Origin: a phage | Sequence record: PZ154896.1 | Length of the DNA stretch: 64,000 nt | Strand: one strand, 5' to 3' | In this document: positions 1 through 64,000 of the stretch, piece after piece | How the letters are laid out: each line of letters opens with the position of its first letter | Position numbering within the stretch: position 1 is the first letter of the stretch | Notes under the pieces: generated by a model | The model's input: only the letters and a program-made list of their open reading frames with translations | Database searches by the model: none | Told to the model about the DNA's origin: nothing | Made by a program: the position numbers and the translations under genes

Positions 1-235
1 GGGTACCTAAATCACGTTGACGGAAATCGTCATCTAATGCAATTTTGAAGTTGGAACCTTCCATCGTGATTGAAACCGTGATGCCATTTTCAAATCGCAT
101 ATAAACGTAATTAGGAGTCATATACTGCTCAATTTCACATACTGAACCGTTATTATGCTTCCATAAGCAAATTGTATCGATAGAACCAGCAATACCGTTA
201 GAAACATATTTACGTTCGAAGTTGATGTAGTTCAT
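1..235 (-). CDS. hypothetical protein, N-terminal part only (gene runs off window start)
   Basis: Minus-strand ATG at 233-235 with GGAG RBS; N-terminus MNYINFERKYV resembles start of the next ORF (MNTINLNATIK), suggesting paralogues. Confidence 0.4.
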   Translation of the reverse strand, partial: MNYINFERKYVSNGIAGSIDTICLWKHNNGSVCEIEQYMTPNYVYMRFENGITVSITMEGSNFKIALDDDFRQRDLGT

Positions 236-265
236 TTTATTCTCCAGATGTTTAAGTTGTTTGTT

Positions 266-306
266 GGTACAGGTCTATAATAACATAACCTGTACCAAAG
301 TAAACA
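266..306 (-). promoter_or_regulatory. sigma70-type early promoter (-35 GTTTAC, -10 TATTAT) with 8-bp inverted repeat GGTACAGG/CCTGTACC flanking the -10
   Basis: Read on minus strand: GTTTAC-N17-TATTAT upstream of ORF 1..235. Confidence 0.5.
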
Positions 307-309
307 TTT

Positions 310-681
310 TTATTTGATTTTTGTCCACTTAGCTGAATCAATAACACCTTTTGCTTTAATCTTCTCGATTAATGACTCTGCACGATTTCTGGCATTTTCG
401 TACCATACAACATCTTCAGAGTAACCAGTCTCTTCATCTTCGTAAGTTTTAGAACGAATACAACCATAAACTGTAGAATTCAGACGGTAAATTTCACCAG
501 TGAAAAAGTTTTCAATTTCGATATGATAACAAAAATCGTCTGAAGGGCCATCAGGAGTTGTACAATAAACCACATCACCTTGAACTGAACGAACCATCCA
601 CTGTAACTCGTTAACAACTTGAGATTTATATCCATCATGGTCACGGCATTTAATTGTAGCATTTAAATTGATAGTGTTCAT
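310..681 (-). CDS. hypothetical protein (123 aa)
   Basis: ORF track; ATG with GGAG RBS; own upstream promoter-like element. Confidence 0.5.
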   Translation of the reverse strand: MNTINLNATIKCRDHDGYKSQVVNELQWMVRSVQGDVVYCTTPDGPSDDFCYHIEIENFFTGEIYRLNSTVYGCIRSKTYEDEETGYSEDVVWYENARNRAESLIEKIKAKGVIDSAKWTKIK

Positions 682-714
682 TTTATTCTCCGGTTGTTTT
701 TATTGATTAGGTGG

Positions 715-755
715 TACAAGTCTATAGTAACACATCCTACAGGAGAGTAAACATC
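715..755 (-). promoter_or_regulatory. early promoter (-35 GTTTAC, -10 TACTAT)
   Basis: GTTTAC at 747-752 (minus), 17-nt spacer, TA-rich -10 upstream of ORF 310..681. Confidence 0.45.
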
Positions 756-783
756 TTTTTTAAACTTTTTCTGCCCTAAACGC

Positions 784-807
784 ACAAAAGGGAGACCGAA
801 GTCTCCC
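784..807 (-). terminator. rho-independent terminator (GGGAGAC-ttcg-GTCTCCC + U-tract on minus strand)
   Basis: Perfect 7-bp GC-rich stem, UUCG tetraloop, UUUUG tail; 6 nt after stop of ORF 813..992. Confidence 0.75.
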
Positions 808-812
808 TAAAA

Positions 813-992
813 TTATGCAACAACCTTTCCAAAACGAGAAGCATCATCTCGAAGAACTGCACGTGCTCTGCGCATGATCTTCTCAACTGTTTGATTAATA
901 CGAGAGTTCGACCCACGCTTGTATCCAGCGCGTTTAGAGGTACCATCAACTTTCTTTTCAACTGCTTTCTTTGCTTTAGCTTGTTTTGCCAT
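813..992 (-). CDS. small lysine-rich basic protein (59 aa, MAKQAKAKKAVEKKVDGTSKRAGYKRGS...)
   Basis: Manual translation; below the 60-aa track cutoff; AAAGAG RBS; ends 6 nt before a strong terminator; preferred over overlapping track ORFs 776..961 and 891..1145. Confidence 0.5.
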   Translation of the reverse strand: MAKQAKAKKAVEKKVDGTSKRAGYKRGSNSRINQTVEKIMRRARAVLRDDASRFGKVVA

Positions 993-1357
993 TATAAATT
1001 CTCTTTAATGAAAATGCAGGACTTATTGACATTGCCTGCGCAAGCCCTCAAGGGGAACATAGGTTTTCGGATATTTAACGACAGGATAACCATAAACCCG
1101 TCATCATACCTTATAGCTCTTATCTGTTGCACACCGTTAGCTTAAAGGTTCCGGGTTCGATTTCTCGAGGATAAGATATATACTGATGGATATATAGGCC
1201 TTTAGGCGTACTCCCGATTGGCCATCACCTCGGGGTAGCATGCACTTGCCGCTATAAGAATAACATTCAAGAGGTACACCGTAAAACTGCCGGGGTCTTA
1301 AAACTATAATGATTCGCAAATCATTAATCAGACAGTTCGACGGCTCCTCGATTTAAC

Positions 1358-1606
1358 TTACTTCAGGGTAATAACAAAATGACGAACTGCTTTACGTGCG
1401 GCAGAAGCCAGAGGCTTAGCATATTTCAATTCATCTTTCTGGACCAGGATATCGCGAAGATCGGCTTGTGCTGGATTCAGATGTTTGAAATACTGTAAGA
1501 TTTCAAGAGCTTCGGCTTCAACATCAATAGATGCACCGTAATTGTCATGGCCATTATTCCATGCATGGCGTTGCAGTTCAAGAGCGTGTTGTAATTGTTT
1601 AATCAT
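1358..1606 (-). CDS. rIII: rIII lysis-inhibition accessory protein
   Basis: 82 aa, near-identical to T4 rIII as I recall it (MIKQLQHALELQR...); T4 synteny rIII-31-cd. Confidence 0.85.
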   Translation of the reverse strand: MIKQLQHALELQRHAWNNGHDNYGASIDVEAEALEILQYFKHLNPAQADLRDILVQKDELKYAKPLASAARKAVRHFVITLK

Positions 1607-1730
1607 TTTAAATTCTCAATTCGAGATAATATTTAGTAGCCACGTTCTTCTGAATTTCACCTTCTTTCGACAAGTCTCTCAGTTGTAGGCTACCGCTTAG
1701 AAGAGTGTTCTCTTCATATAGTTATTTATA

Positions 1731-2063
1731 TCACTTATAAAGACACGGAATAGCTTTATAGTGGCATGTTACGAATTTCTGTTTAATTTCTTTAGGTTGT
1801 TTAAGACCTAAAGCCACAAATGGATGTGGAACATTTCGAATTTGTCCAACTGGTAGTGGAGTCAAATCACCGACTTCAACAAAACCTTCAGGAACATCAG
1901 GACCTACAGAATGAACTACACATAGTTCAGGAACTTCACCTTGAACACGTTTACCAATCACAAGTCCTGATTCTGTAACTTCTTCATCACCTGCTTGAGC
2001 GGGTTCAGAAACCAGAATGACATATTCACCAACAGCACGAATTGGGAGTTGTACTTCAGACAT
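1731..2063 (-). CDS. 31: gp31 co-chaperonin (GroES-like, capsid folding)
   Basis: 110 aa [29 protein letters not shown]... matches T4 gp31. Confidence 0.9.
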
Positions 2064-2120
2064 CTTATTTCCTTGTTGTTTGACGATAGATTAATAATAC
2101 CATACTATTCGTAAAGCATA

Positions 2121-2429
2121 TTACATAAGAAGCAAACGTTCTACAGGAGTACCATCAACCGAAATTACTTTATCAAGGCGGAAAGAACGCCACTGACCTA
2201 ACTTGGTGTCGAATGCTCGAACTGATTCACGAGGTTCATAACGAACTTCTGTTGCTGGATTGTTATTTTCATATTTGACTTCAAGTTCATCGCGCGAAGC
2301 AAACATAGTGCGTACCTCACCGTTAGCCTTTTCAAATACAACACAATGAACGCCTACAGACAGAATAGTTTTAATACGTTCACGAAGAACCATAGTTTCT
2401 TGTTCAGTTAAAATCATATTATTCACCAC
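2121..2429 (-). CDS. hypothetical protein (102 aa; 31.1-position)
   Basis: ORF track; position between cd and 31. Confidence 0.45.
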   Translation of the reverse strand: MVNNMILTEQETMVLRERIKTILSVGVHCVVFEKANGEVRTMFASRDELEVKYENNNPATEVRYEPRESVRAFDTKLGQWRSFRLDKVISVDGTPVERLLLM

Positions 2430-3000
2430 AAAAGTTTCGGATTTGTTCCCAATTCAGGGAACGAAGATTATTACGAGAGTACTGAATTACTTCAATACCG
2501 GCTTGTTTTAGAATGTCTGCCCAATTTTCAGGAGATCGATCGTATAATTCTGCGTATACAACCTTTTTAATACCTGACTGCGTAATAGCTTTAGTGCAAT
2601 CAGGACATGGAGAAAGCGTCGTATATAACGTAGCACCTTCAATAGAATTACCTTTACGAGCTGCAAACAAAATTGCATTCAATTCTGCATGGATTTCATT
2701 ATTAGCAGACCATGCACTATGAGCGGCCCGATGTTCTTTAGCCAAAACAAAATTATCCACCCGTCCAAATGCTGTAGTGCCTTCTTTATGTCCAGCAACG
2801 ATGACCGGGCTTGGTTTATTCTTCAACCAACCGTTTTCGGATGCATGTTCACAACAGTTAACGCCACCTGCTGGTGAGCCATTATATCCAGTAGAGATAA
2901 TGCGTCCATCTTTTTCAATGACGGCACCAACTTTCCATGAACAACATTTTGATTCTTGAGAAATCAGATATGCAATCTGAAGGTATGTGCTAGCTTTCAT
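2419..3000 (-). CDS. cd: dCMP deaminase
   Basis: 193 aa; zinc-deaminase motifs (HAELNAI...PCPDC); strong match to T4 Cd. Confidence 0.9.
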   Translation of the reverse strand: MKASTYLQIAYLISQESKCCSWKVGAVIEKDGRIISTGYNGSPAGGVNCCEHASENGWLKNKPSPVIVAGHKEGTTAFGRVDNFVLAKEHRAAHSAWSANNEIHAELNAILFAARKGNSIEGATLYTTLSPCPDCTKAITQSGIKKVVYAELYDRSPENWADILKQAGIEVIQYSRNNLRSLNWEQIRNFCGE

Positions 3001-3992
3001 TATTGAACCTTATTAATATAAGTTAACAGCTCTTTAGTTTGTTCCCAACCGATGCACGCATCGGTAACGGAAACGCCATAGGACATATTATCAGAAATTT
3101 TTTGATTTCCTTCATGTAGGAATGATTCTATCATAATTCCTTTGACAAAATCATTAGCTGCTAAATTTTTACCAATACCAATTTGATTGCTATAATACCC
3201 ATCAGCGTTTGCGTGGCTACAGTCAACCATTACATAATGATTCAGACCTAATGCACTTGCTTTGTTAGAAGCTTCTTGAATATCAGAAGAATGATAGTTC
3301 GGGCCGTTAGTCCCGCCACGCAATACGATATGCGTATTCTGATTACCTTCAGCTTCAACAATGCCTACAGTACCATCGACGTCCATACCCATATACCGAT
3401 GAGGCCAGGCGGCACTATACATCGCGTCTGTAGCTACTTTAATAGAACCATTGGTTGCGTTCTTGAAGCCTACGCACATCGGTAGACCTGAAGCAATTTC
3501 ACGATGTGTCTGACTTTCAGTCGTACGGGCGCCAATAGCAACCCATGAGAAAATACCAGAAAGATACTTAATCGTGAATGGGTCTAATACTTCAGTTGCT
3601 AATGGAAGTCCCATACGTAGAAGTTTACGACACAATGTTCGTGCAACTATAAGACCGTGGTTCATATCAAAACTTCCGTCAAGATATGGATCATTTACAA
3701 GACCTTTCCAACCTACGGTAGTTCGAGGCTTTTCAAAATAAACGCGCATCACTAACAGAACATTAGGAAGACGAGTTTGAAGTTCAGCCAGACGTTTGCC
3801 GTATTCAACAGCAGCAATAGGGTCATGAATTGAACAAGGACCTACAACAATAAGTTTGCGTGGGTCTTCACCGTTCATAATCGAATTAACTTGTTCGCGA
3901 TGAGAAGCCACTTGTGATGCGTAAGCTTCCGACAAAGGAATAATCTCAGCCAGTTCTTTTGGAGAAATAAGTTTTCTGACGACAGGTAACAT
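3000..3992 (-). CDS. 3-deoxy-D-arabino-heptulosonate-7-phosphate (DAHP) synthase, class I alpha (AroG-like)
   Basis: 330 aa with AroG hallmarks GPCSIHDP, EKPRTTVGWKGL, AIGARTTESQ.HRE, LRGG..PNY, ITDACIGWE; AT-rich phage-like codon usage; ATG with AAGGA RBS. Confidence 0.8.
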   Translation of the reverse strand: MLPVVRKLISPKELAEIIPLSEAYASQVASHREQVNSIMNGEDPRKLIVVGPCSIHDPIAAVEYGKRLAELQTRLPNVLLVMRVYFEKPRTTVGWKGLVNDPYLDGSFDMNHGLIVARTLCRKLLRMGLPLATEVLDPFTIKYLSGIFSWVAIGARTTESQTHREIASGLPMCVGFKNATNGSIKVATDAMYSAAWPHRYMGMDVDGTVGIVEAEGNQNTHIVLRGGTNGPNYHSSDIQEASNKASALGLNHYVMVDCSHANADGYYSNQIGIGKNLAANDFVKGIMIESFLHEGNQKISDNMSYGVSVTDACIGWEQTKELLTYINKVQ

Positions 3993-4112
3993 AACAATCC
4001 TTAGGAGATATAAACAGATTCTGATTCAACAATACCTTTAACCGGATTAGACAGGCTAAGTTGGTAGTGCTAAGATTTATGACCATTCTCGATAGTAATG
4101 AGATAGCTCTCA

Positions 4113-4349
4113 TTATAGTGTTCCATATACTCGAGTTGCTTCAACAAGACCATCACTGCCTAATTTAAGGCTAGTAATCTGGTCACCATCTTTAGGATTA
4201 ACGATTATGAGAAAAGAACGAGGAGATTCTTGAATAACTCGTAATGTTGCATCTTGGAAACGTTCAGACACTTTATTGATGAGTGCTTGAGCAAATTCTT
4301 TTACTTTAATCTGAAATTCGTGTACTGTAATTGGGTTTTCACTTAGCAT
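4113..4349 (-). CDS. hypothetical protein (78 aa)
   Basis: ORF track; cd/pseT intergenic small-gene cluster. Confidence 0.4.
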   Translation of the reverse strand: MLSENPITVHEFQIKVKEFAQALINKVSERFQDATLRVIQESPRSFLIIVNPKDGDQITSLKLGSDGLVEATRVYGTL

Positions 4350-4409
4350 TTCTATTTCCTCATTTGTTGGTAGAGTTATAGTATCACAACTCCACCATGT
4401 TGTAAACCA

Positions 4410-4685
4410 TTAAATTGCTTTGCATTCAATTTTTTGTGTACCGAAATTGATATCACATTGGATAACTAAATCGCCGTCAAGATCAAATACCACTATGACG
4501 TGTGCAGACCCAGGGAGAAGAGTAATAGCAATAGAATCTACTTGGTCTGGGAGCAAAGCATTGAGTACATGAGTTAGTTGAGCATGAACTCTGAGTTCGG
4601 CTGCATTATCAAGCACTTCAAACATATTATTAGCAATAATCTGACTGAAGACCACCTTTACAATTTCAGAATAAGTTGGGAACAT
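4410..4685 (-). CDS. hypothetical protein (91 aa)
   Basis: ORF track. Confidence 0.4.
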   Translation of the reverse strand: MFPTYSEIVKVVFSQIIANNMFEVLDNAAELRVHAQLTHVLNALLPDQVDSIAITLLPGSAHVIVVFDLDGDLVIQCDINFGTQKIECKAI

Positions 4686-4692
4686 AATTACC

Positions 4693-4917
4693 TCAGTGTA
4701 CAGTATTTACTTTAACTCGAACAACAAATCGCTCGGTTGGTTCACCTACAGGAACAAACTCTACATGATATTCACCTTTGTAACGAGTATTCAGATCATT
4801 ACGAATTCCTGCGAGTTTGTTGATTAATGTAGGACTCATATTAAGTCCCACTAGTTTACGAAGCATTTTGTATGCTTCATCTTCGATTTCATGATGTTTA
4901 TCGTACATAGTTTTCAT
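4693..4917 (-). CDS. hypothetical protein (74 aa)
   Basis: ORF track. Confidence 0.4.
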   Translation of the reverse strand: MKTMYDKHHEIEDEAYKMLRKLVGLNMSPTLINKLAGIRNDLNTRYKGEYHVEFVPVGEPTERFVVRVKVNTVH

Positions 4918-5088
4918 TTAACCATTCAATTGCCTGGTCGACGTTATCAAATATACTGCCGTCCAACCATTCTTCATGTTCATAGTCCAGCACATCAATA
5001 CCGAACCGTCCATTTACTAAAGGCCATACTACAAACAAATATTCTTTATGCTGTTCGATGGCCTCAATCACTTCATATAATCGTTTCA

Positions 5089-5089
<1 letters not shown>
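4898..5089 (-). CDS. hypothetical protein (63 aa)
   Basis: ORF track; abuts pseT stop. Confidence 0.4.
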
Positions 5090-6175
<1,086 letters not shown>

Positions 6176-6176
<1 letters not shown>

Positions 6177-6475
6177 TATTTTATTCCTAAGAAAATTTCA
6201 AGAATACGAATGTTATGCTCGCGCCGGTCTTTATTAATTTCAGCAACGTTTTTATTAATTGACGTACTTCTAACGTTTGAAGAAATAAATTTAATCATAT
6301 GACTTTTGAGTTGTTGCAAATCCAACCCTTTTTCTTTAGCAGCTTTACGAAGAGCTTTACCTGCTTCATCTAGTGCCTTTGCTGCATCTTTGTCATAATT
6401 GCCGAGTGACATTCCACGACAGATATCAATATACTCATCAGACCGTTTGATGTAATTCTCTAGTAATGTTTTCAT
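6176..6475 (-). CDS. hypothetical protein (99 aa)
   Basis: ORF track. Confidence 0.45.
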
Positions 6476-6532
6476 TTAGATTTCCTCAATTATCCATAGG
6501 AGCATTATACTCTGCTCCTGAGAGTTTGTAAA

Positions 6533-6757
6533 CTATTTTACTAAAGATTCAATATACTCGTGAAGAGCTTTAGTCGCTACTGCCCACTTATTCTGATATT
6601 CATTTTTCAGATTAGCACGAGACTGAACTAACAATCGGTCATTAGTCGGAGGCAAAGATTCTAATCGTTGAATCTGGCGCCCATAAATCATAGCCGCCAT
6701 TTCAGATTCATAGATAAGCCCTTTAATGTATTCATGTTGTTCTTTAGTCATTGGCAT
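6533..6757 (-). CDS. hypothetical protein (74 aa)
   Basis: ORF track. Confidence 0.4.
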   Translation of the reverse strand: MPMTKEQHEYIKGLIYESEMAAMIYGRQIQRLESLPPTNDRLLVQSRANLKNEYQNKWAVATKALHEYIESLVK

Positions 6758-7038
6758 TTTTCCTCTTTTAAACCACTACGATAATAACATATCATAGTCT
6801 TCTGGTCGTGTACATATCTTTTTACGTCGTTTAACCAGATACGAAATTCTTGAGAGTCTTCAAATGGCATTCCAACCCACGGATTACCATCAATAACCTT
6901 TACTTGCCATTTCTGGTTATATTCAACAATAGATTCAGGCCACGGCGGATGTAAAGTTTCTTTAGGGCTTAAGGGCACATCCTGGGCACATCCGGCCAAA
7001 ATGCCAATAGATAATACAACTGCGGTTAATTTAATCAT
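6748..7038 (-). CDS. pseT.2: outer-membrane spanin lipoprotein (o-spanin)
   Basis: 96 aa; signal peptide with lipobox LAGC; immediately downstream of and overlapping the i-spanin; T4 PseT.2 position. Confidence 0.7.
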   Translation of the reverse strand: MIKLTAVVLSIGILAGCAQDVPLSPKETLHPPWPESIVEYNQKWQVKVIDGNPWVGMPFEDSQEFRIWLNDVKRYVHDQKTMICYYRSGLKEEKCQ

Positions 7039-7391
7039 TCTGAGAGCTTCCTGAGGTCTTCTGCAAAGGAATCGAAGGACCTGTTGATTTGTTTTTCGAC
7101 CAATCCTGGTTTACTTGCCACCACGTTCTTCTTCTTCGAATCCTTACGGAGCTTTTCATTTTCGGCCTTAAGTTGGTCAACTAAAACACGGTTCTTATAA
7201 GTCATTTCTTCGATTGACTGATATTGAACCTTGAAGTCGTCTAATACTTTAGCATTGTTTTTAGCGGTCTCTTTGACAGAAGCTAATTCAGTATTCAACG
7301 AATCAACTTTGTTGTTTAAGACCACTATTGTTATCGTAGAAACTAGAGCAAAAGCTGCTACTATAGCATAAATCGGATTTACTTTAAGCAT
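7035..7391 (-). CDS. pseT.3: inner-membrane spanin (i-spanin, N-terminal TM + coiled coil)
   Basis: 118 aa; N-terminal hydrophobic helix then charged coiled-coil region; T4 PseT.3 position between alc and pseT. Confidence 0.7.
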   Translation of the reverse strand: MLKVNPIYAIVAAFALVSTITIVVLNNKVDSLNTELASVKETAKNNAKVLDDFKVQYQSIEEMTYKNRVLVDQLKAENEKLRKDSKKKNVVASKPGLVEKQINRSFDSFAEDLRKLSE

Positions 7392-7879
7392 GTTTTAATA
7401 ATCTCAATGATTTCATCTCGGGATAAACCATTAATAAGAACGGTTTTCAAACCATCACACTGGATTTTGTACGATTCAAACAATACACACAACTCTTCTG
7501 CTGTATGATATGGACTTGAAATTCCGAGGCGGTTGAATTTGTCGGTAAGAGGGTCGCAAATAATGTAGAATTTTATACCTGCGATATGTACATTTGGTTG
7601 ACTAATATTAATGAACACATTAGCGTCATATTTAGTCAAATTGTTTTGAAGAAATTCTACCATGGCATTAACTGCTTCTGGCATCGCTTCACGTTTCTCT
7701 TCGGCGTAACGTGTTGAATATTCCTTTTGCTTTAACTTCTTTTTAGCATTTTTCGCTAGAGTAGTACGAAGGTCCGTAAGATAACCAACTGCACGGCCTT
7801 TCTTAAAGACCCGGATTCCATCTGTAGAATCACCAAATGCTGCCACAACCATATCGTTAGTAATCAATTGCATATTCAT
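7379..7879 (-). CDS. alc: Alc, inhibitor of transcription from cytosine-containing DNA
   Basis: Track ORF 7379..7942 starts at a non-ATG codon; internal ATG at 7877-7879 with GAGGAG RBS gives 166 aa MNMQLITNDMVVAAFGDSTDGIRVFKKGRAVGYL... matching T4 Alc. Confidence 0.8.
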   Translation of the reverse strand: MNMQLITNDMVVAAFGDSTDGIRVFKKGRAVGYLTDLRTTLAKNAKKKLKQKEYSTRYAEEKREAMPEAVNAMVEFLQNNLTKYDANVFINISQPNVHIAGIKFYIICDPLTDKFNRLGISSPYHTAEELCVLFESYKIQCDGLKTVLINGLSRDEIIEIIKTCLK

Positions 7880-7941
7880 AATTTTCTCCTCGTGATGTTG
7901 ATAAAAACCATAGTAACACCTTCCTTGGTGTTTGTAAACCA

Positions 7942-9075
<1,134 letters not shown>

Positions 9076-9122
9076 TCAGTTAGTTTTTTTTAAATTGTAC
9101 CACAATCCTTGTGGCATGTAAA

Positions 9123-9533
9123 CTACTTTTTCTTATGTTGGATATTCCAAGGCGGGTTGAACTTTTTGATAAAAAGCGGTTCTTCAAGGTCCATTGTTGC
9201 GATGGTCATTGAACCAAGTTCGTTGGTGACTGAAAGGTCAAAACATTGGCGGGCCCAGAATTCAACCTTTTTGCCTTGCATTAAGGCATCCAAAATCATA
9301 AGTGATTTTCTTGAATCTGAAGTCTGGTCTTTTCGATTTATGGCTGTTCGATAATAGTTAATGCGTTTCTTTAAATTCTTGGTTTTACCAATATACACAA
9401 GTTCGTCATCTATAGCAATAGCGTATATGACATTTTTCTTATTAGGGACATCAACTGTTTTAATTGTTGCATCTTCTAATAGCTCCAATTCTGTATATTT
9501 AATAAAGGAATATTCGGCGGCAATATCTTTCAT
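9123..9533 (-). CDS. denA: endonuclease II (GIY-YIG-like, host DNA degradation)
   Basis: 136 aa, same length as T4 DenA; YAIAIDDELVYIGKTKNLKKRINYY motif. Confidence 0.9.
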   Translation of the reverse strand: MKDIAAEYSFIKYTELELLEDATIKTVDVPNKKNVIYAIAIDDELVYIGKTKNLKKRINYYRTAINRKDQTSDSRKSLMILDALMQGKKVEFWARQCFDLSVTNELGSMTIATMDLEEPLFIKKFNPPWNIQHKKK

Positions 9534-9559
9534 AATAAAGTGGGACCGAAGTCCCGTCC

Positions 9560-10738
9560 TTAGAAATATTTTTTGTATGAATTGATTACATTTTGGTCTA
9601 CATCATTATCAATTTGTGCGACAAGATAAGAACTGATTTCAACTTCCTGAGGAGCTGCTTGAACTAAATCAGAGTTCAGATATTCACGAATCCAAGGATA
9701 TGGATGCTTGGTCGGAGCATCAGTGATTGGGCATGGTAAACCACACTGTTTCATACGAGACACAGTCAAGTAATCAACAAAAGCACACATACTCTGCGTA
9801 TTGATACCTGGACATGTACCGTCTTTAAAGAGGTGTGCAGCCCATTCCTTCTCTTGTCTATTTACTTCCATAAAAATGTCAACTGCTTCTTGTTCACATT
9901 CTTTAGCAATTTGAACCCACTCATCACCATCAGTACCAGATTGAAGTTGACGGATAATGTACTGAGTACCCTTGAGGTGGAGTTGTTCGTCACGAGCAAT
10001 GAACTTCATAATCTTTGCATTGCCTTCCATAATTTCCATATTTTTATGGAAGTTAAAGGTACATGCAAATGATACGTAAAAACGAATAGCTTCTAAGGCG
10101 TTGATAACATGCAAACAGAGATAAAGAGACTTCATTAAATCACGCTTAGCAGCGGCTTCTTGCTTAATAGCACGTTCTAATTGAAAGTCTGCATTAATTG
10201 ACGCTTTGGCTAGTTCCGTGAATTCTTTCTGGTTTTCCCAATGACGAGTCTTGACTAGAACATCATCGTAATATTTACCTATTGATTCAGCTCGTTTCAT
10301 GATTGCTTCGTCTAATACAATTTCATCAAATACCTTAGATGGGTCTGTATAAAGATTTCGCATAATATGAGTATACGAACGAGAGTGAATAGTTTCGCTG
10401 AATGTCCATGTTGCAACCCACGTATCTAATGAAGGGTCAGAAATCAGTGCCATAAGTACCGCAGATGGGGCCCTGCCTTGGATAGAATCTAATAATGATT
10501 GATACTTAAGATTGTTTGTAAAGATGTCCTGTTGGAACTGAGGAAGCTTATTGAACTGCGCAGAGTCCAACATCAAGTTTACCTCTTCTGGGCGCCAGAA
10601 AAATGACAATTGTTTTTCGGTCAAATCTTCAAAAACTTTATGGCGTTGAATATCATAACGCGCAATACCAAGACCAGAACCAAAGAACATCGGTTCATTC
10701 AAAACATCGACTTGTTGTGTGTTAAAAACTGTACTCAT
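9560..10738 (-). CDS. nrdB: ribonucleotide reductase small subunit (aerobic class Ia)
   Basis: 392 aa contiguous ORF (no intron); di-iron/tyrosyl radical protein fold motifs. Confidence 0.92.
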   Translation of the reverse strand: MSTVFNTQQVDVLNEPMFFGSGLGIARYDIQRHKVFEDLTEKQLSFFWRPEEVNLMLDSAQFNKLPQFQQDIFTNNLKYQSLLDSIQGRAPSAVLMALISDPSLDTWVATWTFSETIHSRSYTHIMRNLYTDPSKVFDEIVLDEAIMKRAESIGKYYDDVLVKTRHWENQKEFTELAKASINADFQLERAIKQEAAAKRDLMKSLYLCLHVINALEAIRFYVSFACTFNFHKNMEIMEGNAKIMKFIARDEQLHLKGTQYIIRQLQSGTDGDEWVQIAKECEQEAVDIFMEVNRQEKEWAAHLFKDGTCPGINTQSMCAFVDYLTVSRMKQCGLPCPITDAPTKHPYPWIREYLNSDLVQAAPQEVEISSYLVAQIDNDVDQNVINSYKKYF

Positions 10739-10791
10739 TATATTTTCTCACTTAGTTTAACTCATCCATGAGTAAATTATAATCAAAAGTC

Positions 10792-13047
10792 TTAAAGCTT
10801 ACAAGCAGAACAATCTTCAGCTTTAGGTGTTTCTAATTCATAGTCATCTGTACCTGACCCATCACGAGTGTTATGATAGTAGAGGTTTTTTCCGCCAAAG
10901 TACCAGAAGTAAAGTAGATCGTCAAGCATTACTGACATTGGTACTTTACCTTTCTCAAATACTGCAGGGTCATAGTAAGTATTAGCAGAAGCAGATTGGC
11001 ACACCCATTTCAACATGATAGCAACTTGGGTCAAATAAGGTTTATTACCTTTCTTGGCAAGTTTCCACGCGTAGTCGTAAAGACTCATGTTATGTTCTAT
11101 ATTAGGAACAACCTGACGGAAGTTGCCTTCTTTAGATTCTTTAATACTTACTGGACCACGCGGGGGCTCAATCCCGTTTGTAGAGTTTGATACTTGGCTG
11201 CTTGACTCACAAGGCATGAGTGCAGACAACGTTGAGTTACGAATTCCGTGTTCTTTGAGTTCAGCTCGAAGTTCTTCCCAGTCACAGACGTAGTTCGGGG
11301 CTGCGATTTGGTCAATCTTTTTATTGTACCAGTCGATAGGTAATTCGCCTCTAGACCATTTAGTGTCTGAATAATACTCACAACATCCTTTTTCTTTGGC
11401 GAGTTTGATTGAAGCTTTGATAAGGCCATATTGCAATCTCTCAAACAATTCATGAGTCAAATCGTTAGCGTCTTCATATGAAGCAAAGTTAGAAGCTAAC
11501 CATGCGGCATAGTTCGTCACACCAACACCGAGGTTTCGACGCTTTTTAGCTTTTAAAGCTTCTGGAACCGGATAATCTTGATAGTCTAACAGGTTATCAA
11601 GTGCACGTACTTGTACTTCAGCAAGTTCATTAATTTTATCTTGGTCTTGCCAATCAAATTTATCTAATACAAAAGCAGATAATGTGCATAAACCAATTTC
11701 AGCATCAGGACCATTCACATCATTAGTTGGAATAGCGATTTCACAACATAAGTTACTCTGACGAATTGGAGCTTTTTCACGAATAAATGGAGTGTAGTTA
11801 TTCGTGTTATCAACAAACTGTGGATAAATTCGAGCAGTGCCAGAACGTTCAGTCATGAACAATTCAAAGAGTTCTAGTGCTTTGATTCTTTTCTTTCTGA
11901 TTGTTGGGTCTTTTTCAGCTTTCTCATAAAGCTCACGGAATTTATCTTGATCTTCAAAGAACGAGTAGTATAGTTCGCCTGACATTTCGTGAGGGCTAAA
12001 TAAAGTAATATAATCATTTTTACCAAGGCGTTCCATCATAAGGTCATTAATCTGAATTCCGTAGTCCATATGACGAATACGGTTTTCATCCACGCCTTTG
12101 TTATTTTTCAGAACTAATAGGTTCTCTACTTCTAAGTGCCACATCGGATAATACGCTGTAGCAGCACCACCACGAATACCACCTTGAGAACAAGATTTTA
12201 CTGCAGTTTGGAAATGTTTCCAGAATGGAATAACACCTGTATGTCGAACTTCACCCATACCGATCTTAGAACCTTCTGCACGAAGCATACCAACGTTGAT
12301 ACCGATACCAGCTCGTTTAGAAATATATTCAATAATTGATGCTGAAGTTTTGTTAATAGATTTTAACGAATCACCGGCTTCAATAACTACACAACTAGAG
12401 AACTGGCGAGTTGGAGTACGAGCACCTGCCATAATTGGAGTAGGCAATGAAACTTGATGAGTAGAAACGGCATCATAAAAACGAATAATATGTTTCAAAC
12501 GGTCATGAGTTTCGTCTTGATGTAAGGCCATACCAATAGCCATGATAGCAAACTGTGGAGTTTCATAAATCTTCCCAGTTGTTTTATCTTTAACTAGATA
12601 TTTTTCTTTAAGCTGCATAGCACCAGCATAAGTCAGGTCAAAGTCTCGTTCATGTTTAATCTGTGAATCGAGATAAATGATTTCTTCTGCTGAATATTGA
12701 GACAACAGCTCAGGGTCATATTTGCCTTCATTAACACAGTAAGAAATATGGTCGATAAAAGCAGGCGGTTCAAACTGTCCGTATACATCTTTACGAAGTG
12801 CAAACATTAGCCCTTTGGCGGCGACATACTGATAATCAGGTTCTTCGACAGAAATCGAGTTAGCTGCAACTTTAATACAAATCTTCTGAATATCTTTGGT
12901 GCTCATCCCGTCGACAAGATGGGGTTTAATTTCTTCGTACAATTCATATGGGTCAATTTGTGTTCCTTCACATTGCCAAGTTAAAACTTGAATAATTTTC
13001 TGTGCATCAAAATTTTGGGATACCCCACTGCTCTTAGTTACTTGCAT
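10792..13047 (-). CDS. nrdA: ribonucleotide reductase large subunit
   Basis: 751 aa; class I RNR catalytic motifs (SNLCCEI..., C-terminal CSACKL redox pair). Confidence 0.93.
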   Translation of the reverse strand: MQVTKSSGVSQNFDAQKIIQVLTWQCEGTQIDPYELYEEIKPHLVDGMSTKDIQKICIKVAANSISVEEPDYQYVAAKGLMFALRKDVYGQFEPPAFIDHISYCVNEGKYDPELLSQYSAEEIIYLDSQIKHERDFDLTYAGAMQLKEKYLVKDKTTGKIYETPQFAIMAIGMALHQDETHDRLKHIIRFYDAVSTHQVSLPTPIMAGARTPTRQFSSCVVIEAGDSLKSINKTSASIIEYISKRAGIGINVGMLRAEGSKIGMGEVRHTGVIPFWKHFQTAVKSCSQGGIRGGAATAYYPMWHLEVENLLVLKNNKGVDENRIRHMDYGIQINDLMMERLGKNDYITLFSPHEMSGELYYSFFEDQDKFRELYEKAEKDPTIRKKRIKALELFELFMTERSGTARIYPQFVDNTNNYTPFIREKAPIRQSNLCCEIAIPTNDVNGPDAEIGLCTLSAFVLDKFDWQDQDKINELAEVQVRALDNLLDYQDYPVPEALKAKKRRNLGVGVTNYAAWLASNFASYEDANDLTHELFERLQYGLIKASIKLAKEKGCCEYYSDTKWSRGELPIDWYNKKIDQIAAPNYVCDWEELRAELKEHGIRNSTLSALMPCESSSQVSNSTNGIEPPRGPVSIKESKEGNFRQVVPNIEHNMSLYDYAWKLAKKGNKPYLTQVAIMLKWVCQSASANTYYDPAVFEKGKVPMSVMLDDLLYFWYFGGKNLYYHNTRDGSGTDDYELETPKAEDCSACKL

Positions 13048-13135
13048 ATATTCCTCAGTATAGGTTGATAGACATTACTCCAAACGGGATAGTATTTATC
13101 CCGTTAATTTATTATACAACTTTTAAACTGAAGCG

Positions 13136-13390
13136 TTAATTATCCTCAGCAATAATTTCTTCGTATTCTTTAGGTGTCAAGACTGTGATATCGAAATAAA
13201 CCAACGGTTCTTTTTCTATACCGTAACCACCACAAAATTCACGATATTCATAAATTCGTTCGTGTGAATAACAAATGAATCGTTCACCTTTAATTGTGAT
13301 TTCACTATTCGGTGAAGGGATATCCAGTTCGGTAGGATTTTTCATTTCAAAAATTGTGGTGCCATATGAATTAATAAAACGTAAAATCAT
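13136..13390 (-). CDS. hypothetical protein (84 aa; nrdA.1-position)
   Basis: ORF track; between td and nrdA. Confidence 0.45.
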   Translation of the reverse strand: MILRFINSYGTTIFEMKNPTELDIPSPNSEITIKGERFICYSHERIYEYREFCGGYGIEKEPLVYFDITVLTPKEYEEIIAEDN

Positions 13391-13391
13391 T

Positions 13392-15077
<1,686 letters not shown>

Positions 15078-15079
15078 AA

Positions 15080-15343
15080 TTATTTCCTCAGATTTTTCTT
15101 AACAACTTTCCAATCAGCTTTAAACTGATCGACGTCAGAATGATAAATCCAGAATCCTGCACTTTCACCATCTTCGTAGAGTGGACATCCATCACATTCT
15201 TCGTTCCAACCCATTTCACGTAAAGCTTCTTCGGCTTGTTCAAGGAGTTCAGCGTCTTTACCAACTATGGTAAAGTACCATTTACCTCTAACTTCTGAAT
15301 CTTTGATGCTCTGGCGTTGCAATCTCATTTTATTCTCCTTCAC
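15080..15343 (-). CDS. hypothetical protein (87 aa; frd.2-position)
   Basis: ORF track. Confidence 0.45.
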   Translation of the reverse strand: MKENKMRLQRQSIKDSEVRGKWYFTIVGKDAELLEQAEEALREMGWNEECDGCPLYEDGESAGFWIYHSDVDQFKADWKVVKKNLRK

Positions 15344-15391
15344 TTTTATTTGATAGGGGACTACTATAACATAGCCCTATCTTGTTATAAA

Positions 15392-15784
15392 CTACTTTTT
15401 AAAAGTTTTTTGCAAAAGTTTGATGATTTCGTCGACGTTGGTTTCATCTACGATACAATGTATTTTTGTTACACCTAAAGCTATACCTTTGTTGGTAGAT
15501 TGAGGCTTTACTAAATCTACCTCAGTAAAGTATTTGAACTCGTCAGGATAAATCTCAAAATAAGTTTCAATTTCACCAGCGGCAGAACATACAGTACCGT
15601 CTTCCATAGTTACACTTACTACGTTTGGCGTATCGTCATCATAATCAGGTTCCATTCCGTTTACAACAAAACTAGGCCCGTGGAGTTCAATCAATTTTAA
15701 CATCTTAGCGTTATTGTGTGGCGCTTCTTGAACAAAGTCGTCTTTAAACAAAGGGTTAATGATATAAGATTTTCCGATTTTCAT
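15392..15784 (-). CDS. hypothetical protein (130 aa; frd.3-position)
   Basis: ORF track; own GTTTAC/TATTAT promoter upstream. Confidence 0.45.
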   Translation of the reverse strand: MKIGKSYIINPLFKDDFVQEAPHNNAKMLKLIELHGPSFVVNGMEPDYDDDTPNVVSVTMEDGTVCSAAGEIETYFEIYPDEFKYFTEVDLVKPQSTNKGIALGVTKIHCIVDETNVDEIIKLLQKTFKK

Positions 15785-15867
15785 TTTGATTTCCTCATGT
15801 TGTTGATAGAACTATAATATCACATCTATGGAAGAAGTAAACAACTTTTTTGACAATTTACAGATAC

Positions 15868-15891
15868 TCAAAAGGGAGACCGAAGTCTCCC
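15868..15891 (-). terminator. rho-independent terminator after gene 32 (GGGAGAC-ttcg-GTCTCCC)
   Basis: Same 18-nt hairpin as at 790-807; 7 nt after gene 32 stop; U-tract on minus strand. Confidence 0.75.
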
Positions 15892-15897
15892 GATTTA

Positions 15898-16797
15898 TTA
15901 TAGACCAGCTAACAGGTCGTCGAGGTCGCCATCATCAGAGGATGAGGTACTCATGAAGTCGTCTTCAGTTTTTGCAGAACTAAAGGCTTCCATGTCTTTA
16001 TCAAAATCGTCGAGGTCAGAAGCAACTTTATCTGCAACAGAAGCTGCGGCAGCTGCTGCACCACCAAGAGCGGCAGTACCAAGAACTTGAGTAAATTTAG
16101 TATTCAATTCTTCAAACGATTTGAACTTATCTTTAGAAGTCATTTCAGAAAGGTCAACCATTTGTTCGAACAATTCTTTCTGGAAAGATTCATCATCAAT
16201 GTTTGGAATCGCAGATTGATTCAGGAATTTAGATTCGTCGTAGTTACTGAAACCAGAAACCTGTTTAACTTTCAGCACAAAGTTAGCACCTTCCCATGGG
16301 CAAGTTACATCAACAGGAGTTTCACCCATTTCAGTATCGACTGCAATCATTGCATTAATTTTGTCCCAAATCTTTTTACCAAAACGGTATTTGAATACTT
16401 TACCTTCATTATCTGGAGCTTGTGGGTCTTTAACAACCAGGATATTAGCCCAATAAGAAGTTTTACGTTTCAGTTGAGAATATTCTGTTTTGTTTGTATT
16501 GTACAGGTCATTTTTACTAATGTACTGACATACCGGACAAGAGTCATAATCACCATGTGTAGATGAACAGGTTTCAATATACCATTTACCATTTTTCTTG
16601 AACCCGTGGTTAACAAGAATTGCAAACGGAAGTGCGTCATCTGTTTTTGCCGGCAGGAAACGAATTACCGCTTGACCATTACCGGATGCATCGAGTTTCA
16701 GCTTCCATTCACCTTTATCTTCTGAAGAGAAACCTTTGTTACCATTCAGTTTAGCCATCTGAGCTGCGAGGTCTGCGGTACTTTTACGTTTAAACAT
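15898..16797 (-). CDS. 32: single-stranded DNA-binding protein gp32
   Basis: 299 aa; near-identical to T4 gp32 incl. zinc site [14 protein letters not shown] and acidic C-terminus. Confidence 0.95.
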
Positions 16798-16866
16798 TTT
16801 ATTTGCCTTTATTTAGATTAATTAAATTTTACAGTTGGTTGCTACGACACTTATACCTCGTAGCTG
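16798..16866 (-). promoter_or_regulatory. gene 32 5' leader / autoregulatory translational operator (hairpin + AU-rich unstructured tract)
   Basis: Hairpin GCUACGA...UCGUAGC at 16841-16864 followed on the mRNA by UAAAAUUUAAUUAAUCUAAAUAAA before the RBS, as in the T4 gene 32 operator. Confidence 0.55.
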
Positions 16867-16874
16867 GTATGATT

Positions 16875-16882
16875 TATTTATA
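16875..16882 (-). promoter_or_regulatory. late promoter TATAAATA (gene 32)
   Basis: Exact TATAAATA on minus strand ~80 nt upstream of gene 32. Confidence 0.5.
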
Positions 16883-16911
16883 AAGTAATTTTAACACACA
16901 AGAAATAAAGC

Positions 16912-17565
16912 TTAATACTTACATGATTTGATTGTTTCTATGAACAATTTCTTAGCAGCATTTCCATCGATTTGAAGTATTTTTCGATATGCCTTTAATT
17001 TGGTAGAATAATTTTGCCAGACTAAGTTATCGGTGAGTTCGTCGTGCTTATCTATAATATTCAAAAATGAGTCCAACAATAAGAAAGTCTCAAATGAAAT
17101 TATATTGCTTTGTAGCAATTTGAATATGTAGCTCGACTGAACGTTGTTATTATAATCAAATATCTCTTGAAGCGCACTAACTTCAACTTTCTTACTGAAA
17201 TAGTAGATGTTACGTACATCTTCAGCAAACGTCTCTTTAGCTTGTTTGAGACGTCCAATATATTCCCTATAGAAAACTAATGCATCAGCGTCTGATATCT
17301 CACCAATCCATGCGTCTTGGTTAGCAACTAAGTTGCTTATGAATATCAAGGTGAGTTCCTTCAATTTATATTTCTCTGATAGTTTTTCAAAGAAATATTT
17401 ATCTCGGCGTTTTTGATACGCATTATCCGAAACACGCATGCACCAGTTATATTTGATTACGTCATACCGACCATTAAAATGTTGTTTGCACATCAAGTAT
17501 AGTTTGTATACCGATTTTCCGTTAATATAACGTTCTCCATCAGGAGGCATGCGTATTTTAATCAT
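16912..17565 (-). CDS. 59: helicase loader gp59
   Basis: 217 aa; strong match to T4 gp59. Confidence 0.9.
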   Translation of the reverse strand: MIKIRMPPDGERYINGKSVYKLYLMCKQHFNGRYDVIKYNWCMRVSDNAYQKRRDKYFFEKLSEKYKLKELTLIFISNLVANQDAWIGEISDADALVFYREYIGRLKQAKETFAEDVRNIYYFSKKVEVSALQEIFDYNNNVQSSYIFKLLQSNIISFETFLLLDSFLNIIDKHDELTDNLVWQNYSTKLKAYRKILQIDGNAAKKLFIETIKSCKY

Positions 17566-17900
17566 AATAAGAAATCTAACGTATTAGTTTTTTCACCACG
17601 AGCAACTGATGGGCGAAGCATGTTTTCGTCAATTGCTTCGCTTGTAATTTTTTCAACAATTCCTGTAGGAATAAATTTAGCAAATTGTGTTTCTGGAATA
17701 GAATTTTCTTCCAAGAAAGCAGTTGTTGCTTCTAAATAAGACATACCAAATTGTTCAACCATGGATTCGATAATAAATCCGTTTTCTTGTCGGTCAAGCA
17801 ATTTAGCGATATCATCTTTATCGTGTTTTACTGCTAATTCTTGTTCAGATAAACCGGCCTCATCAACCGGTTTAATATCACTTAGTGAAAACTGTGTCAT
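17562..17900 (-). CDS. 33: late transcription coactivator gp33
   Basis: 112 aa, same length and N-terminus as T4 gp33. Confidence 0.85.
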   Translation of the reverse strand: MTQFSLSDIKPVDEAGLSEQELAVKHDKDDIAKLLDRQENGFIIESMVEQFGMSYLEATTAFLEENSIPETQFAKFIPTGIVEKITSEAIDENMLRPSVARGEKTNTLDFLL

Positions 17901-18147
17901 AAAGCTCGACTACCTCTTCGTTTTCAGCTTCAAATTGGTCACGAGCGTCTTTATGATAAAGAGCTAACAAACGATTAAACATTTTTCCATCGACGCCAAG
18001 CTCTTCTTTAGCACGAGTACGAATGTCTTTAATCAGTTCATTATAACCAGAAATTTTAAGTTTGTTATCGGAAGCTTCCTTGACTAGTTTAGCCAGTTCT
18101 TCACCATGCACATCTTGATTAAATTCAACTGCTTCTTTCTTAGCCAT
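17878..18147 (-). CDS. dsbA: dsDNA-binding protein DsbA
   Basis: Internal ATG (MAKKEAVEF...) of track ORF 17878..18165 gives 89 aa as in T4 DsbA; T4 position between 33 and rnh. Confidence 0.65.
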   Translation of the reverse strand: MAKKEAVEFNQDVHGEELAKLVKEASDNKLKISGYNELIKDIRTRAKEELGVDGKMFNRLLALYHKDARDQFEAENEEVVELYDTVFTK

Positions 18148-18154
18148 GTTTACC

Positions 18155-19072
18155 TCAGAATTCATTAATTACACTTGTTAATTTAGAAAGACCAGATTTT
18201 ACAAAGTATGAATAAATCTTGCCTTTAGGTTGTGGTTTATATGAGTTATAATACTCTATAATGGTTGAAGCAATATTATCAGGGATATAATCAAAATCAA
18301 TGAGAACCAAATTTTCTTGATACCGTTTATATTCTTCTGCACTTAATAATACTTCAGCTTGAGAACGGTCATTAGCAATTGCTTCAATAATCGTTGTTTT
18401 CATGCTTGGAGTTCGTTCACCATCAACTCTGGTAAACCAGAAGTCGCCACGAACTCGAACCGATGCAACGCCGTCTTTACGGTCACCTTTAAGAATTTTA
18501 GTCATGCAATCAATTTCAGCAGAACCGTTCTTAATTTTAACCCATTTTTTCTGTGGTGGTGACCACTGTTTAACGTTAGGATATTTGTGTAATTGTGTAA
18601 AGTCACCATCTGATGCAACAATACATACCTTATGTCCAGCTAATGACAAATATTTAGTTAATACACCGATATGGTCATCCGCTTCATACTTGTCAATATC
18701 CATTACAACGTATGGCATGTATTTCTTAATCTCATCAACAACTTGACGGAGAGCAGTAAAATATCCTTCCCAATCCCACTTTGAAGCTTCACGATCGGTT
18801 TTACGATTTTTCTTGTAATAGTAAGCAAAGTCACGACGCCAATAACCTGAAGTAGCATTATCCATACACAATACAAATTTTGTATAACCTTGCTTACGGA
18901 ACATAACTACGTTTTTACGAATTGAATTCAAGATTACATGGCGAACCATCGGAACAGTAATTTTATCGCCGTCTTCAAAGTTGTTTAATGCGGCTGCTAA
19001 TGCAATGTTACTAAAGTCGGCAAGTGCAATACCTTCTTTGTAATCTTCATCCAACATCATTTCTAAATCCAT
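18155..19072 (-). CDS. rnh: RNase H / 5'-3' flap exonuclease
   Basis: 305 aa; MDLEMMLDEDYKEGIALADFSNIA...; strong match to T4 RNase H. Confidence 0.92.
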   Translation of the reverse strand: MDLEMMLDEDYKEGIALADFSNIALAAALNNFEDGDKITVPMVRHVILNSIRKNVVMFRKQGYTKFVLCMDNATSGYWRRDFAYYYKKNRKTDREASKWDWEGYFTALRQVVDEIKKYMPYVVMDIDKYEADDHIGVLTKYLSLAGHKVCIVASDGDFTQLHKYPNVKQWSPPQKKWVKIKNGSAEIDCMTKILKGDRKDGVASVRVRGDFWFTRVDGERTPSMKTTIIEAIANDRSQAEVLLSAEEYKRYQENLVLIDFDYIPDNIASTIIEYYNSYKPQPKGKIYSYFVKSGLSKLTSVINEF

Positions 19073-19136
19073 ATGAACCTCTGTTCAGTTAGTCAACTTG
19101 ACTATAGTAACATACTCATTTGAAAGCGTAAACTGG

Positions 19137-19144
19137 TATAAATA
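19137..19144 (+). promoter_or_regulatory. late promoter TATAAATA (gene 34)
   Basis: Exact TATAAATA 30 nt upstream of gene 34 start. Confidence 0.6.
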
Positions 19145-19174
19145 AGTATTATTGAAACAATAAAGGAAAAACGA

Positions 19175-22100
19175 ATGGCCGACATCAAACGTAAGTTCAG
19201 AGCCGAAGACGGTCTGGACGCCGGTGGCGACAAGATTGTTAACGTAGCATTAGCCGACCGTACAGTAGGTACTGATGGCGTAAACGTTGACTTCCTGGTA
19301 CAAGAAAACACCGTTCAAGTATATGATTCTACGCGCGGATATAACAAAGGATTTGTTGTTCTTTATGACAACCGTTTATATCAAGCAATAAATGATATCG
19401 TGTCTCCTTCCGGGGCATTTAACCTTTTACAATGGCGTGCAGTTCGTACTGATGCACAATGGATAACTGTCGCTTCCGGGACTTATCAACTTTCTTCAGG
19501 TGATTCTATTTCGGTTAACACTGGTGCCGGCAATGATATGGTTTTCACATTGCCAAATGCGCCGGTTGATGGTGATACTGTTGTTTTGGCTGATATTGGT
19601 GGAAGAACCGGGACAGTTAAAGTACAGATTAACGCGTCTGTGCAGAGTATTTTAAACTTTAGAGGTGAACAAGTTCGTACAGTTTTAATGACGCGCCCAC
19701 GTTCACAACTATTGTTTGTGTTTAGTAATCGTTTGTGGCAGATGTATATTACCGATTATGGTAAAGAATCAATCACTGTTACACCTGCGACACCATATCA
19801 AGCACAAGCAAATGATTTTATCGTTCGTCGTTTTACTAGTGCAGCACCAATCAACATTACACTTCCACGTAATGCTAACAATGGTGATATAATCAGCCTA
19901 ATCGATTTAGATAGATTAAACCCACTGTATCATACAATTGTTAAAACATTTGACGATACAACGTCTATTGGTGAAGTCGGGACTCATATTGCCGAAGGCA
20001 GAAATGACTCTGACGCGTTTTTTGTTTTTGATGCTGCAAATAGTTTATGGCGTATATGGGAAGGCGACCAGAAACCGCGTCTTCGTATTATCCGTGCGGA
20101 TTCAAATATTCGTCCAAATGAAGAAGTTCTTATTTTTGGCACAAATAACGCTACAACCGGAACTATTAATCTTACGCTACCTACCGGAATTTTGAGTGGT
20201 GACACTGTTAAAATTTCAATGAACTACATGCGTAAAGGCCAAACAGTAAAAATTAAAGCTGCCGAAGGTGATACAATTGCTTCTTCTGTTGCGTTGCTTC
20301 AGTTCCCTAAACGTTCTGAATATCCACCTGATGCTCAATGGGTCTCTGTTACTGAACTAGAATTCAATGGCACTACTTCATATGTTCCTGTATTAGAATT
20401 ATCGTATATCGAAGACACCGTTGCTGGTACACGTTATTGGGTTGTGCAACAGAATGTCCCTACGGTAGAACGTGTTGATGCTGGAACTGATGCTACACGA
20501 GCTCGTTTAGGTGTTATTGCTCTTGCTACTCAAGCGCAAGCAAATGTTGATTTAGAGAATACTCCAGCTAAAGAAGTTGCTATTACTCCTGAAACGTTGG
20601 CAAATCGTACAGCAACTGAAACTCGTCGTGGTATCGCCAAAATTGCTACAACAGCACAAGTTAACCAGAATTCCACAGCAACATTTGTGGATGATACTAT
20701 TGTTACGCCTAAAAAACTAAATGAGCGTACAGCAACTGAAACTCGTCGCGGTCTTGCTGAAATTGCTACTCAGGCTGAAACCGATGCTGGTCTTGATGAC
20801 ACAACGATTATTACGCCTAAGAAATTACAGGCACGTCAGGGTTCCGAAACACTATCGGGTATAGTTAAATATGTATCGACTACTTCTGCTACTCCTGCTG
20901 AAACTCGTGGGGCTGCAGGCACTAACGTTTATAATAAAACCGTAAATAATTTAACTATTTCTCCTAAAGCCCTTGACCAATATAAAGCAACTTATGCCCA
21001 ACAAGGTGCAGTAATTTTAGCTATTGATAGTGAAGTAATTGCTGGACAATCTCAGTCTGGATACTCTCATGCTGTAGTAACTCCTGAAACACTACATAAG
21101 AAAACTTCTACTGATGGACGTATTGGTTTAATTGAAATTGCTACGCAAGCAGAAACTAATGCTGGGACTGATTATACACGTGCAGTAACGCCTAAGACGT
21201 TAAATGATAGGAGAGCGACGGAAGGATTATCCGGCATAGCCGAAATTGCTACGCAAGTTGAATTTGATACTGGAACTGATGATACTCATATCTCGACTCC
21301 ACTGAAAATTAAAACTCATTTTGATTCTTCTGACCGTACCAGTGTTAATTCTGATTCCGGACTTATTGAAGAAGGAACCTTGTGGAACCATTATACTCTT
21401 GATATTTCTAAAGCAAATGAAACACAACGTGGTACACTTCGCGTAGCGACCCAGGCAGAATCTAATGCAGGAACTTTAGATGATGTTCTTATTACTCCTA
21501 AAAAGCTTTTAGGGACTAAGTCCACTGAAACGTCTGAAGGTGTAATTAAGGTTGCTACTCAGGCTGAAACTGTAACAGGAACGTCAGCAAATACTGCTGT
21601 ATCTCCAAAAAATTTAAAATGGATTGTACAGAGTGAACCTACTTGGGCTGCTACTACGGCGATAAGAGGTTTTGTTAAAACTTCATCTGGTTCTATTACA
21701 TTCGTTGGTAATGATACAGTCGGTTCTACACAGAACTTAGAGCTATACGAGAAAAATAGCTATGCAGTATCACCGTATGAATTAAACCGTGTATTAGCAA
21801 ATTACTTGCCATTAAAAGCAAAAGCTGCTGACGCAAATTTATTAGATGGCCTAGATTCATCTCAGTTCATTCGTAGGGACATTGCACAGACGGTTAATGG
21901 TTCACTAACCTTAACCCAACAAACGAATCTGAGTGCCCCTCTTGTATCATCTAGTACTGCTACGTTTGGTGGTTCGGTTTCGGCAAATAGTACATTAACT
22001 ATTTCTAACTCTGGAACAGCAACTCGTCTGATTTTTGAGAAAGGACCTCAAACTGGAACTAACCCAGCACAGACGATGACTATCAGAGTTTGGGGAAATC

Positions 22101-23050
22101 AGTTTGGTGGCGGTTCAGATACAACACGTTCTACTGTATTTGAAGTTGGTGATGAAACGTCTAATCACTTTTATTCTCAACGTAATAAAGCTGGGAATAT
22201 AACGTTTAGTATCAATGGTACTGTGATGCCGATAAATGTTAACGCTTCAGGTTCTTTGAACGCGAACGGCGTTGCAACATTTGGTAGTTCAGTTACTGCT
22301 AATGGTGAATTCATCAGCAAGTCCGCAAACGCATTTAGAGCTATTAGTGGTGATTACGGATTCCTTATTCGCAATGATGGCACTAATACCTATTTTTTGC
22401 TAACCCATCCAGGAGGCCAGACCGGCGGATTTAATGGATTACGTCCTTTGGCTATTAATAATGCATCTGGTCAAGTAACGATTGGTGAAAGCTTAATCAT
22501 TGCCAAAGGTGCTACTATAAATTCAGATGGTTTAACTGTTAACTCAAGAATTCGTTCTCAGGGTTCTAAAACTGCTGATTTATACACTCGTGCTCCTACT
22601 GCTGATACAGTCGGATTCTGGTCAATCGATATTAACGATTCAGCCACTTATAACCAATTCCCGGGTTATTTTAAAATGGTTGAAAAAACTAATGAAGTGA
22701 CTGGGCTTCCATATTTAGAACGTGGCGAAGAAGTTAAATCTCCTGGTACATTGACTCAGTTTGGTAATACACTTGATTCACTTTACCAAGATTGGATTAC
22801 TTATCCAACGACACCGGAAGCACGTACAACCCGTTGGACACGTACATGGCAGAAAACTAAAAATTCTTGGTCAAGTTTTGTTCAGGTATTTGATGGTGGA
22901 AACCCTCCTCAGCCATCTGATATTGGTGCTTTACCTTCTGATAATGCAACAATCGGAAACTTGACAATAAGGGATTTCTTAAGGATTGGTAATGTCCGCA
23001 TTATTCCAGACCCTGTGAATAAATCTGTTAAATTCGAGTGGATTGAATAA
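19175..23050 (+). CDS. 34: long tail fibre proximal subunit gp34
   Basis: 1291 aa; T4 gp34 length and position; internal ATETRRG/TPKKL repeat motifs. Confidence 0.92.
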   Translation: MADIKRKFRAEDGLDAGGDKIVNVALADRTVGTDGVNVDFLVQENTVQVYDSTRGYNKGFVVLYDNRLYQAINDIVSPSGAFNLLQWRAVRTDAQWITVASGTYQLSSGDSISVNTGAGNDMVFTLPNAPVDGDTVVLADIGGRTGTVKVQINASVQSILNFRGEQVRTVLMTRPRSQLLFVFSNRLWQMYITDYGKESITVTPATPYQAQANDFIVRRFTSAAPINITLPRNANNGDIISLIDLDRLNPLYHTIVKTFDDTTSIGEVGTHIAEGRNDSDAFFVFDAANSLWRIWEGDQKPRLRIIRADSNIRPNEEVLIFGTNNATTGTINLTLPTGILSGDTVKISMNYMRKGQTVKIKAAEGDTIASSVALLQFPKRSEYPPDAQWVSVTELEFNGTTSYVPVLELSYIEDTVAGTRYWVVQQNVPTVERVDAGTDATRARLGVIALATQAQANVDLENTPAKEVAITPETLANRTATETRRGIAKIATTAQVNQNSTATFVDDTIVTPKKLNERTATETRRGLAEIATQAETDAGLDDTTIITPKKLQARQGSETLSGIVKYVSTTSATPAETRGAAGTNVYNKTVNNLTISPKALDQYKATYAQQGAVILAIDSEVIAGQSQSGYSHAVVTPETLHKKTSTDGRIGLIEIATQAETNAGTDYTRAVTPKTLNDRRATEGLSGIAEIATQVEFDTGTDDTHISTPLKIKTHFDSSDRTSVNSDSGLIEEGTLWNHYTLDISKANETQRGTLRVATQAESNAGTLDDVLITPKKLLGTKSTETSEGVIKVATQAETVTGTSANTAVSPKNLKWIVQSEPTWAATTAIRGFVKTSSGSITFVGNDTVGSTQNLELYEKNSYAVSPYELNRVLANYLPLKAKAADANLLDGLDSSQFIRRDIAQTVNGSLTLTQQTNLSAPLVSSSTATFGGSVSANSTLTISNSGTATRLIFEKGPQTGTNPAQTMTIRVWGNQFGGGSDTTRSTVFEVGDETSNHFYSQRNKAGNITFSINGTVMPINVNASGSLNANGVATFGSSVTANGEFISKSANAFRAISGDYGFLIRNDGTNTYFLLTHPGGQTGGFNGLRPLAINNASGQVTIGESLIIAKGATINSDGLTVNSRIRSQGSKTADLYTRAPTADTVGFWSIDINDSATYNQFPGYFKMVEKTNEVTGLPYLERGEEVKSPGTLTQFGNTLDSLYQDWITYPTTPEARTTRWTRTWQKTKNSWSSFVQVFDGGNPPQPSDIGALPSDNATIGNLTIRDFLRIGNVRIIPDPVNKSVKFEWIE
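20533..21600 (+). repeat. in-frame degenerate repeats within gene 34 (..TPE/KTL..R.ATE.RRG.A.IATQAE.. units)
   Basis: Motif T(P)(E/K)(T/K)L..R(T/R)ATE recurs at least 6 times in the translation. Confidence 0.5.
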
Positions 23051-23058
23051 GAGGTATT

Positions 23059-24186
23059 ATGGAAAAATTTATGGCTAAGTTTGGACAAGGATACGTCCAA
23101 ACGCCATTTTTATCGGAAAGCAATTCAGTACGATTTAAATTAAGCATAGCGGGCTCTTGTCCGCTATCAACAACTCCTACTTATATTAAGTTCCAAGATA
23201 ATCCACTTGGGTCCCAGGTTTTTTCCGTTGGATTAAACGTTCGTGTAATAAATCCTACAACAGGTGCAGTAGTTGAATCTAAGTCATATAATTTCTCTAC
23301 TGAAAACGACACCACGTCAAGTGCATTTGTTACTTTCATGGACGCATATGCTTCTAATTTTATATTTGCTCTTGTTACTAACGCTAAAACAAACTTTCCA
23401 CCCGAAGTTCTTGCATGGTTTACTAAAGCTGGGAGTTCTGTTATTCCATTAGCCCAACAAGTTTTAAATATAGTGGACATTTCTTATTCGGCGTTTTATA
23501 TTTCTGGTAAGAATGCTATAGCACTAGAGCATATTAAGTATAGTAATAAGAAAACTTCAACTGACTATAGTACACCACTTGATGTTGTGTACGACACGAT
23601 CGATGATATTGGTGCTACCGGCTTCCCTAGCCGTACATACGAATCAACAGACACATTTTTATCTGCTGTTGGAGGTACTAATAATGAAATTAAAAGGATG
23701 CCTACAACATCCCTTATTACACCTCTCGCTGGGTATAAATTGAAGCCTGGAGATTTCCTTTATATGAAATTCCAACTAATGGCCGATGCCGATTTGTTAG
23801 CACAAGGGACGACACGACTTTCTATTCGTTTCTTTAAATCTCCTTCTACTTCACCTATTTCATTTAAAGATATAAACTTTGATGGGGGCGCAGGTGAATG
23901 GAAGATATATGAAGACTACATAGAAATTCCTGTTGGTGCTGACGGGTTCACGATTTATTGTTATCGTACAGCTCCGGTCGGGCAAGGTGGATTAAGAAAC
24001 GTTATATTCACTGAAGTATCATGTAATGGAAGCGTTTCAAAACCTGCTGAGTTTGGTATAAATGGTATTCGTGTAAATTATGTTTCAGAATCTTTAAGTG
24101 CCCCAGACATAATGACATTACCTACTCAATCTTCAACTGATACTGGTAAGGTATTTGGACAAGAATTTAAAGAAGCATCAGAATAA
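23059..24186 (+). CDS. 35: long tail fibre hinge connector gp35
   Basis: 375 aa; position and length as T4 gp35. Confidence 0.85.
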   Translation: MEKFMAKFGQGYVQTPFLSESNSVRFKLSIAGSCPLSTTPTYIKFQDNPLGSQVFSVGLNVRVINPTTGAVVESKSYNFSTENDTTSSAFVTFMDAYASNFIFALVTNAKTNFPPEVLAWFTKAGSSVIPLAQQVLNIVDISYSAFYISGKNAIALEHIKYSNKKTSTDYSTPLDVVYDTIDDIGATGFPSRTYESTDTFLSAVGGTNNEIKRMPTTSLITPLAGYKLKPGDFLYMKFQLMADADLLAQGTTRLSIRFFKSPSTSPISFKDINFDGGAGEWKIYEDYIEIPVGADGFTIYCYRTAPVGQGGLRNVIFTEVSCNGSVSKPAEFGINGIRVNYVSESLSAPDIMTLPTQSSTDTGKVFGQEFKEASE

Positions 24187-24191
24187 ATTTA

Positions 24192-24216
24192 GGGAGCCCG
24201 AAGGCTCCCATTTTTG
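24192..24216 (+). terminator. rho-independent terminator after gene 35 (GGGAGCC-cgaa-GGCTCCC + TTTTT)
   Basis: Perfect hairpin 24192-24209, T-tract 24211-24215. Confidence 0.75.
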
Positions 24217-24224
24217 TATAAATA
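24217..24224 (+). promoter_or_regulatory. late promoter TATAAATA (gene 36)
   Basis: Exact TATAAATA 25 nt upstream of gene 36 ATG. Confidence 0.6.
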
Positions 24225-24248
24225 TGGTATACATATAAGGAGACAACT

Positions 24249-24908
24249 ATGGCCGATTTAAAAGCTGGTAGTACAACTGGCGGTGCTGTTATATGGCACC
24301 AAGGTAATTTCCCTTTAATGCCAGCAGGTGATGACGTCCTGTATAAAACGTTTAAACTCTATTCAGAATATAATAAACCACAAGCGGCTGATAACGATTT
24401 CGTTTCTAAAGCTAATGGCGGTACTTATCTAGGCCGAGTTATCTTTAACAAGGGTATTCAAGTCCCGGCAGCTGGCAATGGTCTGACCGGGGTGTTTGTT
24501 GGGCCAGGTGATGGAGCAACTTATGATAAGGTTAACCTTGATATAGTATCTTGGTATGGTATCGGATTTAAATCATCTCAAGGAACAGGACCCAGGACAA
24601 TTGTTTTTAACGTTCGTGACGGTGAAATTTCGGCCCGTGGTAATATAAATTCACAGCGTCAAGTGCGAGCTGAAGCCGCAGCGCCCATTGCAGCAAATGA
24701 TCTCACAAGAAAAGATTATGTTGATGGACGAATAAATATTGTTACGGATAACGCAAATTCCCGTGTATTGCGTTCTGGCGATACCATGACTGGTACTTTA
24801 ACAGCACCAAACTTTTTCTCACAGAATCCGGCGTCTGAGGCTAATCATGTTCCTCGTTTCGACCAGATTGTAATTAAAGATTCTGTTCAAGATTTCGGCT
24901 ATTATTAA
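24249..24908 (+). CDS. 36: long tail fibre distal connector gp36
   Basis: 219 aa; position and length as T4 gp36. Confidence 0.88.
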
Positions 24909-24916
24909 GAGGACTT

Positions 24917-27900
24917 ATGGCTACATTAAAACAGATACAATTTAAAAGAAGCAAAGTGGCAGGAGTTAATCCTACTGCAGCACAATTAGCCGAAGGCGAA
25001 TTAGCGATAAACTTAAAAGATCGAACTCTTTTTACTAAAGACGACCTCGGTAATATTATTAGCCTAGGCTTTGCTAAAGGCGGGGATATTAACGGTAATG
25101 TAACTCAAAATGGTGATTATTTACAAAACGGGACATTTAACCTTAACGGTAACCAGTTTGTTTATGCAGGAAAGTATATTGAATTCTTGCCAAAAACTGC
25201 TGGAAATGGCGCTTGGGCTAACCAACACACAAATAAAGCCCCTATCTTTACAGATTTGAGTTCAACTACTTCAACTTCTGAATACCACCCTTTGATTAAG
25301 CAACGTTATAAAGACGGTACTTTTTCAGTAGGTACATTAGTAAGCGAAGGCTCATTTAGAGTTCATTATATTGATTCTACAGCTCCAGACAATTCTAAAC
25401 ACTGGGTCTTTAACCGTAATGGTAATTTTATTGTAGATTCTGGTAGTATTGAGGTCCGCGCAGGTAATATTTCTGCGTCAGGCAATATTAACTCCGCTAA
25501 TGGTATAGTTTCTGCTCCACAAGTTAATACGAAAACCATTGTTTTAGACACAAAAGCATTCGGACAATATGATTCACAGTCATTAGTTCAATATGTTTAT
25601 CCTGGAACAGGTGAAGAAAATGGTATAAACTATCTTCGTAAAGTTCGAGCTAAATCAGGCGGAACTATTTACCATGAAATCGCTTCAGCTCAAACTGGTA
25701 AGAATGATGAAATTTCTTGGTGGACCGGAAATACACTTACTACTAAATTAATGGGTCTTCGTAATGATGGCGCAATGGTATTACGTCGTTCACTTGCTAT
25801 TGGCACAATTACCACTGATGAAAATACCAATAACTACGGCTCTCCTACTCCAATGGGAGAAAGATATATTGCTTTGGGCGATGCTGCCACTGGTTTAAAA
25901 TACATTAAGCAGGGTGTTTATGATTTAGTAGGTAATTGGAATTCTGTCGCATCTATTACACCTGACAGTTTCCGTAGTACTCGTAAAGGTATATTTGGTC
26001 GTTCCGAGGACCAAGGCACAACTTGGATTATGCCTGGAACCAACGCCGCTCTTTTATCAGTTCAAACACAAGCTGATAATAACAATGCTGGAGACGGTCA
26101 AACACATATCGGGTACAATGCTGGCGGTAAAATGAACCACTATTTCCGCGGTACAGGTCAGATGAATATCAATACCCAACAAGGTATGGAAATTAACCCC
26201 GGTATTTTGAAATTGGTAACTGGCTCTAATAATGTACAGTTTTATGCTGACGGCACTATTTCCTCTATCCAACCTGTTAAATTAGACAACGAATTATTTT
26301 TAAATAGTTCTAATAATACCGAAGGCCTTAAATTTGGTGCCCCTAGCAAAGTTGATGGCTCGAGAACTATCCAATGGAACGCCGGGACCCGTGCAGGACA
26401 AAATAAAAGTTATCTGACTATGAAAGCTTGGGGTAATGCATTCGACCCTACTGCCGGTAATCGTGAAACCGTATTTGAATTGTATGATGGTCAGGGCTAT
26501 CATTTTTATTCTCAACGTTTAGCTCCAACGGGTTCTGAAACTGTGGGTTCTCTTCAATTTAGAATTTCTGGCGCTTTACGTGTGGGTGGTGGTATTATAT
26601 CGGCCGGTTCTATTGTTAGTGAATCAAGTTTAGTTGCAAATAATGGATTATCTGTAAACGGACAAGCTAAATTTGGTGGAACAGCAAATGCATTGAGAAT
26701 TTGGAACGCCGAATATGGCGCAATTTTCCGTCGTTCAGAAACGGCATTGCACATTATTCCTACTCTTAAAGACCAAGGAGAAAATGGTGAAATAGGTAAT
26801 CTTCGTCCATTGAGCATCGCACTTCATAACGGTATGGTACAAATGCGTCATTCTGTCACGTTAGGTGATGATGGTGCTGGCGGTAATATGATTACAGTGG
26901 ACAATGATAACAAACTTGTTGTTGTTACTAGTAATTCTCGCATAAGTCCAAATTTCCGCATGCAAATAGGCCACTCGTCTTATATTGAGGCCGAATGCAC
27001 TAACTCTGTTCGCCCGGCGGGTGCTGGTTCGTTTGCTTCACAGAATAACGAAAATGTTCGTGCACCGTTCTATATGAATATCAACCGTGGCGATAATAGT
27101 ACTTATGTTCCTATTTTGAAACAACGTTATGTCCAAGGTAATAGTTGTTATTCGTTAGGGACCTTGATTAACGGCGGTAACTTTAGAGTTCATTATCATG
27201 AAGGTGGAGATAATGATTCGACCGGTCCTTTAATTAAAGACTTTGGATGGGAATTCAATAGAACCGGTGATTTTATTTCTCCTGGTAAATTGGGTGCAGG
27301 TACAGTTCGTATTGGTACTGATGGTAATATTACTGGTGGTTCTGGTAATTTTGCTAACTTGAATACCACAATAAATAACCTTAAGACGGATATTGTCTCA
27401 AGTTATCCAATTGGTGCTCCGATTCCTTGGCCTACTGATACACCTCCTGAAGGTTATGCCATCATGGAAGGCCAGACGTTTGATACTGACTTGTATCCTA
27501 AGTTAGCTGCGGTGTATCCTTCCGGCGCTCTGCCTGATATGCGTGGTCAAACTATCAAGGGTAAACCATCTGGGCGTGCTGTATTAAGTACAGAAGAAGA
27601 CGGTGTTAAGTCACATAGCCATAGTGCAAGTGCATCAAGCACGGATTTAGGTACTAAGACCACTTCTAGTTTTGATTACGGTAGCAAAACGACTTCAAGC
27701 TTTGATTATGGTACTAAAACCAGTAATACTACTGGTAACCATAACCATACAGTGAGTGGTAATACTAGTGCCGCTGGTAACCACCAGCACTCACAAACTG
27801 GCCCAAGGGGTCCTAATAACCAACCAACAGGAATATATCCTAATGGAGCTACTGCAATTAGTGGATCCCAGGTTCTTTCTTTTGCCACAAGCGACAAAAT

Positions 27901-28162
27901 CGTGCCTGGTATAGGCCAATATATTGCAAAGTCATCGACAGAAGGTAACCATACCCACTCTTGGTCAGGAACTACTAGCACCACAGGTAACCATGCCCAC
28001 ACTGTCGGTATTGGTGCACATACACATACTGTAGGCATAGGTGCTCATACTCACACGGTAGCTATTGGTTCCCATGGTCATACAATAACCGTAAATGCCA
28101 CAGGAAATACAGAAAACACAGTTAAAAACGTTGCTTTTAACTATATCGTTCGTTTAGCATAA
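24917..28162 (+). CDS. 37: long tail fibre distal subunit gp37 (receptor-binding tip)
   Basis: 1081 aa; C-terminal GNHxHT / GxGAHTHTV His-x-His repeats typical of the gp37 needle domain. Confidence 0.9.
27650..27722 (+). repeat. tandem ~30-nt repeat in gene 37 ([11 protein letters not shown] units)
   Basis: ggtac/gc-aaaac-acttc-ag-tttgatta repeated 2.5 times. Confidence 0.6.
28001..28081 (+). repeat. tandem 27-nt repeat in gene 37 (GIGAHTHTV units, His-x-His metal-site repeats)
   Basis: Three consecutive 27-nt units encoding TVGIGAHTH / TVGIGAHTH / TVAIGSHGH. Confidence 0.6.
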
Positions 28163-28168
28163 GGAGAA

Positions 28169-28188
28169 GGGACTTCGGTCCCTTTTTA
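28169..28188 (+). terminator. rho-independent terminator / attenuator after gene 37 (GGGAC-ttcg-GTCCC + TTTTT)
   Basis: Hairpin 28169-28182 plus T-tract, directly before gene 38 ATG. Confidence 0.6.
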
Positions 28189-28192
28189 TAAT

Positions 28193-28744
28193 ATGAAACT
28201 CTATCACTATTATTTTGACACTAAAGAATTTTACAAAGAAGAAAATTATAAACCATTAAAAGGCGTAGGATTTCCGGCTCATTCGACACCAAAAAAACCT
28301 TTAGACCCTAAAGAAGGCTATGCTGTTATATTTGACGAACGCGAACAAGAATGGGTATATGTTGAAGACCATCGTGGAAAAACAGTATGGACTTATGATA
28401 AGCAAAAAATTGTTATTGACACTCCAGGTGCTCTTCAAAATGTTACTACAGAAGAACCTGGTGAATTTGACATTTGGACCGACGACGGGTGGAAGGAAGA
28501 TGAAGCATATAAACGCGTAGTTCAACGTGATAAGAAAATTCATGAACTCTATAAATTATTCAGTGTTTTAAGTTCTCTTATTGGCGCAGAGGTTGCTAAT
28601 AGAGAAGAAAAACGAAAATTTAAAGAGCTCAAAAAATTCTTTGCCCTTTTAGAAAAACATGAACATCTTGGCGGCGAATTCCCTAAATTCCCTGACCTTG
28701 AAAACAAATCTATTTTCAAAGCGATTATAAATATCTTTAAGTAA
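28193..28744 (+). CDS. 38: tail fibre assembly chaperone gp38 (T4-type, non-adhesin)
   Basis: 183 aa; MKLYHYYFDTKEFYKEENYKP... matches T4 gp38. Confidence 0.9.
   Translation: MKLYHYYFDTKEFYKEENYKPLKGVGFPAHSTPKKPLDPKEGYAVIFDEREQEWVYVEDHRGKTVWTYDKQKIVIDTPGALQNVTTEEPGEFDIWTDDGWKEDEAYKRVVQRDKKIHELYKLFSVLSSLIGAEVANREEKRKFKELKKFFALLEKHEHLGGEFPKFPDLENKSIFKAIINIFK
28726..28733 (+). promoter_or_regulatory. late promoter TATAAATA (gene t)
   Basis: Exact TATAAATA 20 nt upstream of t start, inside 3' end of gene 38. Confidence 0.55.
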
Positions 28745-28753
28745 GGAGGTATT

Positions 28754-29413
28754 ATGGCAACACCAAAAGTATCATTTTCGCCTAGTGATATTCTATTTGG
28801 GTTGCTAGATCGTATTTTCAAAGATAACGCTACTGGAAAGGTTTTAATGTCTCGAGTAGCGGTAATTATTCTTTTGTTCCTAATGGCACTAATATGGTAC
28901 AAAGGAAGTATTTTGCTGGATTATTATGTAAGAGCTAAGTATGATACTTATACTGAAATAATCCAAAAAGAACGAGCTTTACGTTTTGAATCTGCGGCTC
29001 TAGAACAACTGCAAATAGTTCATATCTCATCTGGTGCAGATTTTAGTGCTGTGTATTCTTTCAGACCTAAAAACTTAAATTATTTCGTCGACCTTATAGC
29101 TTACGAAGGCAAACTACCTAGCACAATTTCTGAAAAGTCCCTTGGCGGATTCCCTGTGGATAAAACGGCCAATGAATATATAATTCATTTAAGTGGCCGT
29201 CATTTCTCATCTAAATCAGAATTTGCATTTTTGCCTACAAAATCTAAGACTGCCGAACTTTCTTATATGTATAGTTGCCCATACTTTAATTTGGATAACA
29301 TCTATGCTGGAACTGTGACGATGTATTGGTATAAGGGGAGTAATATACTTGAGGAAGACCGCTTAGCGGCTATATGCAACCAAGCGGTCCGAATACTAGG
29401 AAGGGCTAAATAA
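28754..29413 (+). CDS. t: holin T
   Basis: 219 aa; single N-terminal TM segment and large periplasmic domain; strong match to T4 T. Confidence 0.92.
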   Translation: MATPKVSFSPSDILFGLLDRIFKDNATGKVLMSRVAVIILLFLMALIWYKGSILLDYYVRAKYDTYTEIIQKERALRFESAALEQLQIVHISSGADFSAVYSFRPKNLNYFVDLIAYEGKLPSTISEKSLGGFPVDKTANEYIIHLSGRHFSSKSEFAFLPTKSKTAELSYMYSCPYFNLDNIYAGTVTMYWYKGSNILEEDRLAAICNQAVRILGRAK

Positions 29414-29686
29414 TTAGTTGTTAGAATACATCGCTAAATGACGATAAATATTTTCAAAACCTTCATTGAATTCACTAATCAGTGTTTTCTTTTCTTCGGC
29501 AGTTAAATTTGTAATTAGTTTTCTGAACGAATTCTGATTTAGCTGCCGACCATCTTTTTTAATTCCAATCTCATTCAAGAATCCGATGAAACTTGCTCGG
29601 TCTTCAACAATATCTTCCCTAGAGAATTTAATCAAAATAGAAGCAATAGTAATAATTTCGCGTACGATTTCAATGTCTTTATTCAT
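29414..29686 (-). CDS. asiA: anti-sigma70 factor AsiA
   Basis: 90 aa; MNKDIEIVREIITIASILIKFSREDIVE... matches T4 AsiA. Confidence 0.92.
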   Translation of the reverse strand: MNKDIEIVREIITIASILIKFSREDIVEDRASFIGFLNEIGIKKDGRQLNQNSFRKLITNLTAEEKKTLISEFNEGFENIYRHLAMYSNN

Positions 29687-29732
29687 AACGTTTTATTCAT
29701 TCCACTTAGTTGATACGGATATAGTACCATTA

Positions 29733-29948
29733 TCAGTGTTGATTGTAAATGGCTTTTTCTACGCTTTTAACGTAATTGGTATAGTCTTCCTGTTCATACG
29801 AGTGTAAGGCCAAGAACTGAACTAATAGTTCATTATAGACTAAAGCCTCACGCTCACGTTCGGCCTCTACTACGTTCTGAAGATTATGACTCATATCGTT
29901 CCTTATAACTATCAATATAGTCCTGTATGTCGAAGAATGATATTTCAT
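29733..29948 (-). CDS. hypothetical protein (71 aa or shorter from internal ATG)
   Basis: ORF track; overlaps next ORF so true start likely internal. Confidence 0.35.
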   Translation of the reverse strand: MKYHSSTYRTILIVIRNDMSHNLQNVVEAEREREALVYNELLVQFLALHSYEQEDYTNYVKSVEKAIYNQH

Positions 29949-30183
29949 ATTCTAGGGCATTAAGAGCCCGTTCTTCAGTATAGTCAGAACCAAAGACGAT
30001 AGTGATTTCGCCAGGCTTCATGTGATTGAAATCAACACTAAAAGGAATACGAGAACATACTTCGTCTGCCATATCTGCAACAACACTACGATATACTTCT
30101 CGGTTAACCTGATAAAGCTCTGCAAGTTCTTCACAACGAATAACAAGTTCAGTGGCAGGATTTTCTTTGATTTTAGTAAGCAT
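29884..30183 (-). CDS. hypothetical acidic protein (99 aa; arn-region)
   Basis: ORF track; acidic composition; position between motA and asiA where T4 has arn genes. Confidence 0.4.
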   Translation of the reverse strand: MLTKIKENPATELVIRCEELAELYQVNREVYRSVVADMADEVCSRIPFSVDFNHMKPGEITIVFGSDYTEERALNALEYEISFFDIQDYIDSYKERYES

Positions 30184-30257
30184 AGTCTTTACCCTTATGT
30201 TTTTGTTTGCGTTTAGATTGAAGTTCTGATTTCTTCTTGTCCTTATGGACGGAAGCC

Positions 30258-30482
30258 TTATTGAAATCGTGTTTTGCTACAAGATTGTTCATAATGTTTT
30301 ATAACCTCGTTTAAACATTTATCGGTAAAAGAAAACTTTTTAGCCACAGAACATTCGATAATGTGCTCTTTCAAATCTTTAGAGTCAGTATATCCCATCT
30401 CAGTAATAAAGTGGCGAATTAAAGCTTTATTCTTATCATTAACAGAATTAAAATAATCTGCTTTAGAATCAATTATTCTCAT
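30258..30482 (-). CDS. hypothetical protein (74 aa)
   Basis: ORF track. Confidence 0.4.
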   Translation of the reverse strand: MRIIDSKADYFNSVNDKNKALIRHFITEMGYTDSKDLKEHIIECSVAKKFSFTDKCLNEVIKHYEQSCSKTRFQ

Positions 30483-30750
30483 CGTCTAATTTCCTTAATT
30501 GATATTGCAACGAGCTAATAATTTCTTCGTTCATTTTAATATACATGTCGCGCAAGAAAGGTTTTAACCCACCGCGAATAATTGCTAACGTATCACCTTT
30601 ACATAAATTAACCAAATAAGGATGGTCTAAAGCGTCCCAACCAGGCTGATTAGCATACATACCATAGTTTTCTTCCATCATATGATTAAGACGTTTGATA
30701 TCTTGGATACGCGATTCAATAGCATCTTTCTGGAGTTGTTTAATATTCAT
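30469..30750 (-). CDS. hypothetical protein (93 aa)
   Basis: ORF track. Confidence 0.4.
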   Translation of the reverse strand: MNIKQLQKDAIESRIQDIKRLNHMMEENYGMYANQPGWDALDHPYLVNLCKGDTLAIIRGGLKPFLRDMYIKMNEEIISSLQYQLRKLDDENN

Positions 30751-31211
30751 TAATAAAGGTCCTCTGAATAAAGTTCTTTCTCACTTCCACCACGTTCAAT
30801 ACGTACCTGTCCAGCATACGTTGCAATAATCATTGCTTCTTCGCGAGTCCAGTAATTAGAGTATTGGTCAATAAAGCCTTGGTCGTCACCACAAACTTGT
30901 TGCGAGACTAATTGAGGACCAACTATGTCAAGTACTTCAGCCATATCTTTAGAGTAATGACGAACTCCAGGAATAACCAGAGTTCCACCACTCTTCAATT
31001 TAAACCTATTAGCTGCACATACTATAACACGTTGAACTTTTTGGTCATTATTCCAATAGCACGTTTGCCAACAGATTTCAGGAACTTCATTCATTATATC
31101 ATCAGCAGAATAATTATAACCGTAGGACTGGAATTTTTCTGCTAGACTTTCAGGGGTCTCACGAGACAAGGCCAAATCTAATAGCTCTAAACGTTCTTTA
31201 AATGATTTCAT
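30750..31211 (-). CDS. hypothetical protein (153 aa)
   Basis: ORF track; start overlaps upstream stop (coupled). Confidence 0.45.
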
Positions 31212-31552
31212 TTAAACCATTCCTTAATACATTGCCAAATAGATTTTTGTGCTTGTTTATTTACACCAATCGAACGAATAACCGGTTGTGACTGCTGATA
31301 TTCTTTATAATCTTCTTTATAGATTTCGTAAGCTGCATCAACAAATGAACTGATAGCTGCCATAAAGTTTTTACGTATACCGCCAGGAGCTACTCCATTA
31401 GGGAATTCAGAATTTTCGCGAATAATTAAATATAACCCAGCTTTAACTTTAACTATAGTTCCAAGATAAGCCCCGTGGTACCAAATATCCCATCCTTCCT
31501 GAGTAGGTTCTGCACATTTACGAAGTTCGTTAATAATATTCAGCTTATTCAT
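31208..31552 (-). CDS. hypothetical protein (114 aa; motA.1-position)
   Basis: ORF track. Confidence 0.45.
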
Positions 31553-31562
31553 TATGTATTCC

Positions 31563-32195
31563 TCACAGTACGTTAGTTACAAGGGTAATGATTTCTTTGG
31601 ACACATTAGGGAAGTCAATGTAAGTATATTTACCACCGATCTTAATCTTAACATCATTTTCAAGAGAAGTAAACAGCTTTGATTCAGTTTCTGACATGTT
31701 GTATGCAAATATTCTAAGACAACCATCTCGACGAATTTCGATCTGACGAATACCTAGAACTCGTTTTGCAAATCGAACTTCCAAGTTACTACGGTTTTCA
31801 CCAATTTCTTTAACTTCAACTTTATCTTTAATATTTTCAAAAACAAAGTTTGCTAATTCATGCATTTCGGGAGTAACTCCACGTGCTTTTCTAGTGTTAC
31901 GTTTCTGAAGAAGTTCTGGAGCATTTTCTTGGGCAAAGAGGTCTGCAGCTTTTTGGATAATATCCATTGCTTCGCCTGTTGCTATAAGTCCATCACCAGA
32001 TTTTTCGACTAAACCTTTCTTAATCAATACACCAATGTTAGAGTTAACAACCGATGCATTGTATTCCGCTTCCAGAGCTTCACGGACATTGGCAGCAGTG
32101 GTGAAGTTGTTCTTAATGATATAAACCATTATTGCAGCAGTTTTTTCATTCAGAGCGTTTTCAGAAGCTTTGATGATGTAAGTAACTTTAGACAT
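31563..32195 (-). CDS. motA: middle transcription activator MotA
   Basis: 210 aa; MSKVTYIIKASENALNEKTAAIMVYIIKNNF... matches T4 MotA. Confidence 0.9.
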   Translation of the reverse strand: MSKVTYIIKASENALNEKTAAIMVYIIKNNFTTAANVREALEAEYNASVVNSNIGVLIKKGLVEKSGDGLIATGEAMDIIQKAADLFAQENAPELLQKRNTRKARGVTPEMHELANFVFENIKDKVEVKEIGENRSNLEVRFAKRVLGIRQIEIRRDGCLRIFAYNMSETESKLFTSLENDVKIKIGGKYTYIDFPNVSKEIITLVTNVL

Positions 32196-32229
32196 TTTAT
32201 TTCTCCAATTTGGTTGTTTTGTTTTGATA

Positions 32230-32265
32230 GGTCTATAATATCATGTTTGAAGCACATGTAAACTG
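32230..32265 (-). promoter_or_regulatory. early promoter of motA (-35 GTTTACA, -10 TATTAT, spacer inverted repeat)
   Basis: GTTTAC at 32258-32263 (minus), 17-nt spacer, TATTAT at 32235-32240. Confidence 0.5.
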
Positions 32266-32284
32266 TTTTGTGAGAAAAAATGCA

Positions 32285-32305
32285 CAAAAAGGAGCCGAAG
32301 CTCCC
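32285..32305 (-). terminator. rho-independent terminator after gene 52 (GGAGC-ttcg-GCTCC + UUUUU)
   Basis: Hairpin 32291-32304, T-tract on minus strand. Confidence 0.65.
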
Positions 32306-32381
32306 TAATCATGTTTGTCCAACCAGTATAGCCAAATCACTAGTGCAGCTATTGCACCGAGAAATCCTAAGGCTAGGGCAC

Positions 32382-33707
32382 TCAAAGTGCCTCCAAGTCT
32401 TTAGTGTACTCTGTCACAACATCAGTAGACTTCCAATACTCATTTTCTTCTTTCTTAGCTTTAGCTTCTTCTGCCAGTTTACGTGCTTCGTCGGAAGTGA
32501 TATGGAAGATGTTAAGGCCTACCAGTTTATCGACATGTTCTTTATACATTTCGATTTGTGCTAGCTCTTCAGTCAAAGCTTTACGAGTCTTGCCCTGAAT
32601 CACAATTTCGCCACTGATAACTTTTTTGATGAAGTGTGCCTTAGCAAAAGCAAGTTTAAATGCTTTTTCAGATTCAAGGATTTTGTTGTCAATACGTTTT
32701 TGAACGTAAGTCTTACGGACTTCAACAAAATCTTTGATTAAGTCCACTACGTTATCATAGACCGCTAATTTACCCTTTTCATTAATCACTGTGATGTTTT
32801 GTGAACGACGTTCGATGAGACTAAAATCTTTCATGATTTTTTCATGACGTAGCTCTTCATCATCAGGCAGCGAATACTCTTTACGGAACTTCACCTTAAA
32901 CCCAAAGCCATGTTCACCGCAATCATCTTCCCATGAGATTAGACCTTTGTCTTCCAACGGGTCAAGAACCTTACTCACATACGTTTCACGGTCGAATTTA
33001 TACGGGATTTCAGTTATCTGCATTTGAGTGCGAGATGTGAACTTATATGTTCCGTGAATCTCATAACGCCCATCAACTTCGTGTACTTCACCACGGAATT
33101 CCGGGAATTCAACTTTTGGCTTAGTAACATTTTTACCTTGAAGAGCTTGTAATACAGCCTTTTTGACTGATTTAAAACTATGAGGCAGAATATTTGTTGC
33201 GTAACCAGTTGCAATACCAGAGACACCATTCAAAAGAACTGTCGGAATAATAGGAAGATAGAATTTTGGTGGAATGTGTTCTTTATCTTCATGAGCTGGA
33301 GCATATTCAGTATCTTTATATACGTTATAGAAATTTTTACTTACACGAGCAAAAATATAACGAGATGCTGCAGCTTTTTGGACTGTTCGAGAACCAAAGT
33401 TGCCTTGGCCATCTAACAGTGGATAGTTGTTGTTCCATGTGTTAGCCATCAATGCACCTGCATCTTGTGCAGAAGATTCACCATGGTGATAACCTAAATC
33501 TGCAACACCACCTGCAATTGACGCAAGTTTATGAAATTTTTCTTTATTGCCACGAGCCAAATCTAACGCACGATGAACCACAAAACGTTGAACCGGCTTA
33601 AATCCATCAATCATGTTTGGGATTGCACGGTTTTCAACGGTGTACATCGCGTATGCTAAGGCTTCGTTATCAATAATACTTTTTAGATTACGAGAATTCA
33701 ATTGCAT
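32382..33707 (-). CDS. 52: DNA topoisomerase II medium subunit gp52
   Basis: 441 aa; type IIA topoisomerase breakage-reunion (GyrA-like) motifs; T4 position. Confidence 0.9.
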   Translation of the reverse strand: MQLNSRNLKSIIDNEALAYAMYTVENRAIPNMIDGFKPVQRFVVHRALDLARGNKEKFHKLASIAGGVADLGYHHGESSAQDAGALMANTWNNNYPLLDGQGNFGSRTVQKAAASRYIFARVSKNFYNVYKDTEYAPAHEDKEHIPPKFYLPIIPTVLLNGVSGIATGYATNILPHSFKSVKKAVLQALQGKNVTKPKVEFPEFRGEVHEVDGRYEIHGTYKFTSRTQMQITEIPYKFDRETYVSKVLDPLEDKGLISWEDDCGEHGFGFKVKFRKEYSLPDDEELRHEKIMKDFSLIERRSQNITVINEKGKLAVYDNVVDLIKDFVEVRKTYVQKRIDNKILESEKAFKLAFAKAHFIKKVISGEIVIQGKTRKALTEELAQIEMYKEHVDKLVGLNIFHITSDEARKLAEEAKAKKEENEYWKSTDVVTEYTKDLEAL

Positions 33708-33711
33708 ATTT

Positions 33712-33852
33712 TCACCATATTAATGAACGAATAGCCATTATAACATCTGAAATGAAAAGCACTACTTGGATTAGCCCAAACATCACACCGTAGTACAGAA
33801 CAGTAAGCAACAACAAGAGCCCGAAGGCTCCTGCTAAGATTTTCTTAATCAT
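33712..33852 (-). CDS. small hydrophobic membrane protein (46 aa, MIKKILAGAFGLLLLLTVLYYGVMFGL...)
   Basis: Manual translation; TAATG overlap with upstream ORF, ends 2 nt before gene 52 ATG; contains internal GC hairpin so could alternatively be a terminator. Confidence 0.35.
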   Translation of the reverse strand: MIKKILAGAFGLLLLLTVLYYGVMFGLIQVVLFISDVIMAIRSLIW

Positions 33853-33998
33853 TACTCGCCTTTTAATACGTTAAAAAGAGCTAAGACCGCTAAGGTACCT
33901 TGTGCCACCGCCTGTTGAAATACTGATGTTTCGCCTGTAACTAAAGTGTTAACGAATAAAAACGACCAACACAACAATGCAATAATCCATGTTACCAT
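33852..33998 (-). CDS. small hydrophobic membrane protein (48 aa; ac/stp-region)
   Basis: Manual translation MVTWIIALLCWSFLFVNTLVTGETSVFQQAVAQGTLAVLALFNVLKGE; GAGGT RBS 9 nt upstream; T4 has the 51-aa membrane protein Ac here. Confidence 0.45.
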   Translation of the reverse strand: MVTWIIALLCWSFLFVNTLVTGETSVFQQAVAQGTLAVLALFNVLKGE

Positions 33999-34010
33999 TT
34001 TAATTACCTC

Positions 34011-34043
34011 AAAAATAAATTAAAGGCCTAACTTAATAGGCCC
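34011..34043 (-). terminator. rho-independent terminator after ndd (GGCCTA-loop-TAGGCC + U-rich tail)
   Basis: 6-bp stem 34025-34030/34037-34042 followed on minus strand by UUUAAUUUAUUUUU. Confidence 0.55.
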
Positions 34044-34050
34044 GTATAAA

Positions 34051-34497
34051 TTAGTAACTCTGCAGAATGAATTTGAAATTATCAGCCAGAAGACGGTTCA
34101 TTTCAGTGAGTGTTTGATATTCTGATGTATGGTTGCGAGTGAATGCCAGAGCCAATTGACCTTTACCATAACCAGTGGTCAGTGGTTTCATGTTCTTAGC
34201 TGCAACAAAGATTACATCATATTCAATATTGTTAGTGCCCATAGTACGGGCTAATTGCGAACGGCCTTGACGAATGTGAGAAAGAATTGCATCCAACCCT
34301 TGTTTAGAACGTTGACGTCCTACAAAGAATCGTGCTGCTACTTGACGCCAATCGGATGAACCTTTAACAAAGAAGTAAAAACCTTCACGAGAACGAAACT
34401 CTTTAGAAACTTCAGAACCGTATTCGCCATTACGAACTACTGCAACAACTTCACCGCCAACTGCCAGAAGGTCTTTACGAGTTAAATATTTGGACAT
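34051..34497 (-). CDS. ndd: nucleoid disruption protein Ndd
   Basis: 148 aa; conserved block [31 protein letters not shown]...[32 protein letters not shown] matches T4 Ndd. Confidence 0.85.
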
Positions 34498-34573
34498 GTT
34501 AATTTCCTCAATTGATTAATGTTTTTGTAATCCATGAGAGCATTATACTCTGCTCTCAAGAGTTTGTACAATT

Positions 34574-34774
34574 TTATTCGGCTATATCAGAACGCTCAAA
34601 AAGCTCTTCAACAGTTAAACATTCAGTGTCATCTTCAATAAAGAATCGAGTCCAACACGTTGGGGCGATACAGTTATGGGTTTGTCCGGCGATAGAAGCT
34701 ACACGAATAAGCTGCTGACCATTATTCAGAACAAATTTTTCACCAATTTCAACATCTTTAAAAAGCTTAGCCAT
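34574..34774 (-). CDS. hypothetical protein (66 aa)
   Basis: ORF track; own promoter upstream. Confidence 0.4.
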   Translation of the reverse strand: MAKLFKDVEIGEKFVLNNGQQLIRVASIAGQTHNCIAPTCWTRFFIEDDTECLTVEELFERSDIAE

Positions 34775-34834
34775 TTTGTGTTCCTCATGTTTCAGTAGGA
34801 CTACTATACCATAATCCTACCTTGTTGTAAACAA

Positions 34835-34945
34835 TTAAATTACATTAAAATATGTTAAAGCCAACCATGATCCAGTGAACGAACATGCGATGTAAAAACC
34901 CGTATCACAAATTGTTCTTAGTACAATAATAAGTGCATTTTTCAT
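34835..34945 (-). CDS. tiny hydrophobic peptide (36 aa)
   Basis: Manual translation MKNALIIVLRTICDTGFYIACSFTGSWLALTYFNVI; ATGA start/stop overlap with preceding tiny ORF. Confidence 0.3.
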   Translation of the reverse strand: MKNALIIVLRTICDTGFYIACSFTGSWLALTYFNVI

Positions 34946-35028
34946 AAGTACCTCAATACAATTGAAAATACTATACAAATCATAGGGATACTAAGAAACC
35001 ATATTCCGATCCACATTTTAGAGCTCAT
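34942..35028 (-). CDS. tiny hydrophobic peptide (28 aa)
   Basis: Manual translation MSSKMWIGIWFLSIPMICIVFSIVLRYL; ATGA overlap with stop of ORF 35025..35288. Confidence 0.3.
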   Translation of the reverse strand: MSSKMWIGIWFLSIPMICIVFSIVLRYL

Positions 35029-35288
35029 ATCTCAACTTCCGCGAGTTCCATATATCCTTTGTTGATAACCTCTTTAAGGTCTTTAGAAAGAATAACACTA
35101 AAATGGTCGTTCATATGTCCATTAACCAGACGAGTTATTTCGGCTTCAGATGACATATAAGGCACGTCTGAGTCCCAATGAGATAGACCCAAATGGGTAT
35201 AAATCATCCCTTCGTCATCTGCAGTGTTGTACATTGAAACAAATTCGCCTGTTACTTTATGTTTTGCGTAGAAAAATTTAAATTTCAT
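35025..35288 (-). CDS. hypothetical protein (87 aa; denB.1-position)
   Basis: ORF track. Confidence 0.45.
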   Translation of the reverse strand: MKFKFFYAKHKVTGEFVSMYNTADDEGMIYTHLGLSHWDSDVPYMSSEAEITRLVNGHMNDHFSVILSKDLKEVINKGYMELAEVEI

Positions 35289-35356
35289 GATGTTATCCTC
35301 TTTTAGATAGGACTACTATATCATAGTCCTACTTAGTTGTAAACACTTTTATGAAA

Positions 35357-35914
35357 TTAAAGTTGAAGATACCACCCGTTGTAGTTGCTCTTGCGGACGA
35401 TTTTCTTTAGGTCTTCATGGTCTCCCACGAACTTTATAGAATAAGAGAAGACGTCAGGTGAGGTTTCTTTGACATCTAATATAATAATGCAATCTGCGAC
35501 TCGATGGTTCAAGAAGGGCCCTATGTTGATTCCGTTGCCACCTGGATAATCACCACTGTATCCTGTGGTAACAGAAATCCATTTAGAATCTATCTGGTGT
35601 GTCTTGACTTCTACACGAATTCCACAATACTTGGGGTGGGCTAACACGTCCCATGCATACGTGTACGGGTCTTCTACGTCTTCAATACCTTTATTAACAT
35701 ATCCGTCTAGCCAATTTGCTACTACATACTCTGCAAAGACCGCAACCTTACAACGTCGAACTACATCTTCTTTGTTTTGGTCAGGATTTTGGCTCAGGGA
35801 ATACCGAGCAGTGTCAGCAATCTTCACCTTCATTTCACTAGTCAAAAACTCATTCGACAGGATAAATGTCGGAAGATTCTTCAGTCTCAACAGTCCCAAG
35901 TTCGTCTTTACCAT
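35357..35914 (-). CDS. denB: endonuclease IV (cytosine-DNA specific ssDNA endonuclease), start revised
   Basis: Internal ATG at 35912-35914 with GAGGT RBS gives 185 aa (T4 DenB length); T4 position downstream of rIIB. Confidence 0.6.
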   Translation of the reverse strand: MVKTNLGLLRLKNLPTFILSNEFLTSEMKVKIADTARYSLSQNPDQNKEDVVRRCKVAVFAEYVVANWLDGYVNKGIEDVEDPYTYAWDVLAHPKYCGIRVEVKTHQIDSKWISVTTGYSGDYPGGNGINIGPFLNHRVADCIIILDVKETSPDVFSYSIKFVGDHEDLKKIVRKSNYNGWYLQL

Positions 35915-36137
35915 AGATACCTCTGATGTGTAGTTCGCCAAAATAAATGCGGTCACCTTCTTCAAGATATTCTGCATCTACAGGCGGAATTTCAATAACA
36001 ACTTCGTCGCATTCTAACCACCCGTAGTGTGCATCGCCAGGATGTTTTACCAATTTAGCGCAATAAACTGATTTACACTTATGATGACCACGAAGATTAG
36101 CAATTTTGGATTCTGATACGTCAAATGGATGAATCAT
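35850..36137 (-). CDS. hypothetical protein (95 aa, MIHPFDVSESKIANLRGHHKCK...)
   Basis: Track ORF 35850..36176 begins with TTG inside the rIIB terminator; first ATG at 36135-36137 has AGGGG RBS; 3' end overlaps denB start by ~65 nt in another frame. Confidence 0.4.
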   Translation of the reverse strand: MIHPFDVSESKIANLRGHHKCKSVYCAKLVKHPGDAHYGWLECDEVVIEIPPVDAEYLEEGDRIYFGELHIRGIYGKDELGTVETEESSDIYPVE

Positions 36138-36151
36138 AATTACCCCTAAAG

Positions 36152-36174
36152 AAAAAAAGGGGACCAAAGTCCCC
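36152..36174 (-). terminator. rho-independent terminator after rIIB (GGGGAC-tttg-GTCCCC + U7)
   Basis: Perfect 6-bp GC stem and seven-U tract on minus strand, 6 nt after rIIB stop. Confidence 0.8.
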
Positions 36175-36179
36175 AATTA

Positions 36180-37127
36180 TTATTCTACAAATAATTCAGT
36201 AACGTCTGAAATTACTTCATAACGACAAGTACGCATCTTAGCATCACCATAGTCAACTGGGATAGATACAACATCACGTGGATGAACTTTAACCTTAACA
36301 ACTTTATCTGAGCTAGAACCAAAGTAACGAATATACGATTTAGCGCAAACATGTAGACCACGGGAGCAGGTTTGTGTATCATCATCGTTAACACGAGTAC
36401 GAGGCATTGAAACAACTTTACCAGGCGAGTTATCAAATGTGCCGCTATAGCAATCTAAATAGTCCTTACGAACTACTTTCCATGCGTAGAAATGTCCATC
36501 TTCAGTGATTTCAATATCGTTTGCAACCAAGAAGTCGAATAAACGTTGTACAGCTTTTTCGCTTGGGTTTTCTAACAGGTTTTCAAGGAACGGCAGATAG
36601 AATTTAAAGTCTTCGCCTTTTTCCATAGAATCAATAATACGATTAACCAGGCCAGAACGAATCTCTATACCTTGATAAAATAAACTACCACCTTCAATAA
36701 CAACATTACCGTCAACAAACTTACTAATAGCTTTCTTGATGTTAATAAGTTCGACAGCTTTACTAAGGTTTCCTGCGACCAGATTAGCTTTAATTTCTTC
36801 AAAATTTGCATGACTTGATGGAGTCGCATTGTATGCTACGCGTCCTTCAATAATTGAAATAAATTTAGATGACGCGTTCCATACGATTTCAGGACGATGT
36901 CCGCCGATAATAGGTTCATCATTTTCTGGAACTTCTTCGATTACATAAGAGGCATCGTTTGCTTCAGGGACAACGCCTTCTGCTTTAAAATTCTTAACAA
37001 TCTTACGAAGAGTATCTGTTGAAATGTCGAAGTAATCGGCAATTTCTTTACGAGTCCATTTGCCTGATTCAACCAGGCCGTAAGCTTCTAACTGTTCTTC
37101 TTGGGACAAGCATTTAATATTGTACAT
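36180..37127 (-). CDS. rIIB: rIIB protein
   Basis: 315 aa; very strong match to T4 rIIB, C-terminal half almost identical (YFYAWKVVR...VVSMPRTRVNDDDTQTCSRGLHVC). Confidence 0.93.
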   Translation of the reverse strand: MYNIKCLSQEEQLEAYGLVESGKWTRKEIADYFDISTDTLRKIVKNFKAEGVVPEANDASYVIEEVPENDEPIIGGHRPEIVWNASSKFISIIEGRVAYNATPSSHANFEEIKANLVAGNLSKAVELINIKKAISKFVDGNVVIEGGSLFYQGIEIRSGLVNRIIDSMEKGEDFKFYLPFLENLLENPSEKAVQRLFDFLVANDIEITEDGHFYAWKVVRKDYLDCYSGTFDNSPGKVVSMPRTRVNDDDTQTCSRGLHVCAKSYIRYFGSSSDKVVKVKVHPRDVVSIPVDYGDAKMRTCRYEVISDVTELFVE

Positions 37128-37136
37128 AATGTTTCC

Positions 37137-39350
37137 TTATTTGGCCGCTTCCACGGCCTTCATGAATTTAACGATTTGAGCGACCTGTTCTTTGGAAAGA
37201 GTACCACGTCGTCCCATGTATTCTGACACAATATGATAATTGGTTTCGAATTCAATAACCATTTTATCATCATTATCGTAAGCATTATCTTTAAGCTTAT
37301 CGAAAATTTTAGCACACAATTCTAACTTCCTGTTCAGGTCTCTGTTATCAGCACCTGCGAATCGATTCCATCCCCAACGATTATTTACTGTTGAAAGTTT
37401 TGCAAAGTCTTTACTGATTTCTTTGTTCTTAGAGCTAAAATACTTACTAAGGAAGTTAAGCTCTTCATTACGAGTAATATGATTCAAATAAGGCTGGGCT
37501 CTACGACTTGGTGATACATACTCATCATAATCCACTTTATCAATTAGCATAATATAGTCATTAATTGATTTTTCAAACAAACATTCTACTTCACCAAGTT
37601 TACGAACTTTCTTAGCAATCTGTGGACGGACTACAGTGAACTCTTTAATACCTGACAAATCAGCAATACGAGTCAAGAAACTAGAATCATAGTTCAACCA
37701 ACCTTTATTTGCGTCAAGACATTCAGCGTTAAAACGATTACGAATTACAACATAACCTTGGATTTCATCAGCTTTACCGGCCGGAATAAAGAGATCTTCT
37801 GATACCCAAACATCGTTTTCATTCTTAAAGAATCGATGAGCACTTGGCGATTTAGGACGAGGCTCATTAGTCCGTTTCCTGACTTCAATCCATGGCTTAA
37901 CGATTTGTAAAAGCTCTGAAGTCTTGTACATGTTAATGTTGTCGCCATCAAAGATAACTTTAAGGCGTTCCAGAAGTTTCATTGCATCTTCGTCTGTAGG
38001 GTCAACGAATAGTACGCTTTTACCAAAACCGCGTGGAACTTTACCGGTTAATTTAACCTCGTCTTTAGACATTTCAATTGAATTAAGAGCTCGCATTAAT
38101 GGAACGCGTCCCTTAACGTCGTCAATAACAATTTCAACATTTTTAATGTTAATGCCAATCAGACTGTTAATTGAAATGGTTGCCGTTGAGCTACCGCTTT
38201 CACGAATACGACGAAGACGAGGGGATTCAACGATATCGTATACGACACCAAGATTACACCACTCAGGCCCCATTTTAAAACGTTTGTACAACTCGGAATA
38301 AGTTAGTTGTTCTTTAGAGTATTTCAGTGATTCAATATTAGACCCAGCCTTTTCCATGTATTTACGAGCGGTATAGCCAAGAGAATCAATTTCACGGAAC
38401 ACATGACGTGGGTATTTACAATCAATCCATTTCTTAGAATCTTCAGCGAACAATTTAGCATCGATTTCTGCAACGCGTTTATGGATATTTGCTACTGTAC
38501 GTTTATCAAATGACAATGCTTCACGAGACGGGGCTACATCTAGTTCACCCATAGGGAATTTAATATAAGCTGTAGTGCATCGCGTCATCATCCATGTTTG
38601 TTCTTTAATAACACTTCCGATTGGATATACAATACCACCATAAACAGCCATGATATTACCACGTTCACCCCATGGAGCTTCCTTGGCCAAATATACATCA
38701 TCGAATTCCGGGAAGTATTTGATATCTTTAACACCACGAACTTCTGCAATATCGCCGAGAGGACGCATAACATAAGCAATTTCGGATGCGAACTTTTCAA
38801 AATCTTCTGGGTTAACAGGCACAACTACTTCAACGCCGGTCCGGTCATCAGGACCCATCTTATCTACGAAGGTTGGCTTAATTTGTGGGCCTGTGTCATC
38901 TTGGTAGATTACGTAACCACGAACTTCACCATTGTGATAAGAAGTAAGGTTAAACGTATCAGTATATGCTAATGGAGCTTTAGAGCCGAGCCCGAATCCA
39001 CCAATGAAATCGTTACTCGATGTTTTAGTTGAAGCAAAATATGAGTTATAGATTCCTGGCTCTTCGTCATTACCTCGAATGGTGAAATCACTCATACCAG
39101 GACCAAAGTCTCGAACTACAAAACGTGGGTCTAAACGACCTGGAGCCTGAACAATAAACTTATCAGTGCAACCATTAAGAATTTGGCCATCGATACAGTT
39201 TGTGATTAATTCACGTACACAAGCCAATTCTTTGTTTGTATAAAGGTCATTAGACAAAATCTTATAAACTTTGCTATTGCCTTGAATAGTAAATGCCGTG
39301 CTCTTACCGCCTGAACCAATAATCGTTTCTTTAGCCGTTTCAATAATCAT
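37137..39350 (-). CDS. rIIA: rIIA protein
   Basis: 737 aa; T4 rIIA length and position immediately upstream of rIIB. Confidence 0.9.
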   Translation of the reverse strand: MIIETAKETIIGSGGKSTAFTIQGNSKVYKILSNDLYTNKELACVRELITNCIDGQILNGCTDKFIVQAPGRLDPRFVVRDFGPGMSDFTIRGNDEEPGIYNSYFASTKTSSNDFIGGFGLGSKAPLAYTDTFNLTSYHNGEVRGYVIYQDDTGPQIKPTFVDKMGPDDRTGVEVVVPVNPEDFEKFASEIAYVMRPLGDIAEVRGVKDIKYFPEFDDVYLAKEAPWGERGNIMAVYGGIVYPIGSVIKEQTWMMTRCTTAYIKFPMGELDVAPSREALSFDKRTVANIHKRVAEIDAKLFAEDSKKWIDCKYPRHVFREIDSLGYTARKYMEKAGSNIESLKYSKEQLTYSELYKRFKMGPEWCNLGVVYDIVESPRLRRIRESGSSTATISINSLIGINIKNVEIVIDDVKGRVPLMRALNSIEMSKDEVKLTGKVPRGFGKSVLFVDPTDEDAMKLLERLKVIFDGDNINMYKTSELLQIVKPWIEVRKRTNEPRPKSPSAHRFFKNENDVWVSEDLFIPAGKADEIQGYVVIRNRFNAECLDANKGWLNYDSSFLTRIADLSGIKEFTVVRPQIAKKVRKLGEVECLFEKSINDYIMLIDKVDYDEYVSPSRRAQPYLNHITRNEELNFLSKYFSSKNKEISKDFAKLSTVNNRWGWNRFAGADNRDLNRKLELCAKIFDKLKDNAYDNDDKMVIEFETNYHIVSEYMGRRGTLSKEQVAQIVKFMKAVEAAK

Positions 39351-39362
39351 ATTTTTCTCTCA

Positions 39363-39563
39363 TCACAAGTTACGTTTAAAAATTTCTGCCACTTCAAGAA
39401 GTTCTTCTTTAGTAGCTGTATCGGTTTGTATTTTATATCGAATTTCTTTAAAGCGTTCTTTAAAAGACTCTGCCGACTCGATATCAAAAAATCTTTGGAT
39501 AAGCCGGAATTCCCGGAGCACAGCTTTATCAAAAAGTTCCAAGTCCACGTTATATGTTCTCAT
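39363..39563 (-). CDS. rIIA.1: hypothetical protein (66 aa; rIIA.1-position)
   Basis: ORF track; directly upstream of rIIA. Confidence 0.5.
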   Translation of the reverse strand: MRTYNVDLELFDKAVLREFRLIQRFFDIESAESFKERFKEIRYKIQTDTATKEELLEVAEIFKRNL

Positions 39564-39655
39564 AATATTCTCTTCAGTAGATTCCTAGGGCACTATTACT
39601 AAAGACCATATAATCTATCATCTTATGTGTAATAGTGCCTCAGGCTATTCAGGAT

Positions 39656-40756
39656 TTACGCTGTGAAGATTTTATCCCACATCGCAACAACTGCATCTCG
39701 GTTATACTTCTTCCATACTGCTTCAGCACGTTTAACTCGAGCTTCGTATGTGTCAGTGAATTCTAATACAGCTTTTGTGTAAAGCGCAACTACTTCTTTC
39801 TTAGGAGTAGAGGAATCAATTTCTACACGCACAGTATCTGGGTCGTATTCAAATGTCGCATGAGGATAATCCTTAAAAACTAACTGGATTACAGGGACAC
39901 CTTTAGAGATGGCTTCAATAGAACTATTCTCTACTGTACCTGTGTCAGGACAAGTATTAATAAGTGCTTTAGCTGTTTTAAGACGTTCCATGATTTCACT
40001 GTGTGGGGCATCAATAATAACAGGATATTTAGATGGTGGTGCCCATTTGCTTGGACAGTATCCTACACCATTTTCGCCTAGTGCTTTAATCGCTTCAAGA
40101 GCAACATCAGTACGACGCATTTTAGTGTCATAACGTTGTGCACTAATAATCAGATCAGTCGCCGGAAGAACTTCAGGTTTCTCATTCAAACAAATAACCG
40201 GATAATCTTCGGCTTCAAACAACGGATTTGCTCGCCAATAATCATAATCAATTTTGTCAGTCAGACCTGAAGTCATATGGCAATATTTACGTTCAAATTC
40301 ACGGAAGGCTTTAGTAGGAGCATAACTCTTACCACCATTCTTATGAATTTGAATAGTCTGGTCCCAAATTTGAACAATGCCACGAGATACTGGTTCAAAT
40401 GGTGTTGCCATAAAATTCTTATGAACTTTAGAGAGACCTGCGTCTTTAATTGCCTGAACGGTTAGTTTAGTCGGTTCCATAGTAACAACAAAATCGTATT
40501 CATGGATGCCGGCTAGTTCAACAATCTTACGAGCCATAGTATAACTCATACCTAGACTGAATTTAGTCAGATGACCAACAGGATGGTGTGTAACTTTCCA
40601 GTCACCAAACGTGTCATTATCAAAGCCGATATAATCAATATCAGCACCGATGGACACAAGATATTTCAACACATTTAAATGTACTGCTTCAAGGCCACCT
40701 TGTACACGGTCAGGATTAAATGGGACTGCGCGAGATGGGATAAACATAACTTTCAT
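39656..40756 (-). CDS. GT-B fold glycosyltransferase (GT4-like)
   Basis: 366 aa; N-terminal RVQGGLEAVHLNVLKYL and C-terminal TGTVENSSIEAISKGVPVI motifs typical of retaining GT4 enzymes; sits between rIIA.1 and gene 39. Confidence 0.6.
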   Translation of the reverse strand: MKVMFIPSRAVPFNPDRVQGGLEAVHLNVLKYLVSIGADIDYIGFDNDTFGDWKVTHHPVGHLTKFSLGMSYTMARKIVELAGIHEYDFVVTMEPTKLTVQAIKDAGLSKVHKNFMATPFEPVSRGIVQIWDQTIQIHKNGGKSYAPTKAFREFERKYCHMTSGLTDKIDYDYWRANPLFEAEDYPVICLNEKPEVLPATDLIISAQRYDTKMRRTDVALEAIKALGENGVGYCPSKWAPPSKYPVIIDAPHSEIMERLKTAKALINTCPDTGTVENSSIEAISKGVPVIQLVFKDYPHATFEYDPDTVRVEIDSSTPKKEVVALYTKAVLEFTDTYEARVKRAEAVWKKYNRDAVVAMWDKIFTA

Positions 40757-40770
40757 AATTAAGCCTTATT

Positions 40771-40800
40771 AAAATTAAAATGAAGCTCCCGAAGGAGCTT
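40771..40800 (-). terminator. hairpin abutting gene 39 stop (AAGCTCC-ttcg-GGAGCTT + U-rich tail); terminator or mRNA-stability element
   Basis: 7-bp stem 40783-40800 directly after TAA, followed by UUUUAAUUUU. Confidence 0.5.
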
Positions 40801-42616
40801 AGGACATCCATTCTTTACGAAGTTCAGAATCATCACCCAACAACATTTCAAAGAGTTCTTTCCAATTTTCAGGAAGTTTAACTACGTCGTACACAGGGTT
40901 CTGAATCATTTCACGATATTCTGACTTTTCAAGGGAGCCCAATCCCTTGATGTATCGAATACTATGCTTAGGAAGTGTATCTTTAGCTTCTTCATACTCA
41001 GCTACAGTATAAAACCATTTTTGAGTTTTGCCAATTTGTGCAATAATTACAGGCGTTTTAACAAAGCGAATACGTCCTTGTTCAAACAATTCAGGCCAAT
41101 TACTAAAGAAAGCAAGCAAAGCCGGATAAATACTTCCAAGACCGTCATGATCGGCATCGGTCATAATTGCAATATTACGATAGTTCGTATTCTCTGCCTT
41201 TTCACCAAGAATAAGACCTGTGATAGCACAGATATCGAAGAGCTCTTTGTTCTTCATCATATCAGCATATGACATACCCCAGCTATTCATCACCTTACCA
41301 CGTAATGGGAATCCGCCGTGTAGTTCACGGTCACGAACATCAATGAGATAACCAATTGCCGAATCACCTTCTGTTAAAAACAATGTCGTATCTGCATCTT
41401 TACCACATTGGTTAGCTTTAATATGCTTATGAACCTTAGCTTTAGTTGCCTTTTTAGCTGCTTTAGTTTCTGCGGCCTTTTCTGCTGCCAATTTACGAGC
41501 TAATGCGGCTTCAACAATAGGCATAATCAAGGCTTCGTTTTTAAGAAGTGCCTGAGCAATTTTCTTAGCATCCAATTGGATATGATTACGAATATCACCA
41601 TACGTTGACGTTAAACGTTCTTTAGTCTGAGAATCAAAACGCATGTTGCTCATGTCTCTAATAAACATCAACATTGTGAGACATTCTTTAACACGAGCTT
41701 TAGTGACTTCAATACCCTTATATTTCTTTTTAATGCCGGGCAAAAGATGTTCGCAGATATCATCCATTACACATTCAACATGATGACCACCATTTTTAGT
41801 ATGGATGTTATTCACATAAGTTAAATGACGGAAGCCGTCTGGTGATGTTGTGAATGCTATAGAGACTTTATCATTTTCTTGAATGATGTTATCTTCACCA
41901 AATTGTTTAGCAAATCGTTTAAAATTACCATCAACCTTTTTACCATTAAATGTGAACTTGATATCAGGATAAACGACTGCCAATGTTTGAAGTCGGTCTA
42001 AAGTAATATCTAAATAAATTTGAGATAAATTATGCTCTTCAAATGAAGAGAAATCAGGAGTGAAGATTACTTTAGTGCCTTTACCTTTAGATTTCTTAGA
42101 AGACCATGATTTGTTTTCCATTCCGTTTGAACAGTTAACAGTGATTTCATTTTCGCCATCTGACGTGATGCCTGTAAACAACGTAGAGAAGATATTAGTT
42201 AAACTACTCCCGACGCCGTTCATACCACCAGTCTTACGTTCAGAGTCATCACCAAAGTTACCACCAGCCTTTGGAATAGTCCAGGCTGCTACAGGCCCAG
42301 GAATTTGTTCACCTGTTTGGTCGGTAACTAAACCTTGAGGAATACCACGTCCGTTATCTTCCACTGAGACTTGATTATTTTTAATTTGCACATCAATTTT
42401 ATTTGCAAACTTAAATGATGTACGAATAGCTTCATCAACCGAGTTGTCAATAATCTCATCGATTAATTTAACCAGACCAGGAACATATTCAACTTGTTGA
42501 TATTTACCAAACAAAAAACGCTCGTGGGCTTCTTTAGCCGAAGAACCAATATACATGCCACTGCGTTTCTTAATATGTTCTACATCTGACAATACCTTAA
42601 TTTCATTTTTAATCAT
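40799..42616 (-). CDS. 39: DNA topoisomerase II large (ATPase) subunit gp39, intact single ORF
   Basis: 605 aa; GHKL ATPase and TOPRIM motifs; no split into 39/60 and no bypass element. Confidence 0.9.
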   Translation of the reverse strand: MIKNEIKVLSDVEHIKKRSGMYIGSSAKEAHERFLFGKYQQVEYVPGLVKLIDEIIDNSVDEAIRTSFKFANKIDVQIKNNQVSVEDNGRGIPQGLVTDQTGEQIPGPVAAWTIPKAGGNFGDDSERKTGGMNGVGSSLTNIFSTLFTGITSDGENEITVNCSNGMENKSWSSKKSKGKGTKVIFTPDFSSFEEHNLSQIYLDITLDRLQTLAVVYPDIKFTFNGKKVDGNFKRFAKQFGEDNIIQENDKVSIAFTTSPDGFRHLTYVNNIHTKNGGHHVECVMDDICEHLLPGIKKKYKGIEVTKARVKECLTMLMFIRDMSNMRFDSQTKERLTSTYGDIRNHIQLDAKKIAQALLKNEALIMPIVEAALARKLAAEKAAETKAAKKATKAKVHKHIKANQCGKDADTTLFLTEGDSAIGYLIDVRDRELHGGFPLRGKVMNSWGMSYADMMKNKELFDICAITGLILGEKAENTNYRNIAIMTDADHDGLGSIYPALLAFFSNWPELFEQGRIRFVKTPVIIAQIGKTQKWFYTVAEYEEAKDTLPKHSIRYIKGLGSLEKSEYREMIQNPVYDVVKLPENWKELFEMLLGDDSELRKEWMS

Positions 42617-42635
42617 GTTGTCTCCTCGTTATGAA

Positions 42636-42666
42636 GGTATTCTATCATCCGAAATCTAAAGCAAAA
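42636..42666 (-). promoter_or_regulatory. MotA-dependent middle promoter for gene 39 (MotA box TTTGCTTTA, -10 TAGAAT)
   Basis: MotA box at 42656-42663 (minus) 12 bp upstream of TAGAAT at 42639-42644. Confidence 0.5.
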
Positions 42667-42680
42667 AGGGCCGAAGCCCT
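42662..42680 (-). terminator. rho-independent terminator (AGGGC-ttcg-GCCCT + UUUUU)
   Basis: Hairpin 42667-42680 immediately after stop of ORF 42680..43105. Confidence 0.65.
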
Positions 42681-43105
42681 TATTTAAATTTAATTTTCTG
42701 AAGTGCATCAATTGCAGCCAAACGCCCTTGTTCACTTTTAACTGTAATGACCACATCACCTGATACGATCACCGAACCATCAACAAATTCTACAGAGCCT
42801 TTTTTGAAATCGACAGATGTATCTGGTTCCGGAACTTCTTCAAAGAATTTAAATTCTGCACCATAAAGCAGAATATCACCTTGCATACTATGAATAGTTC
42901 GGCCATAATCACCTACGGCTTCTACAGCAATCACCGAAACGCCGTAACCAATCATCTCTTCCACAATAAAATCTTTGGACAATAAAGTAGTATGCAGATT
43001 AGTATTAAGACGTTTACCAGTCGTATTAAGAATTCTCAAGAAATTATCTTCCTGACCTTTGATAATACGATATTTCTTACCAACTTCAAAACCTTTAAAA
43101 GCCAT
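42680..43105 (-). CDS. hypothetical protein (141 aa; goF-position and T4 GoF length)
   Basis: ORF track; position upstream of gene 39; sequence identity to GoF not verifiable here. Confidence 0.45.
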   Translation of the reverse strand: MAFKGFEVGKKYRIIKGQEDNFLRILNTTGKRLNTNLHTTLLSKDFIVEEMIGYGVSVIAVEAVGDYGRTIHSMQGDILLYGAEFKFFEEVPEPDTSVDFKKGSVEFVDGSVIVSGDVVITVKSEQGRLAAIDALQKIKFK

Positions 43106-43107
43106 AA

Positions 43108-43287
43108 TTAACCCTTCTTAAGTAAGTCGTAAAAACCACCGTTCACATGTTTAGGAGCAGAAACCCGACGAGTAGACAGACGATGACATTCAGGGCAAAC
43201 ATCGTTTTCTCGTTCAGAAATTCTTTTAATTTTTTCATATTCATGACCGCAATCTTCAGATTGACATTTATAGTCGTATAACGGCAT
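43108..43287 (-). CDS. FmdB-family zinc-ribbon protein (59 aa)
   Basis: Manual translation MPLYDYKCQSEDCGHEYEKIKRISERENDVCPECHRLSTRR...; CxxC...CPxC zinc ribbon with MP.Y.YKC..CGH.(F/Y)E signature; below track cutoff. Confidence 0.6.
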   Translation of the reverse strand: MPLYDYKCQSEDCGHEYEKIKRISERENDVCPECHRLSTRRVSAPKHVNGGFYDLLKKG

Positions 43288-43289
43288 TA

Positions 43290-43718
43290 TTATTCCTTAA
43301 AATGTGCTTTCAACATTTGATACAAAGACCATGCCTGGTCGTTATTTTCGATAGTAATCGTCATCACCGGAAATTCAGACAATTCGTCAAGATCATCAGA
43401 ATCTTGCTCTTCGGACGCTAGATATGGATTTTCAACTTCGTCAAAGAACTCTGCTTCATTCGTGGAGAGCCAGATAAAGTTTTCATCAAGGATATCACCG
43501 CCTGTTGCGTATCCAACCGTGCCAGTAGATGTCACAATTTTAGTAGGACGACCAAGATGGTCAACATCTAATACTTTAAATGGTTCCATGCCAAGCCGTC
43601 GTGCATAAATCCCATTATCAGTGTGGTCTTTAATAAACTCTTCTTGGGCACGTTTATCTATAAATTGGTACCATGAGTTAACGCGGAATTTATTAGCCAT
43701 TAGTAAGTTTCCTTCCAA
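43290..43718 (-). CDS. hypothetical acidic protein (142 aa)
   Basis: ORF track. Confidence 0.45.
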
Positions 43719-43972
43719 TAAGTTGTACCGTTTTCAGTGATTTCACGGAAGATACCATAGATAGGCATTTCATCGCCTAGTTTTTCGTAAACGTAAACCA
43801 CTTCGGTGTAGCATAAAAATTCGGTCCAGTTTTTCTGTACAACAACTAAATCAGGATTAAACAGAACATCTTCAAACTCATCGATGTTTGAATCAGTAGT
43901 TACGTTTTTAATGATTTGACGTTTCATAATATTCTCCTCTTGTTTTGATAGGTCTATAGTATCATAGACCAT
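43700..43972 (-). CDS. hypothetical protein (90 aa)
   Basis: ORF track; own promoter upstream. Confidence 0.45.
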
Positions 43973-43984
43973 AGTTGTTGTACA

Positions 43985-44509
43985 TCATTTTAGCAAAATA
44001 AAATCAACTTGTTCTGCCAATGAACGTCTAAACATTAATTGACAACTTCCGAGGATGAAATCAGGTGCTTCATAGACCGCGATGTAGTATCCTTTAGCTT
44101 TCAAGAGTTCAACATCCACCTGGTCGTCAAACCAAGCGTAAACCGCGTCAACACTTTCAAATCCAAAATAGAACCCTTGGGCCCAATCTTCGCTCAATTC
44201 AAATGTGTGATCAATTCTATAGTATCTTAAGATATTTTGTTCAAGGAGTTTATCTTCATTTACTGTAGGACGATTAGGGACATTATAGTTGTCGCCGTGA
44301 TGGTAGAAGTTACCTGAGAGTATTCCATGCTTATCAAGGAACTCCCATGTTTCTTCAGAGTTGTCGGTGCCTGACCAACCGTATGGTGAGCGAGGTTCTT
44401 TATTCCAAGAGGTTTCCCAAATTCTGACGGCTTTACCGTCTTCGATAGCAATTCCTGGTAATGATTCACGTTGAGTACAAAAACTACGTTCTACGCGGTA
44501 AACTAACAT
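43985..44509 (-). CDS. hypothetical protein (174 aa from internal ATG)
   Basis: Track ORF 43985..44590; ATG at 44507-44509 has GAGGAG RBS (MLVYRVERSF...). Confidence 0.45.
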   Translation of the reverse strand: MLVYRVERSFCTQRESLPGIAIEDGKAVRIWETSWNKEPRSPYGWSGTDNSEETWEFLDKHGILSGNFYHHGDNYNVPNRPTVNEDKLLEQNILRYYRIDHTFELSEDWAQGFYFGFESVDAVYAWFDDQVDVELLKAKGYYIAVYEAPDFILGSCQLMFRRSLAEQVDFILLK

Positions 44510-44568
44510 ATTATTCTCCTCTGGTTGGTATGGATATAATATCAAAACCAGAGGAGAAGTAAACAACT

Positions 44569-44988
44569 TTATGCAAAAGATGCTGGACAATATTTTTTGA
44601 TTTGGAACTCAGGAACTACCATGAACTGTCCAGCGAAAACGATGTTATAAAGCTTAACACCATCTTCTACCCATTGGTCCGAAATAAAACCAGCAACTTG
44701 ATTCGTTGTCCATGGAGACCCGTCAGTTGCAGAAGCAATAGTAAATTCATGGTCTTTTACAACTAAAACAGACCTGCATAGTTTCCATTTGAACGCTTTT
44801 TCTTCTGGTTCAATGAATTGGCTTTTAACATAACCAATGTTACCATCGGCGTCACGAACTTTAACTTGGTTACGTCCAAAAACCGGATCACTCACATAAA
44901 GAACTTCAACCAACTTCCCGGCAACTTTAGAGCGAGAAGCAACAGATACATATACGTAATCACCTGTAGAGAGATTTACAATATTCAT
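44569..44988 (-). CDS. paralogue A of a tandem three-gene family (139 aa)
   Basis: Shares N-terminal ...V(S/A)(V/P)ASRSK(V/A)AG(K/R)LVEV and C-terminal GFISDQWVEDG.KLYNIVF.G.F.VV blocks with ORFs B and C. Confidence 0.55.
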   Translation of the reverse strand: MNIVNLSTGDYVYVSVASRSKVAGKLVEVLYVSDPVFGRNQVKVRDADGNIGYVKSQFIEPEEKAFKWKLCRSVLVVKDHEFTIASATDGSPWTTNQVAGFISDQWVEDGVKLYNIVFAGQFMVVPEFQIKKYCPASFA

Positions 44989-44997
44989 AATAATTCC

Positions 44998-45495
44998 TTA
45001 AGCTTTAAGAGGAGACACATAGCGAGTGATTTCAGATTCTTTAACAACTCGGAAGTCACCTAAGAATACGATATTGTATAACTTTTCGCCATCTTCAACC
45101 CATTGGTCACTAATGAAGCCACACATGATATCAGTTTTGCTTGGATAACCGTATTCGTCGATGTAATCAAATTCTTTATCGGTTATAAATTCAACACCTT
45201 TACACAAGGCCCATTTGAACTGTACATTAGGCTCAACGATATCGCTTGAAGCAAAGTGTGCAGGTGCAACTTCTTCGCTTGAAGCAAATTGGACTCGTAT
45301 ATGTTTTTCCAGGAATTTAGGACTTACGTAAGCATACTGGGCATCTTGTCCGCCAAAACTGGGCATGATTCGAACTTTAACTTCTTTAACACGTCCCATG
45401 CCGTTAGTACGAAGCCCTGCTACTTCAACCAGACGACCTGCAGCTTTAGAACGAGAAGCAGGAGATACACGAAGGATTTCACCAATAGTAATCAT
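44998..45495 (-). CDS. paralogue B of tandem family (165 aa from internal ATG)
   Basis: Track ORF 44998..45558 trimmed to ATG 45493-45495 (MITIGEILRVSPASRSKAAGRLVEV...); promoter lies inside the track extension. Confidence 0.55.
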   Translation of the reverse strand: MITIGEILRVSPASRSKAAGRLVEVAGLRTNGMGRVKEVKVRIMPSFGGQDAQYAYVSPKFLEKHIRVQFASSEEVAPAHFASSDIVEPNVQFKWALCKGVEFITDKEFDYIDEYGYPSKTDIMCGFISDQWVEDGEKLYNIVFLGDFRVVKESEITRYVSPLKA

Positions 45496-45557
45496 ATTTT
45501 TTCTCTCTTTGTTTAAGTTGAATTCATTATACTCCATCCATCCTTGGATGTACAACA

Positions 45558-46052
45558 TTAATTTAGAATATTAACTACTGCACTACGTGGAACCACACTA
45601 AAATCACCGGCATGAACAACGTTCAGAAGTTCAACCCCATCTTCAATCCACTGGTCAGTTACCCAGCCACTTACCGGTCCAGCGAATGGTCGTCGAATTG
45701 AAACAGCTTTACACAACAAATCAGTAGGCTCAATAGGCTTAATCAGAGTACCGTACATACAAGCGATATCCATATCAAAGTGGAGACCATCTTTAACAGG
45801 TGCTTCTTCAATCAACAGTTCAAAGTCGGTGCTTGGAATGGCGGTAGTAGAAATTATACCGTATGAATTTTTAATTTCTAAGAATAACCAAGGGCCTTCA
45901 GCTTGTTTGATAAAGTTAACAATAGTGAAACTATTACCTTGAGTGGCACCTAAAATTTCACAAAACTTTTCGTAAGCTCGCACTGAAGCACCGTACCAGT
46001 TGATTTGTTTTTCGTCTTTCAGGATGTAAGTAGCCGTAGTATTGATATTCAT
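45558..46052 (-). CDS. paralogue C of tandem family (164 aa)
   Basis: C-terminal GWVTDQWIEDGVELLNVVHAGDFSVV block homologous to A and B. Confidence 0.55.
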   Translation of the reverse strand: MNINTTATYILKDEKQINWYGASVRAYEKFCEILGATQGNSFTIVNFIKQAEGPWLFLEIKNSYGIISTTAIPSTDFELLIEEAPVKDGLHFDMDIACMYGTLIKPIEPTDLLCKAVSIRRPFAGPVSGWVTDQWIEDGVELLNVVHAGDFSVVPRSAVVNILN

Positions 46053-46118
46053 AATGTTTTTCCTGTTTGGTTAAGATAGAAAGATTATACTCCAACCGTC
46101 CTTGGTTGTAAACTGGTT

Positions 46119-46796
46119 TTATCGCTGTTTTACACTTAACGGGTCAGGATTCTCAGGGACATCTTCAAGGCCAAGCGCATAACGCTGAGCATATTTTAAC
46201 ATCAAAATATCTTTAGCACAATCATGAATACTATCATGGGCAACGAATCCTTTTAGCGTACCCATCGGTAATGGACACATACTTAATCCTCGTGTCAACG
46301 AGTAAGCTTCGATTGCAGTACGAATATCGCGTTGAGCCCAGAATTTAACCGGTTCTAATTTATCAGTATCAATATCTGGTTCAAGAACACCTTCATCACG
46401 ATAGAGGTCACGAATCAAATCGACCAAGATCGGGAAGTCAAAGCTCATACCACGGCACCACATCTGTGATTTCCATTGGTCAACTTTATTAGCTCGGCAA
46501 TAATCTAAAAAGATTTTAATGCCTTCAAGCGTAGTGACATCGTCTTCAGACGGAGCCAAGTTTTTACGTGCTTCAGCCGATTGTTCTTTCCACCATTTCA
46601 TAGTGGATTTAGCGAAAACTCGCTTCCCTTTCTGAGAAGCTAAATTAAATTTAATTCGCTTACCTCGTTGAACAAGTTCTTCAAATGATTCAACAACTTC
46701 AGGGTCGGAATTATATGCAATAACCGCAAGGTCAATAACAGCCGCTTTTGATGTATTGCCGAATGTTTCAAAATCTATAATAACATCAGTGCTCAT
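46119..46796 (-). CDS. dexA: exonuclease A (DEDD 3'-5' exonuclease)
   Basis: 225 aa; N-terminal DFETFG exonuclease motif; T4 position next to dda. Confidence 0.75.
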   Translation of the reverse strand: MSTDVIIDFETFGNTSKAAVIDLAVIAYNSDPEVVESFEELVQRGKRIKFNLASQKGKRVFAKSTMKWWKEQSAEARKNLAPSEDDVTTLEGIKIFLDYCRANKVDQWKSQMWCRGMSFDFPILVDLIRDLYRDEGVLEPDIDTDKLEPVKFWAQRDIRTAIEAYSLTRGLSMCPLPMGTLKGFVAHDSIHDCAKDILMLKYAQRYALGLEDVPENPDPLSVKQR

Positions 46797-46805
46797 AATT
46801 TTCTC

Positions 46806-48119
46806 TCAAATAAAATGGACGTCAAAACGACCACGAGTTGTGCCGACATACAATAACTGTTTAGCTAATTCTGAATCGGCATAATGGATGCACGGTGTAT
46901 AAACAAAGGCCGTGTCAACAGACATACCCTGGGCCTTATGGAAGGTTGATACTGGTAGTGCCTTCACCTTAGTGAACATACGTTTAGCATCCCAGAATTC
47001 GCTCCATGGAGCTTTACCACCTTTATTCCAAAATTTGTATGTTTCTGCGGTCTTAGCCAAAAACAAATTGAATTTATAAAGCTCTTCTTCAGAAGAAATA
47101 ACCTTTATATCTTCGCGGATGTATTCTTCATCATCCCCATATGTTTCTACTGTAAGATTCCAGTATCGTATCATATATTCGCCTGAAACACCACGTGCTT
47201 TAACGAATGTAGACGTTTCTACAGCATCTCGAATACGAACGAATTGACCGTTATTGAAAAGCATTTCGGTAATATTTTTACCATCTAGCTTATATGTCTT
47301 AGTAAACGGCTCTTGTAGAACAATGACTTCGTCTTTAATAAATGGTTTTTCTGTTTCAAGAAGTTTTCGGCGAATAATTGAATTTAACTTGTCCACCGAC
47401 TTATTTGTGAATGCCATCATTCGATTTTCGAAAAGGTCTTCAGGAGTTTTAACGACGTTAAAATAGTTCATCATATACGATTTAAGGTCTGTATATCCAT
47501 GAACGCCGTGCCCATCAACTACTTTATCGTAGATCCATTTGCCGTTACGAATATCAGTCGCAACATCAATAATTGGTGCATTGCTACGTTTAACTTCTGT
47601 AAGGTTGCATTGCACGAAGTCTTTGTGAGTGAAGAAAGGACTTAGATACGCAGTTGATTCGCCTGGGTCTACCGGACGAATCTGGCATCGGTCGCCGATT
47701 CCAATTACTGTACACCATTTAGGGATACTAGCTAACATTATTTTAAACAGAGAACGGTCGCACATTGACGCTTCATCAAATAACAGTACACGGCACAAGG
47801 CTAAGTCGGGAACCTTTTTCTGTTCAAACAATACGTTTTCTTCGTATGTAGTTGGGTTGATTTTAAGAATGCTATGAATAGTCGATGCTTCTTGACCCGC
47901 AAGTTTACTTAGAACCTTTTTAGCAGCATGTGTAGGGGCTGCTAAAATAATACCTGATTCTCCAGAAGAAATAAGGGCTTCAACGATGAATCTAGTAAGG
48001 GTTGTTTTACCTGTACCAGCAGGCCCATTAATAGTTACGTGATGTTTCTTTTCTTTAATAGCGGTCATAACAACGTTGAAGGCGTTTTTCTGGCCTTCAG
48101 TCAAATCATCAAATGTCAT
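46806..48119 (-). CDS. dda: Dda DNA helicase (SF1B)
   Basis: 437 aa; Walker A GPAGTGKTT; T4 Dda length. Confidence 0.9.
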   Translation of the reverse strand: MTFDDLTEGQKNAFNVVMTAIKEKKHHVTINGPAGTGKTTLTRFIVEALISSGESGIILAAPTHAAKKVLSKLAGQEASTIHSILKINPTTYEENVLFEQKKVPDLALCRVLLFDEASMCDRSLFKIMLASIPKWCTVIGIGDRCQIRPVDPGESTAYLSPFFTHKDFVQCNLTEVKRSNAPIIDVATDIRNGKWIYDKVVDGHGVHGYTDLKSYMMNYFNVVKTPEDLFENRMMAFTNKSVDKLNSIIRRKLLETEKPFIKDEVIVLQEPFTKTYKLDGKNITEMLFNNGQFVRIRDAVETSTFVKARGVSGEYMIRYWNLTVETYGDDEEYIREDIKVISSEEELYKFNLFLAKTAETYKFWNKGGKAPWSEFWDAKRMFTKVKALPVSTFHKAQGMSVDTAFVYTPCIHYADSELAKQLLYVGTTRGRFDVHFI

Positions 48120-48427
48120 CGTAAAGTCCCTGCAATTGGAATACTAACAATACGGCCTGTGTCCAGGATTCGTTGATACAATCTTTGCGTCTCCGCATCT
48201 AGTTTAACGTGTTTCATTTCAAGCTTATTAAACCAGAACTTACGCGGAGTTTCGACCATTCTTAGAACTCCCATTTTTAAATCTGTTTTATACTGTGTTT
48301 TCAAAGTATCGAAAACTTTATCTGCAATATCCTTTCTAAAAAATACTGCAGGACGATGCTCATCAAGTGGAACCGGGACAGTAAATCCTTCCATATCTCG
48401 ATAAACTATTGCATATACATAAACCAT
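48116..48427 (-). CDS. hypothetical protein (103 aa; dda.1-position)
   Basis: ORF track. Confidence 0.45.
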   Translation of the reverse strand: MVYVYAIVYRDMEGFTVPVPLDEHRPAVFFRKDIADKVFDTLKTQYKTDLKMGVLRMVETPRKFWFNKLEMKHVKLDAETQRLYQRILDTGRIVSIPIAGTLR

Positions 48428-48429
48428 AA

Positions 48430-49176
48430 TTAACCTTTAATCAGTTGGAATAATGATGCGCTAAGTGGTAAGCCACGTTTCAATTTTAATTTACCAATGA
48501 AACCAATCTTTTCAAAACGTTGCAGACCTTGGATAACTTTATCATATGTATCGAAAAGCGATTCAGCGTCAGTTAATTTAGTTTTAGTTTTCCAGTCAGA
48601 ACCTTTAAGAAGAACGTTGAGTTTAGTAAGTTCATGGCCTTCTGCTTGATGTGAGCCATTAATGCGTGCTTTCAAAGCAACAATTCTAAGTTTAGATTCG
48701 TTAGATAAAGGTTGATTTTTCATCATGTTCGCCATATGCTTAACACGATTTTCACGTTTTGCTCGGATTTTTAAAATAGTACCATAAACCTTTTTAATTT
48801 GGGCCCATTTCTTCTCGTCGAGATTAAGTTTCTCTACTTTACGAGCAGAAGGATTAGCGATACGTCTTGCAATGGCATCACGTTTCTCAATAAGTTCTTC
48901 TAATGTTAAATCAGAACGAGCTGTGTTATATTTTTTCTTAACTGGGATAACATTACCTTTAATGTAGCCGATATCGTTATTAAAACGTTCTAAGGATAAT
49001 TTCTCACCTTCAACAGAGTTATTGAAAGATTCACCTGAGTAAGCGCAGACCTTTTGATCAAGAATGTTTTTAAGGTAATTAAAATCTAAGTTAAAATCCT
49101 TAGAGCGTCTCTTCGCAGAAGCTCTGGTGTGGTCAAGACGACGATTGATTTTGTTAATTTTATTATTTGATAACAT
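48430..49176 (-). CDS. hypothetical basic protein (248 aa; srd-position)
   Basis: ORF track; T4 has Srd (~247 aa) here; identity not verifiable. Confidence 0.4.
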   Translation of the reverse strand: MLSNNKINKINRRLDHTRASAKRRSKDFNLDFNYLKNILDQKVCAYSGESFNNSVEGEKLSLERFNNDIGYIKGNVIPVKKKYNTARSDLTLEELIEKRDAIARRIANPSARKVEKLNLDEKKWAQIKKVYGTILKIRAKRENRVKHMANMMKNQPLSNESKLRIVALKARINGSHQAEGHELTKLNVLLKGSDWKTKTKLTDAESLFDTYDKVIQGLQRFEKIGFIGKLKLKRGLPLSASLFQLIKG

Positions 49177-49328
49177 AATATTTTCCTCTGTCTTACGGAC
49201 GTTAGGTCATTTAGCTGATAGGTCTATAATATCATGCCCTCAGGTAGTGTACACTCTTTTTTCATAAAATGCTTTAATTTTTTATGTGTTATAATGGTTC
49301 TGAGTTCCATCCGGTTATTCCAATTCAG

Positions 49329-49937
49329 TCAGTAACTGACAATAGACAGATTCCAGATTGTATAACGTCCATCTTGAATAATAGAATCTACACGCAGTGT
49401 AGTCCCTATAGGGAGCATAAATTCACATTCGTCAGATATAAGTCTAGCATTAGACCGTCTTGTCGCTTCAGGGAAAGCTCCGTTGAACTCACAAGACGGT
49501 GCAGCCAGAATCATATTAAGCATATGTTCACGGAAGTTGAAAGCAAATGGTGCATCTTTGACGCAGAACATATTAAATGTTCCATAAAAATTATATGAAG
49601 CGAAGTTACGTGCTACACCAAACACCGGACTAAAGCTCATTACTCTGTCAAATTTAATAATACTACCAACGCCTTTATCATCGAGTGTGGCCATAGTTTT
49701 CTTAGAGATTCCACGATACATTGTCTCAGGAACAGAAGACGTCCAATTTCTACGAACAATTGCACTTAAATCTTGTTGGATGCTATCAGGCTTGTTTTCC
49801 ATACACTGCCACAGTACACTTTGTTCAATGTCGCTGAATTGACTATCAATTTCGTACTGCAATACATCTTGATATTCGGGGTTTTGAGCACGACGAACCA
49901 TTTCTTCAATTTCACATTCATTATACGGCATAAACAT
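49329..49937 (-). CDS. ADP-ribosyltransferase, ModA/ModB-like
   Basis: 202 aa; ART signature order R (YRGIS), S-x-S (MSFSP), E-x-E (DECEF); T4 mod position. Confidence 0.55.
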   Translation of the reverse strand: MFMPYNECEIEEMVRRAQNPEYQDVLQYEIDSQFSDIEQSVLWQCMENKPDSIQQDLSAIVRRNWTSSVPETMYRGISKKTMATLDDKGVGSIIKFDRVMSFSPVFGVARNFASYNFYGTFNMFCVKDAPFAFNFREHMLNMILAAPSCEFNGAFPEATRRSNARLISDECEFMLPIGTTLRVDSIIQDGRYTIWNLSIVSY

Positions 49938-50284
49938 TTAGGTTTCTCCTGTGGTTGATAAAAGTATAGTATCATCGTCAGTAGAGTTTGTACACTAAAA
50001 ATTCAACATTTTCAAATGAATGATTTTGTTAGGTATTCGCGTTCTTGAAGTTCAGATTGACATGTCATGATAGACCTCCATTTAAAGATAAGCCTATCAT
50101 AACACGAGAGGAGGGAATGTAAACTACTTTTTAAGCTTTCCTACTAAAGGTCCATCAGGGCCAGGTTGTTCTAACATGAATAAGGATGCTTTAAAAAGCA
50201 ATGTCAACCCTTTCACCATTCGATACCATGTCTCAAAGTCTTTTTCCTTGATTTCTAGTAAGAATTTCTCTTTAAATTTCTCTT

Positions 50285-50473
50285 TCATTTCCAAGGACTC
50301 CATGGTGGAGGGTCGTCATAATAAGAGGCAAGGTCTTTCAGGGCTTCAACAGGTAAACTAAAGCCGTGACGTTGTATAATACTATCTAGTTCATCAACAA
50401 GTTCACTACGATGCACTTTAGGAGCCTCAACTTCAGGCTCATCAAACATACTCATCAAGTCCATATTATTCAC
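50285..50473 (-). CDS. hypothetical acidic protein (62 aa)
   Basis: ORF track. Confidence 0.4.
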   Translation of the reverse strand: MNNMDLMSMFDEPEVEAPKVHRSELVDELDSIIQRHGFSLPVEALKDLASYYDDPPPWSPWK

Positions 50474-50930
50474 CGAGATAAAAACTAGCAGGTTCAGAGA
50501 ATGTTTCTAGTGCTACACCTTTTGTCTTAAAAAATTTCCAAATAGCTCGTTGCAAATGGGTTAAATCTGCTAATGATGTAATAAAGTATTTTTTAGCAAA
50601 ATACTTATGGTCTCGCTTTTCAAACAGGTCTAAACGCTTTTCAGGATTCACATAAACGGCATTTTCCGTAGATTCATAACCTAAGTCCTTTATGCCTTCT
50701 TCAAGACTAAACGGAGAATTTTTAGAACGAGTAATAGCTCCAACTCGCTCTACACGAATTTTGTAACCTTTAGGAATCTGCAATTTACAGAATTCTTCTA
50801 CGATATATTGCGGATTATTTAGACTTTTGTTAATGAGAATAGCTATTTCTAGTGGAGTCTTATCTTCTACTGGTATATGTTTAAAAGACTTGGCTTCAAG
50901 CAAATACATTTTAAATAACATAGCATCCAT
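50466..50930 (-). CDS. hypothetical protein (154 aa)
   Basis: ORF track. Confidence 0.45.
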   Translation of the reverse strand: MDAMLFKMYLLEAKSFKHIPVEDKTPLEIAILINKSLNNPQYIVEEFCKLQIPKGYKIRVERVGAITRSKNSPFSLEEGIKDLGYESTENAVYVNPEKRLDLFEKRDHKYFAKKYFITSLADLTHLQRAIWKFFKTKGVALETFSEPASFYLGE

Positions 50931-51136
50931 TATAATTTCCTCGATGGTTCACCCATATAAAGTTTTACAATACGTTCGCCTTCATCTTCGATGAGCTTCT
51001 CTTCGTGTTTCTGGAATTCTTTAGCCATATTCTCTTCAAGAACATCCAGCCAATCTTCCGGACCGACACCATCGTCCCAGCTTTTAAACCATTTAACTAT
51101 CTTGTTCATTCGCAGCTCCCTGAGCTTGAACCACAA
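50930..51136 (-). CDS. hypothetical protein (68 aa or shorter)
   Basis: ORF track. Confidence 0.35.
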   Translation of the reverse strand: MWFKLRELRMNKIVKWFKSWDDGVGPEDWLDVLEENMAKEFQKHEEKLIEDEGERIVKLYMGEPSRKL

Positions 51137-51354
51137 TCAGAATAACTTGACCCAGAATCGCCAGGCCAAGACGATACGTATGAATGATTATAATCGGAAG
51201 AGCTTGAAGCATTAAACTGTTTTGTTTTTGGACGAACAACTTCTTCCATCATTCCGTCGCCGATATATTCCCAACTTTTTTCGTGTGTATCAGGAATAGG
51301 CATCATACCTTCGCCTGGTTTAACAGCAAACAACTTCTTCAGCATCGTAAGCAT
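51106..51354 (-). CDS. hypothetical Ser-rich protein (82 aa from internal ATG)
   Basis: Internal ATG 51352-51354 with GAGGA RBS; C-terminus SSSSDYNHSYVSSWPGDSGSSYSDCGSSSGSCE. Confidence 0.4.
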   Translation of the reverse strand: MLTMLKKLFAVKPGEGMMPIPDTHEKSWEYIGDGMMEEVVRPKTKQFNASSSSDYNHSYVSSWPGDSGSSYSDCGSSSGSCE

Positions 51355-51547
51355 TAATTGTTCCTCGAACAAAACGGACACCACCGTCATCCCAACGGAT
51401 TTCGGCATTAAATTTGACGTCTTCACCATCCATCATGAATGAGTGTACGACTACATCATCGTAATATCCAAGACCGTATTTCAACGAAACTTCTTGAGCA
51501 ATCAAAGCACCTAATGTGTTATTAGGTTTAATCCAACGATTTAACAT
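51320..51547 (-). CDS. hypothetical protein (75 aa from internal ATG)
   Basis: Internal ATG with GAGGAG RBS (MLNRWIKPNN...). Confidence 0.4.
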   Translation of the reverse strand: MLNRWIKPNNTLGALIAQEVSLKYGLGYYDDVVVHSFMMDGEDVKFNAEIRWDDGGVRFVRGTINAYDAEEVVCC

Positions 51548-51612
51548 ATTGTTCTCCTCTTGAGTAAGTAAGAATATCTTAACACAGTTTTTAGTGGTTG
51601 TAAACTGTAGAA

Positions 51613-51640
51613 ACAAAAAAAGGAATCCCGAAGGATTCCT
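51613..51640 (-). terminator. rho-independent terminator after soc (AGGAATCC-ttcg-GGATTCCT + U7)
   Basis: 8-bp stem 51621-51640, seven-U tract on minus strand. Confidence 0.75.
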
Positions 51641-51648
51641 TAAATTAT

Positions 51649-51885
51649 TTAACCACTTACTGGCGTAGGGGTAAACATTGCAGCGTTCTTAGTTTTCCAA
51701 TCAGCTGCATCAGAAACTACAGTAGAATATGCTGCCTTTTCTGATGGAAAGATTTGGTAATGAGAATCCGCAATCCGATGTTCGTTTGAATAAATCTCAA
51801 ACGGTACAGAAACTTCCATACCTTTAACTTCTTTGCCTTCACCGGCTGGATGCGTAAAGGTTTTGATGTTTACATAACCACCCAT
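51649..51885 (-). CDS. soc: small outer capsid protein Soc
   Basis: 78 aa; GYVNIKTF...HYQIFPSEKAAYSTV matches T4 Soc. Confidence 0.9.
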   Translation of the reverse strand: MGGYVNIKTFTHPAGEGKEVKGMEVSVPFEIYSNEHRIADSHYQIFPSEKAAYSTVVSDAADWKTKNAAMFTPTPVSG

Positions 51886-51916
51886 AATTAACTCCTTTGT
51901 TGTTTAATTACAGGTG

Positions 51917-51924
51917 TATTTATA
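51917..51924 (-). promoter_or_regulatory. late promoter TATAAATA (soc)
   Basis: Exact TATAAATA on minus strand ~32 nt upstream of soc ATG. Confidence 0.55.
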
Positions 51925-51930
51925 ACTTAA

Positions 51931-52452
51931 TTAGTAACCATTATCCTGGCGTTCAAAGTTGTGTTGGTTTTTCAGGTAATACAGTTTGAAGATTTCTTCA
52001 GCAGAAAGTCCTAGACCTTGGAACATATTTAGAACGAAATGTAGAATATCAATCATTTCAAATTTAATTTCAAGCTGGTCTTCAGGAGACAGTTCATCGA
52101 TACGACGATTTCGATATTCAGCATGTTGTGCTTTCCAAGGCTTCCATACAGAGCTAGCGGCTTTTTCACCATTGCTCATACCACCAAGTGAAGTCAGCAG
52201 TTCACGGAATTCATCATCAATATAATCTTTCTGATTACGCAGCCAATCAACAACATCACCAGCAGTGGCCAATTCATCAGGATGTTTGTTATGTTCAGGC
52301 TTGTCATTTGCCAGACGAACCTGTAAAGATTTCTGCATATCAAGCATTACCTGCAGAGGGTCTTTATCTTCATGAATCAGAGCATTAAAATAAGCTTCTT
52401 CTGCTTTATCAACACCAGAAATAAGTTGTGAACATTCGTTAAAGTGCGCCAT
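51931..52452 (-). CDS. 56: dCTPase/dUTPase gp56
   Basis: Internal ATG (MAHFNEC...) with AAAGGA RBS, 173 aa; strong match to T4 gp56 (DPLQVMLDMQ, FRELLTSLG, SPEDQLEIKFE). Confidence 0.88.
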   Translation of the reverse strand: MAHFNECSQLISGVDKAEEAYFNALIHEDKDPLQVMLDMQKSLQVRLANDKPEHNKHPDELATAGDVVDWLRNQKDYIDDEFRELLTSLGGMSNGEKAASSVWKPWKAQHAEYRNRRIDELSPEDQLEIKFEMIDILHFVLNMFQGLGLSAEEIFKLYYLKNQHNFERQDNGY

Positions 52453-52541
52453 TATTTTTCCTTTCAATTCAGTATAAGAGAGTTAATTCTAACATTAATT
52501 TTATAAAGCGTAATAAATAATAAGGTAACTAAGGAGATATT

Positions 52542-52739
52542 ATGTTTAAACTTCCATCGTTAATCAACGCTATTAAAGGCAATAAAAAGAAAACTGCTAT
52601 CGCTGCAATAGTTGTGGGTGGCATTATTTCATGGAACTTCGGGATTGCGCCATTGTTAGTTGCCCATGGTGTTATGGTTCCTTCTGTTCCATTGGATACT
52701 GTAGTTGATTTGGCCTTTGCTATTATAGGGCTTGTTTAA
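52542..52739 (+). CDS. small hydrophobic membrane protein (65 aa) on the opposite strand
   Basis: Strong RBS AAGGAGATATT-ATG; fills the gap between gene 61 stop and gene 56 start; two predicted TM segments. Confidence 0.5.
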   Translation: MFKLPSLINAIKGNKKKTAIAAIVVGGIISWNFGIAPLLVAHGVMVPSVPLDTVVDLAFAIIGLV

Positions 52740-53758
52740 ATCTTCGAATAACGAGATAACCTCATTTTAGCATGCAACCCACTTGAAATATTCTGTTTCA
52801 TATATTCTAAAATTTCTTGTGGTGTTGCATTTTCTTTCATTACCATATCATTCACATCCTTTGATCTCCACGGAGCTCGGTCCCAGAACATGACACGTTC
52901 GCCTGCATCAACTAATCGCTTCATGCGAGCTATAGTATCCGGATGCCTAGGTTCATTATCCATTACCCATACCCGACGTTCTTTAAATGGTACCACATCT
53001 AAATCTATTGAGCCGCCTGTAATAGCGATTGCATTGGGTATGAATAAACTATCAATAGGGCCTTCCATTACCCAGACGTCTCCTTCCTTAACACGTTCAA
53101 CACCATAAATTTTTGTTGCAGACTCAAATGCTTTAATAGTGATATATTTCTGAGGAGCATCTTTACGAAGTGCACGTCCTTGGAATGACTCGGCCTTCCC
53201 ATCTTTATTAAAAATAGGAATCACTAAACGTGGTTCTGGAATCTCTTTCTTATACGTACCAGGTTGAATCTTGTTGACCAATTTGGGCCATTCTAATGTG
53301 AACCATAATCTGTTCCATGATTCTTTAGGAATGCATCGAGACTTAACATATTTCACAATAGGATGCTCTTCAGGCAGCTTGTCCAGACGAGAACAAGACG
53401 GCAAAGAATTTATAGTCTTTTTCTCTGGCTCCGGCTTAGCTTCAGGAACCTTTTCAATCTTTGGTTCCATTCTAGCTTTTTCTTTACGAACTTCCATTAG
53501 ATATTCGCGGTAAAGCTCTTCATCATACTCTTTTAAGTATCCGGAAATTGTATTGTGGTATTGACAATTATAGCAATGTACATTACCAGGAGTACCGCCA
53601 TAATACCATCCACGAGCTTTCATTGCATCTGTCTGGGAGTCGCCACAAACTGGACATCGAAATGTTAATTTAAATGTACTTGAATTATTGATTTGTCTAA
53701 AACGAGGTAGGTGAGAAAACGCACGATAAGCAAATTCATTATCTATCCATTCAGCCAT
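52736..53758 (-). CDS. 61: DNA primase gp61
   Basis: 340 aa; N-terminal zinc ribbon CPVCG...CYNC and TOPRIM-like core; T4 gp61 length. Confidence 0.88.
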   Translation of the reverse strand: MAEWIDNEFAYRAFSHLPRFRQINNSSTFKLTFRCPVCGDSQTDAMKARGWYYGGTPGNVHCYNCQYHNTISGYLKEYDEELYREYLMEVRKEKARMEPKIEKVPEAKPEPEKKTINSLPSCSRLDKLPEEHPIVKYVKSRCIPKESWNRLWFTLEWPKLVNKIQPGTYKKEIPEPRLVIPIFNKDGKAESFQGRALRKDAPQKYITIKAFESATKIYGVERVKEGDVWVMEGPIDSLFIPNAIAITGGSIDLDVVPFKERRVWVMDNEPRHPDTIARMKRLVDAGERVMFWDRAPWRSKDVNDMVMKENATPQEILEYMKQNISSGLHAKMRLSRYSKI

Positions 53759-53797
53759 AGTATTCTCCAGAGGCCTTAAATTAATAAGGCCATCATA

Positions 53798-54292
53798 TCA
53801 CAACTTATTAATATTTACTTTAATTCGCTTTCTTTTCTTGGAAGGAATTTGTTCTGGACCTTTATTTACGACTGCACCTGTAGTTGTTCCTGATGCAATA
53901 GCTTGAGGACTACCGCCTGAATCACCAGCAACCATATCCTCAAATAAAGGGAGTTCTTTAAATATTTCTTTCTGTTGTTCTTCCGTAATGTTATAGCGTG
54001 AAGCTACAGCACTCCAGGCAGACATCATTGAGGCCATTCCATTAAGACCTGGAACAGTGCTCATCATTCGCTTCATTGAACGAACTGAAGCATGAAAAGG
54101 TGTATACGCAGCTTTCTCTTCGGGAGTAGAAGGACGTTTAAGAACACTTCCACGTTCATCGATGATTTTGGCTTCGTATGCTTTCCATTCGGTAAAAGGT
54201 TTTTGCATTAGTCGAATAAACTTATATGCATAAACAGAATCTATTGCAGTGTTAATAATACCCATAGGTACCTCCTGAGTATATTTAATCAA
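53798..54292 (-). CDS. hypothetical protein (164 aa or shorter)
   Basis: ORF track; Lys/Arg-rich C-terminus. Confidence 0.4.
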   Translation of the reverse strand: MIKYTQEVPMGIINTAIDSVYAYKFIRLMQKPFTEWKAYEAKIIDERGSVLKRPSTPEEKAAYTPFHASVRSMKRMMSTVPGLNGMASMMSAWSAVASRYNITEEQQKEIFKELPLFEDMVAGDSGGSPQAIASGTTTGAVVNKGPEQIPSKKRKRIKVNINKL

Positions 54293-54482
54293 TTACAAAG
54301 ATTGCTTTGTCACCATTTACATCTGTGACTTCATATGTAGTGCCTTCATACTGTGGAATATTCCAAATTACACCATCATTAGCTTTTACGCTAATATGAC
54401 ATTGGTGTTTTGAAACAACTTCATAATCTTCAAAACTTGTAAAAACACTAATTTTAGAACCAGTGCAAATTGCAGTAGTCAT
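54285..54482 (-). CDS. hypothetical protein (65 aa)
   Basis: ORF track. Confidence 0.4.
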   Translation of the reverse strand: MTTAICTGSKISVFTSFEDYEVVSKHQCHISVKANDGVIWNIPQYEGTTYEVTDVNGDKAIFVID

Positions 54483-54483
54483 T

Positions 54484-55143
54484 TTAACCTCGATTCATAA
54501 ATGCATTAAATATTTGGTCATCAACAGAAATTTCTAATTCGACTTCAATTGCTTCAGCCTTTTCTTCAGGTGGTAATTCGTATCCACACACTACAATTTT
54601 TTCATCGATATCAAAATACACAGAAGCAATATGATTAATGTTATTTTCGGTTAAGTCTAAATCAACATCAACATCTTTTTGACCTACACTTAAAGGATAA
54701 CTAATACGGGTTATTTTATTATCTTTAACAAAGAGACCACCGACATACTCTGTACTACGTTTGAAGTCTACACGTTTCCGAAATGAAAGATATGATGCAT
54801 CTTTACCGTGAGCTCGGCTCATAGGGCATAATGAATAGCTAGAATATGAGATGTCAAATCCTACACCTTCAATATGAGCCAACGCGTCATGATTAAACCA
54901 ATTATAATCATATGCCAAATCCATTATATTGTAATATGTGAAAGGCACCGGATTAACATCATACGTTGTACCTTTAAAATCTGCCCAGGCAACGATTTCG
55001 TTATCTTTAACAATTACAAAAATTACACCAATATGGTATCCGTTATTATTTTCATTCGGCGTTATATTATAACATTGTGCATTAGGAAATTTACCATATT
55101 TAAATGGCGCATTTTTGTGCATATAATAAATCATATTATTCAC
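54484..55143 (-). CDS. hypothetical protein (219 aa)
   Basis: ORF track. Confidence 0.45.
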   Translation of the reverse strand: MNNMIYYMHKNAPFKYGKFPNAQCYNITPNENNNGYHIGVIFVIVKDNEIVAWADFKGTTYDVNPVPFTYYNIMDLAYDYNWFNHDALAHIEGVGFDISYSSYSLCPMSRAHGKDASYLSFRKRVDFKRSTEYVGGLFVKDNKITRISYPLSVGQKDVDVDLDLTENNINHIASVYFDIDEKIVVCGYELPPEEKAEAIEVELEISVDDQIFNAFMNRG

Positions 55144-55429
55144 CTGTGATTTCGGTTACGATATCTTTGTTATCGAAATTAGGGTCACAATACAAAACAT
55201 AATTGTACTGCATGATACCACCAGATTTAAGTTGTTCAACAACTTTATTAACCATATTAGGACGGTCTCGTTTAGTGATGTTCATGATATCAGAGAAGAT
55301 TTGTTGTTCAACATCTTCTTGATTTGCAGTCATTGACCACTCACAGAGGTCTTTATCATAACCTGCCGTAACTGGAGCTGGTGCACATGATACTGCGAGT
55401 AAGATTGCTGCCAATGATAACTTTTTCAT
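55136..55429 (-). CDS. sp: Spackle periplasmic superinfection-exclusion protein
   Basis: 97 aa with signal peptide; GYDKDLCEWSMTA...KSGGIMQYNYVLYCD matches T4 Sp. Confidence 0.85.
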   Translation of the reverse strand: MKKLSLAAILLAVSCAPAPVTAGYDKDLCEWSMTANQEDVEQQIFSDIMNITKRDRPNMVNKVVEQLKSGGIMQYNYVLYCDPNFDNKDIVTEITGE

Positions 55430-55492
55430 TTTAACTCCTTAGTTGATTTGATAGGACTACTATACTATAGTCCATCTATAATGTAAACAAGT

Positions 55493-55741
55493 TTATTCTT
55501 TTTCGCGAATAATAATTACTTGTTGAGGCTGCTGAGCAGATTTCTTTTCGGCAACGATAGACCAAATTAAAGTTCCAATCCAACCAATCATCGTCCAGTT
55601 AAAGAGTAAAGATACAAAGAAGATTGCTGTTGTGCTTTTTGTGCCACGAATAAGTGCGATTACCCAAGGCAACATGTAAATGACGATTGAACCAATACCT
55701 GCGATTAAAACCGCTACTGAACTAGCTACGAATAATTCCAT
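55493..55741 (-). CDS. small two-TM membrane protein (82 aa; Imm-like size/topology)
   Basis: Two hydrophobic helices; T4 Imm is 83 aa two-TM, but identity cannot be verified. Confidence 0.4.
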   Translation of the reverse strand: MELFVASSVAVLIAGIGSIVIYMLPWVIALIRGTKSTTAIFFVSLLFNWTMIGWIGTLIWSIVAEKKSAQQPQQVIIIREKE

Positions 55742-55802
55742 GTTAATTTCCTCTTGATTTGTTATGTTTATAATATCTTGTTTTAACTTTGGCGTAAACC
55801 AA

Positions 55803-56171
55803 TTAATTAAATTTGTTTAAACGTTCAATACACTGGACGTAGTTATTTGCGATTTGTTTCTGTGTAGGCTCTTTACCGGTTGTTTCAACATAGCGAATGA
55901 ATGCGATTTCAGTAGCCTGTAGACAATGTTCTTTAACGCGCTGTTCTTTTGACATAGCTACGGTATCAGAATCACGATAACGTTGAGCATGGGCATCAGC
56001 TTGAATCATTCGATTACCTACAGTAACCGGGTCTTCCACTTCAACTTTAGGTTGGTCATACTGTTTAACATTCGGATTGTAAATCAGTTGGCCAACGTTA
56101 TTAGGGATAAAGCCGTGGGCACCACATCCGGTTAATCCAAATACCATTGCTAAAGCGATTAATTTTTTCAT
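55803..56171 (-). CDS. predicted lipoprotein (122 aa)
   Basis: Signal peptide with lipobox LTGC. Confidence 0.5.
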   Translation of the reverse strand: MKKLIALAMVFGLTGCGAHGFIPNNVGQLIYNPNVKQYDQPKVEVEDPVTVGNRMIQADAHAQRYRDSDTVAMSKEQRVKEHCLQATEIAFIRYVETTGKEPTQKQIANNYVQCIERLNKFN

Positions 56172-56242
56172 TTCAATTTCCTCTGTAGTTGATAAAAAGA
56201 TAGTAACACAGTATGTGGTGCTTGTAAACAGTTATTTTAAAA

Positions 56243-56431
56243 TTATCGAAAATCTGCTTCGAAAACTTTCTCGTCATTAACAAACGCTTTAACTAATGCG
56301 TTGTTCACTTCAGCAAGTTGTATCGCAACCCACTCGATTTCTTCACGGTCACCTGATAACATGATATCTTTAGTGAACATCTCGCCGCTTTTAAACCAGC
56401 CAATAAAAGTAACTTTAGTTAATTTGCTCAT
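56243..56431 (-). CDS. dmd: Dmd antitoxin (inhibitor of host RnlA/LsoA toxins)
   Basis: Internal ATG with GAGGA RBS gives 62 aa; VTFIGWFKSGEMFTKDIML...AEVNNALVKAFVNDEKV matches T4 Dmd. Confidence 0.8.
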   Translation of the reverse strand: MSKLTKVTFIGWFKSGEMFTKDIMLSGDREEIEWVAIQLAEVNNALVKAFVNDEKVFEADFR

Positions 56432-56745
56432 ATTTCCTCGCAAAATGCCCATTCAGCGTGATAAACTGTAGCACCTTTAGTATTATTCATTTGAACTACG
56501 TCTACCGGAGAAATTACTCGATAGAGACGTGGTTCACCTCCATAAGAGCGTGCTGCTCGTCCTGCATAAATCTTTGCTAAACCGATATCTTCAGTAAAGA
56601 ATACACGATCCAAGTTTTTCTTACGCCCAGTTTCAGACAGAACTCCTGTTTCTTCAGGAGGACAAAGCATGTTTTCGATGTTAGCTGAACTACTTGAACC
56701 GTGATAAAAAATCTTAAATTCTGCTTTACAATCAATGGTTTTCAT
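56428..56745 (-). CDS. small protein with Arr/Tpt1-like ADP-ribosyltransferase signature (105 aa)
   Basis: FYHGSSS...RVFFTED...LYRVISP blocks resemble the rifampin-ADP-ribosyltransferase fold as recalled from memory; stop overlaps dmd start (ATGA). Confidence 0.35.
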   Translation of the reverse strand: MKTIDCKAEFKIFYHGSSSSANIENMLCPPEETGVLSETGRKKNLDRVFFTEDIGLAKIYAGRAARSYGGEPRLYRVISPVDVVQMNNTKGATVYHAEWAFCEEI

Positions 56746-56804
56746 TTTGTTCTCCTCTTGGTTGGTGTAAGTACATCATATCATGCCTAGAGGAAGATGT
56801 AAAC

Positions 56805-56828
56805 CCCGAAAGGAGACCGAAGTCTCCT
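56805..56828 (-). terminator. terminator hairpin after gene 41 (AGGAGAC-ttcg-GTCTCCT)
   Basis: Near-copy of the 790-807/15874-15891 hairpin; T-tract is better on plus strand so may act bidirectionally. Confidence 0.55.
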
Positions 56829-56833
56829 TTTTA

Positions 56834-58276
56834 TTAAAATTTTAACTCATTGGCTAAGCTATCTAGGTCAGCACGTGTTGTTTTGGCTTTACCTACGCGT
56901 TCCGTACGATTCACCTCTGCCTGACGCATCTGAGCACCTGCGTTTTCATTTACTGTGTTAGGTGTGTTCATGCCTTCTTGCTCAATCTCAACCCATTTCT
57001 GGTTGCCTTTACGTACACCCATCAGGAATTTATTCCACTTATTCTTATCACCGTATCGTGATTTGATTTGTTTGATAAGTTGTTGTTCAGCTTGTGCAAG
57101 TTCTTCGGTTTCAATTACGGCCAACATGAAATCTGCCGTTGCTGGTAAACCTGCTGATTCTGCAATATCGCTCATGTTCATATCCGAAGCATCCCATGCT
57201 GCACGTCCTACTTGAGCGGCAGTCCATAGAACTGTTTCAGATTCTACTGCTAATGCACGAAGTTCTTCTGCGATAGCTTTAACTAATGTGTAGCTATTTT
57301 CAGTGTAAACTCTGATACGGCAAGACCCACAAATACCTAAGTAATCAACCATGATTACAGATGGCACAAAGTTCTTCTTGAGTTTCAATTCATTAAGCAA
57401 TGCACGGAATGTATTAGCATTAGCTCCGCCAGTAGGATACTGTTTAACTACTAAACGTCCTAATGTGGATTTTGAACGCCATTTTTCCATCTTGGCTTTA
57501 TATTCAGCATAAGATACGTTACCATCATCAATATCATCGAGCGATACGTCAAGCATGTTTGCATCTATACGCTTAGCACAAACTTCTTCAGCCATTTCCA
57601 TAGAAATATAAAGAACATTATGACCTGTTTGAAGATAATCTGCAGCAAGTGAACAAAGGCCTAAAGATTTACCGACGTTAACACCGGCCATTAAAACGTT
57701 CAGTGTACCAGTTTCAGCACCACCTTTAGTGATTTTATTCAGAATGTTTAATTTGAACGGGACCTTACGTGCTTTGTTCAGATAAGAAAGCCAGCGGGCT
57801 TCATAGTCTTCCATCCAGTCATGTCCAACATAACTATCAAACGAAATTGAAAGTGCTTGACGCATAATATCAGGAATAGCTCCTACATCAGGCATTTTCT
57901 TGTTACGTTGTTCTGGAGGTAGTTCAGCATTAGACTGAATCTCAATGATTTTGGATGTAGCATTATACATCGCTTTTTGCTGGACATATTTCTCAGTTTC
58001 TTTAACCAACCATTCGTGGTCTTCAGGAGTATCAGCCAATTTTTCAATTAGGTCTGAAGTTCCTTTATATTCGGCTTCAGTTAAAGAACTGTTATCTAAA
58101 GCCACCTTTAACGCATTGATAGATGGCATTGCATTATATTCGTTAACGTGGCTCTTTATAATTTTAAAGACATTTTTTGCCGGTCCACGCTCAAAATACT
58201 CAGAATCCATATAAGGCCAGACCTTAGAAAAATAAGCCTGGTCATATACTAGATGAGACAAAATAATTTCTACCAC
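56834..58276 (-). CDS. 41: replicative DNA helicase gp41 (DnaB-like)
   Basis: 480 aa; Walker A GVNVGKS; T4 gp41 length. Confidence 0.9.
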   Translation of the reverse strand: MVEIILSHLVYDQAYFSKVWPYMDSEYFERGPAKNVFKIIKSHVNEYNAMPSINALKVALDNSSLTEAEYKGTSDLIEKLADTPEDHEWLVKETEKYVQQKAMYNATSKIIEIQSNAELPPEQRNKKMPDVGAIPDIMRQALSISFDSYVGHDWMEDYEARWLSYLNKARKVPFKLNILNKITKGGAETGTLNVLMAGVNVGKSLGLCSLAADYLQTGHNVLYISMEMAEEVCAKRIDANMLDVSLDDIDDGNVSYAEYKAKMEKWRSKSTLGRLVVKQYPTGGANANTFRALLNELKLKKNFVPSVIMVDYLGICGSCRIRVYTENSYTLVKAIAEELRALAVESETVLWTAAQVGRAAWDASDMNMSDIAESAGLPATADFMLAVIETEELAQAEQQLIKQIKSRYGDKNKWNKFLMGVRKGNQKWVEIEQEGMNTPNTVNENAGAQMRQAEVNRTERVGKAKTTRADLDSLANELKF

Positions 58277-58285
58277 GATAACTCC

Positions 58286-58627
58286 TTAAAAGAATTTAAA
58301 TTTTTTCTTGGTCCGTTCATTAAAAGCTTGTTGTACTTGCATTGTAACACATTTTTCAACATGTGGTGCAAGTTCTGCTTTTCTGTCCTGGTCAAGAACT
58401 GCAAAGTCCATTACGATTTTACCATCAACCCAGTCTAGTTTTGTAATATAGACTATATGATGAGAACCATCTTCAAGCGTAATCAGAATCTCTTGAATGA
58501 CATTTTCCATTGCTGAACGGATAATTTTAAGAGATTCATTAAACACTCGTTCTTTGCGAATGTCTTCCCCTTCCGAAGAAGGGGATTCATCAACGATTTC
58601 TAGATTTAAATCATCGAGATTATTCAT
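58286..58627 (-). CDS. 40: gp40 head vertex assembly chaperone (tentative)
   Basis: Internal ATG overlapping uvsX 3' end; 113 aa; T4 position between uvsX and 41. Confidence 0.5.
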   Translation of the reverse strand: MNNLDDLNLEIVDESPSSEGEDIRKERVFNESLKIIRSAMENVIQEILITLEDGSHHIVYITKLDWVDGKIVMDFAVLDQDRKAELAPHVEKCVTMQVQQAFNERTKKKFKFF

Positions 58628-59792
58628 CGAAATCTTCCATTTCGTCAAGGTCGTTTTCTATATCTGCTGCAGACGGAGCATCAGAAGTTTTAACCGGAAC
58701 TTTAGTTGTTGCTTTGCAATTAATAAGGTCGTTAACAGCATCATCAACTTCTTTAATAGAAGAGATAGCACCTAGTTTATATTTAGTTTCAATTGCATCT
58801 CGGAAAGGTTTGTGTTTAAACAACGGTCCCCAGAATTCTACACAATCAGTAGCTTTAGCACGCCATGATTTTTCTTCACGAATCATTTCGCCTGTTTCTT
58901 CGTCAAGGAATTCGCGAGCATACCACCCGGCTTTAGGCTTAACTACAAAACCAATTTCAGTTGCCATTTCTAACAAGCCACTGAATGGGTCAATACCACC
59001 ATCGAAATTAACCGTGATTGGGAAAGTAGATTTTTCTTTAACGGTGCGAGATTTTTCCGCTTTCAACGTGAAGTCATAACCGGTCAATTCTGTACCTTCT
59101 TTAACCTGACGTTTAGAGATAAAAAATACCGTGTTGGCAGAATAAAGAATACCTGTACCACCACCCATAATCTCTTTAGGATACAATCCGCCGATTTCCA
59201 TTGCTGTATGGTTGATTGCAACACATGGAATATCTTTAATAGTCAGATACGGGGTCACAATGCGGAACAGAGATTTAAGTGCCTTAGCACGAGACATATC
59301 ACCTACAACTTTCTCGTTCAATGCATCTTCGGTTTCTTTCTTAGACGCAGTATTACCGATTGAATCGATAAAGATAATAACTTTATCACCGCGTTCAATC
59401 GCGTCAAGCTGATTAGTCATATCAACTTTAAGTTGTTCGACAGATTGAATCGGAGTATGAACTACACGGTCTAAATCAACACCCATTGAACGAAAATAAG
59501 ATTCTGAAGCACCAAATTCCGAATCATAGAACAAACAAATTGCATCTTTATATTTCTTCATATATGCTGCAACCATGGTCAGTCCAAACAACGTTTTAAA
59601 GTGTTTAGAAGGAGCAGCAAAAATAGTTAAGCCTGATTGCAACCCAGCATTCAGTGCACCACCTAATGCAATATTCAACATCGGAATACGAGTAGGGACT
59701 TCATCACGATTATTAAACAGCTTAGACTTGGTCAAGTCTGCAGTCATTTTAGAAGTAGAAGCTTTAATCAGACGAGATTTTAAATCAGACAT
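58620..59792 (-). CDS. uvsX: UvsX recombinase (RecA-like)
   Basis: 390 aa; RecA-like ATPase core; T4 UvsX length and position. Confidence 0.9.
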   Translation of the reverse strand: MSDLKSRLIKASTSKMTADLTKSKLFNNRDEVPTRIPMLNIALGGALNAGLQSGLTIFAAPSKHFKTLFGLTMVAAYMKKYKDAICLFYDSEFGASESYFRSMGVDLDRVVHTPIQSVEQLKVDMTNQLDAIERGDKVIIFIDSIGNTASKKETEDALNEKVVGDMSRAKALKSLFRIVTPYLTIKDIPCVAINHTAMEIGGLYPKEIMGGGTGILYSANTVFFISKRQVKEGTELTGYDFTLKAEKSRTVKEKSTFPITVNFDGGIDPFSGLLEMATEIGFVVKPKAGWYAREFLDEETGEMIREEKSWRAKATDCVEFWGPLFKHKPFRDAIETKYKLGAISSIKEVDDAVNDLINCKATTKVPVKTSDAPSAADIENDLDEMEDFDE

Positions 59793-59891
59793 TGTATTTT
59801 TCCATAGGCATCATTATATTTTACTCATGTTTAAAAGATAAGACGATTATATACTAACGGTTATACAGCATTTAAAACTTTAAACAGGCTC

Positions 59892-60440
59892 TTAACGAGC
59901 CCATTTGATAATTTCTGTAATCAAATAATTACGTTCGCTTGCATTAAATCCTATAACTTTGTTAGCGCCATCATGATTAAGTAATTGATACGTTTGGATT
60001 TCGTTATGAATTGCAAACTCTTCAAAATATGAAATGACTGTATTAAACCCGAATGAAGACAAAGTAATAAGGTCGTCTTCAAAACTTTCAGTCATTTCGT
60101 TACGTGTTAAAATAATTGTGAACACATCATGGTTTTGGCAAAGACGAACATAATCCTGTTCATAAACGTCGAGAACCGAGTCCGCATCTTGTCGAATACG
60201 TCCATAAACCCAGTTACTAATATATCCACGGTCTAGCAGATAAATCTTAGTAGGGTCTAAATAATTCAACATCGTTTCGAAACAGCCAACTTCATTTCGA
60301 GACTTAACATCGAAACGTCCATCAACTGTTCGTTTAGGGAAATCAATCTTTACATATCTTTCACTAATTTCCATTATGTCATTAATGAAAGTTGTTTTAC
60401 CAGCATTATCCGGGCCATCTACTAAAATAATTTTAGCCAT
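59892..60440 (-). CDS. thymidylate-kinase-family P-loop nucleotide kinase
   Basis: 182 aa; P-loop ILVDGPDNAGKTT and TMK DRx motif DRGYISNWVYG; GAGGA RBS; 1-nt gap after upstream gene. Confidence 0.65.
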   Translation of the reverse strand: MAKIILVDGPDNAGKTTFINDIMEISERYVKIDFPKRTVDGRFDVKSRNEVGCFETMLNYLDPTKIYLLDRGYISNWVYGRIRQDADSVLDVYEQDYVRLCQNHDVFTIILTRNEMTESFEDDLITLSSFGFNTVISYFEEFAIHNEIQTYQLLNHDGANKVIGFNASERNYLITEIIKWAR

Positions 60441-60441
60441 T

Positions 60442-61341
60442 TTATTCCTCGATTACGACATCTTCATATTTAGGTATATTATACGGCGAAGAAATTAAAG
60501 CATTAAAGTAGATGAACTCACCAAGACCTGGATGGAATACTTCTTCAGGATTTTCGAAATATTGAATCTTCGGTCGTCCTTTAAGAATTTGATAGTACTC
60601 AGTTTTAGTTGGTTTAAAAATTCGAATCAGCGCTTCTTCAGGATACTTATTTCTGTCGAAGCTATTATTTGGATCGGTTATATAAAGCGGTTGACCTAAT
60701 TGAATTGCACATTCAACCACTTGTTCAAAACGATAACACGGGTCACTAATTCGAAATGGATGAAAAATACCATCTAGATGAATAGGAGCCAAATCACCTA
60801 CAAGACGCTGCATGATGGAAGGACGTATAACTTTCTGGGTTACGATAATCTTATTACCATCGGCACCAGCGTTAACCAGCACTTCCTTTTGACGTTTATT
60901 CAACACAGTAGTTTGAAGTGAACGATTAACCGACAGCATGTCGGTTTTTAAGAATTCGTCAATATAAAAACGTGGTTTATTAGGGTCTGCAGTGATATTG
61001 AAATTGAATTCCACATCAAAAGCGCCGTCATATCCAGTGATATCTGTGATTAGAAAATCACAATCATAATAAGCAATTAATGAATCAACAACAAATTCAT
61101 TTTCAGACCAGAAATATTTACGAGTGTTATACGCGTTATCTTTATACCATAATGGAACAAACTTAAATTCCGGAAAAAGACGTTCACATTCTTTAATATC
61201 AGATGCATTACGTGGATATGTAATCACATCACCTGGATTAGCACGGTGCAAATGAAGTTGGAAGTTGCCATCCTTAAGGATAGCATACTGTCCAGTTTCA
61301 TAAGACCGCATACTCAAGATAGGTACGCGGAAAATAGCCAT
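60442..61341 (-). CDS. hypothetical protein (299 aa) in the beta-glucosyltransferase slot
   Basis: ORF track; TAATG overlap with upstream gp42-family gene; no resemblance to T4 beta-gt. Confidence 0.5.
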   Translation of the reverse strand: MAIFRVPILSMRSYETGQYAILKDGNFQLHLHRANPGDVITYPRNASDIKECERLFPEFKFVPLWYKDNAYNTRKYFWSENEFVVDSLIAYYDCDFLITDITGYDGAFDVEFNFNITADPNKPRFYIDEFLKTDMLSVNRSLQTTVLNKRQKEVLVNAGADGNKIIVTQKVIRPSIMQRLVGDLAPIHLDGIFHPFRISDPCYRFEQVVECAIQLGQPLYITDPNNSFDRNKYPEEALIRIFKPTKTEYYQILKGRPKIQYFENPEEVFHPGLGEFIYFNALISSPYNIPKYEDVVIEE

Positions 61342-62057
61342 TAGTCAAGGAATCCTTTAACATAATCAAAATCACGTTCAAACACATGGGCACTTACCAT
61401 GGTATGAGTATAATCACCAACTTCTACACCACATTCGTTAGCGATATAATGAAGTAATTTTCCTTGGAGATAAAAATCCAACTGCATAACAACAGCACAG
61501 TTCTGAGAACGCATATGACAGTGGGTATAAAGCTTACCATCACGAATATAATAAGTCACTGAGTCAGTACATGGATATTCAAGTGTTTCGTCCGAATCAA
61601 GCAAAGCCTGATCTGAACTTTCAAGAATTTGAAACACAACTCTTCGTGAATTAGGTTTCTCTTTAAGTTCTTTTAGAAGAGCTGGTAATTGGGCCGCAAT
61701 GCGAGGACCATAGAAAGTGTTGAAGTTCGCCGGCAAAACATCTGATTTTGGTTTAGAAATAAATTTAGCGACATTAGGATATGCCTTAAACGCTTCTTCT
61801 GCGTTGGTACCGCCAGAAATCATAAACTTCCAGAAGTCTTCGGCATATTCATAAGAGATGCGGTTAATACGTGGGTCGGTCATTTTGAATGTTGACGGGG
61901 TATCAACAACTACTGTCATAGACCCAATTTCATTACAACGTCCAATACGAGAATCAGTTACGAATTCCGGGTTTTCTAAAATTTCACGATTGACTGCTTT
62001 AAATGCGGTTTGAAAATCTGCGGCTTTGATATATTTCATTGTGTTATGTTTTCCCAT
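61341..62057 (-). CDS. thymidylate-synthase/dCMP-hydroxymethylase family enzyme, divergent gp42-like
   Basis: 238 aa; NSRR phosphate site, nucleophile Cys in YPCTDS, Asp in QLDFY at the pyrimidine-specifying position (cytosine-type) but RSQN where TS has RSCD and gp42 RSND; only ~30% identity to T4 gp42 by eye. Confidence 0.65.
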   Translation of the reverse strand: MGKHNTMKYIKAADFQTAFKAVNREILENPEFVTDSRIGRCNEIGSMTVVVDTPSTFKMTDPRINRISYEYAEDFWKFMISGGTNAEEAFKAYPNVAKFISKPKSDVLPANFNTFYGPRIAAQLPALLKELKEKPNSRRVVFQILESSDQALLDSDETLEYPCTDSVTYYIRDGKLYTHCHMRSQNCAVVMQLDFYLQGKLLHYIANECGVEVGDYTHTMVSAHVFERDFDYVKGFLD

Positions 62058-62075
62058 GTTTACCTCAATACAATT

Positions 62076-62101
62076 TATTATATACTCAATTCGTAAAGCT
62101 T
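62076..62101 (-). promoter_or_regulatory. MotA-type middle promoter for the gp42-like operon (MotA box AGCTTTA, -10 TATAAT)
   Basis: MotA-box core 62093-62099 (minus) 11 bp upstream of TATAAT at 62077-62082; ~20 nt before the ATG. Confidence 0.45.
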
Positions 62102-62178
62102 ATTTGAATTTCTTGATAATGTTGATATAACGTAAAGCTTCAGCATCGATACTTCCAAGAACACTATGAAGAAATGCA

Positions 62179-62340
62179 TCAGCGTAGTATTCCAATTGAA
62201 CAGGTTTCTTTAATCACTTTAGCCGCTTTAGTTTCAAACAGGCCCATCAGGGCCTTTTTAAGAATTTGTTCGTTGCTGTTAATTTTCGTAGTCAAAATCT
62301 CTTCATTAAGTTGGTGGTTAAAAGTTTTTCTAGAAATCAT
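62179..62340 (-). CDS. possible small protein (53 aa) coupled to the upstream Cys-rich enzyme
   Basis: Manual translation MISRKTFNHQLNEEILTTKINSNEQILKKALMGLFETKAAKVIKETCSIGILR; ATGA overlap with upstream stop; contains GGCCC-ugau-GGGCC hairpin that could instead be a terminator. Confidence 0.3.
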   Translation of the reverse strand: MISRKTFNHQLNEEILTTKINSNEQILKKALMGLFETKAAKVIKETCSIGILR

Positions 62341-63497
62341 TCCGGGTACCTCAAAGCGTCATCAGAGTTAGTTATATCAATAATAGATATAGAGTTTTCT
62401 GCTAACCCGTTTTTAGATAATTGACGTTTATAATATCTTTCACAATATGTACACGTCGTCCCGCAGATTTCATTAGCACAATCGAAATCTGGATGTCTGA
62501 ACCACCTTTTTTCTAAAAAGCCATCTAACAAAGAGGTTTCAATATTTACTGTATGTGAAAACTCTGTCTCATTTTCAAGAGTGAAAATGGTCTCTAAAGG
62601 CTTCCACAGTTCTAACAAATTACCTTCAAACTTTTCAGAAGCATAAGCTTCAAGAACTTTCAAAATGTAGTCTGTGCTACCTGTACGTCCTGAAACTTTG
62701 AATTGAGTGATACCAATATCATTATAAAGTTTCAAATCTTGAGGACGAACAAAACGAGTTCTCAACCAGTTAAATGGATCTGTATCACGAGCTTTAATAC
62801 AGTGCTGCATTGGATATCCATTTAAAGATTTGGCATCATCTACTGTAACATCGGTGCTATGGAAAATATAGCAAGAGTCACGATAACTACAATGTGTTGT
62901 ATACCCTTTACCAGCATTAGAACAGAACTCATTTACAAGAACTTCAAATATTATATTGTTCTTATTACAAAACTCTGCTGCACGCTTCAGGAAAGAAACT
63001 GAACGGTTCTTATGAATTCCGCAGCAGACCTTTTTGATATTATATTGGTCATGCAAGTATTTGATTTGAGTTACAGCATCGACATGTAGAATTGTTGAAA
63101 CTTCAATCTCAATGTCTTTATTGACTTCACGAACAATTTCCATAACAACAGGGTTAGCGATAGTAATACGCCATACGCCTATTGACCAAAGATACTGAAC
63201 ATAATCCTGAATAGCTTTCTTCTTCCACTCAACTAGTTCTCTTTTTGAACCAGGATTTATCGTGTTGAGTGTATAGTTAAAGCAAATACCTAATTCGTTA
63301 CAACGTTTAACGTAATCTTCTAACATCTTTTTGTCAACGTCAGGAAGCCTAAAATCAGGTCTGGCTGCTACAAAAGCCATTTCTCTTGTAGAGCCGTATA
63401 CTTCGTTTATCAAGCTATTAGGATAAGTTTTATTGAGCTCTACGATTTTATCAAGAAGAGCTAAATCAAAATTCGTTCCGATTTTAAAAGTATTCAT
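62337..63497 (-). CDS. Cys-rich TIM-barrel-like enzyme, tentatively U32 family (RlhA/TrhP/UbiU-like)
   Basis: 386 aa; blocks GTNFDLALLDKIVEL, NPVVMEIVREV..IEIEVS and HCSYRDSC resemble U32 motifs (AG.L..L.AAI, DPG.IMLVRE..P...IHLS, C-x6-C); extra C-terminal CX4CX3CX2C cluster. Confidence 0.45.
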   Translation of the reverse strand: MNTFKIGTNFDLALLDKIVELNKTYPNSLINEVYGSTREMAFVAARPDFRLPDVDKKMLEDYVKRCNELGICFNYTLNTINPGSKRELVEWKKKAIQDYVQYLWSIGVWRITIANPVVMEIVREVNKDIEIEVSTILHVDAVTQIKYLHDQYNIKKVCCGIHKNRSVSFLKRAAEFCNKNNIIFEVLVNEFCSNAGKGYTTHCSYRDSCYIFHSTDVTVDDAKSLNGYPMQHCIKARDTDPFNWLRTRFVRPQDLKLYNDIGITQFKVSGRTGSTDYILKVLEAYASEKFEGNLLELWKPLETIFTLENETEFSHTVNIETSLLDGFLEKRWFRHPDFDCANEICGTTCTYCERYYKRQLSKNGLAENSISIIDITNSDDALRYPE

Positions 63498-63552
63498 TTT
63501 TACATCTCGCGTTAATTGATGCGATGGTTTTTTGCAGGTCTTACTTAAATTA

Positions 63553-63954
63553 TTATAGATTCGGTTTATATGATTTAAATGTTTCGAATTCGCCTTTATT
63601 CATAAGAGCTTTGAATTCGTCAGGACGCATAGCTTTGTCGTCGATAATCCAATCATATACTGGTTTATGTGTTAGCAAATTATGGTACTTCAATCCAATG
63701 TTTGCCAAGTTCTGAATCAGACTTGGGAGAATGTCAATTGCTATACGACCAGGACCTACTGACTTCATACCGCGAGCAGTGTAAAGCGTTATTGTATGCC
63801 CTGCATCATACAGGGCATTAATGGCAGACACCATTTCGACGTCTGGTTTGAAGTTCACGTAATCACGATTGTTATTCCACTCTGTTATACAATCATCGAC
63901 ATCAAAACAAAGATTAAGCATGTTTTTTACACGGTGCATTAGATTCGTTCCCAT
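63553..63954 (-). CDS. HAD-superfamily phosphatase (small, capless)
   Basis: 133 aa; motif I FDVDDCIT, motif II ITLYTARG, motif III K (HKP), motif IV IIDDK. Confidence 0.6.
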   Translation of the reverse strand: MGTNLMHRVKNMLNLCFDVDDCITEWNNNRDYVNFKPDVEMVSAINALYDAGHTITLYTARGMKSVGPGRIAIDILPSLIQNLANIGLKYHNLLTHKPVYDWIIDDKAMRPDEFKALMNKGEFETFKSYKPNL

Positions 63955-64000
63955 TGATGAGTGATATCGCCACCGATTGGACGATAGGAAACACCAGTTT
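63955..64000 (-). CDS. 3' end of an upstream gene (partial, function unknown)
   Basis: Open reading frame continues on minus strand to window end. Confidence 0.3.

Follow-up and report, generated by a model that had tools for sequence, protein, structure and literature searches.

The phage DNA analysed here (the window: a 64,000-nucleotide stretch of sequence record PZ154896.1) belongs to a Mosigvirus that is 99% identical to phage HX01, and it encodes what its sequence identifies as an intact class I-alpha DAHP synthase (DAHPS), AroF-like and probably insensitive to feedback inhibition. Among complete T4-like genomes, this gene was found only together with a gene for a U32-family Fe-S protein, and comparative genomics supports a putative link between the two through prephenate. 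Specifically, we consider it somewhat short of an even chance that an active, feedback-free DAHPS raises prephenate for the hydroxylation of cytosine nucleotides by the phage U32 protein when O2 is limiting. The DAHPS gene itself was already known in T4-like phages, having been recorded in Mosigvirus as an auxiliary metabolic gene (AMG) of 'function unknown' (bioRxiv 10.1101/2020.01.19.911818); new here, as far as the literature searched goes, are the signature of its regulatory site and its association with U32 and chorismate mutase. None of the papers in that search brings prephenate, chorismate mutase or DAHPS together with the 5-hydroxycytosine of phages. The features concerned are listed in Table 1.

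Table 1. Features of the window discussed in the text, in order of position.
Feature	Position	Strand	Remarks
cd, dCMP deaminase	2419..3000	-	start codon overlaps the DAHPS stop codon by one base (TAATG)
Imperfect 19-bp direct repeat, copy one	2985..3003	.	cd start region; brackets the DAHPS cassette
Class I-alpha DAHP synthase (AroF-like)	3000..3992	-	330 aa, ATG start, short N-terminus, remodelled allosteric site
Intergenic leader upstream of DAHPS	3993..4112	-	read directly from the sequence
Imperfect 19-bp direct repeat, copy two	4098..4116	.	end of the cd.2-like gene (DUF7320, 4113..4349)
ThyA-like 5-hydroxy-dCMP synthase (RB69 gp48 homologue)	61341..62057	-	reported to be flavin- and O2-dependent (PMC13326640)
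RB69ORF049c homologue, frameshifted	62100..62340	-	53 aa plus a 31-aa tail in another frame; chorismate mutase slot of other genera
U32-family Fe-S protein (RB69 gp50 homologue)	62337..63497	-	Pfam Peptidase_U32 PF01136, E=6e-11; proposed prephenate consumer
133-aa ORF adjoining U32	63553..63954	-	position of RB69 gp51; HX01 annotation 'phosphoheptose isomerase'; no Pfam match

The phage DAHP synthase

The DAHPS ORF matched Pfam DAHP_synth_1 (PF00793; E=2e-74, 250 bits against a cutoff of 25.5), NCBIfam TIGR00034 aroFGH (426 bits, cutoff 173) and PRK12755 (454 bits, cutoff 343), and passed the class I-alpha profile thresholds across the full (beta/alpha)8 barrel. Its four metal ligands (C53, H260, E289 and D311, equivalent to AroG Cys61, His268, Glu302 and Asp326) are kept in all 120 homologues checked. 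All seven PEP ligands are present as well (R83, K88, G154-A155-R156, K177 and R225, equivalent to AroG Arg92, Lys97, Gly163-Ala164-Arg165, Lys186 and Arg234), and the KPRT(S) motif for the erythrose-4-phosphate (E4P) phosphate reads K88-P89-R90-T91. The DAHPS of five phage genera have all of these metal-ligand, PEP-ligand and KPRT residues in common. A role in arabinose metabolism through A5P/KDO8P-type chemistry was ruled out by the KPRT motif and the metal Cys, and also by the lack of DAHPS in Acinetobacter phages and Dhakaviruses that carry the same synthase cluster.

The preliminary description had presented the gene as a full-length, AroG-like DAHP synthase with all hallmark motifs. Its class I-alpha assignment is borne out by the Pfam, NCBIfam and PDB matches, and its catalytic residues are complete, but the predicted enzyme is AroF-like rather than AroG-like, because it shows 51% identity to AroF, as against 47% for AroG and 44% for AroH, scores below the equivalog cutoffs of both AroG (363.6 bits, cutoff 568) and AroH (383.7 bits, cutoff 463), and belongs to a phage clade that the tree places as sister to the AroF group. 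The closest solved structure is likewise that of the Tyr-sensitive E. coli AroF (PDB 6agm, E=3e-104; also 6agl), with which the phage enzyme shares this 51% identity along the entire barrel, identical residues at the metal, PEP and E4P sites, and a Gly, not Ser, at the position of AroG 211. Unlike AroF, however, it begins without the ~9 N-terminal residues that contribute to the allosteric site, carries Ile-Lys, Pro and Ser in place of Pro151-Gln152, Ser181 and Ala203, and has two short deletions close to the C-terminus. Full-length is therefore too strong a term for a protein without these N-terminal residues and with its allosteric-site residues replaced.

These differences from the cellular enzymes extend to the whole phage clade. 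Only 8-10 residues precede the position of AroG 19 in its members (12 in one metagenomic member), versus 16-53 in the ~95 nearest cellular homologues, and the N-terminus is about 9 residues shorter than in AroF, AroG and AroH. Moreover, AroG positions 150/151, 180 and 202 are occupied by Ile-Lys, Pro and Ser in nearly all phage-clade members, versus Pro-Gln and Ser at 150/151 and 180 in nearly all cellular homologues, which have Ala or Ser at 202. Throughout the phage clade, the N-terminal extension that serves inhibition by a single aromatic amino acid is thus shortened and the corresponding allosteric pocket altered (I/K/P/S versus P/Q/S/A). In AroG, the inhibitor is bound by S180/S181, the P150L and S180F substitutions confer feedback resistance, A202T does so partially, and Gln151 has been implicated (PMC9529685). 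Together, the short N-terminus and the substituted sites make it probable that the phage enzyme is feedback-insensitive and that Tyr-sensitive regulation of the AroF type is absent from it. It would in this respect resemble the engineered feedback-resistant variants of AroG and AroF (P150L, S180F, A202T, D146N and others), being naturally substituted at 150, 180 and 202 as well as at Gln151; the replacements themselves are different, however, with Ile, Pro, Ser and Lys in the phage enzyme where the engineered forms have Leu, Phe and Thr, and Asp146 is kept. A compact DAHP synthase that is predicted to be naturally deregulated might find use in shikimate-pathway engineering.

The phage DAHPS copies form one monophyletic clade (100/100 bootstraps), with no cellular homologue above 55% identity. 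Within this clade the synonymous sites are saturated at a dN/dS of 0.14-0.24, and the GC3 of the window gene (0.29, at an overall GC of 0.41) falls among that of the neighbouring phage genes (0.26-0.33), versus 0.50-0.57 for E. coli aroF/G/H. By these measures the gene is an old phage resident and not a recent host fragment, in agreement with the phage-like codons noted in the preliminary description. It is 98-99.7% identical to many GenBank entries, and the Mosigvirus copies share 95-100% protein identity (140 records). The gene also matches PHROG 5045 (E=1.6e-181), annotated as 'phospho-2-dehydro-3-deoxyheptonate aldolase' in Mosig-, Kanagawa-, Marfa-, Winkler- and Bragavirus, of which it is a member without any sequence-level difference.

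In these same five genera the gene occupies the same slot between pseT and cd. Because its stop codon overlaps the start codon of cd, the two genes are co-transcribed and probably also translationally coupled. A Shine-Dalgarno-like AAGGA is located at 4002..3998, 5 nt ahead of the DAHPS ATG at 3992, while a scan for promoters and terminators around the gene returned no more sites than shuffled sequence and none that was convincing. RB69 lacks exactly the DAHPS cassette (3004-4097 of the window), which is bracketed by the direct repeat. DAHPS is further missing from phage moha, one vB_Eco_mar005P1 record, Tegunavirus, Pectobacterium phage PM2 and Serratia phage 92A1.

Association with U32 and chorismate mutase

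The U32-like gene that the preliminary description had placed 58 kb away was indeed found at that distance, flanked by the UDP-arabinose genes on one side and by the gene for the 5-hydroxy-dCMP synthase on the other. The DNA of RB69-type phages contains arabinosyl-5-hydroxycytosine, and that of RB69 is fully modified; these phages encode an arabinose-5-P isomerase and UDP-arabinose enzymes, and arabinosylate all of their cytosines (PMC13326640). In the published pathway, the O2-using ThyA-like synthase by itself yields 5-hydroxy-dCMP in E. coli, RB69 gp51 is a HAD-type phosphatase of the UDP-arabinose branch (an AfhF analogue), and the U32 homologue gp50 (RB69p050), for which a fold match to the U32 protein 5d88 was reported, is assigned no role (PMC13326640). 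Going by its position and its HX01 annotation, the ORF adjoining U32 in the window marks this arabinosyl-5-hydroxycytosine gene cluster.

The phage U32 protein is a distant family member: the UbiU model matched it at E=5e-4, and a PDB sequence search with it gave no match at E<=1. UbiU, UbiV, RlhA and TrhP share four [4Fe-4S] cysteines, three of which have aligned counterparts in the phage protein (C192, C203 and C209). The second of the four is missing, which speaks against a prephenate-dependent U32 reaction, although other invariant cysteines (C233, and C340/345/349/352 in a C-terminal CX4CX3CX2C motif) could substitute for it. In IMG/VR this U32 subfamily occurred on T4-like contigs only, and U32 homologues on other phage-like metagenomic contigs adjoin genes for dCMP deaminase, a kinase (dNMP kinase) and nucleotidase.

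A DAHPS match was present in 213 phage records, 192 of which also carry U32. The other 21 comprise 17 unrelated lineages (<60% identity, not T4-like) and four partial Mosigvirus contigs, whereas U32 stands alone in 30 records and DAHPS alone in none of the complete T4-like genomes (T4-like records with DAHPS number 196). Occurrence of DAHPS without U32 in relatives, named in the preliminary description as an argument against its proposal, was confined to non-T4-like lineages and partial contigs and hence does not refute that proposal. Orthologues of the 5-hydroxy-dCMP synthase were found in 343 records, including 57 Acinetobacter phages and ~40 Dhakaviruses with neither U32 nor DAHPS, so that DAHPS tracks U32 and not DNA modification as such. 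Dhakavirus is nested among U32-positive genera (monophyly of the latter was recovered in 0/200 bootstraps) and is without U32, chorismate mutase and DAHPS together. It is the only clear correlated loss documented, and as DAHPS was probably gained once, much of the co-occurrence could reflect shared ancestry. The notion that U32 is missing where hosts are strict aerobes was dropped: it fits the phages of Acinetobacter (57 records), but Dhakavirus, which lacks U32 on an E. coli host, speaks against it.

The gene directly after U32 encodes a small chorismate mutase (79 aa in Kanagawavirus) in 56 records from at least nine genera. This phage protein matches Pfam CM_2 (2e-10) and has kept the equivalents of R11, R28, K39, E52, S84 and Q88. 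The product of chorismate mutase is prephenate, and the U32 gene is thus genetically linked to prephenate supply, both by this adjacency and by the restriction of DAHPS to U32-positive T4-like genomes. In IMG/VR, no independent lineage had DAHPS beside U32 or chorismate mutase (10 kb on each side), except for bacterial-type aroF-tyrA. No chorismate mutase was detected in the window, which weighs against reading its DAHPS as a source of prephenate for U32. The gene in the corresponding slot is unrelated and frameshifted, and its 53-aa ORF was rejected as a chorismate mutase on the basis of its lack of a Pfam match, an hhalign probability below 0.2% even with the frameshift repaired, and its membership of a different family (phrog_8601).

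Proposed prephenate supply and competing explanations

Published reactions of U32 proteins include prephenate-dependent, O2-independent hydroxylations, among them one at C5 of cytidine. Combined with the co-occurrence, the chorismate mutase genes after U32 and the 5-hydroxycytosine DNA, this chemistry favours the earlier suggestion that DAHPS could supply the U32 enzyme via prephenate; no role was indicated for CmoA, the other prephenate user that had been put forward. Expressed alongside the early nucleotide-metabolism genes cd and pseT, an active DAHPS would convert PEP and erythrose-4-phosphate to DAHP with aromatic amino-acid feedback lost, and would thereby let flux back through the committed step of the host's shikimate pathway even with plentiful Phe, Tyr and Trp. 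The most likely purpose would be more chorismate and in turn more prephenate. Most related genera would form the latter with their own chorismate mutase, whereas the window phage would depend on PheA/TyrA of the host. The U32-type Fe-S enzyme beside the 5-hydroxy-dCMP synthase might then take prephenate as an organic oxygen donor, and keep C5 hydroxylation of cytosine nucleotides going when O2 limits the flavin/O2-dependent ThyA-like enzyme. We put forward more cautiously, as a possibility that we would not yet favour, the generalisation that 5-hydroxycytosine T4-like phages carry a second, O2-independent route, in which the U32 oxygen comes from prephenate secured by a feedback-insensitive DAHPS and/or chorismate mutase.

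Several observations run counter to this prephenate-U32 reading, in addition to the missing cysteine, the lack of a chorismate mutase in the window, the possible shared ancestry and the absence of an independent DAHPS-U32 lineage from IMG/VR described above. DAHPS is absent from RB69, with its fully modified DNA, and from several relatives; because RB69 makes modified DNA without the gene, DAHPS can be at most a booster. The sufficiency of the ThyA-like enzyme for 5-hydroxy-dCMP in E. coli points the same way. In addition, the coliphage Dhakaviruses carry the synthase without U32, so that coliphages can do without an O2-independent route.

The best-surviving alternative, although one we find unlikely, is that of a general AMG, in which protein synthesis by the phage draws on the Phe, Tyr and Trp (or on other products of chorismate) that a deregulated DAHPS makes more plentiful, without any specific tie to U32. 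Genome papers usually interpret the gene in this way, as for the Kanagawavirus KLB31 DAHPS, described as an aromatic amino-acid AMG (PMC11845039), and the PHROGs category of the family is 'moron, auxiliary metabolic gene'. An enzyme that looks active and deregulated would suit any demand past DAHP, and unrelated phage and giant-virus contigs have DAHPS without U32 within 10 kb on either side. However, a general AMG leaves unexplained why DAHPS among T4-like phages is restricted to U32-bearing genomes, why the DNA-modification cluster includes a chorismate mutase gene immediately behind U32, and why all three genes were lost jointly in Dhakavirus; moreover, T4 and most of its relatives, with similar protein needs, have no DAHPS.

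It seems very unlikely that the enzyme serves as a carbon sink, its irreversible use of erythrose-4-phosphate shifting the non-oxidative branch of the pentose-phosphate pathway in the direction of pentose phosphates (ribulose-5-P to arabinose-5-P, PRPP) for arabinosylation and nucleotides. By an inferred stoichiometry, this would fit phages that arabinosylate all cytosines and encode the arabinose-5-P isomerase and UDP-arabinose enzymes, but DAHPS is missing from the Acinetobacter phages (57 records, among them the arabinosylating Lazarusvirus DLP3) and from the Dhakaviruses, all of which have the same synthase and sugar-pathway cluster, and the phage chorismate mutase is evidence that the flux is drawn on at a later step, that of prephenate.

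Little credence can likewise be given to another prephenate consumer, with the phage U32 modifying RNA rather than DNA precursors (TrhP/RlhA-type ho5U or ho5C in tRNA or rRNA) or with prephenate going into Cx-SAM synthesis. The characterised U32 nucleic-acid enzymes do act on RNA, and CmoA-mediated prephenate use for DNA carboxymethylation is known from some phages (PMC12783734). Against this stand the location of U32, with UDP-arabinose genes on one side and the 5-hydroxy-dCMP synthase gene on the other, its dCMP deaminase, dNMP kinase and nucleotidase neighbours on other phage-like contigs, and the lack of CmoA in the HX01 annotation, which spans most of the window. Finally, a dispensable passenger (moron) that has no function today and is retained through linkage within the hyperplastic cd-pseT region would agree with the DAHPS-less RB69 and relatives and with the short flanking direct repeat, which permits clean excision, but is scarcely credible given the purifying selection that has acted strongly since the separation of the five genera, the invariant catalytic residues and the near-identity of the Mosigvirus copies.

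Significance and comparison with cellular dual systems

The chemistry of arabinosyl-5-hydroxycytosine DNA was solved only in 2025-2026. The published pathway depends on an O2-dependent flavoenzyme, yet these coliphages live in the gut, which is largely anoxic. If DAHPS, chorismate mutase and U32 formed one module, three unassigned genes would be explained together, and the recently discovered 'organic oxygen donor' chemistry would be extended from quinones and RNA to DNA precursors. If the O2-independent route exists, no DNA precursor would have been found earlier to be hydroxylated at the expense of prephenate, and no virus to rewire the shikimate pathway for building its genome rather than protein. 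Restriction and CRISPR evasion by such phages would in that case vary with oxygen and nutrients, which is relevant to phage therapy.

The closest parallel for the proposed arrangement is offered by the dual systems of E. coli (UbiI/H/F versus UbiU-UbiV, TrhO versus TrhP, and RlhA for ho5C2501). The proposed likeness lies in the pairing of a flavin/O2 enzyme with a U32 Fe-S protein, and in prephenate as the oxygen donor at a pyrimidine C5. The phage U32 protein differs from these in its distant relationship, in the missing second canonical cysteine and in its C-terminal Cys cluster, and it would act on a deoxynucleotide or on DNA. Moreover, the phage would bring its own prephenate supply, in the form of DAHPS and/or chorismate mutase, whereas cellular systems have no need of such a provision.

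Identity and regulatory sites of the phage DAHP synthase

Database comparison revealed that window positions 2000-6000 are 99% identical to Escherichia phage HX01 and ~140 further genomes of Mosigvirus, a genus of RB69-like, T4-type coliphages. According to the HX01 annotation, the DAHP synthase gene (DAHPS) belongs to a region of early nucleotide-metabolism genes arranged as rnlA – alc – spanins – pseT – small ORFs – DAHPS – cd (dCMP deaminase) – gp31. The protein matched Pfam DAHP_synth_1 (E = 2e-74) and scored above the NCBIfam thresholds curated for TIGR00034 (aroFGH) and for the PRK12755 subfamily, while in TAATG its stop codon shares a base with the start of cd, and AAGGA lies 5 nt upstream of its ATG. 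Together with E. coli AroF as the closest solved structure, this bears out the class I-alpha DAHP synthase beside cd proposed in the preliminary description, and the phage-like codon composition was likewise recovered (GC3 of 0.29, as in adjoining phage genes, versus 0.50-0.57 in E. coli aro genes). The label "AroG-like", however, should be replaced by AroF-like: identity was 51% to AroF, 47% to AroG and 44% to AroH, and neither the AroG nor the AroH equivalog cutoff was reached.

Direct overlap of DAHPS and cd is not universal, since one or two small function-unassigned ORFs separate these genes in Winklervirus (L009 4998-5339) and Bragavirus (L010 4957-5516). The length of cd also differs, with 193 aa in the window (2419-3000) and 170 aa in the RB69 GenBank record (L011 4743-5252, ending ...ADILKPSWY), probably because of a sequencing error or a frameshift close to the 3′ end in this 2003 record.

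Features of the window and of metagenomic contigs L115-L117
Feature	Position	Strand	Remark
DAHPS ORF	3000..3992	(-)	330 aa
Imperfect 19-bp direct repeat of cd start region	2985-3003 and 4098-4116		two copies bracketing the DAHPS cassette
ThyA-like gene	61341..62057		adjoins U32-like gene
RB69ORF049c homologue (phrog_8601)	62100-62340	(-)	in slot held by chorismate mutase in other genera
U32-like gene	62337..63497	(-)	Pfam U32, 6e-11
Metagenomic U32 homologue	L115 8001-9086
Metagenomic U32 homologue	L116 8001-9083
Metagenomic U32 homologue	L117 8001-9098

Alignment of the Mosig-, Kanagawa-, Marfa-, Winkler- and Bragavirus copies revealed conservation of the KPRT motif and of all four metal and seven PEP ligands, and we predict with near certainty that the enzyme is an active DAHP synthase. 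The earlier claim of a full-length protein with all motifs thus stands for the catalytic residues, but not for the N-terminus, which begins ~9 residues after that of AroF/G/H. The regulatory apparatus is not conserved in these five genera. In AroG structures, the N-terminal residues absent here help form the inhibitor pocket of the adjacent subunit. AroG positions 150/151/180/202 are occupied by Ile-Lys, Pro and Ser. Among the best 120 database homologues, all phage-clade members have a short N-terminus (8-10 residues precede AroG-19, or 12 in a single metagenomic sequence) and all except two carry the full I-K...P signature; in the ~95 cellular homologues this stretch comprises 16-53 residues, and nearly all of them carry P-Q...S. 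In AroG, feedback resistance results from P150L (full), S180F and A202T (partial), Gln151 takes part in inhibition, and S180/S181 bind the inhibitor main chain (PMC9529685). Judging from these substitutions and the short N-terminus, the phage enzyme is probably feedback-insensitive.

No cellular protein was more than 55% identical to phage DAHPS, identity within the phage family ranging from 57 to 99%. The phage clade was monophyletic in 100/100 NJ bootstraps, beside the AroF group; pairwise dN/dS between genera was 0.14-0.24, with synonymous sites saturated, and the gene occupies the pseT-cd slot in all five genera. These data point to an AroF-like gene that was captured once, long ago, and then remodelled and retained over a long period. 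DAHPS is nevertheless dispensable: RB69 lacks exactly window positions 3004-4097 (1094 bp), i.e. the DAHPS cassette, a pattern compatible with its loss (or gain) through recombination at the 19-bp repeats, and phage moha and one vB_Eco_mar005P1 record have a U32 match and no DAHPS match. Class I-alpha DAHP synthase genes also occur on dozens of giant-virus MAG contigs (IMG/VR loci L036-L099; 41-48% identity), and other DAHP synthase genes in Aeromonas phage HJ05 and human-faecal phage contigs (35-47%); these viruses seem to have acquired the enzyme independently.

The U32 protein and the chorismate mutase slot

The U32-like gene invoked in the preliminary description was located beside the ThyA-like gene. 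RB69 DNA bears arabinosylated 5-hydroxycytosine, and the RB69 ThyA homologue gp48 uses flavin and O2 to yield 5-hydroxy-dCMP, the U32 homologue gp50 being listed solely as "sugar or heterocycle reductase" (Lee et al. 2026, PMC13326640). The U32 family includes UbiU/UbiV, RlhA (5-hydroxycytidine in rRNA) and TrhP (5-hydroxyuridine in tRNA), with prephenate demonstrated as oxygen donor for the UbiU/V pathway and proposed for other members (PMC10990095). The DAHPS-U32 idea thus gains a concrete target, namely O2-independent cytosine C5 hydroxylation.

U32 is far more conserved than adjoining genes: between genera it is ≥81% identical, against 58-78% for DAHPS and 33-79% for chorismate mutase. Of the four Fe-S cysteines in UbiU, UbiV, RlhA and TrhP, all but the second have an aligned counterpart, and an invariant C233 and a C-terminal C340-X4-C345-X3-C349-X2-C352 (CX4CX3CX2C) were present in all seven phage genera aligned. 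Homologues with 50-58% identity were found on large phage-like metagenomic contigs of 466 kb, 60 kb and 86 kb, either immediately following a dCMP-deaminase-like gene, with Tmk-like, UDG and PolIII-alpha genes in the vicinity, or beside NT5C, dNK and a radical-SAM/SPASM gene; within 8 kb, genes for a ThyA-like protein, chorismate mutase and DAHPS were absent. These contigs may represent other phages with U32-based nucleotide modification, and their nucleotide-gene setting without a ThyA-like gene fits U32 acting by itself on pyrimidine deoxynucleotides.

Chorismate mutase yields prephenate, and an annotated gene for it separates U32 from thyA-like in Enterobacter phage Entb_45. The encoded protein matched Pfam CM_2 (2e-10) and, below curated cutoffs, several NCBIfam chorismate mutase models. 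With tblastn, chorismate mutase was found in 56 records (Kanagawa-, Marfa-, Winkler-, Teguna-, Mosuguk-, Kagamiyama- and Bragavirus, Providencia/Morganella phages and Shewanella Thanatos), directly after U32 in 6/6 neighbourhoods inspected. Equivalents of R11, R28, K39, E52, S84 and Q88 of the E. coli enzyme (EcCM) are kept in the phage proteins. No chorismate mutase was detectable in Mosigviruses. The 79-aa RB69ORF049c occupying the slot there was unrelated by profile comparison and hence ruled out as chorismate mutase; its window homologue is frameshifted by one extra A (AAAGAAACC, versus AAAGAACC in RB69), so that 53 aa are followed by a tail of 31 aa read in a different frame, and the HX01 copy is shortened by a 39-bp deletion and an early stop codon.

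Co-occurrence of DAHPS and U32

DAHPS was found by tblastn in 213 phage records (140 at ≥95% identity) and U32 in 222. With a chimeric DAHPS+U32 query, 243 records (436 places) matched one or both genes: 192 carry both, 21 DAHPS only and 30 U32 only. Distant DAHPS lineages (<60% identity) accounted for 17 of the 21 DAHPS-only records: human-faecal 'Bacteriophage sp.' contigs, Acinetobacter MD-2021a contigs, Aeromonas HJ05 and one Salmonella contig. The other four (≥95% identity) are, we infer by subtraction, partial Mosigvirus contigs with U32 on their other contigs. The proposed check across relatives thus turned up no complete T4-like genome with DAHPS and without U32.

ThyA-like synthase orthologues (≥60% identity) occurred in 343 records, among them 57 Acinetobacter phages and ~40 Dhakaviruses with neither U32 nor DAHPS, so that DAHPS tracks U32 and not 5-hydroxycytosine/arabinosylation generally. 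In a tree of gp41, ThyA-like and glycosyltransferase, Dhakavirus is nested within U32-carrying genera, beside Kanagawavirus (U32 carriers monophyletic in 0/200 bootstraps). The Dhakavirus cluster is syntenic except that U32 and chorismate mutase are absent, and Dhakavirus has no DAHPS either; in Escherichia phage dhabil (L119 5415-9589), HAD/Tmk-like genes lead directly to ThyA-like, the U32-chorismate mutase pair being absent as a unit. DAHPS was lost with U32 kept several times (RB69, moha, Tegunavirus, Pectobacterium PM2, Serratia 92A1) and the reverse was never seen, as expected if DAHPS were useful only alongside U32. However, no independent lineage with DAHPS adjoining U32 was found in IMG/VR. 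Much of the co-occurrence is explained by phylogenetic inertia, since it derives from what is in essence one gain and a single clear joint loss.

Proposed role and relation to known phage genes

As no chorismate mutase is detectable in Mosigviruses, the window phage would provide the committed-step enzyme only and host PheA/TyrA would make the prephenate, with which U32 would hydroxylate cytosine C5 without O2. A 169-kb genome of 37.8% GC holds ~64,000 cytosines, so that an assumed burst of one to two hundred would entail several million hydroxylations per infection cycle. In aromatic-amino-acid-rich media or gut contents, host DAHP synthases are inhibited and repressed, which a feedback-insensitive phage enzyme would relieve. 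We regard prephenate supply for U32 as a tentative reading, somewhat short of an even chance: RB69 DNA is fully modified without DAHPS, the ThyA-like enzyme is enough for 5-hydroxy-dCMP in aerobic E. coli (PMC13326640), and Dhakaviruses manage without U32 on the same host. That DAHPS is instead a general aromatic auxiliary metabolic gene seems unlikely to us; an aromatic amino-acid role has been proposed for Kanagawavirus DAHPS in a Klebsiella phage paper (PMC11845039).

The literature search found no experimental work on phage DAHPS. The gene itself is ordinary and already catalogued: records usually annotate it as phospho-2-dehydro-3-deoxyheptonate aldolase or DAHP synthase, its protein belongs to PHROG 5045 ('moron, auxiliary metabolic gene'), and Olsen et al. 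listed the Mosigvirus enzyme among suggested auxiliary metabolic genes of unknown function (bioRxiv 10.1101/2020.01.19.911818). The clade-wide regulatory-site loss and the DAHPS-chorismate mutase-U32 association appear undescribed so far, and together bring within reach of simple experiments both the role of U32 in the 5-hydroxycytosine gene cluster and the way in which these phages manage in the absence of O2.

Follow-up and report, generated by a model that had tools for sequence, protein, structure and literature searches.

A GT-B glycosyltransferase encoded between rIIA.1 and gene 39 as the probable second arabinosyltransferase of Mosigvirus DNA

INTRODUCTION

In phages T2 and T6, a second-sugar transferase converts alpha-glucosyl-hmC into gentiobiosyl-hmC. 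This enzyme extends a sugar that is already borne on DNA, so that an alpha-linked first sugar comes to carry a second one in beta linkage, as we propose here for a 366-residue enzyme of Mosigvirus phages. The T2/T6 enzyme uses glucose on hmC, whereas the enzyme described here would act with arabinofuranose in a 5-hydroxycytosine context. The T4 glucosyltransferases alpha-gt (GT72) and beta-gt (GT63) also resemble it, as proposed here, in having the GT-B fold, a UDP-sugar donor, a DNA acceptor and a gene in the early region of T4-like genomes.

Arabinose in the DNA of phage RB69 was reported by Thomas et al. in 2018, who proposed ORF003c as the arabinosyltransferase on the basis of custom HMMs and HHpred, without biochemistry (PMC6024577). 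Lee et al. showed in 2026 that the modified base is 5-hydroxycytosine, not hmC, and described the RB69 product as beta-D-Araf-(1->3)-alpha-D-Araf-O-5-hydroxy-dC (PMC13326640). The arabinose of Mosigvirus DNA is ether-linked to 5-hydroxycytosine (PMC13326640, PMC13390438). The 5-hydroxy-dCMP synthase activity of RB69 gp48, the gene-42 homologue, was shown in the same work, in which gp46:47 was proposed as the first transferase and gp3/RB69p003 was listed as 'beta-arabinosyltransferase 2' (PMC13326640). With UDP-Araf, gp76 and gp77 of Acinetobacter phage DLP3 jointly attach a third arabinose to the DNA of RB69, an activity that neither protein had alone, and no individual DLP3 glycosyltransferase was active on bare 5hoC DNA (PMC13326640).

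Further phages have been characterized chemically or genetically. Mosigvirus NP contains mono- and di-arabinosyl-dC in a 1:4 ratio (PMC13390438), Bas46 and Bas47 are doubly arabinosylated (PMC12923530), and Bas46 devoid of the arabinosyltransferase Aat is sensitised to a defence system (PMC13216743). TH1_063 of Thanatos-1 was reported to act as a UDP-xylose pyrophosphorylase in vitro and to be inactive as a transferase when plain plasmid DNA was the substrate (PMC12838424). In the literature searched, which did not include the primary HY126 and Aat papers, we found no experiment in which the activity of the Mosigvirus enzyme was measured directly.

RESULTS

Identification of the gene as the RB69 ORF003c orthologue

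We analysed a stretch of 64,000 nucleotides of phage DNA (PZ154896.1), hereafter the window, to which all coordinates refer unless another locus is named. A sequence-only reading had placed a glycosyltransferase ORF between rIIA.1 and gene 39, and its coordinates, its length of 366 codons and its location on the minus strand were exact. The region is organized as follows.

37137..39350, minus strand: rIIA, downstream of rIIA.1 and followed by rIIB
39363..39563, minus strand: rIIA.1, the downstream neighbour (Pfam T4_RIIA1, E 2e-30)
39656..40756, minus strand: 366-aa glycosyltransferase gene with an ATG start, orthologue of RB69 ORF003c/gp3 (from the ORF list and sequence identity)
40799..42616, minus strand: gene 39, the upstream neighbour, coding for the 605-aa topoisomerase II large subunit (Pfam DNA_gyraseB, HATPase_c and Toprim)

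In the window, gene 39 is one continuous 605-aa ORF, whereas in T4 the coding sequence of this protein is split into genes 39 and 60, separated by mobA and 60.1. The rIIA.1/39 junction is thus one of the sites at which T4-like genomes vary. The G+C content is 0.396 for the glycosyltransferase gene and 0.378 for the window. Farther along, a 219-aa protein (54484..55143, minus strand) matches Pfam AdfA, anti-DarT factor A (E 4e-121), a counter-defence function already known from T4-like phages.

The 366-aa protein has the same length as RB69 ORF003c (gp3, NP_861693.1) and is identical to it at 361 of 366 positions. The gene order of RB69 (rIIA / rIIA.1 / ORF003c / 39) matches that of the window, as does the map of HY126, with the gene at the rIIA.1/39 position. 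This level of identity, together with the shared position between rIIA.1 and gene 39, makes the gene the orthologue of ORF003c and assigns the window to an RB69-like phage. In a PDB sequence search, the chain of entries 9IQZ and 9IR0 was identical at 363 of 366 positions. The fold-library titles of these entries, both released on 2025-07-16, are 'phage HY126 glycosyltransferase' (apo) and '... with UDP', respectively; that the 99%-identical HY126 enzyme binds UDP is taken from the depositors' title of 9IR0. The three differences, G164A, S242A and S315F, are also present in the HY126 genome record, and none falls on a family-invariant column. Approximately 150 Mosigvirus genomes are 95-99% identical to this gene at the DNA level, and its product matches phrog_8302 (E 3.5e-222), annotated in PHROGs as 'unknown function'.

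The gene is thus already known, not new: as RB69 ORF003c it was proposed to code for an arabinosyltransferase in 2018 (PMC6024577), its pathway was revised in 2025-2026, and a crystal structure with UDP exists for the HY126 orthologue (9IR0). Its earlier description from the window as an open candidate is superseded. The HY126 GenBank protein (locus 3001..4101) differs from the 9IQZ chain at residues 288-289, with LG in place of PV. As the PV pair shows little or no variation within the family, the GenBank record may hold a sequence error at this site.

Fold and sequence motifs

Searches of Pfam and NCBIfam with the 366-aa protein returned no family at E <= 1, and 9IQZ was the sole match of the family profile among PDB sequences. 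In a distant relative, P0015, the matches to Glycos_transf_1 were all sub-threshold. By profile, the protein does not belong to CAZy GT4 or to Pfam Glycos_transf_1. The sequence-only reading had suggested a profile search against glycosyltransferase families as a check; the Pfam, NCBIfam and PDB profiles gave no link to such a family, and fold comparison alone provided one.

We modelled the protein with AF2 from a 12-sequence alignment that included relatives retrieved by an exhaustive HMMER search. The model had a pLDDT of 90.8 and a pTM of 0.87; an earlier run with a 6-sequence alignment (pLDDT 58.8) was set aside. Comparison with Foldseek matched the model to 9IR0/9IQZ with TM values of 0.94-0.97. 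The next matches were GT4-type GT-B enzymes using UDP- or GDP-sugars, at 10-14% identity: the tetrahydrobiopterin glucosyltransferase BGluT, PimA, BshA, MshA, WaaG, LmbT and sucrose-phosphate synthase. The protein has the two Rossmann-like domains and the inter-domain cleft that characterize GT-B enzymes. Its description as a GT-B, GT4-like glycosyltransferase is thus upheld by the fold (AF2 model, Foldseek) and not by sequence profiles.

The family-invariant columns include R208, D210, R214, E276 and E281, and G20 and G21 are nearly invariant. Of the EX7E motif of GT4 enzymes, the second Glu is kept as the invariant E281, in 'IEAISKGVPV', and the first position is occupied by G273 instead of Glu. 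E276 is found within the sequence 'TGTVEN-S-EA'. The family is set apart from the cellular retaining GT4 enzymes (PimA, MshA, BshA, WaaG, BGluT, sucrose-phosphate synthase) by G273 and by the family-specific, invariant E276, in addition to the low identity and to scores below the Pfam thresholds. The acceptors differ as well, being a lipid, a small molecule or a glycan for the cellular enzymes and, as proposed here, a sugar on DNA for the 366-aa enzyme.

Alignment of the family profile with the single T4 a-gt and b-gt sequences by hhalign yielded probabilities of 0.3% and 0.2%, respectively, which show only that there is no close relationship, and the Pfam T4 glucosyltransferase domain is absent from the protein. 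By these sequence comparisons, it is not a close relative of either T4 enzyme. No hydrophobic segment was detected, the maximal 19-residue Kyte-Doolittle mean being 1.07. A soluble, UDP-sugar-dependent GT-B glycosyltransferase is the best explanation for these features.

The arabinosylation cluster and the beta-gt slot

An arabinosylation cluster is located close to the end of the window, beyond uvsX.

58620..59792: uvsX, which adjoins the cluster
59892..60440, minus strand: thymidylate-kinase-like gene, equivalent of RB69 gp45 (PHROG 761, E 6e-45; role from PMC13326640, Table 1)
60442..61341, minus strand: 299-aa protein, equivalent of RB69 gp46:47 and proposed first (alpha, base-proximal) arabinosyltransferase (PHROG 3891; role from PMC13326640)
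61341..62057, minus strand: gene-42 homologue, 5-hydroxy-dCMP synthase with a thymidylate-synthase fold (Pfam Thymidylat_synt; E 2e-160 to PDB 9IQC/9IR2)
62337..63497, minus strand: Peptidase-U32-like protein, equivalent of RB69 gp50 (Pfam Peptidase_U32, PHROG 5757)
63553..63954, minus strand: HAD-like phosphatase, equivalent of RB69 gp51 and HY126 AfhF (PHROG 1238)

The HAD-like phosphatase has been reported to convert Araf-1,5-bisphosphate to Araf-1-phosphate (PMC13326640), and the remaining sugar-activation genes lie beyond the window end. The gene for the 366-aa enzyme is located some 20 kb from this cluster (59892..63954). The order of genes in T4 is uvsX / b-gt / 42; in the window, the kinase-like gene and that of the 299-aa transferase fill the b-gt slot. 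Contrary to the sequence-only reading, which saw unrelated genes at the beta-gt position, the gene for the other putative arabinosyltransferase lies at this site, adjacent to that of a 5-hydroxy-dCMP synthase, which takes the place of dCMP hydroxymethylase. BLASTP detected no similarity between the 366-aa enzyme and the 299-aa protein, arguing that the two putative transferases are not recent paralogues. The Thanatos-1 protein TH1_063 (locus 4995..5897) is 47% identical to the 299-aa protein of the window.

Distribution, linkage and copy number of the family

Homologues of the 366-aa enzyme were identified in 212 phage records, corresponding to Mosigvirus, 55 Acinetobacter phages and one Tegunavirus, all of them T4-like phages. 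The exhaustive HMMER search of 1.84 billion representative proteins yielded 11 relatives, and a search of plasmids for homologues gave no match. Homologues of the 299-aa transferase are present in 349 phage records and in many more genera.

DLP3, Acj61, AbTZA1 and one more viral contig harbor two tandem homologues directly after the genes for the HAD protein, the synthase, the first transferase and the kinase. These tandem, Acinetobacter-phage-type homologues are 40-43% identical to the 366-aa enzyme. In a fifth Acinetobacter-type locus (L012), the gene order is rearranged and one homologue copy is split. Co-occurrence of the family with the cluster was thus confirmed, the two being adjacent in the five Acinetobacter-type loci examined and some 20 kb apart in the window. 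As the homologues are found elsewhere inside the cluster or upstream of uvsX, the Mosigvirus gene between rIIA.1 and gene 39 looks like a relocated cluster gene. Gene positions also hint that the site upstream of uvsX, i.e., the classical beta-gt position, may be the ancestral location of the family. An ENA metagenome contig (k141_689949, 72..1217) codes for a divergent member, with 35% identity by local tblastn, directly upstream of a uvsX homologue.

We then compared the number of family members with the published composition of phage DNA. Thanatos has no copy and carries one pentose on its base. One copy each was found here in RB69, Bas46 and Bas47, all reported to be di-arabinosylated, as is NP. 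DLP3 has two copies and three arabinoses on the base. These data, from a handful of chemically characterised phages, support a correlation between the copy number of the family (0, 1 or 2) and the arabinoses per base (1, 2 or 3). A 378-aa Thanatos protein encoded in the corresponding slot, TH1_065, was considered as a divergent family member and rejected, as it is the U32-like protein.

Hairpins and spacers around the gene

The two intergenic spacers that flank the glycosyltransferase gene contain inverted repeats.

40783..40800, minus strand: hairpin AAGCUCC-UUCG-GGAGCUU with a T-rich tail, overlapping the gene 39 stop codon
39564..39655, minus strand: 92-nt spacer between the glycosyltransferase gene and rIIA.1, with a long hairpin that has an 11-bp perfect stem (GGCACUAUUAC/GUAAUAGUGCC)

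The existence of the first hairpin, which had been thought to separate the glycosyltransferase gene from gene 39, was confirmed, with its UUCG loop in the 42-nt spacer after gene 39. Nevertheless, by energy (z -0.9) and by count (one terminator-like site versus 0.9 expected), it is no more than what chance gives. It is a candidate terminator-like or RNA-stabilising element, kept in JK45 and phi25-307 and with one loop change in HY126. The start codon of the glycosyltransferase gene is 27 nt past the hairpin stem, with an AAGG ribosome-binding site ahead of it. The 92-nt spacer folds with a dG of -28.6 kcal/mol (z -4.3), and none of 200 shuffled sequences was equally stable. Its copies in JK45 and phi25-307 are identical to that of the window, and that of HY126 has two changes. 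No sigma-70-like promoter was found in the 92-nt spacer or directly upstream of the glycosyltransferase gene, and inspection of the latter region by eye revealed no T4 late promoter and no convincing MotA-type promoter.

Some relatives have insertions on either side of the gene. In Shigella phage JK45 (locus 857..1267), an additional ORF of 136 aa separates the glycosyltransferase gene from rIIA.1. This ORF starts with the five initial codons of rIIA.1 (MRTYN), which are joined to the sequence for the C-terminal third of the glycosyltransferase, and it is flanked on each side by an exact copy of the 92-nt spacer. It is a partial tandem duplication, which may be real or an assembly artefact. 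The idea that it represents a mobile regulatory cassette was dropped because its translation shows the rIIA.1/glycosyltransferase fusion that results from such a duplication. In some Mosigviruses, a gene for an HNH homing endonuclease is present between gene 39 and the glycosyltransferase gene (Shigella phage phi25-307, locus 2000..2797). The endonuclease ORF shares the last codons of gene 39 and the hairpin, indicating that the end of gene 39 was duplicated at the insertion site. SQ17 has a similar insertion.

DISCUSSION

Proposed function

We propose that the 366-aa protein is a UDP-Araf-dependent transferase that acts on DNA and adds the second, beta-1,3-linked arabinose, a reading to which we assign a probability of about 0.75. 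The more general statement, that it is some DNA arabinosyltransferase of the arabinosyl-5-hydroxycytosine pathway, can be made with high confidence. The sequence-only reading had favored a DNA-base glycosyltransferase acting on hmC, of which the role in DNA modification is retained in view of the linkage to the cluster. However, the base is 5-hydroxycytosine (PMC13326640, PMC13390438), and the acceptor that we propose is the first arabinose. The suggestion that the sugar might differ from that of T4, possibly being arabinose, fits with the presence of arabinose in Mosigvirus DNA (PMC13326640, PMC13390438).

In the published pathway, the gene-42 homologue makes 5-hydroxy-dCMP, which enters the DNA at replication. 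UDP-arabinofuranose is supplied by a phage isomerase, a kinase/pyrophosphorylase and a phosphatase. The 299-aa transferase encoded in the beta-gt slot would place the first alpha-D-Araf on the 5-hydroxyl, after which the 366-aa enzyme would extend it, in polymeric DNA, by a second arabinose. The predicted product is beta-D-Araf-(1->3)-alpha-D-Araf-O-5-cytosine, the main modified base of Mosigvirus DNA.

The closest described counterparts are gp77 and gp76 of Acinetobacter phage DLP3 (beta-arabinosyltransferases 2 and 3), which belong to the same family and the same pathway and are 43% and 40% identical to the 366-aa enzyme over the full length. The three proteins have the family-conserved motifs GG-LEAV, AQR-D-R and TGTVEN-S-EA in common. 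DLP3 has two tandem copies in its cluster and a tri-arabinosyl base, whereas the Mosigvirus phages have a single gene some 20 kb from the cluster and two arabinoses. The second step and the beta-1,3 linkage are most likely the work of the 366-aa protein itself. That a single enzyme performs this step is an extrapolation, since the DLP3 paralogues are active only as a pair and for the third addition only. For the same reason, the single Mosigvirus enzyme might act only together with another protein, perhaps the first transferase. The roles assigned to the 299-aa and 366-aa enzymes are likewise provisional, because the Thanatos homologue of the former was reported to act as a UDP-xylose pyrophosphorylase in vitro, in conflict with a function as first transferase.

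The close structural neighbours of the 366-aa enzyme are all retaining GT4-type enzymes, and the second arabinose is beta-linked. With retaining relatives and a beta product, retention versus inversion hinges on the anomeric configuration of natural UDP-D-Araf. Rather tentatively, a GT4-like scaffold might form the beta-D-Araf-(1->3) bond with retention from a beta-configured UDP-D-Araf, or else this small family, restricted to phages, might be an inverting branch of a retaining clan, perhaps acting with the help of a partner.

Alternative functions

As originally proposed for RB69 ORF003c, the enzyme might be the base-proximal transferase that attaches the first arabinose to the modified cytosine. 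Its proposal as an arabinosyltransferase by Thomas et al. (PMC6024577) is in line with this possibility, as are the Bas46 and Bas47 records, in which it is labelled 'putative hmC-arabinosyltransferase', and the report that TH1_063 of Thanatos, a homologue of the other candidate, acted in vitro as a UDP-xylose pyrophosphorylase and not as a transferase (PMC12838424). Nevertheless, many genera, including that of the pentosylated Thanatos, have the synthase cluster and the 299-aa protein and lack the 366-aa family, so the first transfer cannot depend on that family. In addition, the copies of the family match the extra arabinoses rather than the presence of arabinose as such. Finally, the DLP3 paralogues act on DNA that is already arabinosylated, and none is individually active on bare 5hoC DNA (PMC13326640). 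We therefore consider a base-proximal role unlikely, and addition of the second arabinose remains the preferred reading.

Two other functions have almost no support. The enzyme could have been thought to modify the LPS or the capsule of the host for superinfection exclusion or host takeover, without a role on DNA, as the sequence-only reading had also envisaged. Its nearest structural neighbours do include WaaG, WaaB, PimA and WbnH, and PSI-BLAST gave Thomas et al. a weak hit to a lipooligosaccharide galactosyltransferase (PMC6024577). However, the likeness to envelope enzymes is at the level of the fold only, with 8-15% identity and no match in Pfam or NCBIfam, and there is no hydrophobic segment that would suggest a location at the membrane. 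The rarity of the family (11 relatives among 1.84 billion representatives, without a plasmid match), its confinement, among annotated phage genomes, to T4-like phages that bear the cluster, and the position of that cluster, beside the family in five Acinetobacter-type loci and some 20 kb away in the window, all argue against a surface function. Neither of the traits expected of an envelope glycosyltransferase, homologues in bacterial polysaccharide loci or association with the membrane, was found, and we regard this function as highly improbable. The same holds for a role resembling that of T4 alpha-gt, as a glucosyltransferase of hmC in DNA, which is the label of the gene or of its Acinetobacter homologues in several GenBank records.

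Annotation and biological significance

In most GenBank records the gene is labelled 'hypothetical protein'. It is called 'DNA alpha-glucosyltransferase' in the HX01 RefSeq record and in several Acinetobacter phages, and 'GDP-mannose-dependent alpha-(1-2)-phosphatidylinositol mannosyltransferase' in 308Ecol101PP. Several records that name E. coli or Shigella as the source have the gene on contigs of approximately 169 kb, probably themselves genomes of phages. The practical value of the present assignment is in annotation, as the alpha-glucosyltransferase and mannosyltransferase names are mislabels.

Arabinosylated 5-hydroxycytosine shields phage DNA from type II restriction enzymes, DNA-targeting CRISPR-Cas systems and other defences (PMC13326640, PMC13216743, PMC12923530, PMC13390438). 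The number of arabinoses appears to alter the level of protection; for example, cleavage by MluCI differs between RB69 and DLP3 DNA. Knowing the gene for the second sugar helps to predict the DNA chemistry of therapeutic Mosigvirus phages from their sequences and to engineer phages with defined modifications.

Follow-up and report, generated by a model that had tools for sequence, protein, structure and literature searches.

Gene content and family membership of the locus

The window analysed here, a stretch of 64,000 nucleotides of phage DNA (sequence record PZ154896.1), belongs to a Mosigvirus genome (RB69-like Tevenvirinae), as revealed by megablast of positions 44400-46200. At ≥80% DNA identity this segment matches 297 phage records, the closest being Escherichia phages DCP548 and ST0 (97%), followed by HX01, NBG1 and RB69, all members of Mosigvirus. 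Three adjacent open reading frames of 139, 165 and 164 amino acids, designated A, B and C, are located on the minus strand at 44569-46052 beside dexA, exactly as claimed in a preliminary description of this DNA. Transcription of the minus strand proceeds in the order dda, dexA, C, B, A, X, cef, goF, 39.2, an ORF005c-like gene and the gene for the large topoisomerase subunit. The genes and domains considered below are as follows:

46806-48119, minus strand: dda, upstream of dexA
46119-46796, minus strand: dexA, matching the Pfam Rv2179c-like exonuclease and the PHROG exonuclease family
45558-46052, minus strand: gene C, 164 aa, T4 MotB.1 orthologue, directly downstream of dexA
C residues ~1-85: N-terminal β-barrel, predicted to be SH3/LSm-like
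C residues ~109-164 (nt 45561-45728): MotB-type C-terminal domain
44998-45495, minus strand: gene B, 165 aa, T4 MotB orthologue
B residues 1-62: KOW-like N-terminal domain
B residues ~65-89 (nt ~45226-45300): disordered linker of variable length
B residues 90-165 (nt 45001-45228): C-terminal domain
44569-44988, minus strand: gene A, 139 aa, second MotB copy of the RB69ORF010c type, predicted to be co-transcribed with B
43985-44509, minus strand: gene X, 174 aa, T4 MotB.2 homologue, outside the paralogue set

All three proteins scored above the gathering threshold (25 bits) of Pfam PF17613 (motB, modifier of transcription): B with 128.1 bits over profile positions 2-160 of 162, A with 77.3 bits (E 1.6e-21), and C with 36.8 bits in its C-terminal half only (profile 82-153). 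Among the PHROGs, A (E 1e-50) and B were assigned to phrog_1671, the MotB-like transcriptional regulator, and C to phrog_2333 (E 2.4e-81). The N-terminal KOW-like barrel with the SxxSRSKAAGKLVEV motif, by which the MotB family is recognized, was found at the locus, and the C-terminal core FKW...DQWVEDGVKLYN.VF.G is present in A, B and C alike; the shared C-terminal domain comprises ~55-75 aa with the core motif W-V/I-T/S-D-Q-W-V/I-E-D-G-x-K/E-L-Y/L-N-I/V-V. The placement of the family between cef and dexA is syntenic with T4, RB69, HX01, NBG1 and ime09, as expected of Tevenvirinae. On these matches, A, B and C can be assigned to the MotB family with near certainty.

B resembles T4 MotB over its full length (BLASTP, 45% identity over 167 aa, E 5e-43). 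In both, a KOW-like N-terminal domain is followed by a linker and then by the C-terminal domain, and both genes lie between cef and dexA and possess an early promoter. This architecture recurs in A at 38% identity to T4 MotB, but A is devoid of a promoter of its own; T4 carries one MotB and the window two (A and B). The counterpart of C is T4 MotB.1, described as "Category 2" by Patterson-West et al. (2021) and as an LSm-like family by Kim et al. (2025). The two proteins are 39% identical over 134 aa (BLASTP, E 3e-28), a stretch that takes in the N-terminal domain and the beginning of the C-terminal one. Both are predicted to begin with an SH3/LSm-like barrel, and both are encoded immediately upstream of motB in transcription. 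C is 164 aa long with a full C-terminal domain and a 20-aa linker insert, in contrast to the 119-aa T4 reference ORF. The match to the MotB.1 N-terminal domain was obtained with C, but not with A or B. The product of gene X showed 34% identity to T4 MotB.2 (BLASTP, E 9e-17); it was considered as a fourth paralogue and rejected for its absence of similarity to A, B and C (z ~1).

The RB69 locus (AY303349) has the same gene order as the array at ~92% DNA identity, and the window represents another allele of it. The RB69 record names the same four genes motB.1 (with a 29-aa ORF012c), motB, "RB69ORF010c similar to motB" and motB.2; RB69 MotB, with 151 aa, has a shorter linker than the 165-aa B. 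Patterson-West et al. (2021) aligned 102 homologues and described a common C-terminal domain, differing N-terminal domains, and two motB genes plus one motB.1 in RB69 (PMC7827196). The array is hence already present in the literature since 2021 as well as in database annotation. The PF17613 matches, the RB69 annotation and this publication identify the genes singled out in the preliminary description as a known conserved family, an outcome which that description itself had named as refuting its reading, so that the array re-finds an annotated and published system and is unsuited to follow-up as a new one.

The order of the genes differs between the genera, being dexA, motB.2, motB.1, motB, cef in T4 and dexA, motB.1, motB, motB-like, motB.2, cef in the window. 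The motB.2 gene thus adjoins dexA in T4 and ime09 and cef in the window (43985-46052, compared with T4 1654-3162), which represents a between-genus rearrangement. The names given to the array genes by automated annotation disagree with each other, ranging from "hypothetical" through "transcriptional regulator" to "MotB-like".

Relatedness, domain architecture and divergence of A, B and C

Pairwise comparison revealed that A and B are 41% identical over 159 aa (BLASTP, E 1.5e-29; Smith-Waterman z 40.9 against 1000 shuffles), A and C 62% over 29 aa (E 1.3e-11; z 16.6), and B and C 35% over 55 aa (E 3.8e-10; z 15.0). When the profile of the C family was aligned with that of the A/B family (hhalign), the match had a probability of 98.2% (E 4.7e-14) and was confined to the C-terminal region. 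When the N-terminal parts were compared alone, A and B remained related (z = 14.2), whereas C was not similar to A (z = 0.5) or B (z = -1.2). Of the N- and C-terminal blocks previously said to be common to all three genes, the C-terminal one is therefore confirmed throughout and the N-terminal one in A and B only. Since C shares just the C-terminal domain and carries an unrelated N-terminal β-barrel, the term triplication is overstated: A and B are products of a duplication, and the counterpart of C, motB.1, is already found in T4. Judged from its sequences, the array is a two-copy duplication accompanied by a domain-swapped relative. No further copies of the shared domain besides those in A, B and C were detected by tblastn across the whole window. 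B and T4 MotB (45%) are closer to one another than either is to A (A-B 41%, A-T4 MotB 38%), and the duplication of A and B is accordingly either old or was followed by faster divergence of A.

Chance similarity of the shared blocks is excluded. The shuffle scores (z 15-41), the hhalign match, hundreds of conserved homologues, dN/dS ratios well below 1, and promoters and Shine-Dalgarno sequences that are present and conserved argue against it and against open reading frames that are not genes; the probability of these two explanations taken together is negligible. The genes are, as proposed earlier, true paralogues in a plastic early region.

AlphaFold2 modelled B as two all-β domains, one N-terminal (residues 1-62, pLDDT ~80) and one C-terminal (residues 90-165, pLDDT 84-93), connected by a disordered linker (residues 65-89, pLDDT <50). 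The N-terminal domain of C was modelled confidently (residues 1-85, pLDDT 83-89); its linker and C-terminal domain were poorly modelled, the latter with pLDDT 50-59, which is too uncertain for a comparison with B. According to the alignment, A has the same two domains as B with ~24 linker residues fewer, by which it differs from T4 MotB as well. The models agree with the published predictions of a KOW-like N-terminal domain in MotB (PMC7827196) and of an SH3/LSm-like one in MotB.1 (PMC12152347). By DSSP, the modelled C-terminal domain of B has five strands, the last of them preceded by a short helix, and looks SH3-like rather than like the OB-fold given in the literature on the basis of HHpred. 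A sequence search of the PDB with B returned nothing meaningful (best E 0.8), indicating that there is no solved structure for the MotB family.

The length differences among orthologues of B (151-165 aa) fall entirely within the linker. An imperfect tandem repeat, FASSEEVAPAH/FASSDIVEPNV, is located in the linker of B (45226-45300), and the differences of 11-14 aa among Mosigvirus alleles of B map exactly to this repeat, within the segment that AlphaFold2 leaves disordered.

Whole-gene dN/dS ratios were calculated by the Nei-Gojobori method against seven Mosigvirus relatives:

A: 0.08-0.25
B: 0.14-0.28
C: 0.04-0.37
dexA: ≤0.11
dda: ≤0.06
goF: 0.14-0.45

The ratios of 0.04-0.37 indicate that A, B and C are under purifying selection. 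The nonsynonymous divergence itself is elevated: dN of the three genes is 0.01-0.19 (up to 0.07 in A and up to 0.19 in B) compared with ≤0.006 in dexA and dda, which is a ~3-10-fold difference, and dS reaches 0.46-0.68 in the array genes versus ~0.03-0.17 in the flanking genes. That both dN and dS exceed those of the flanking genes speaks for an exchange of alleles more than for simple rapid drift. Recombination is also visible directly: homologues P0148, P0149 and P0151 are chimeric, their N-terminal domain being of the B or T4 type and their C-terminal domain of the A type; B of CCU7 carries a T4-like N-terminal segment; and A is 90.6% identical to the copy in Tequatrovirus ime09, with neighbouring genes only ~70% identical. 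The alignments also show a C-terminal core that is nearly invariant even across genera. The expectation that the genes are fast-evolving thus holds for dN and for the mosaic alleles, but not for dN/dS, which reflects constraint.

Attached to N-terminal architectures of at least two further kinds, the MotB.1-type C-terminal domain (76-88% identical to that of C) also occurs in proteins of ~177-183 aa and ~244-252 aa from other T4-like phages and metagenomes (among P0029-P0120). In ime09, a 179-aa protein combines a C-terminal domain of this type with yet another N-terminal domain.

Transcription units and reading frames

The minus strand of the window carries ~20 T4-type early promoters of the form (G)TTTAC(A)-17-TAnnAT, those of C and B among them. 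The transcription signals of the array are the following:

46084-46112, minus strand: early promoter of C, sigma-70, T4-type, GTTTACA-17-TATAAT, 11/12 consensus, kept in seven Mosigvirus relatives
45526-45554, minus strand: early promoter of the B-A pair, TGTACA-17-TATAAT, 10/12 consensus
44536-44563, minus strand: promoter of X, TTTACT-16-TATTAT, 9/12 consensus
44514-44558, minus strand: 13-bp hairpin of X, stem TTCTCCTCTGGTT / AACCAGAGGAGAA, -20.6 kcal/mol, z = -3.95, conserved in relatives

The promoter of C is situated 31 nt before its ATG. That of B is conserved in relatives, in three of them with TATAGT as the -10 hexamer, and its spacer resembles the spacer of the C promoter. The start of A follows the stop of B after 9 nt (TAAGGAATTATTATG), preceded by a Shine-Dalgarno sequence, and this junction is invariant in seven relatives and contains no promoter. 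Lying directly behind the stop of B without a promoter, A is expected to be expressed from the B transcript. The site at 44563-44536 lies downstream of the A stop (44569-44571) and upstream of the X start (44509), and consequently belongs to X. Each of the three genes had been credited with an early promoter containing a spacer hairpin; the promoters stand for C and B, but not for A, and the third serves X. Folding likewise revealed a significant hairpin at the X promoter only, the B promoter being marginal (z -2.15) and the C promoter at chance level (z -0.28). The promoter and hairpin of X are probably what had been read as the third promoter with a hairpin.

Many of the ~20 early promoters carry 6-9-bp dyads bracketing the -10 hexamer, e.g., GGTACAGGT...ACCTGTACC at 304-277; such minus-strand sites include 34542-34570, 6504-6532, 4378-4406, 277-304 and 43956-43984. 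These dyads appear to be a general trait of the early promoters of this phage and not specific to the motB array. In the X hairpin, the 5' arm holds the promoter spacer, the loop the -10 hexamer, and the 3' arm (AACCAGAGGAGAA) the X Shine-Dalgarno sequence GAGGAG. From this layout, the ribosome-binding site would be sequestered in transcripts that read through from further upstream, but not in those begun at the own promoter of X. The arrangement resembles the known translational control of the T4 e/soc/49 type.

Annotated starts of B vary among the records of relatives, giving genes of 456, 465, 498, 528, 549 and 561 nt (region 44998-45558), and the HX01 record contains an additional 22-aa "modifier of transcription" fragment. 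The longer annotated starts, which run through the promoter of B itself, are probably wrong. A 186-aa extended form of B was rejected, since its ATG overlaps the stop of C, the promoter would fall within its coding region, and the short start is the one to which T4 MotB aligns.

The reference versions of motB.1 in both T4 and RB69 are interrupted. In the T4 reference (NC_000866.4, 2143-2651), one additional G (GATTGGAAGATGG) in the part coding for the conserved C-terminal domain (corresponding to window 45561-45680) shortens the product to 119 aa. The annotated T4 MotB.1 ends in ...GGWVTDQWIGRWR before its stop, and the next frame reads on as LEDGVELLNVVHAGEYSVVPRSAVVAILN followed by two stops, matching the C-terminus of C. 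A 74-nt probe over the insertion matched at 100% only AF158101.6 and NC_000866.4, and aligned with a one-base gap to 13 other T4 records (T4T, KJ477684-6, MT984581, OZ209023, OL964735 and others) as well as to RB55 and RB59. MT984581 encodes an intact MotB.1 of 143 aa, the length given by the other T4 records as well. MotB.1 homologues in the protein collection are mostly 143-145 aa or 164-169 aa long, and in IMG/VR 13 copies of the motif were intact and 0 frameshifted. In RB69 (AY303349, 3028-3524), motB.1 (132 aa) and ORF012c are one 164-aa gene split by two single-base insertions (CCGTTTCGC, GACGGTTGTTG). The gene is intact in the window; among the records compared, both insertions occur only in that of RB69, with NBG1 and HX01, like the window, lacking them. 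This split accounts for the 29-aa "Category 3" peptide of Patterson-West et al. (2021). As the T4 and RB69 references seemed to be split close to one and the same motif, programmed frameshifting in motB.1 was considered. It was rejected because the two references do not share an insertion site, RB69 carries two insertions, that of T4 is confined to AF158101/NC_000866, and the IMG/VR counts show no frameshifted version.

Kim et al. (2025) used a motB.1 gene synthesised after the reference sequence and reported a 13.8-kDa product (PMC12152347). This mass indicates that a truncated MotB.1 was tested, whose conserved C-terminal domain was missing its final ~28 residues. Since the sole functional study of MotB.1 used the truncated ORF, its negative results may need repeating with the 143-aa protein.

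Proposed function of the MotB proteins

T4 MotB is toxic in E. coli, shows non-specific DNA binding, is recovered together with H-NS and StpA on purification, and has a 2-fold effect on burst size (PMC6070864). It dominates and alters the H-NS footprint at proV, and 75 host genes, approximately one third of them in the H-NS regulon, were upregulated in its presence (PMC7827196). In later work cited in reviews, MotB is described as a nucleoid-associated protein of the phage, wrapping and compacting DNA and lifting the silencing by H-NS (PMC12449154; PMC13096335). The earlier suggestion that the family concerns host interaction is thus borne out, as T4 MotB, a DNA-binding protein, serves host takeover and perturbs H-NS (PMC6070864, PMC7827196).

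We consider it likely, with a probability of roughly 0.85, that the locus is the motB region of an RB69-type Mosigvirus, comprising MotB.1 (C), MotB (B) and a second copy of MotB (A). A, B and C are predicted to be small proteins consisting of two β-barrels connected by a flexible linker, in which the common C-terminal domain would be joined to a KOW-like barrel in A and B and to an unrelated SH3/LSm-like barrel in C. Host RNA polymerase with sigma-70 would transcribe them immediately after infection, starting at an early promoter ahead of C and at another ahead of B, with A carried on the B transcript. By orthology with T4 MotB, whose experimental characterization is the source of this proposal, B and probably A would bind DNA without sequence preference, coat and compact host and phage DNA, and alter the seating of H-NS on DNA, resulting in a modestly higher phage yield. 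With identities to T4 MotB as modest as 45% for B and 38% for A, such transfer of function is plausible only. A role as an early DNA-coating protein remodelling the nucleoid and H-NS binding is somewhat favoured for B, and the odds are about even for A. Transfer of the same mechanism to C is doubtful; by its conserved C-terminal domain, C would probably share the substrate of A and B, with another N-terminal domain as its adaptor. Deletion of motB.1 in T4 caused no laboratory phenotype (PMC12152347).

The proposed outcome, early relief or rearrangement of the binding of H-NS-family proteins, is the same as for T7 gp5.5, T4 Arn and LUZ24 gp4 (PMC12449154). Neither their sequences nor their mechanisms are related to those of MotB: H-NS/MvaT is the direct binding partner of gp5.5 and gp4, and Arn mimics DNA, whereas MotB binds DNA itself.

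Two other functional explanations were weighed against the DNA-coating role, and we regard both as improbable and to a similar degree. The array might be a fast-evolving anti-defence or host-range cassette, whose paralogues are positively selected against variable host immunity proteins. The plastic early region, the dN values of 0.01-0.19 compared with ≤0.006 in dexA and dda, the mosaic and chimeric alleles (P0148, P0149, P0151 and B of CCU7) and the close relationship of A to the ime09 copy (90.6% identity between flanks of ~70%) are consistent with such a cassette, and H-NS silencing can itself be counted as a defence against foreign DNA. Positive selection is nevertheless opposed by whole-gene dN/dS of 0.04-0.37 in all comparisons and by the almost invariant C-terminal core across genera; moreover, the MotB family is near-universal in T4-like coliphages instead of sporadic, and is not known to target a dedicated defence system.

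Alternatively, RNA or the transcription and translation machinery, instead of DNA, might be the target of the three proteins or of some of them, above all of C. Barrels of the KOW and LSm/SH3-like kinds are typically seen in NusG/Spt5, ribosomal proteins, EF-P and Hfq, the name first given to motB was "modifier of transcription", and the N-terminal domain of MotB.1 was classed as LSm-like together with GoF and Frd.2 by Kim et al. (2025; PMC12152347). Knockdown of motB, however, leaves the T4 transcriptome essentially as before, and MotB binds DNA directly (PMC6070864, PMC7827196); MotB.1 was without effect in an RNA-stability reporter (PMC12152347), although the 119-aa truncated form was used. 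The fold class is the sole pointer to an RNA-directed role, which it suggests.

Within the preferred interpretation of the MotB proteins as DNA-coating proteins, a further and rather speculative extension is that the MotB C-terminal domain might represent a portable module for DNA coating or self-association, mounted on varied N-terminal "adaptor" barrels, so that the array would constitute a combinatorial toolkit of phage "chromatin" proteins co-assembling on DNA. If so, full-length MotB.1 would be a second nucleoid-associated protein with a phenotype of its own. The N-terminal types found with this domain comprise KOW (MotB), LSm-like (MotB.1) and at least two more in the proteins of ~180 aa and ~250 aa.

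Follow-up and report, generated by a model that had tools for sequence, protein, structure and literature searches.

Gene content of the 41–61 gap

The window, a 64,000-nucleotide stretch of phage DNA (sequence record PZ154896.1) belonging to a Mosigvirus, carries a block of small genes in the gap that separates genes 41 and 61. Upstream, the block is flanked by gene 41 (56834..58276, minus strand; DnaB_C, 1.1e-17), which encodes the replicative helicase with 99% amino acid identity to RB69 gp41 and 85.6% to T4 gp41. The downstream flank is the primase gene 61 (52736..53758, minus strand), the product of which gave a weak DNAG_N match and is 74% identical to T4 gp61 and 99.7% to RB69 gp61. The gap between the two genes measures 3,075 bp and contains eight ORFs, all on the minus strand, which fill 2,720 bp of it (88%). 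An earlier note on this DNA had counted about nine small genes here; these are real ORFs, although their number is eight. Spurious ORF prediction was rejected as an explanation because all eight are annotated and conserved in relatives. Scans of the eight proteins against NCBIfam and PADLOC gave no match, and neither did an Rfam scan of the region from 50 to 60 kb.

Four of the eight genes, namely sp, imm, dmd and adfA, have experimentally characterised homologues, from which we infer the functions of their products by sequence comparison. The gene dmd (56243..56431, minus strand; PF17587, 2.8e-19) encodes a protein of 62 amino acids starting with MSKLTKV, a predicted antitoxin against RnlA/LsoA, which matched the PDB structures of RB69 Dmd (5i8j, 1.7e-36) and T4 Dmd (5hy3, 3.2e-16). 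It is followed by imm.1 (55803..56171, minus strand; DUF5481, PF17578, 3.6e-09) for a predicted lipoprotein of 122 amino acids with a signal sequence and the lipobox L-T-G-C, 98% identical to RB69 Imm.1 and 32% to T4 Imm.1. The neighbouring gene imm (55493..55741, minus strand; PF14373, 1.5e-15) encodes the superinfection immunity protein of 82 amino acids, which has hydrophobic segments at residues 3–21 and 40–58 and shares 64% identity with T4 Imm; the order imm.1-imm is the same as in T4. The product of sp (55136..55429, minus strand; T4_Spackle, PF25676, 1.1e-42) covers all profile positions (1–96 of 96), matches PDB entry 6x6o over its full length (1.4e-39) and has a hydrophobic N-terminus with a predicted signal sequence. 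It is the putative Spackle protein, which would inhibit the gp5 tail lysozyme from the periplasm.

The gene adfA (T4 61.2; 54484..55134, minus strand) encodes anti-DarT factor A and matches PF23813 over its entire length (4.3e-121, profile positions 1–211 of 211). The protein comprises 216 amino acids if translated from MIYY, or 212 from MHKN as in the RB69 annotation, and is 67% identical to T4 gp61.2. Residue 164 (RB69 numbering) is histidine in the window, T4 and HX01, and arginine in RB69. AdfA with H164 has been reported as the DarT1-neutralising allele, the histidine being needed both to bind and to neutralise DarT1 (PMC11257639). The sequence thus suggests that this phage, unlike RB69, carries the DarT1-neutralising allele. 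As deletion of adfA in T4 had no phenotype on DarTG1 (PMC11257639), the anti-DarT role of H164 in this phage is extrapolated from the R164H substitution of RB69.

Two further genes lie next to gene 61. A 65-amino-acid ORF (54285..54482, minus strand; RB69 ORF033c, phrog_3249) occurs in 263 phage records, mainly of Mosigvirus, but also in IME281 (Dhakavirus) and several Escherichia, Salmonella, Yersinia and Shigella phages; within the 15.5–30 kb locus of T4 it had no match. Gene 61.1 (53798..54265, minus strand; phrog_2086, 1.2e-73) is present in full length with 155 amino acids from MGIIN. Its C-terminus matches phrog_1823, the family of T4 61.1, and residues 111–150 of the 164-amino-acid form of the ORF are 75% identical to T4 gp61.1. 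The N-terminal half is helical and is followed by a conserved disordered tail (MVAGDSGG..IASGTTTG..KKRKR); the AF2 model of the 155-residue protein has a pLDDT of 64 with a disordered C-terminal half. A PDB sequence search with 61.1 gave no match, and its assignment as a GDSGG serine protease was rejected since the serine is not conserved in the alignment.

Together, Imm.1, Imm and the periplasmic Spackle would constitute a superinfection-exclusion module at the envelope, in which Imm in the inner membrane would block DNA entry and Spackle would inhibit the tail lysozyme gp5 of incoming phages. Dmd and AdfA would form an anti-toxin pair, directed against the RnlA/LsoA RNases and the DNA ADP-ribosyltransferase DarT, respectively. 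Judged by gene identity, the enrichment in envelope and anti-defence functions proposed earlier is borne out. The same applies to the five genes which had been named then, that is sp, dmd, a two-transmembrane Imm, a lipoprotein and an Arr-like ORF, the last one at the level of fold.

Predicted early promoters and stem-loops

A search with the early-promoter motif GTTTAC-N15-19-TAnnnT returned 24 sites in the window, compared with 5.2 expected, and 22 of them lie on the minus strand. The island itself has four distinct sites, all on this strand and located in its four intergenic gaps: P1 (56775..56804; GTTTACA-17-TATGAT) upstream of the ART-like ORF040c and dmd, P2 (56200..56229) upstream of imm.1, P3 (55770..55799) upstream of imm and P4 (55459..55488) upstream of sp, where RNA folding predicts a stem-loop spanning the -10 box. 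P2 is similar to the promoter that precedes imm.1 in T4, with which it has the string CTGTTTACAAG...TACTAT...ATCAACTAC in common. These consensus matches suggest that the island consists of cassettes separated by four T4-type early promoters. As most genes would have their own early promoter, expression in the first minutes of infection is expected, and the cluster would be a series of early genes which are small and non-essential.

RNA folding revealed a stem-loop just past the stop codon of gene 41 (56809..56830, minus strand) with a 9-bp stem and a UUCG loop; it is followed by an early promoter-like site, an arrangement resembling a promoter early stem-loop (PeSL), and its sequence is also present upstream of ORF041c in RB69. 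Another stem-loop separates 61.1 from gene 61 (53770..53794, minus strand; -12 kcal/mol, z = -2.85). Since stable stem-loops are confined to two of the four intergenic gaps, not all of these gaps are canonical PeSLs. A generic terminator scan yielded only two weak sites, both located outside the intergenic gaps.

Conservation of the cluster in T4-type phages

Across the island, the window shares 98% identity with phages HX01 and SQ17, and about 97% with RB69. About 155 public phage records span at least 80% of it, and 151 records with 95–99% identity span at least 80% of a 5.6-kb query. Escherichia phage vB_EcoM_SQ17 (MW882907) has the identical eight-gene layout and differs by point differences only (100% coverage, 98.3% identity). 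RB69 (NC_004928) contains ORF041c, ORF040c, dmd, 61.4, imm.1, imm, sp, 61.2, ORF033c and ORF032c+61.1 between genes 41 and 61, a layout present in its annotation since deposition. RB69 and HX01 thus show the layout of the window plus two genes, ORF041c and 61.4; in RB69, 61.1 is split over two frames, whereas it is one intact ORF in the window. The arrangement is therefore standard in close relatives, which largely refutes the view that it is peculiar to this phage.

The earlier note had stated that in T4 gene 61 follows closely behind 41, with sp and dmd located beyond 61. The T4 genome (NC_000866) contradicts this: its order is 41-dmd-61.4-sp-61.2-61.1-61, with five small genes in the gap. 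T4 61.1 to 61.5 and the genes of the window agree in position, strand and the order dmd ... sp-61.2 ... 61.1; early promoters, predicted ones in the window, precede dmd and sp in both phages, and Dmd, Sp and AdfA share 54–67% amino acid identity. The window differs from T4 by the additional genes ORF040c, imm.1-imm and the 65-amino-acid ORF, by the absence of 61.4 and by the length of 61.1 (155 amino acids compared with 54 in T4).

A novel, phage-specific accessory island would require that a rearrangement moved sp and dmd from beyond 61 into the gap and added about nine genes. Such an origin could be read from the size of the gap, which is 3,075 bp compared with about 1.65 kb in T4, from the presence of imm.1-imm, which in T4 lies between 42 and 43, and from three genes having no match in the 15.5–30 kb locus of T4. 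We nevertheless regard it as extremely improbable, as the T4 gap already holds dmd and sp, so that there is no new island here, and as the identical or near-identical layout recurs in the records mentioned above and has long been annotated in RB69.

Another origin that was considered is recent horizontal transfer, by which a foreign mobile island or a block of morons would have come from a source other than T4-type phages. The island has a GC content of 0.358, close to but slightly below the values for the window (0.378) and the flanking genes (0.39), and a domain similar to ORF040c also exists in unrelated giant polyvalent proteins. The GC difference, however, is within the range of local fluctuation, each gene has homologues at the same position in other Straboviridae, all four predicted promoters are of the T4 early type and the identity to RB69 is even along the island. 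A search for integrase, transposase and homing endonuclease genes and for long flanking repeats found none. With composition, promoters and synteny all against it, a foreign island was rejected as very improbable.

We conclude, with a probability of about 90%, that the cluster is the Mosigvirus (RB69-type) version of the normal Tevenvirinae 41–61 early-gene cluster (T4 61.1 to 61.5). As such, the island is already known; it is an ordinary, annotated early-gene cluster of RB69-like phages and a textbook example of the variable early-gene regions known from T4-type phages, and by itself it matters very little.

The comparison is useful for the way in which the cluster would change. Of about 155 Mosigvirus records, 133 have ORF041c and 69 have 61.4, and the window lacks both. 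The two indels are the size of a cassette and differ among members of the genus. The indel junctions relative to RB69 coincide with gene boundaries, i.e. RBS/ATG sequences and gene ends: the ORF041c junction has a 15-bp repeat at the RBS/ATG, whereas the deletion of 61.4 has removed the C-terminal glycine of Dmd at its junction. These junctions suggest that the cluster would evolve through single-gene cassettes, which are gained or lost where promoter and ribosome-binding-site sequences recur. In other genera, the same gap contains 6 to 14 different small genes.

The location of imm.1-imm in the 41–61 gap, a trait of the Mosigvirus lineage where the pair has its own predicted early promoter, is one genuine rearrangement relative to T4. 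Two clues may bear on the direction of the move, which would have brought the pair into the Mosigvirus island or taken it out of the island in other phages: phage MX01, related to Dhakavirus IME281, has imm about 10 kb away from the island, and the RB69 annotation carries the remark "similar to T4 42-imm intercistronic region". The description of the region as rearranged or hyperplastic is partly supported, by its variability and the relocated imm.1-imm, while its premise of an unusual arrangement was false, the T4 gap holding sp and dmd.

A small ADP-ribosyltransferase-like protein

The first gene of the cluster (56428..56745, minus strand; phrog_2110), the Arr-like ORF, encodes a protein of 105 amino acids identical to RB69 ORF040c, the name of which is used here. 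The nearest folds are KptA and Arr, which assigns the protein to the ADP-ribosyltransferase (ART) fold. ORF040c matched no Pfam family at E≤0.1, hence gave no direct match to the Arr-ms profile (PF12120), and PDB searches with the single sequence and with a profile returned no match. Related domains within the larger phage proteins P0265, P0242, P0239 and P0247 pass Arr-ms with 26.9–29.7 bits (gathering cutoff 25), the relatives matching just profile positions 1–67 of 99, and hhalign of ORF040c with Arr gave a probability of only 32%. In 24 sequences with 59–88% identity, H15, F49 and E103 are invariant, and the position of D82 is occupied by D, N or G, with D or N in 23 of the 24. We take D82 as the probable equivalent of the Arr aspartate, by comparison of motifs rather than by structural alignment.

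About 610 phage records contain ORF040c, in most cases with 60–100% identity; they include phages of Escherichia, Klebsiella, Acinetobacter, Aeromonas, Vibrio and others. Related domains also reside inside giant phage polyvalent proteins. In one case the homologous domain forms a fusion with a portal protein and a 2H/Acb1-like phosphoesterase, and others adjoin NUDIX domains. The stop codon of ORF040c and the start codon of dmd share 4 bp (ATGA), an overlap which is kept in RB69, HX01 and SQ17, and the two genes adjoin directly in IME281. The ART gene does not adjoin dmd in Kanagawavirus, Lazarusvirus and Tulanevirus. Our literature search found no described function for ORF040c, nor any Arr-like ART in T4-like phages.

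One can speculate, with the odds somewhat against it, that ORF040c works as an ADP-ribosyltransferase of minimal (single-lobe) size with catalytic activity, produced along with Dmd early in infection, a free-standing form of the Arr/KptA-like domain carried elsewhere in injected polyvalent proteins, and that it serves as a counter-defence or host-takeover enzyme. If so, its substrate would be a host protein, a nucleic-acid end or a small molecule, and its counterparts in polyvalent proteins would adjoin ART-PolyVal, NUDIX, 2H/Acb1-like and portal domains. The highly conserved ORF040c is a reasonable candidate for a new NAD+-dependent phage effector.

Comparison with known systems

Recombination between cassettes of early promoters and stem-loops is a published mechanism for hyperplastic regions of T4-type phages (Arbiol et al. 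2010, PMC2839356). The island resembles these regions in its small non-essential genes with early promoters between them, here predicted ones, and in indels among close relatives, two in this case, having their junctions in regulatory sequences and gene ends. It differs from the PeSL cassettes described there (PMC2839356) in that stable stem-loops occupy only half of its gaps.

With Arr (PF12120; PDB 2hw2, 9iaf, 9iba), ORF040c can be aligned at the motifs FYHG[ST] and [VI][YF]F[ST], where the Arr histidine corresponds to the invariant H15 and the catalytic tyrosine of Arr to F49. The protein is shorter than Arr (about 143–150 amino acids), as it ends at residue 105 without the C-terminal part of the Arr domain. 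These roughly 40 last residues presumably help to form the rifamycin-binding site. The RNA 2'-phosphotransferase KptA/Tpt1 consists of an N-terminal RNA-binding domain and a C-terminal NAD+-binding ART domain, the former of which is absent from ORF040c.

These comparisons bear on the idea that ORF040c and dmd form the functional core of the cluster, with the mini-ART being an active NAD+-dependent enzyme on RNA ends or a host defence protein and the remaining genes incidental. The conserved ATGA overlap and the adjacency in IME281, the domain fusions and NUDIX neighbours and the three invariant residues are in favour of such a module. We consider it unlikely, though, as the tyrosine of Arr is replaced by phenylalanine, the RNA-binding domain of KptA is missing, T4 has dmd alone and the ART gene lies away from dmd in the three genera named above.

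In T4, ModA and ModB act as early ARTs. Both were reported to be absent from the RB69 group (PMC5885020). If catalytically active, ORF040c may take part of this early-ART niche.

Gene content of the 41–61 interval

All genes across positions 50–60 kb of the window are carried on the minus strand. The island, the block of small genes between the helicase gene 41 and the primase gene 61, is preceded by uvsX (58620–59792), gene 40 (58286–58648) and gene 41 (56834–58276) as its upstream flank, and gene 61 (52736–53758) follows after eight ORFs. These are an ART-like ORF, named ORF040c in RB69 (56428–56745, 105 aa), dmd (56243–56431, 62 aa from MSKLTKV), imm.1 (55803–56171, 122 aa), imm (55493–55741, 82 aa), sp (55136–55429, 97 aa), adfA or 61.2 (54484–55134, 216 aa), an ORF of unknown function corresponding to RB69 ORF033c (54285–54482, 65 aa) and a full-length 61.1 (53798–54265, 155 aa from MGIIN). 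They occupy 2,720 of the 3,075 bp from the gene 41 stop to the gene 61 start. The GC content is 0.358 in the island, 0.378 in the window as a whole and 0.39 in genes 41 and 61, and no discontinuity was seen in the local GC profile. A 65-aa hydrophobic ORF (52542–52739, plus strand), the counterpart of RB69ORF029w, converges on the gene 61 3′ end with a 4-bp overlap; similar ORFs are annotated at the equivalent place in HX01, SQ17, Dhakavirus IME281 and Kanagawavirus, in the latter as 'contains transmembrane domain'.

Pfam assigned five island proteins to T4_Spackle (1.1e-42), Dmd (2.8e-19), Imm_superinfect (1.5e-15), DUF5481 (imm.1; 3.6e-09) and AdfA (4.3e-121), while the 105-, 65- and 155-aa proteins had no Pfam match; phage families in PHROGs take in all eight. 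Among solved structures, Sp matched T4 Spackle (6x6o, 1.4e-39) and Dmd matched the RB69 (5i8j, 1.7e-36) and T4 (5hy3, 3.2e-16) proteins. Imm has two hydrophobic segments, Imm.1 a signal sequence with the lipobox LTGC, and Sp a signal sequence. These results bear out an earlier note, made from sequence alone, that had recognised sp, dmd, a lipoprotein and a two-TM protein of Imm-like size here. The island combines a module for superinfection exclusion with two anti-toxin genes and some uncharacterised genes.

Standard layout and single-gene variation in Mosigvirus

The window belongs to Mosigvirus. With a 5.6-kb query reaching from 41 to 61, 151 records were retrieved at 80% coverage or more and 95–99% identity; the island alone retrieved 155. 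RB69 (NC_004928, here L003) shows the order 41, ORF041c, ORF040c, dmd, 61.4, imm.1, imm, sp, 61.2, ORF033c, ORF032c, 61.1, 61, which is shared by HX01, and SQ17 (MW882907) has precisely the eight genes of the window. The island proteins are 96–100% identical to those of RB69. The arrangement, regarded as unusual in the earlier note, is therefore standard in close relatives.

Compared to RB69, two segments are missing from the window. One (L003 5772–5974) spans 61.4, beginning at the ATG and ending close to the stop codon, and includes the final dmd codon. The other, of about 414 bp, contains ORF041c and the predicted ORF040c promoter; its junction falls within a 15-bp RBS/ATG repeat, which would leave ORF040c under the predicted promoter of RB69 ORF041c. 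In all, 133 records contain ORF041c and 69 contain 61.4; among the best 40 matches to the 5.6-kb query, 18 carry both, 16 only ORF041c and 6 represent the short form of the window. Repeats similar to the junction repeat recur inside the island (families D1 and D2). The RBS+ATG 20-mers of ORF040c, imm.1 and imm (56739–56758, 56165–56184 and 55735–55754; family D2) are 80% identical, and the ORF041c indel junction falls in a D2-like RBS/ATG repeat. In the island, close relatives differ from one another by single-gene cassettes.

Regulatory elements

The window contains 24 copies of the T4-type early-promoter motif GTTTAC-N15-19-TAnnnT versus 5.2 expected, 22 of these on the minus strand. Four distinct early-promoter-like sites, one per island intergenic gap, lie upstream of ORF040c-dmd, imm.1, imm and sp. 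Gene 41 is followed by a stem-loop (9 bp, UUCG), another spans the −10 box of the predicted sp promoter, and a third, GGCCUUA-N6-UAAGGCC (53770–53794, minus strand; −12 kcal/mol, z = −2.85), is located within the 39 nt that separate 61.1 from the gene 61 start codon, where it may act as terminator, attenuator or translational control element for the primase. RNA folding predicted the remaining two intergenic gaps to be unstructured. Promoter/stem-loop cassettes have been described as mediators of modular shuffling in hyperplastic regions of T4-type phages (Arbiol et al., PMC2839356); judged by sequence, the island elements appear to resemble these cassettes, although the match is imperfect.

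AdfA and 61.1

RB69 escapes DarTG1 by the AdfA substitution R164H, and His164 is the naturally neutralising allele of related phages, reported to bind and neutralise DarT1; deletion of adfA in T4 had no phenotype on DarTG1 (PMC11257639). Residue 164 (RB69 numbering) is histidine in the window, T4 and HX01 and arginine in RB69. A DarT1-neutralising role of H164 in the window phage would be an extrapolation from RB69 R164H.

The 61.1 protein has 155 aa in most Straboviridae, whereas T4 kept only the C-terminal 54 aa, the conserved tail, and the RB69 gene is split over two frames. Its N-terminal half is helical and the strongly conserved tail, E-x-MVAGDSGG...IASGTTTGAVVNKGP...KKRKR, is predicted to be disordered. 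The 61.1 gene is in every case the immediate upstream neighbour of primase gene 61.

The ART-like protein ORF040c

The 105-aa protein and RB69 ORF040c are identical (100%), and homologues occur in 610 phage records, mostly at 60–100% identity, from phages of Escherichia, Klebsiella, Acinetobacter, Aeromonas, Vibrio and others. Invariant residues in 24 sequences (59–88% identity to the window protein) include Y14, H15, G16, F49, T51, D53, Y60, R63, G69, G70 and E103. The ORF040c stop and the dmd start share 4 bp in the window and in RB69, HX01 and SQ17, and in IME281 the two genes are directly adjacent.

Foldseek with the AF2 model (pLDDT 85) gave Arr 9iaf as top PDB match (E 0.019, prob 1.0, TM 0.61); the next matches were KptA/Tpt1, pertussis-like toxins, ParT and RES toxins. 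The hhalign comparison with ARR-2, whose sequence was verified against PDB 9iba, was weak (E 4.9e-4, probability 32%); it paired FYHGS with FYHGT and RVFFT with HIYFS, which places the Arr catalytic Tyr opposite ORF040c F49. The C-terminal third of Arr is missing from ORF040c, which also has no direct Pfam match. The designation 'Arr-like' in the earlier note is thus fair at the level of the predicted fold, but does not extend to close sequence similarity.

When 1.8 billion representatives were searched with a profile, 222 relatives emerged (E ≤ 0.001), many of them domains in large proteins as long as 3,924 aa, and in several of these Pfam assigns the ORF040c-like stretch to Arr-ms above threshold. 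Neighbouring domains (proteins P0265, P0242, P0283, P0273 and P0251) include ART-PolyVal, NUDIX, ddrB-ParB, CHAP, GNAT, Toprim, lambda-type portal and 2H/Acb1-like phosphoesterase, and portal fusions also occur. These large proteins are the polyvalent phage effectors of Iyer et al. (PMC5512222), which PMC9503650 also discusses, and are probably injected. No published function for the ORF040c family was found in the literature, and this mini-ART is the sole island element with some discovery potential.

Comparison with T4 and other genera

T4 (NC_000866) has the transcription order 41, dmd, 61.4, sp, 61.2, 61.1, 61, its genes 61.1 to 61.5 being numbered from gene 61 toward gene 41. Therefore sp and dmd already lie inside the T4 41–61 gap of about 1.65 kb, and not beyond 61 as had been claimed. 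Numbered RB69 ORFs are those without T4 orthologue (PMC1524935); ORF040c, ORF033c and the N-terminal 100 residues of 61.1 had no match in the T4 15.5–30 kb locus.

A further difference concerns imm.1-imm, which lies in the island in the window (which stops at 64000, short of the complete 42–43 interval) but between genes 43 and 42 in T4. The cassette retained its order and its own predicted promoter, and the sequence upstream of imm.1, CTGTTTACAAG...TACTAT...ATCAACTAC, resembles that in T4. MX01, related to Dhakavirus IME281, resembles T4 in having imm apart from the island, at a distance of about 10 kb. The RB69 42–43 interval (L003 10048–16599) carries sugar-metabolism genes where T4 has imm and imm.1; adjoining this cluster is a small ORF (L003 15824–15934) annotated as 'similar to T4 42-imm intercistronic region', possibly a scar of imm relocation. 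From the MX01 position and the RB69 annotation we infer that imm.1-imm occupies its derived position in Mosigvirus.

The reading as a rearranged or hyperplastic, enriched island holds for gene content and plasticity and fails for the T4 reference and for novelty: the observation is real but ordinary, and the island is the known 41–61 early cluster in its RB69-type form. Outside Mosigvirus, the ART-like gene of Tulanevirus (Aeromonas) is located elsewhere in the genome. The 41–61 gap holds six small genes in Kanagawavirus (Klebsiella), the ART-like gene first, fourteen including an ART-like gene in Lazarusvirus (Acinetobacter), and ART, dmd, two small ORFs, sp, three small ORFs and 61.1 in Dhakavirus; many small genes in this gap are therefore normal for the family.
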